Virus record (IMG/VR): IMGVR_UViG_2660238499_000008
DNA length: 14,754 bases
Direction: 5' to 3' (one strand)
Source: a virus
Taxonomy: Duplodnaviria; Heunggongvirae; Uroviricota; Caudoviricetes
Position 1 is the first letter of the stretch; each line of letters starts with the position of its first letter. The notes under the pieces were generated by a model that worked only from the letters and a program-made list of their open reading frames with translations, searched no databases and was not told the origin of the DNA. Of the stretch, positions 1-14,754 are shown piece by piece. The translations under genes were made by a program, and so were the position numbers.

Positions 1-1260
1 ATGCCAAAACTCACAGACATGCAGATCCGCGCATGGATAAAGGCCGGGGAGCGATTCGAGGGACGCTCTGACGGTAACGGGCTTTATCTTTCATACCGCG
101 AAAACTACCAGACCCCCGTCTGGCGATTCCGCTATAAATTCGCAGGGAAACCCCGCGCCATGCTGATTGGCTCATATGCCGAGCTATCACTATCAAAGGC
201 CAGAGAGACAGCCAAAGAGCTATCGGCTCGCGTTGCGCTGGGCTATGACGTTGCAGGAGAGAAGCAGAAGCGCAAAACCGAAGCACTGGCGAAGATGGAA
301 GCAGAGAAGAACGCTATGCGCGTTTCAGAGCTTGCCGCTGAATACTTTGAGCGTCAGATCCTCCCGCGCTGGAAGCACCCCGATATACTCCGCCGCCGTA
401 TCGACAAAGATATAAACCCATGCATTGGCAGCATGAAGGTAGAGGGCGTGAAACCGCGCCATATCGATGACATGCTGAAAGGTATTGTTGACCGTGGAGC
501 GCCGACCATAGCAACGGACGTGCTGAGATGGACGCGCCGCATATTCGACTACGGAATCAAACGGCACGCGCTGGAGATTAACCCATGTTCAGCCTTTGAG
601 GTGGCAGACGCCGGAGGGAAAGAAGTTGCCCGTGACCGCTGGTTAACCCGCGATGAGTTAATCCAGCTATTCAAAGCCATGCGCACGGCTAAGGGATTCA
701 GTCGCCAGAACGAAATCACGTTCAAATTACTGTTAGCGTTATGCGTCCGCAAAATGGAGTTATGCGCCGCCCGCTGGGAGGAGTTCGATTTTGATAAAGC
801 CGTATGGCATTTACCAGAGGAACGCAGCAAAAACGGCGACGCTATAGACATTCCATTAGCACCGCCAGCCGTCGAATGGCTGAGAGAGCTTAAAACGTTC
901 TCATGCAACAGCGCATGGGTACTGCCAGCCAGAAAGATGCAAAACCGCATGATCCCCCATATTCAGGAAAGCACCCTGCCCGTAGCACTGGCTAAGGTTC
1001 GCGCCGAAATGCCGGACGTGCCGAATTTCACGATTCACGACTTCCGACGCACGGCCCGCACCCATTTAGCAGCGCTGGGCGTTGATCCGGTAGTGGCTGA
1101 AAGATGCCTTAATCACAAAATTAAAGGCGTGGAGGGTATCTATAACCGTCACCAGTATTTTGATGAGCGTAAAGCGGCGCTGGCGCAGTGGTGTGATTTG
1201 CTGGTGGCACTGGAGAGCGGTGAAGATTACAACGTCACGCCGATAAAAAAGGCTAATTAA
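1..1260 (+). CDS. int: Tyrosine recombinase / integrase, P4 / CP4-57 (IntA) type
   Basis: 419-aa ORF. N-terminal arm-binding-like region (MPKLTDMQIRAWIK...GLYLSYREN...WRFRYKFAGK) typical of P4-family integrases. C-terminal catalytic region with H-x-x-R (FTIHDFRRTART) and candidate catalytic Tyr near the C-terminus (GIYNRHQYF). ORF begins exactly at window position 1, so promoter and attL are not visible. Confidence 0.93.
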   Translation: MPKLTDMQIRAWIKAGERFEGRSDGNGLYLSYRENYQTPVWRFRYKFAGKPRAMLIGSYAELSLSKARETAKELSARVALGYDVAGEKQKRKTEALAKMEAEKNAMRVSELAAEYFERQILPRWKHPDILRRRIDKDINPCIGSMKVEGVKPRHIDDMLKGIVDRGAPTIATDVLRWTRRIFDYGIKRHALEINPCSAFEVADAGGKEVARDRWLTRDELIQLFKAMRTAKGFSRQNEITFKLLLALCVRKMELCAARWEEFDFDKAVWHLPEERSKNGDAIDIPLAPPAVEWLRELKTFSCNSAWVLPARKMQNRMIPHIQESTLPVALAKVRAEMPDVPNFTIHDFRRTARTHLAALGVDPVVAERCLNHKIKGVEGIYNRHQYFDERKAALAQWCDLLVALESGEDYNVTPIKKAN

Positions 1261-1354
1261 CCGAACAGATTGAGCCTAGCCCGACGGGGCGAAAAGTGGG
1301 AAGCCTTACCGCCTGGCTCAATTCTTTTTAAGGCAAAGCGTAGAAGGTGACGCA

Positions 1355-2188
1355 ATGGCATTACCAAAAAGGAAATATTACTCGCTTGAAAAAGCAGCGA
1401 AAGAATTGGAATGTGATGTTGATGATTTGCTTCATTATGCATCTTTAGGAATTCTACAGATTTGTGTCTACATAGAAATAAATGAAGATGAGGGCCTCTC
1501 CGAATGCTTCATAGACTCTGATGTTGACGATGAATTACTCGAATCTCTTAGCAGTGATGTTGATCCAACTCCATTAAGATGGGCTACTGAGTTAAATTAT
1601 ATAGTAGAAGATGCAGGGTTTTTCCTTTTGTCGAGAAGAGATGATGATTGTGATTCAAAGATAAACTCAGCAGGGGGATTTTTTGCGCTCAATCATACTG
1701 AGCTATCTACTCCAAAATTTGAAAAAGATAGAAAAATCGAAGTTTTTTCTCTTGGGCACTTGAGAGAGCATTATCACATTGTCAGTGGCAATCAATTTGG
1801 CGGAAGCACGCCAGGATATGAGCCGGGAAGCATTCTTTTTTACAAGCCACGAAAATTCGAAATTCATGACTTTTGCATCACATTGCCTGAGCTAGAGTTA
1901 TTGAAAAAAGGCGGAGAAAATCTACTTCATTCTGCATTTGGTTATAATCACCGTTCCTCTGAACTAATCGGTAGGAAAAAAGAAAATTTCTCAAAGCATA
2001 AAGCTTCCCTAATCAGATCTCTCACTGAACTGGCTTTTGTAAAGGATGGCGGGATTTCAAAACTTTCAATGGAATCAATAGCGGATCAATTACAACGAAA
2101 ATTTATGGACGCAGAGATAGATTATGATGATTTAAGTCCTTCAAATTTAAGGAATTGGTTAGGTACTGGCAGAAAGGATAAAATTTAA
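1355..2188 (+). CDS. Hypothetical protein, AT-rich cargo gene; possible N-terminal HTH, acidic linker, C-terminal domain of unknown function
   Basis: 277-aa ORF with purine-rich RBS (gaaggtga) about 6 nt before the ATG. Visibly AT-rich and different in codon usage from flanking GC-rich genes. N-terminus (YSLEKAAKELECDVDDLLHYASLGILQ) loosely resembles excisionase/AlpA-type HTH (inference only). Long acidic stretch (DSDVDDELLESLSSDVD, RRDDDCD). No recognisable catalytic motif. Confidence 0.65.
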   Translation: MALPKRKYYSLEKAAKELECDVDDLLHYASLGILQICVYIEINEDEGLSECFIDSDVDDELLESLSSDVDPTPLRWATELNYIVEDAGFFLLSRRDDDCDSKINSAGGFFALNHTELSTPKFEKDRKIEVFSLGHLREHYHIVSGNQFGGSTPGYEPGSILFYKPRKFEIHDFCITLPELELLKKGGENLLHSAFGYNHRSSELIGRKKENFSKHKASLIRSLTELAFVKDGGISKLSMESIADQLQRKFMDAEIDYDDLSPSNLRNWLGTGRKDKI

Positions 2189-2203
2189 AACTTTCAAAGT
2201 TTT
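2187..2203. promoter_or_regulatory. 17-bp perfect palindrome AAAACTTTCAAAGTTTT upstream of alpA (operator-like dyad or weak hairpin)
   Basis: Perfect dyad symmetry read directly from the sequence; overlaps the stop codon of the preceding gene and lies about 85 bp upstream of the alpA start. A partial repeat (cgaaagttt) follows at about 2213-2221. Function not demonstrable from sequence. Confidence 0.3.
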
Positions 2204-2287
2204 AAATGCTTATCGAAAGTTTGCTTTGGTTTATGCCTCAATTTTTTAATCATACCCGTAACAACGCAGAAAGGAGTTACGGGAAGC

Positions 2288-2491
2288 ATGAGCACAGAAA
2301 CTATTCCTACCAGCGGCTATATCCGCCGCTTTCGTTTAGCGAGCCATCTTGGCGTCCACGTCACAACAGTAGATCGCTGGGTCCGCGAGAAACGCATTCC
2401 AGCACCCGTCAAATTGGGTGAGAAGATTACCGCCTTTGATGCGGTAGAGATTAACAACTGGCTGGCAGAGCGTCGGGGAAAGGTGGCGTAA
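2288..2491 (+). CDS. alpA: AlpA-family phage transcriptional regulator (HTH)
   Basis: 67-aa ORF with good RBS (aaaggag). Sequence RFRLASHLGVHVTTVDRWVREKRIPAPVKLGEKITAFDAVEINNWLAERRG matches the AlpA / prophage CP4-57 regulator pattern (HTH followed by PxPVKLG and W-acidic C-terminus). Confidence 0.88.
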   Translation: MSTETIPTSGYIRRFRLASHLGVHVTTVDRWVREKRIPAPVKLGEKITAFDAVEINNWLAERRGKVA

Positions 2492-2928
2492 TGGGAAAGA
2501 AAAACCGCCCCGGACAGCAGGCGGCTAACAACATAGATATTCGCGGATCTGATGTTACGCCGACCACCAGCCCGGTACAAGTACCTAAGCGAACCCCAAA
2601 GAAACACCGCGCCCGCGTCTATATGCTGCGTACTGGCGTAGAGGGATGGACAGAAAACGACATTCTGCGCTACTGCCGTCTTTCATCCGGGCGTAATTAT
2701 GCGTCTGAACTGGAGCGCCAGCTTGATATTCAGCTTGAGCGTATAGACGAAAAGAACCCCGACGGGATCGGGTCACATTTACGCTATCGCTTTACCGGGC
2801 GCGGTGACGTTCTAAAAGTTATTCAGCTTGTGAACCACAACGCCACCGCTGGTGGCTATAACGGGCTTTCTAAGCAGGATATCGCGGACATTCTCAATCT
2901 ATACCCGGACAATCTCACCGCCGGCTAA
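2491..2928 (+). CDS. Hypothetical protein with basic, low-complexity N-terminus
   Basis: 145-aa ORF whose ATG overlaps the alpA stop (TAATG), suggesting translational coupling. No family recognised. Confidence 0.6.
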   Translation: MGKKNRPGQQAANNIDIRGSDVTPTTSPVQVPKRTPKKHRARVYMLRTGVEGWTENDILRYCRLSSGRNYASELERQLDIQLERIDEKNPDGIGSHLRYRFTGRGDVLKVIQLVNHNATAGGYNGLSKQDIADILNLYPDNLTAG

Positions 2929-2940
2929 CGGAGACTGAAA

Positions 2941-3774
2941 ATGAACATCGAAAAAAGCAGATTAATTTCTGAGGCCGCCCCTCATCTGAACGCCTATCAG
3001 GGCACAATTAACGGTAATGAATTTGCCGCAATTGTCCCGGTTATTCCTGGTCATATCGGTGGGCGTGAAACCAATATTGTTAGCGCAAAAGCGTTACACA
3101 AAGCGTTGGGCGTGGGAAAAGACTTCTCTACATGGATCACTGATCGCATCTCTGAATATGACTTCACCATTGGGCACGATTACTCAGTCCATAAAACAAT
3201 TTCCCCAAATCTGGGGAAAAGCCCGAATGGCGCGGCTTACAGCAAGATTAAACAGTCTGGCAGACCCGGCAAAGACTATCTGTTAAGTGTCGGAATGGCG
3301 AAAGAACTGGCAATGATCGAACGCACCGAACAGGGCCGCGCTATCCGCCGTTATTTCATCCAGTGCGAGGAAGAATTACAGCGTAGCGTGCCTGAAATCG
3401 CCGCCCGCTATCGTCGCCAGCTAAAAGCCCGTATCAGTGCCGCCAACCTGTTTAAACCGATGTGCGTAGCGCTGGAAAGCGCCCGCGCAGAACAGGGTAA
3501 ACAGACGCAGGCTCGCCACTACAGCAACGAGAGCAACATGATCGCCCGTATCGTGCTGGGTGGCATGACGGCGAAGCAGTGGGCGCAGGCAAATGGCATT
3601 ACTGGCGAACCACGGGACAGCATGAACGCAGCACAGCTTGAACACCTCGCCTATCTCGAAAGCACCAATATCACGTTAATTGATATGGGTATGGGATATG
3701 ACCTGCGTAAAGCCGAGCTAATCCGCCTCTCTCAGCGCTGGTTAGCTAAACATCTGGGGGCTAATCATGCTTAA
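2941..3774 (+). CDS. Phage antirepressor, AntA-like N-terminal domain plus KilA-C (ANT) C-terminal domain
   Basis: 277-aa ORF, RBS ggag 6-7 nt upstream. N-terminal segment (NIVSAKALHKALGVGKDFSTWITDRISEYDFTIGHDY) resembles the AntA domain. Central segment (GRPGKDYLLSVGMAKELAMIERTEQGRAIRRYFIQCEEEL) resembles the KilA-C antirepressor domain. Confidence 0.82.
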   Translation: MNIEKSRLISEAAPHLNAYQGTINGNEFAAIVPVIPGHIGGRETNIVSAKALHKALGVGKDFSTWITDRISEYDFTIGHDYSVHKTISPNLGKSPNGAAYSKIKQSGRPGKDYLLSVGMAKELAMIERTEQGRAIRRYFIQCEEELQRSVPEIAARYRRQLKARISAANLFKPMCVALESARAEQGKQTQARHYSNESNMIARIVLGGMTAKQWAQANGITGEPRDSMNAAQLEHLAYLESTNITLIDMGMGYDLRKAELIRLSQRWLAKHLGANHA

Positions 3775-3945
3775 TGCCGCCATCCAGAATAAAGCCTTTC
3801 CCCTGGCTGGCCTGATGTATGCAAATGTTAACGTCTGGAGCAAAGCAGCCCGCCGCCAGATTGCGACAAATAGCGACGTTTGGAACCTGTCAAAACCTGA
3901 CATTTGCCACCGCCAGATCTTTACAAATCTTGGTGTTTTCGGGAC

Positions 3946-4176
3946 AAGTACGCACGCGCATGAATGCGAAGCTGGCATAACAGTGCCAGCTAATGCCATC
4001 TCCTCATTTTCTCGTCGTGGTGACGAGGAGAGTTTCGAGACCAGTACGCGCACGAAGATTTATTGGGGGTCACTACGCGAGGAAGATTTTCCCATCATCA
4101 CTACACGAGGCGGGAAGATTTTTCTGACATCACCACTAGATGCAGGGAATTTATGCAACAGTACGCGCACGCGCGA
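3946..4176. repeat. Repeat-rich, probably non-coding region: three direct copies of GTACGCRCRCG and three degenerate tandem ~30-bp units (GAAGATTT...TCACTACRCGAGG)
   Basis: GTACGC(A/G)C(A/G)CG at 3948-3959, 4044-4054 and 4161-4175. Tandem ~30-bp units at about 4052-4082, 4081-4110 and 4113-4142. A GC-stem/UUCG-loop hairpin at about 4388-4407 followed by a U-rich tract. The 311-aa ORF the track draws across this region has low-complexity, non-protein-like composition. Confidence 0.5.
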
Positions 4177-4510
4177 AGGTGAGTTTCTGGAGTCCATAAA
4201 AAAGGGCTTGCCGACTATCGCCAACCCGGTTTATGGTTATAGCGCACCAGCAAAATCTGGTGTCGGGATTGGAACCCCGAACACACTAAGGGCGACACAG
4301 ACGCCGAAAGCGTCTTTTTTTGTGTCCATTCACTACGCACATCAAATCAGCGGACTTACCCGTACTGTATCAATGGTGGCGTTAGTGGGGCTACGTTCGC
4401 GTAGGCCGGTTTCCTTTGTGTCCGGTAGTTCCAACCCTGCTAACGTCACCGCCACTATTAAGATTGGAACCTTATGCGGTGACTCCTTAAACACAAAGGA
4501 GGCTGCCATA

Positions 4511-4702
4511 ATGGCTACTACCCCTACCCAAAAACCGCAATTTATCTGGATTATCGCAGCAGTTCGCCGCGATATGCCGACAATTACCGCCAAAATTCAC
4601 CATATCGCCGCAGAGACTGAGCAGGAAGCCCGCCGCATTCTGGCGCGGGATCACGTTTGCTTTTTTGCCGGACGTATTCGCACAGGGGGCGCACATGCTT
4701 AA
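4511..4702 (+). CDS. Small protein, possibly host cell-division-inhibitor Icd-like
   Basis: 63-aa reading frame (MATTPTQKPQFIWIIAAVRRD...ARRILARDHVCFFAGRI) with its own strong RBS (aggagg 8 nt before ATG at 4511), embedded at the 3' end of the long track ORF 3767-4702. The Icd-like assignment is from recalled similarity to small proteins of P4-like prophages and is not verified. Confidence 0.45.
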   Translation: MATTPTQKPQFIWIIAAVRRDMPTITAKIHHIAAETEQEARRILARDHVCFFAGRIRTGGAHA

Positions 4703-4874
4703 TTACTTCCGTGTTGCAGGATGCGCCACCGCCCGGAGCGGCGAATTAGTCGAGTTCGTTTATATCGTTGACGCCCGCAGCGCGATCAGCGCCAAAGCTG
4801 AGGCGCTAAATCAGGCCAGAAATGAACGCCTTTCCCACATCCAGATTACCCGCATTCGTGAGGTGGCGGCATGA
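4695..4874 (+). CDS. Hypothetical small protein
   Basis: 59 aa from ATG at 4695 (track shows an upstream TTG at 4665). The ATG overlaps the stop of the previous gene (ATGCTTAA); G-rich RBS upstream. Start choice uncertain. Confidence 0.4.
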   Translation: MLNYFRVAGCATARSGELVEFVYIVDARSAISAKAEALNQARNERLSHIQITRIREVAA

Positions 4875-5185
4875 GCATGTATAACGATTTAGTGTCCTGC
4901 AACTTTGATGGTTGTACACCTGATGATCTGAACGGAATTGAGAGCTGCGCCAGTGATGCCGTGGATGATTTAATGCTGGGCGTAAGTGCCATTGGTAGCC
5001 TCATGTTCTGGGCGGCTGGTAGCGATGGCTACCCGGAGGAAAGCGCTAAGGCTGATATGTACAGATTAGGCGCAATGCTGGGACATATCGGAGAAGTTGC
5101 GCGGGCGCTGAACGATAGCGCTGCAAACGCCGCATTCTTGCGCTCAATCAGTGAAAAAGAAGCCAAAGGGAGGGCGGGCAAATGA
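4871..5185 (+). CDS. Hypothetical protein
   Basis: 104-aa ORF; ATGA start/stop overlap with the upstream gene; same strand and operon context. Confidence 0.55.
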   Translation: MSMYNDLVSCNFDGCTPDDLNGIESCASDAVDDLMLGVSAIGSLMFWAAGSDGYPEESAKADMYRLGAMLGHIGEVARALNDSAANAAFLRSISEKEAKGRAGK

Positions 5186-5445
5186 ACAGAACTACCATCT
5201 ATCGCCACCCGGCAGAGCTGGAAGCCGAAGCGATGCTATCTCGCAAAGAAGCATACCCGGATGATTTTACGCTGGCAGACCGAACAGCAGAACGCATGAC
5301 CCGCGCCCGCAATGGGCTGGCTCACGTTATGACCGATTTATTACCACTCCTCGAAGTTGAGCAAGCAGCCATCGCGTATTGCTGGCTGAGTAAAGTCCTG
5401 ACGATTGTCGATATAGCCAGAATTGATGCGGAGGGCAGCGCATGA
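5182..5445 (+). CDS. Hypothetical protein
   Basis: 87-aa ORF; ATGA start/stop overlap with the upstream gene. Confidence 0.55.
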   Translation: MNRTTIYRHPAELEAEAMLSRKEAYPDDFTLADRTAERMTRARNGLAHVMTDLLPLLEVEQAAIAYCWLSKVLTIVDIARIDAEGSA

Positions 5446-6068
5446 GCAACGCACCGACCATTAAATCTGGAAATGCCGACTTATTACACGCAGAAGCCAC
5501 ACCGCACGGCGTAAACATCATGACCCGCAATGATGCCGGGATGTATGAGCATGTTGCTCTTATCAGCTACGAGAGCGCCGTGAACGGCCTTGACGCCGGA
5601 GAGTACGACGATAAGCCAGATATCGGATACGCCATTCATTTTGCCGTTGCTGATGGCGGGGCGCGTGGCTGGTTCGACTTCACCGCGCAGCATAACGTCA
5701 CTATGTGGCGCTGGCTGATTGCTGCGACGTTCATTTCTGAGATGAAGCGCGAAAACGGCACAACCACGGTAACTGAGTCTGACGGCACTTCATCGCAGGT
5801 GGCGATTTACTCCAATGGCACGGCGGGGATTGTGGTTTACCCGTTCGCGGAACGTCTGGCGATGGCTAACAACATGGAGGGCGCAATGATTGAGCGATAC
5901 GGCGTCGAACAGGGTACGGAAAAAGCCATTGTTTTTTATCAGGCCATGATCGACACGGAGCGCGGCGAGTTGACCCCGTTCGGGCGTGAAACGCTTGCTG
6001 AACTTCACAACAGCTTTATAGCTGAACTGGATGAAAACGGCTGGCCTGAAATGCCGCTGCCGCACTGA
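5442..6068 (+). CDS. Hypothetical protein
   Basis: 208-aa ORF; ATGA overlap with the upstream gene; no motif recognised. Confidence 0.6.
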   Translation: MSNAPTIKSGNADLLHAEATPHGVNIMTRNDAGMYEHVALISYESAVNGLDAGEYDDKPDIGYAIHFAVADGGARGWFDFTAQHNVTMWRWLIAATFISEMKRENGTTTVTESDGTSSQVAIYSNGTAGIVVYPFAERLAMANNMEGAMIERYGVEQGTEKAIVFYQAMIDTERGELTPFGRETLAELHNSFIAELDENGWPEMPLPH

Positions 6069-6077
6069 GGGGGCGAC

Positions 6078-6419
6078 ATGATTACTAAAAATTTCCGACT
6101 GAATGCGCTGGCGAATAAGTATGCGTCGGCACTGTATAACCACATTACCTCCACCAGCGGCGGTGACTATTTCATGGTTGATGCGGACGGCCTCGCCGTC
6201 CGTGTGGAAATCGTCAATGGAGTAAAAGGCTTTCGCAGCCTGATCGATAGCTACACACTGGCAGCCATGAAAGTGTCCTACCCGCAGTGGGAAACCGTGG
6301 GGATCGCGCTTCTTGAGCGTTGCGTCACTAAGGACGGATTAACTGACGTCGGGCGCGAGATATGGCAAAGCATGGTTAAAGACATGGGCGCGACCGTGGC
6401 AGGGGGCAACCATGCGTAA
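6078..6419 (+). CDS. Hypothetical protein
   Basis: 113-aa ORF with strong RBS (gaggggg); its stop overlaps the primase start (ATGCGTAA). Confidence 0.6.
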   Translation: MITKNFRLNALANKYASALYNHITSTSGGDYFMVDADGLAVRVEIVNGVKGFRSLIDSYTLAAMKVSYPQWETVGIALLERCVTKDGLTDVGREIWQSMVKDMGATVAGGNHA

Positions 6420-9177
6420 TATCGATCTTATCCGCGAAGTGACCAGTGCCGCCGCCGGGCGCTGGCCTTATGTGCTGGCTGGATTGTCTATCGACGTGCC
6501 TGATTCATCGCGCCGCCATTCTCCATGCCCTGCATGTGGTGGAAAAGACCGTTTCAGATTCGACGACAACGGGCGCGGTAGCTTTATCTGCAATCAGTGT
6601 GGCGCTGGTGACGGTTTAGACCTGATTAAGAAGGTGAACAACTGCGACACTACGGAGGCGGCACAGCTTGCCGCTGATGTGCTGGGTATTGATTACCGGG
6701 CAGCGCAAACCGACCCGGTGGCAGCGAGCCATAGAAGAGAGCAACTGGAAGCTGACCGCCAGCAGCGTGAGCAGGAGCGCCAGAAACAGGCAGCAGAGGA
6801 TGCAGAGCAGCGAAGGGCTACGTTTGCCCGTCTGTATGCCGGAATGCGCCAGAGTGCCACACAGGGAGAATCTGATTACCTGCAATCAAAAGGGCTGACC
6901 GGGTTTAACTATCCGGTTATGCCGGATGGTTCGTTATTGCTGGAGCTGGTGGACGAATCCGGCGCAGTGGCAGCAGCGCAAACCATTACACCGCAGGGAG
7001 AGAAGCGACTCCTGACAGGTTCAGCAAAGCGCGGGGCATATCACGCCGTAAACGCACCAGAACAGCCGCAGAGCGTATTAATTGCCGAGGGGCTGGCGAC
7101 GGCCCTGTCCGTTCACCTGATGCGCCCGGACGCGCTTACAGTGGCGGCAATTGACGCCGGGAACCTGATCCACGTTGCCGGAGTAATGCGCCGGAAACAC
7201 CCGCAGTCGCAAATTATCATTGCCGCAGATAACGACCACCAGCAGGACGAACAGGCGAACACGGGCAAAGATGCCGCAGAGAAAGCCGCCTTATCCGTGG
7301 CTGGCTGGGTGGCGCTGCCGCCGACAGACTACAAAGCCGACTGGGACGACTACCGCCAGCAAAACGGGCTGGAAGTCGCTACGGCTGCGTTTAACGATTC
7401 GATGTACCAGATTCAGGGGGAAGCCGTGAAACCGCGATTGCAAGCCATTGAGGGCGGTAAAACTGACCATCCAGAGAAAGACCCACTAAAACCCCACATT
7501 GAGAGCCGAAAAGATGGCGTTTTCTGGGTAACGCCGAAGGTGGACAAGGAAAGCGGGGAGATCATCAACGCTGAAAGCTGGTTATGTTCACCGCTGGAGG
7601 TTATCGGCACGGGACGCGACGACAAAGATCAGTATCTTATTATCTCATGGCTGGCATTTGGTGCAGGCATACCGACAACAGCGGCTATCCCGCTGGCTGA
7701 TATTGGCGAGCGTGAAGGCTGGCGCACCCTGAAAGCTGGTGGCGTCAACGTCACAACGAAAAACAGCCTACGGGCGATTCTTGCCGACTGGTTACAGCGA
7801 AGCGGCTCGCGTGAATTGTGGCGCGTTGCTCATGCTACAGGCTGGCAGTGCGGGGCATACATCATGCCGGACGGGGAAATCATCGGCACACCTGAGCGGC
7901 CTGTTTTGTTCAGCGGGCGCAGTTCAGCCGCTGCCGGGTATACCGTAGCAGGAACGTCGGAAAGCTGGCGTAACAGTGTTGCGCGGCTGGCATACGGTAA
8001 TTACGCGATGATGACAGGCATCGCCGCAGCACTGGCAGCGCCATTAATCGGGGTGGCAGATCGTGACGGATTCGGGATTCATTTTTATGAGCAATCGAGC
8101 GCCGGGAAAACAACCACGCAGAACGTGGCGAGCAGTCTATACGGCAACCCTGATGCCTTGCGCCTGACGTGGTACGGGACGGCGCTGGGGCTGATAAACG
8201 AGGCCGCCGCCCACAATGACGGGCTGATGCCACTGGATGAAGTCGGACAGGGCGCTGACCCGATAAGCGTTTCTCAGTCTGCCTATGCCCTGTTTAACGG
8301 CGTGGGGAAATTGCAGGGAGCAAAGGAAGGAGGCAACCGGGATCTGAAACGCTGGCGCACCGTGGCAATCAGCACCGGGGAAGTGGACTTAGAAACCTTC
8401 ATCGCCACCGCCGGACGCAAGACCAAAGCCGGGCAACTGGTGCGCTTGCTGAATATCCCGTTAAGTAAGGCGGTGCGCTTTCATGAACACCAGACAGGGA
8501 AAGAACACGCCGACGCGCTGAAAGATGCTTATCAGCACCATCATGGCGCTGCCGGGAGGGAGTGGATCAGATGGCTTTCAGACCACCAGCAACAGGCGAT
8601 TGATGTCGTTCGTGAGTGTGAAGCCCGCTGGCGCAGTCTAATCCCTGCCGACTATGGGGAACAGGTTCACCGTGTAGGGGCAAGATTTGCCATTCTGGAG
8701 GCCGCTTTACTGATGGGTGGCGTGGTTACTGGCTGGGATGCTCAAACGTGCCGGGATGCGATACAGCACGCCTATAACGCATGGCTAAAAGAGTTCGGCA
8801 CGGGGAACAAAGAGCACCAGCAGATCATCGAGCAGGCGGAGGCATTTTTAAATGCCTATGGCCTGAGTCGATTCGCGCCGCTGCCTTACGACCCCGCCAG
8901 CCTGCCGATTCATAATCTGGCTGGATACAGGCAGCGCGGAAATCATGACGATTCACCGATAACGTTTTACACGTTCCCCGACACTTTCGATAAGGATATT
9001 GCTAAGGGGTTTAACAGGCAGCAGGTGGCCCGCGTCCTGAAAGAATCGGGGATGCTTACCCCTTCAGCAGACGGAAAAAAATTTCAGAGGAAAAGCCCGC
9101 GCATTCAGGGGAGGCAGATTAACGTTTACGTTTTGCAATTCCTGCCGGATGGGGAGGAAAGCCAGCCAGGGCAATAA
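6412..9177 (+). CDS. Replicative primase-helicase (P4 alpha-like): N-terminal zinc ribbon, TOPRIM domain, C-terminal Walker-A/B NTPase
   Basis: 921-aa ORF. Zinc-ribbon CPACGG...FICNQCG near the N-terminus. TOPRIM-like acidic motifs (IAEGLATA; IIAADNDHQQDE). Walker A-like SSAGKTT and Walker B-like LMPLDEV in the C-terminal half. Immediately followed by an iteron array. Confidence 0.9.
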   Translation: MRNIDLIREVTSAAAGRWPYVLAGLSIDVPDSSRRHSPCPACGGKDRFRFDDNGRGSFICNQCGAGDGLDLIKKVNNCDTTEAAQLAADVLGIDYRAAQTDPVAASHRREQLEADRQQREQERQKQAAEDAEQRRATFARLYAGMRQSATQGESDYLQSKGLTGFNYPVMPDGSLLLELVDESGAVAAAQTITPQGEKRLLTGSAKRGAYHAVNAPEQPQSVLIAEGLATALSVHLMRPDALTVAAIDAGNLIHVAGVMRRKHPQSQIIIAADNDHQQDEQANTGKDAAEKAALSVAGWVALPPTDYKADWDDYRQQNGLEVATAAFNDSMYQIQGEAVKPRLQAIEGGKTDHPEKDPLKPHIESRKDGVFWVTPKVDKESGEIINAESWLCSPLEVIGTGRDDKDQYLIISWLAFGAGIPTTAAIPLADIGEREGWRTLKAGGVNVTTKNSLRAILADWLQRSGSRELWRVAHATGWQCGAYIMPDGEIIGTPERPVLFSGRSSAAAGYTVAGTSESWRNSVARLAYGNYAMMTGIAAALAAPLIGVADRDGFGIHFYEQSSAGKTTTQNVASSLYGNPDALRLTWYGTALGLINEAAAHNDGLMPLDEVGQGADPISVSQSAYALFNGVGKLQGAKEGGNRDLKRWRTVAISTGEVDLETFIATAGRKTKAGQLVRLLNIPLSKAVRFHEHQTGKEHADALKDAYQHHHGAAGREWIRWLSDHQQQAIDVVRECEARWRSLIPADYGEQVHRVGARFAILEAALLMGGVVTGWDAQTCRDAIQHAYNAWLKEFGTGNKEHQQIIEQAEAFLNAYGLSRFAPLPYDPASLPIHNLAGYRQRGNHDDSPITFYTFPDTFDKDIAKGFNRQQVARVLKESGMLTPSADGKKFQRKSPRIQGRQINVYVLQFLPDGEESQPGQ

Positions 9178-9201
9178 TCTTTTTCACGTGCGAGGTTTTT
9201 T

Positions 9202-9462
9202 GTGGTGGTTCAGGTGGTTCAGGTGGTTCAGTAAGTAATTGTTATTGATTTATAATGTTTTTTTGTAAGAAATTGAACCACCACTGAACCACCAAACGGG
9301 TATTTTGAACCACCAGAGAGAAACGGATTATTTTCACTGGCTGGCAGTGAACCACCAAGAAGGGCGACTGAACCACCAGATAAATTTAAAAGGTGGTTCA
9401 GCAAAACCCAGAGTTGGCGCGGCCTAGAGGGGTACTGAACCACCTGAACCACCTGAACCACC
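9202..9462. repeat. Iteron-type origin of replication: 12 copies of the 8-bp core GGTGGTTC / GAACCACC
   Basis: Three tandem 9-bp units GTGGTTCAG at 9205-9231 (forward). AT-rich spacer at about 9232-9272. Six dispersed copies (9274-9282, 9284-9293, 9306-9314, 9347-9356, 9368-9377 reverse; 9392-9401 forward). Three tandem reverse units at 9436-9462, followed by a T-rich/AT tract. Position directly after the primase-helicase gene matches P4 ori/crr-type logic. Confidence 0.82.
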
Positions 9463-9566
9463 AACTTTTTTGTTTATATACCAATAAATCTGGCGAAGGT
9501 GTCCCACAATAAGACGGAGCCGGGTAATCTTCATTAGCAAAACTAATAATTCGAGGTATTCGCAAA

Positions 9567-10028
9567 ATGACAGCACAGATATCAGCCTACGGGCGTTTAG
9601 TCGCAGACCCCCAGACCCGCACCACAACGAACGGTGCAAGCATGGCAATGGGACGGTTAGCGGTGGCACTGCCCTGCCATGCAGCAGAGGGCGGAGAGGT
9701 TACTTTCTGGCTGGGCGTGGTGGCATTCGGCAAACAGGCCGACGCACTGGCAGGACACGTTAAAGGCGATTTAGTCAGTGTTGCCGGAGCGATGCAGATC
9801 AATCAGTGGACGGGCAAGGATGGCGGTACACAGCAAGGTTATCAGGTAGTGGCCGACAGCGTGATCAGCGCCAGAACGGTACGCCCCGGCGGGAAGCGGG
9901 CCGAATCAGTCAAAGCAAGCGGAGCCAGCAGGGGCCACACAACACAATCCGCGCCGGGATGGGAGTTATATAATACCCCTGATGATTTTGACCAACGCCC
10001 ACCATTCGACGATGAAACGCCATTCTGA
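9567..10028 (+). CDS. ssb: Single-stranded DNA-binding protein (SSB), OB-fold with acidic C-terminal tail
   Basis: 153-aa ORF. N-terminal half aligns by eye with bacterial SSB OB-fold (GRLVADPQTRTTTNG; WLGVVAFGKQADALAGHVKGDLVSVAGAMQINQWT). Gly/Ser-rich linker and C-terminal ...FDDETPF resembling the SSB D-D-D-I-P-F tail. Confidence 0.88.
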   Translation: MTAQISAYGRLVADPQTRTTTNGASMAMGRLAVALPCHAAEGGEVTFWLGVVAFGKQADALAGHVKGDLVSVAGAMQINQWTGKDGGTQQGYQVVADSVISARTVRPGGKRAESVKASGASRGHTTQSAPGWELYNTPDDFDQRPPFDDETPF

Positions 10029-10038
10029 GAGGGAAGAT

Positions 10039-10680
10039 ATGAGTACACAACCCACCATTATCGAGTTAGGCAGCTATCGCTGGCCCAGACATCTCGCAAT
10101 ACACGAAGCAGGTCATGCGATAGCCGCATGGTTTTTCGGCATACAGGAGGTAGAAATTGCGTTATCGGGTAATAACCGAGTGGCAAAAACCTACCTTAGC
10201 GGCGATGTTGATGAGTGTGGAGCCGTCGCGGTATGGCACGCCAACTATCCACGGAATGTGGCTGAGGTTAAGTCTTACACCCTCTCGAACGATGACGCCA
10301 GATTACGTCTGATAGACCAGGTATGCCGGGATATGGTTATCTCTCTGGCTGGTATCGTCGCGCAATCACGCTATACGGGGGATGATATTAACGCACTGAT
10401 GGAAACGTCCGGGAAAGCAGACATGAAAAATGTTCGTGATTTATCAGAGGTATACCGGGTGGCTGGTGGAGAGGATGCTGATATACAGAGAATATCACTT
10501 TCCCGTGCTGAGGCGCTGATTGCCCTGAAATGGTGGGATGTTATCGCGCTGGCGAAAATACTGGAGAACCGTAACCATATGCCTGCCAGAAACTTCCAGC
10601 GCATTATGGGTGATATTGACAAGCCTGTACCAAAGCCTATGACGCTGGCTGAACTGGATGAATTGGTGGGTGAAGAATGA
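10039..10680 (+). CDS. Putative zinc metallopeptidase (HExxH motif; ImmA/IrrE-like or FtsH-like HEAGH)
   Basis: 213-aa ORF from ATG at 10039 (RBS gagggaag). Motif LAIHEAGHAIAAW encoded at about 10093-10131 (HEAGH at 10102-10116). Family not resolved and third metal ligand not identified. Confidence 0.55.
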   Translation: MSTQPTIIELGSYRWPRHLAIHEAGHAIAAWFFGIQEVEIALSGNNRVAKTYLSGDVDECGAVAVWHANYPRNVAEVKSYTLSNDDARLRLIDQVCRDMVISLAGIVAQSRYTGDDINALMETSGKADMKNVRDLSEVYRVAGGEDADIQRISLSRAEALIALKWWDVIALAKILENRNHMPARNFQRIMGDIDKPVPKPMTLAELDELVGEE

Positions 10681-11027
10681 AGCCATACATTCTGGCAGCC
10701 GTCCTGATCTCATCGGCACCGGCACTATCTGCTATCCATTGTGGGGGCTTTACTATACAGCCAGACCGTTATCGGACAACGATTAACGGCGATGTGGTTC
10801 ATATTGTTGATGCGCAATTTTACGGCGCACCGCGAGACTTTAGCCAGGCCGCCATAAAGTTATTGCCGGATGCCATTACCACTACCGACAGGCAATACCG
10901 ACTGGAGACGCAGGGAAGCAATGCCTTGCTTGAGTTGATGACCAGAGAAAACCCGCCACGTGTGCTTAATCGTGAGCGCTGCGATGCCGGGCTAACAGGC
11001 TTTTACTGGTACTCGTCTGTGCCGTGA
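10677..11027 (+). CDS. Small exported protein with N-terminal signal peptide
   Basis: 116-aa ORF; start overlaps the stop of the HExxH gene (ATGA). N-terminus MKPYILAAVLISSAPALSA has a positive n-region, hydrophobic core and AxA-like cleavage site. Confidence 0.6.
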   Translation: MKPYILAAVLISSAPALSAIHCGGFTIQPDRYRTTINGDVVHIVDAQFYGAPRDFSQAAIKLLPDAITTTDRQYRLETQGSNALLELMTRENPPRVLNRERCDAGLTGFYWYSSVP

Positions 11028-11096
11028 GGTTCGCACCGAACGCAGGCTAAAATTCTAGACTGTTCTTGACAGATTTTAAACCCAAGTAGCGCTAAA

Positions 11097-11195
11097 CCCG
11101 CGCCAGCAGAGGGCTGGAAACCAGAGCGTGATTTAGGTCGTCCAGAATATTCTGGTTCGCGCCACTGGTACGCAGTACGCAGTCAGGTACGCAGC
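11097..11195 (+). promoter_or_regulatory. Regulatory module copy A: CTGGAAACCAG dyad, perfect 14-bp palindrome CCAGAATATTCTGG, and three GTACGCAG heptamer repeats
   Basis: CTGGAAACCAG at 11114-11124; CCAGAATATTCTGG at 11142-11155; (G)TACGCAG at 11168-11175, 11176-11182 and 11187-11194. About 50 bp upstream of the TerS-like gene. About 85 bp is recognisably duplicated at 11692-11776. Confidence 0.5.
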
Positions 11196-11241
11196 AAAAC
11201 CGCGCATTCAGTTAGGTTTTTTGCGCACAGTGAGCCGTTAA

Positions 11242-11619
11242 ATGAAAAAAAATAGCCAACAATCAAGATCCGGATGGGGTGGCAAGCGGAAAGGCGCAGG
11301 CGCACCGTTGGGCAATACTAATGCCGTCAAACATGGCGAACGCAGTAGGCGGGCATTCTTCCCGTTTGAGGGAGAAGATGCGCTTTCTCCGCTGGTGCGA
11401 AATCGTGCAAGAAACCTCATGATGGCTGAGAGATACGGGCTATTACTGGCGACTAATCCGACGCCGGGAACAGAAGAATGGCGCGAGATGACATTGATTA
11501 ACGGACTCATGGGGCTACATGCCGACAGAATCGCACGGCTTGAGCTGAGTTTAGCGAGATCCGTTTCAATGCAAGCAAGGCGGGATCTGCGAAGGGTTAA
11601 AAAAAACGGCGCATGTTAG
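11242..11619 (+). CDS. Small basic protein with GxPxGNxNAxKHG motif; possible terminase small-subunit-like / packaging-redirecting protein
   Basis: 125-aa ORF. N-terminus GGKRKGAGAPLGNTNAVKHGERS resembles a motif I associate with phage small-terminase-family proteins (recalled, not verified). No large terminase or capsid genes in the element. Confidence 0.5.
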   Translation: MKKNSQQSRSGWGGKRKGAGAPLGNTNAVKHGERSRRAFFPFEGEDALSPLVRNRARNLMMAERYGLLLATNPTPGTEEWREMTLINGLMGLHADRIARLELSLARSVSMQARRDLRRVKKNGAC

Positions 11620-11691
11620 CAATCCGTATAGTCACCGATGTTGAAATACTGGACTGTACTGGACAGACTCAAAGCCCATATGAAGAGAGAA

Positions 11692-11866
11692 CCGCGCCAG
11701 TAGCGGGCTGGAAGCCATATTCGATTTAGGCAGTCCAAAATATTCTGGCTCGCGCCATTGGTTCGCAGTGCGCAAAATAGTGCGCAATTTACAGTAAAAT
11801 ACGCATATTATTTCGCATTCATTTTTGCGCACCGTTCGCAGTTAATGCGCAGTAATTCGCAGGAGG
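11692..11866 (+). promoter_or_regulatory. Regulatory module copy B: diverged duplicate of module A, extended by an array of at least 8 TNCGCA(G) repeats and ending in a strong RBS
   Basis: 11692-11776 aligns by eye with 11097-11181 (roughly three-quarters identity), with the palindrome degenerated to CCAAAATATTCTGG at 11735-11748. Between 11761 and 11860 are repeated ttcgcag / tgcgcaa / ttgcgca / atgcgcag / attcgcag elements. AGGAGG at 11861-11866. Confidence 0.5.
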
Positions 11867-11873
11867 CCCGCCA

Positions 11874-12485
11874 GTGAGAGACAGAACGCGCAGCTATATC
11901 ACCGACCTGCCCCGTATAGGGTTGCCATTCCTTGCGAACATGCGTAGCAGGCTGGCGGACGCCGAACCGGGGACGCAGCTTTATACCCAGACCGAAAGCG
12001 GAACGTTGTATACCTTCCGGCAAGCCGACAGCTACGCCATGACAATCAACGGCGTTACACGGGCAATCAGAACCACGACCACACAAGCCGGGTATGGTGT
12101 GCGGGAATGGTACGTCTGTCCCCACTGCATAAAGCGGGTAGCGAAGCTGTATATCGGCAAAAAAGATATTGGCTGCCGGGGATGCTGGAAACTCCACTAT
12201 AAAAGCCAGAGCGCCGACAGACTGGACAGGATGCGAATGAAGATACGCCAGCAGCGATGCGCGATATGGGGAAGCAATGACCTTGCCAATAATCTGTTTA
12301 ATGACATTCGCATGTTCCCAAAACCAAAGGGGATGCGCTGGGCTACGTTTGACAGGAAGCGGGCAGAGTTATCAGTTATGGAGATGGCTTACTGGCAGGC
12401 ATTCAGTCCGGTAGTAGATAGAATCAGGGGCATGGTTGAGCGTAAGACGGGGAAAGCAGCCAGAGGCATTGGCCTGACTTTGTAA
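11874..12485 (+). CDS. Hypothetical protein with C4 zinc-ribbon (CPHC...CRGC)
   Basis: 203-aa ORF starting at GTG 11874, 7 nt after a perfect AGGAGG (alternative ATG at 11939). CxxC pairs CPHC and CRGC separated by 16 residues. Preceded by regulatory module B. A 6-bp stem hairpin follows the stop (about 12489-12505) but has no U-tract. Confidence 0.65.
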   Translation: MRDRTRSYITDLPRIGLPFLANMRSRLADAEPGTQLYTQTESGTLYTFRQADSYAMTINGVTRAIRTTTTQAGYGVREWYVCPHCIKRVAKLYIGKKDIGCRGCWKLHYKSQSADRLDRMRMKIRQQRCAIWGSNDLANNLFNDIRMFPKPKGMRWATFDRKRAELSVMEMAYWQAFSPVVDRIRGMVERKTGKAARGIGLTL

Positions 12486-12716
12486 AAGCAAAACGCCCGC
12501 ACGGGGCGTCAAGGAACGGGATAGACTTCTGCGACAATTTGCATTCGCCGCCAATATAGCAAGCCGTCCACATCAAGCAATAAACTATCACCGGGAGGGG
12601 GAGGCCAAATCTCTGCAACCCTGAGCCTTAAGGACTGCCCGCCCCATCGTTTTTTTATACCCGCGAAAAATGAAATTTAATCCGGGCGTGTTTCATCCTT
12701 CCAGAGGGTATGACGT

Positions 12717-12902
12717 ATGACACCACGCGAAATAGCCTTATTGACCATCGCCAAACTTGAGCACGGAGGCCACCAGCTTACACTGGCAGATCAACGGGAG
12801 ATAGAACGCTCAGTTAATGCCGATATAGCCCGGCGCGACAGGTTCCGCGAAATGATGCGAGCACCTGCCTACCAGTGGAAGAAGCCAGCGCCGCGCAGGT
12901 AG
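12717..12902 (+). CDS. Hypothetical small basic protein
   Basis: 61-aa ORF (MTPREIALLTIAKLEHGG...); weak RBS; preceded by a T7 run at about 12646-12652. No family recognised. Confidence 0.45.
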   Translation: MTPREIALLTIAKLEHGGHQLTLADQREIERSVNADIARRDRFREMMRAPAYQWKKPAPRR

Positions 12903-13134
12903 ATATGGGATTATTCCACATGTAACTATACGAGCAATCAGCCCATTAGCTGCCTGCGTGGGAAAGGCACCACCCCGGCGGAAAACTCAGGCGGCTTGCA
13001 TGGTTACAATGAATTGCTATTACAGGCCAGAGAGTCTGATAATCCTGAGCAGGCCGAGATCCACAATTTCCTGATGCTGGATATTGAACGCCGGGTTTAC
13101 GACCTGAGCCGCATCAACGGCAGATTGCAGGCTA

Positions 13135-13494
13135 TTAACTGACCCGCATGTATTCACCTGATATTGCGTTATCAGCGCCGCCATTATCGCGCACAACGGC
13201 ACATTGACCGGGTAAACCGTAGCGAACGACCGTTGCGTTAGTTTTACCGCCACGCTTTACCTGACGAGATTCATACACTGTCACACGTTCCAGCAGCCCC
13301 CCGGCAACCATGCTTTCAAGAGTTCGCCGGGTGGATTCGAGCGGGTGGCGCTTATCGAACGACACCATGCCATGAAGAAGGTAGGCCACGCCCGACACAT
13401 CGAACGGCGGCGCACCAATCTCACCTGTCACCCATTCGAGGTTATCCGGCTCAAAGTAGCTGAGTATCTCTTTTTTGCGGCTGGTCATTCTCAT
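13135..13494 (-). CDS. Hypothetical protein, convergent to the rest of the element; possible winged-helix-like segment
   Basis: 119-aa ORF, the only convincing minus-strand gene. RBS aaggaa upstream of the ATG. Segment HPLESTRRTLESMVAGGLLERV is reminiscent of a recognition helix/wing, which is speculative. Confidence 0.5.
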   Translation of the reverse strand: MRMTSRKKEILSYFEPDNLEWVTGEIGAPPFDVSGVAYLLHGMVSFDKRHPLESTRRTLESMVAGGLLERVTVYESRQVKRGGKTNATVVRYGLPGQCAVVRDNGGADNAISGEYMRVS

Positions 13495-13742
13495 GGCTGG
13501 CTGATTCCTTATTGTGGGATAGCGGTATCATACAATAAGGCGCAAAAGATAAGAGGCCAGAACAGCAAGCATGAGAGCATAAAATGAGCAGCCAAAGACA
13601 GCACCTCAAAATACCGTGTACACAAGGGTGTACCTACTTAGAAAACGCATTACAAGGAATCCAGTAACCACGCGGCCTAGAGACTCCTACTCAATAAACA
13701 GATTCAGACTCGTAACGCCAATTCTTACTTTTCAGCCTTCAC

Positions 13743-13778
13743 AAATGCCGCCCACTCAAACAGAGCGGCATTTTTCTT
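13743..13778 (+). terminator. Putative intrinsic terminator (8-bp stem AATGCCGC/GCGGCATT, about 13-nt loop, then TTTTTCTT)
   Basis: Inverted repeat 13744-13751 / 13765-13772 followed directly by a T-run. Lies about 150 bp upstream of dinD; the loop is larger than typical, so confidence is moderate. Confidence 0.45.
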
Positions 13779-13868
13779 CCCCGCAACTTTCAATTCTGTT
13801 TTGCGTGCCTGCTCCAGATTTTGCGATGTCTTTTTGCCCAGCACACTGAGAACGTGAGACACTCACAA

Positions 13869-13884
13869 CTGTATATAAATACAG
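13869..13884 (+). promoter_or_regulatory. LexA operator (SOS box) CTGTATATAAATACAG of dinD
   Basis: Perfect CTGT-N8-ACAG match to the LexA consensus with an AT-rich centre, 46 bp upstream of the dinD start codon. Confidence 0.88.
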
Positions 13885-13929
13885 TTACAGATTTACTTTC
13901 TTTGCAATCGATATCACATGGAGTGGGCA

Positions 13930-14754
13930 ATGAACGAACATCATCAACCTTTTGAAGAAATACGGCATTATGGCACTGAAGGGCAAGAATTTTGGTCAGC
14001 GAGAGAATTGGCACCGTTACTGGATTATCGGGACTGGCGCAATTTTCAAAAGGTACTTGCCCGCGCGACTCAAGCGTGCGAAGCCAGCAATCAAGCTGCA
14101 TCTGACCATTTCGTTGAAACCACCAAAATGGTTGTATTAGGTTCAGGGGCTCAACGAGAACTTGAAGATGTTCATCTCTCCCGCTATGCCTGTTACCTGG
14201 TAGTACAAAACGGCGACCCTGCGAAACCGGTTATTGCGGCAGGACAAACTTATTTTGCTATCCAGACCCGACGGCAGGAGCTGGCTGACGATGAAGCTTT
14301 CAGGCAACTTCGTGAAGACGAAAAGCGTCTTTTTCTGAGAAATGAATTGAAAGAACATAACAAACAATTAGTTGAGGCAGCGCAGCAAGCTGGGGTAGCG
14401 ACAGCTATCGATTTCGCCATATTTCAGAATCATGGTTACCGGGGGCTGTATGGTGGATTAGATCAGAAAGCCATCCATCAGCGGAAGGGGCTGAAAAAGA
14501 GTCAGAAGATCCTGGATCATATGGGTTCAACAGAACTGGCGGCTAATCTCTTTCGAGCTACCCAAACAGAAGAAAAACTTAAGCGGGATGGCGTGAATTC
14601 AAAACAGCAAGCTAACACCACACACTTTGACGTAGGTCGCAAGGTGAGGCAAACCATTCAGGAACTTGGCGGAACCATGCCTGAGGAGTTGCCGACCCCG
14701 CAGGTCAGCATTAAGCAGTTGGAAAACAGTGTAAAAATTACAGAGAAAAAATAG
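13930..14754 (+). CDS. dinD: DNA-damage-inducible protein D (DinD), core chromosomal SOS gene
   Basis: 274-aa ORF from ATG 13930 (RBS ggag 6 nt upstream; the track ORF starts 4 codons earlier at 13918). N-terminus MNEHHQPFEEIRHYGTEGQEFWSARELAPLLDYRDWRNF matches my recollection of Escherichia coli DinD. Preceded by a consensus LexA box. Stop codon is the last 3 nt of the window. Confidence 0.88.
   Translation: MNEHHQPFEEIRHYGTEGQEFWSARELAPLLDYRDWRNFQKVLARATQACEASNQAASDHFVETTKMVVLGSGAQRELEDVHLSRYACYLVVQNGDPAKPVIAAGQTYFAIQTRRQELADDEAFRQLREDEKRLFLRNELKEHNKQLVEAAQQAGVATAIDFAIFQNHGYRGLYGGLDQKAIHQRKGLKKSQKILDHMGSTELAANLFRATQTEEKLKRDGVNSKQQANTTHFDVGRKVRQTIQELGGTMPEELPTPQVSIKQLENSVKITEKK

Follow-up and report, generated by a model that had tools for sequence, protein, structure and literature searches.

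The interval 13495-13929 of the window (the whole stretch of 14,754 nucleotides that was analysed) very probably, at roughly 85%, represents the attR junction of a Gram-negative phage-inducible chromosomal island (PICI), whose P4-type integrase has the last codons of yicC as its target. In the proposed mechanism the integrase would insert the island into these codons by strand exchange within the core CAGATTCA (13699-13706), and the left end of the island, as seen in its relatives, would bring a synonymous yicC tail, GAATATCGAGTAA, together with a terminator of its own; since a replacement tail is supplied in this way, yicC stays intact. The P arm (13495-13698) contains the leader that precedes the last island gene, a GTGTAC dyad as putative integrase arm site and a candidate core-proximal site. 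To the right of the core lie two leftover bases of the yicC tail, followed by the unaltered native DNA with the yicC terminator, the LexA-controlled dinD promoter and dinD itself.

Position of the junction and the island behind it

Island-free E. coli show the gene order yicC, 220 bp, dinD, while in the window dinD is preceded by island DNA and not by yicC, which bears out the sequence-only reading in that an element separates the two genes. The junction was searched by BLAST in a set of 5,426 complete E. coli genomes. The dinD side of the window is present in ~4,700 of them, and ~4,200 island-free genomes match the window solely from 13708 onward, with a few matching from 13699; the junction between island and chromosome was therefore placed at 13699-13708, inside the stretch of about 13495 to 13740 that had been proposed from the letters of the sequence. 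Island-free strains did not contain the sequence through 13135-13917, the presence of which would have meant that the junction lies elsewhere. The match of an island-free strain begins at the final base of yicC, and the segment 13708-13935, covered by ~4,430 genomes, is 100% identical to island-free strain FDAARGOS_944. Coordinates of the features are collected in Table 1.

Table 1. Features of the window that are discussed in the text
Feature	Position	Strand	Basis or remark
Integrase, P4-type heterobivalent tyrosine recombinase, 419 aa	1..1260	+	Pfam
PICI primase/replicase (pri-rep), Zn_Ribbon_Prim + Toprim_3 + DUF927	6412..9177	+	Pfam
Last island gene, 119-aa conserved hypothetical protein	13135..13494	-	Transcribed leftward, away from dinD
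15-nt inverted repeat (imperfect) within the 119-aa gene leader, overlapping its Shine-Dalgarno	13507..13540	-	
GTGTACAC-aagg-GTGTAC dyad; candidate pair of arm-type integrase sites in the attR P arm	13616..13633	+	
Conserved A-rich block AGAAAACGCATTA of the P arm	13640..13652	+	Conserved columns in an alignment of 14 P arms
CTACTCAATAAA, island side abutting the core; candidate C core-type integrase site	13687..13698	+	Constant in all E. coli attR copies (BLAST)
Common core CAGATTCA (yicC codons Gln-Ile-Gln); probable strand-exchange region, AGATTCA at 13700-13706	13699..13706	+	
GA, remnant of the displaced 13-nt yicC tail GAACATTGAATAA	13707..13708	+	Alignment with attB and full-length attR copies
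Native yicC-dinD intergenic DNA	13709..13929	+	Identity to FDAARGOS_944 over 13708-13935
Native intrinsic terminator of yicC, now at the island right edge	13743..13782	+	9-bp stem, 13-nt loop, T-run
LexA operator of dinD	13867..13886 (core 13869-13884)	+	Perfect CTGT-N8-ACAG palindrome
dinD (DNA-damage-inducible protein D), 274 aa	13930..14754	+	Pfam Bro-N; annotated dinD in matching genomes

The integrase is composed of the Arm-DNA-bind_3 (residues 4-90), Phage_int_M and Phage_integrase domains (Pfam) and, as expected of a PICI, is located at the left end in the same orientation as the island genes. Downstream of it lie genes for AntA, an Ash/Icd-like protein, the Toprim-DUF927 primase and SSB together with small unknown genes, and every long ORF is on the + strand save the last one. 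In relatives the annotation of the primase is either 'phage/plasmid primase, P4 family' or 'TOPRIM and DUF927'. The distance from the int start to attR amounts to 13.7 kb, within the ~8-15 kb of PICIs, and the 3' end of yicC with its core CAGATTCA constitutes a dedicated chromosomal attachment site; it was reported that prophages never use a PICI attachment site (Fillol-Salom, 2018; PMC6092414). Capsid, tail and lysis/structural families were not detected in the window by family searches including Pfam, PHROG and NCBIfam, in which several ORFs stayed without assignment. A 71-aa ORF at 2206-2421, in the alpA position, occupies the place where relatives have an annotated 'helix-turn-helix transcriptional regulator', and gave no Pfam or NCBIfam match, even at Pfam E = 10. 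The window attR arm is carried by ~351 of the 5,426 genomes; the best genome of this collection covers 74% of the window at 96% identity and none holds the whole of it. The element is a new mosaic member of a described family of phage satellites at an already published site.

The 119-aa product of the last island gene has 536 homologues across Enterobacterales, none of them named (search of 5.8 billion proteins), and no Pfam, PHROG or NCBIfam match. The inverted repeat in its leader, kept in strain D5, gives a marginal fold as minus-strand RNA (-19.4 kcal/mol, z = -1.9) and may serve as an operator or as a translational hairpin; an Rfam search of 12500-14754 at E <= 1 returned no RNA family. 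The end of this gene is overlapped by a convergent fragment (12903-13142), which is just the C-terminal third of a PRiA4_ORF3-family gene that relatives possess in full length (180 aa). The right-end module built of PRiA4_ORF3, the 119-aa gene and the leader repeat was also observed on islands located elsewhere in chromosomes (L044, L050), which have a different att arm with ATGTGTATAG repeats; cargo and integration modules thus reassort.

Attachment core and restoration of yicC

The core CAGATTCA was found at both attL and attR in seven element pairs as well as in attB. The bacterial site reads ...GAG CAGATTCA GAACATTGAATAA CTCG... and encodes the YicC C-terminus QIQNIE followed by the stop codon. 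The window reaches attR only, hence its partner site is described here from relatives of the island, in which attL reads ...GAG CAGATTCA GAATATCGAGTAA GCTATC..., with synonymous codons and unchanged amino acids. The attL sites of seven related islands consist of ...GAGCAGATTCA and a replacement tail that closes with the stop codon of yicC (six have GAATATCGAGTAA, EcCIRM13514 has AAATGTGGAGTAA), and in the cases examined a strong terminator (-15 kcal/mol, z = -4.2) stands after this tail. Their attR sites are built of the P arm, CAGATTCA and the displaced tail; that of the window is ...CTACTCAATAAA CAGATTCA GA CTCGTAAC.... 

The common block of attP and attB is CAGATTCAGAA in window-type islands and only GAGCAGATTCA in EcCIRM13514, and CAGATTCA alone is shared without change by attP and attB in either case. 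Strain D5 has a G-to-A marker at core position 3 that keeps with the P side, and its position 12 is of the bacterial type, which would confine strand exchange to core positions 4-11. The island-side sequence CTACTCAATAAA shows a weak dyad symmetry with TATCGAG of the P' side, as deduced from sequence, and the resulting dyad, CTCAATA-N13-TATCGAG, hints at a 7-bp overlap centred on AGATTCA.

Two PICIs at this gene have been listed, EcCIRM13514 of E. coli O145:H28 RM13514 at 'yicC-dinD' with the core GAGCAGATTCAA, and CfCIP10159 of Citrobacter freundii at 'yicC-yicG' with the core ATCGAGTAAG (Fillol-Salom et al., 2018, ISME J, PMC6092414 Table S1). EcCIRM13514 shares the yicC-dinD site with the window island, its published core includes CAGATTCA and its integrase is 86% identical in protein and 79% in DNA. 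Both have GTGTAC repeats in the P arm, and EcCIRM13514 has them in both arms. At its attL (gcgcgagCAGATTCAaaatgtggagtaaGCT) yicC is restored with a tail differing from that of window-type relatives, and at its attR (caatgagCAGATTCAacatcgaataaCTCG) the displaced tail is short by 2 nt, compared with 11 nt in the window. Outside int and the attR/dinD segment there is no detectable DNA similarity between the two islands; unlike the window, EcCIRM13514 carries a different primase and Rha, ProQ/FinO and PerC genes.

A wider likeness exists to islands of P4-family integrases in tRNA and tmRNA genes, a principle described for the Islander database (PMC4383910), where the 3' end of the target is likewise split, a replacement 3' end is supplied and the displaced fragment is left at the far end, by a heterobivalent integrase with an arm-binding domain and arm-site repeats. 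What distinguishes the window island is the protein-coding target, the synonymous replacement with its own terminator and the systematically shortened displaced fragment. Satellite phage P4 has the P4-type integrase domains and an Ash/Icd-like gene in common with the window, and relatives have a primase annotated to the P4 family; the att site of P4 is different, and psu, sid, delta and the P4 alpha-type primase-helicase were not detected in the window by family searches. PICIs and P4 are treated as distinct (Fillol-Salom, 2018; PMC6092414).

The P arm and the dinD side of the junction

The sequence-only reading had described a 6-bp-stem hairpin at 13618-13633, and of this claim the sequence, GTACAC-aagg-GTGTAC, is present as described, while the structure did not stand: its fold does not stand out from chance (z = -0.2; an equally good fold was reached by 70-76 of 200 shuffles) and the motif is conserved as sequence. 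As GTGTACAC is palindromic, the supposed stem can be equally read as two direct copies of GTGTAC, 12 nt apart. GTGTAC occurs six times in the window, three of them within 13616-13633, and a GGTGTACAC-N4-GTGTAC module with further degenerate copies is found again in the P' arm, immediately upstream of int, as was seen in S43, EcCIRM13514 and a metagenome attP-like junction. When 14 diverged P arms belonging to several genera were aligned, 13 retained the dyad, and the neighbouring sequence varied. Judged from sequence, the arm-binding domain of the integrase and the repeated arm-type motifs in both arms are those of a heterobivalent att site, and the dyad probably represents arm-type integrase-binding sites; the A-rich block beside it may be an accessory or bending-protein site. 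It is very unlikely that the repeat acts instead as a nucleic-acid hairpin, for example as a minus-strand terminator shielding the 119-aa gene from inward transcription. A consensus scan does classify it as terminator-like on the minus strand, with the 6-bp stem followed by ACGGTATTTT; however, apart from a fold like that of shuffled sequence, the same motif occurs as direct repeats with the identical 12-nt spacing in the opposite att arm beside int, it is the sequence itself, beyond pairing, that is conserved across genera, and the island integrase has an arm-DNA-binding domain.

Two loci carry this arm in other contexts. In the metagenome contig L012 (CYGL01001218.1, reverse strand ~5297) the arrangement P arm - CAGATTCAGAATATCGAATAA - P' arm joins the right and left ends of an island, with the displaced tail in full length, and represents either an excised circle (attP) or two tandem islands. 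Shimwellia pseudoproteus (L023, reverse strand ~1919) has, after the P arm and core, DNA resembling a ColE1-type plasmid origin region; this copy may be plasmid-borne, or it may stem from a rearrangement or a chimeric assembly.

On the chromosomal side, the terminator and the LexA box noted earlier upstream of dinD were both confirmed. The former, given originally as 13743-13778, turned out to be the native terminator of yicC, which in island-free genomes begins 34 nt past the yicC stop codon. Its predicted stem is formed by AAATGCCGC and GCGGCATTT (13743-13751 and 13765-13773) and is followed by TTTTTCTTC, as in an intrinsic terminator, with a fold of -12.4 kcal/mol (z = -4.1) that none of 200 shuffles equalled; a simple consensus scan missed it because the loop limit of the scan is 8 nt and the loop has 13 nt. 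The LexA box, CTGTATATAAATACAG, lies within the 20-mer AACTGTATATAAATACAGTT and is the sole CTGT-N8-ACAG match in the 14.7-kb window, where 0.17 would be expected by chance. The predicted operator is identical in island-free genomes, in accordance with a LexA-regulated promoter, and its start is 161 bp away from the seam. The 222 bp that separate the junction from the start codon of dinD consist wholly of native DNA, with 100% identity to an island-free genome, and the window DinD shows 99.6% protein identity to chromosomal DinD. From this sequence, dinD regulation is expected to be unchanged by the island.

The vicinity of an SOS promoter had raised the idea that the placement is functionally meaningful, or that transcripts read through from the island. 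That the island position is coupled to SOS, with transcripts running into dinD or with the LexA/SOS neighbourhood influencing island genes, is highly improbable. The junction is indeed merely 161 bp away from the LexA box, the majority of island genes point toward dinD, and some related islands carry a dinD paralogue of their own beside attR, a hint that the islands and this gene family are connected. Yet the same integrase/att module is present, where hosts lack dinD, at yicC-yicG and at other flanks: in Pectobacterium, Enterobacter and further hosts the P arm and core adjoin unrelated flanks, and in dinD-less hosts they adjoin yicG directly; since the target is the 3' end of yicC and is used also in these hosts, the adjacency of dinD is a by-product. 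The unaltered dinD upstream region, the absence of any LexA-type box in the window other than that of dinD and the lack of such a box at the island-borne paralogue speak equally against a functional placement. Read-through is likewise unsupported, as the native yicC terminator stands between the island and the LexA box, and the last island gene is convergent to the island operon and leads away from dinD; transcription from the island would thus be predicted to end before dinD.

Several observations concern dinD itself. The island-borne paralogues (L004:14341-15165; L013, L017, L020 of Pectobacterium and L022 of P. fontis) lie immediately inside attR, so that those genomes contain two dinD genes in tandem, and are related to chromosomal dinD by 85% protein and 78% DNA identity, with no LexA box upstream. 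P. fontis (L022) possesses a 1.7-kb remnant consisting of yicC, the dinD-like gene and attR. ST131-type E. coli (L040:4001-4285) are without dinD and have yicG as the direct downstream neighbour of yicC; the native tail of this yicC, GAATATCGAGTAA + GC, equals the island replacement tail, and 577 genomes contain an exact match to these 35 nt. In dinD-bearing strains (L001:2501-3664) a ~1.16-kb dinD block takes the place of 77 nt, its start coinciding exactly with the stop codon of yicC. The island-borne paralogues and the dinD-less ST131 strains gave rise to the idea that chromosomal dinD is a remnant of an old island, which found no support, as there is no P-arm or att remnant downstream of chromosomal dinD. 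In SEV1 (L005:17393-18613) and H26 an IS element of the ISKox3 family lies between attR and dinD, within the intergenic DNA of yicC and dinD, and would separate dinD from its native upstream DNA in those strains.

Shortened yicC tails at attR and in empty sites

At the exact seam of the window attR, 11 nt are missing from the displaced 13-nt yicC tail, a variant present also in MB46 and two metagenome contigs. The 8-bp core CAGATTCA is intact at the window attR, next to this shortened tail, and at the attL of relatives; in view of the loss beside the core, the window island may no longer excise normally. Copies of attR were gathered from complete genomes, metagenomes and other genera. Beside dinD in E. 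coli, the full 13-nt tail was found in 4 of 25 copies and a shortened tail in 21, with every length from -2 to -12 represented, frequencies that are not representative because additional E. coli examples were picked for differing match lengths. The 15 scorable copies with other flanks comprise two of full length (one being the attP-like L012), six at -2 and seven at -4. The left breakpoint is always right after the 8-bp core, and no deletion goes beyond the stop codon (window 13706-13709; L002-L007, L011-L018, L027-L036, L041-L051). What is established here is limited to the existence of the deletion series and its fixed left anchor. Opposite to attR, attL was normal in each of the seven pairs inspected, and all 21 full-coverage rows sampled from 300 carrier genomes span 102-103 nt of the 102-nt attL query.

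The same truncations occur in island-free genomes. With a probe of the empty site, the yicC tail was found complete in ~4,185 genomes and shortened in seven, and all seven are free of the island and have the identical breakpoint. Four of them (CEC13091 and three similar; L037:1200-1215) read CAGATTCA/ATAA, with the slash marking the breakpoint, and lack 9 nt, leaving a yicC of 855 nt; one (CEC03102, L038) reads CAGATTCA/AA, lacks 11 nt and has yicC annotated as a pseudogene; two (13E0780 and 13E0725; L039) read CAGATTCA/ACATTGAATAA and lack 2 nt, which results in a frameshift. It is possible that islands with a short attR excised by exchange within CAGATTCA and left the short tail in yicC, and another possibility is direct damage of empty attB by the integrase; in both cases the deletions are linked to the site of recombination.

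Tentatively, and at somewhat less than even odds, the seam 13706/13707 is taken for the cleavage position of the integrase, from which one-sided nested deletions of 2-12 nt arise at attR and occasionally at empty attB. Abortive cleavage and rejoining would remove nucleotides from one side only, the deletions would stay roughly within the footprint of the B' core-type site, and the heritable footprints would be the short displaced tails of most islands and the truncated or frameshifted yicC of a few island-free strains. An alternative explanation is that the 11-nt loss at the seam and the 2-12-nt losses of relatives are neutral decay of a useless gene fragment without any link to the integrase. 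The displaced yicC tail is non-coding once the island is integrated, and selection on yicC protects attL, which alone predicts the asymmetry between attL and attR. Neutral decay is nevertheless unlikely. Among 24 E. coli attR copies aligned over 171 nt, the deletions concentrate in the 13-nt tail, where 20 of the 24 are affected, with only P-arm lineage-block differences and one 1-nt indel elsewhere; the tail lengths differ inside each of three near-identical P-arm lineages, which makes the deletions recurrent; and the anchored truncations reach the functional yicC of island-free genomes. It is the fixed anchor, the upper bound of length and the scars in empty sites that decay leaves unexplained and that disfavour it.

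Other models were considered and rejected. Replication slippage finds at most 1-3 nt of junction microhomology and no tandem repeat in the tail. A displaced cleavage predicts attL lengthened by the same number of nucleotides, and all attL inspected were normal. A crossover in ATCGAGTAA, the distal part of the yicC tail, with a shortened tail on attP cannot yield the -10, -11 and -12 variants and also conflicts with the short common block of attP and attB in EcCIRM13514. No fully satisfactory strand-level mechanism was derived for cleavage at the seam either, the literature searches gave nothing relevant on anchored deletions at attR, and the pattern is recorded as unexplained.

The deletion series bears also on the published cores of this site. 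CfCIP10159, like EcCIRM13514, has yicC as target gene, in a host without dinD, and its published core is unlike that of EcCIRM13514; it equals the distal half of the 21-nt yicC tail CAGATTCA-GAAT-ATCGAGTAA. As judged for CfCIP10159 by its published core, this suggests that a single 21-nt block underlies the two 'cores', a 4-nt attR deletion having divided it into two parts.

With regard to the neighbouring SOS gene, dinD is left untouched and the finding, in the form in which it was first posed, is largely ordinary. What is gained is an att site resolved to the base, with its core, its synonymous tail and own terminator, and an arm-site dyad in both arms. If the cleavage-position reading of the seam is true, it would account for the publication of two unlike cores for a single att site, and a tyrosine recombinase would have left in these deletions a natural mutational signature, to be compared with the short deletions that depend on topoisomerase I. 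Deletions made by the integrase would offer a cheap sequence read-out of past island activity and a case of natural recombinase-induced mutagenesis.
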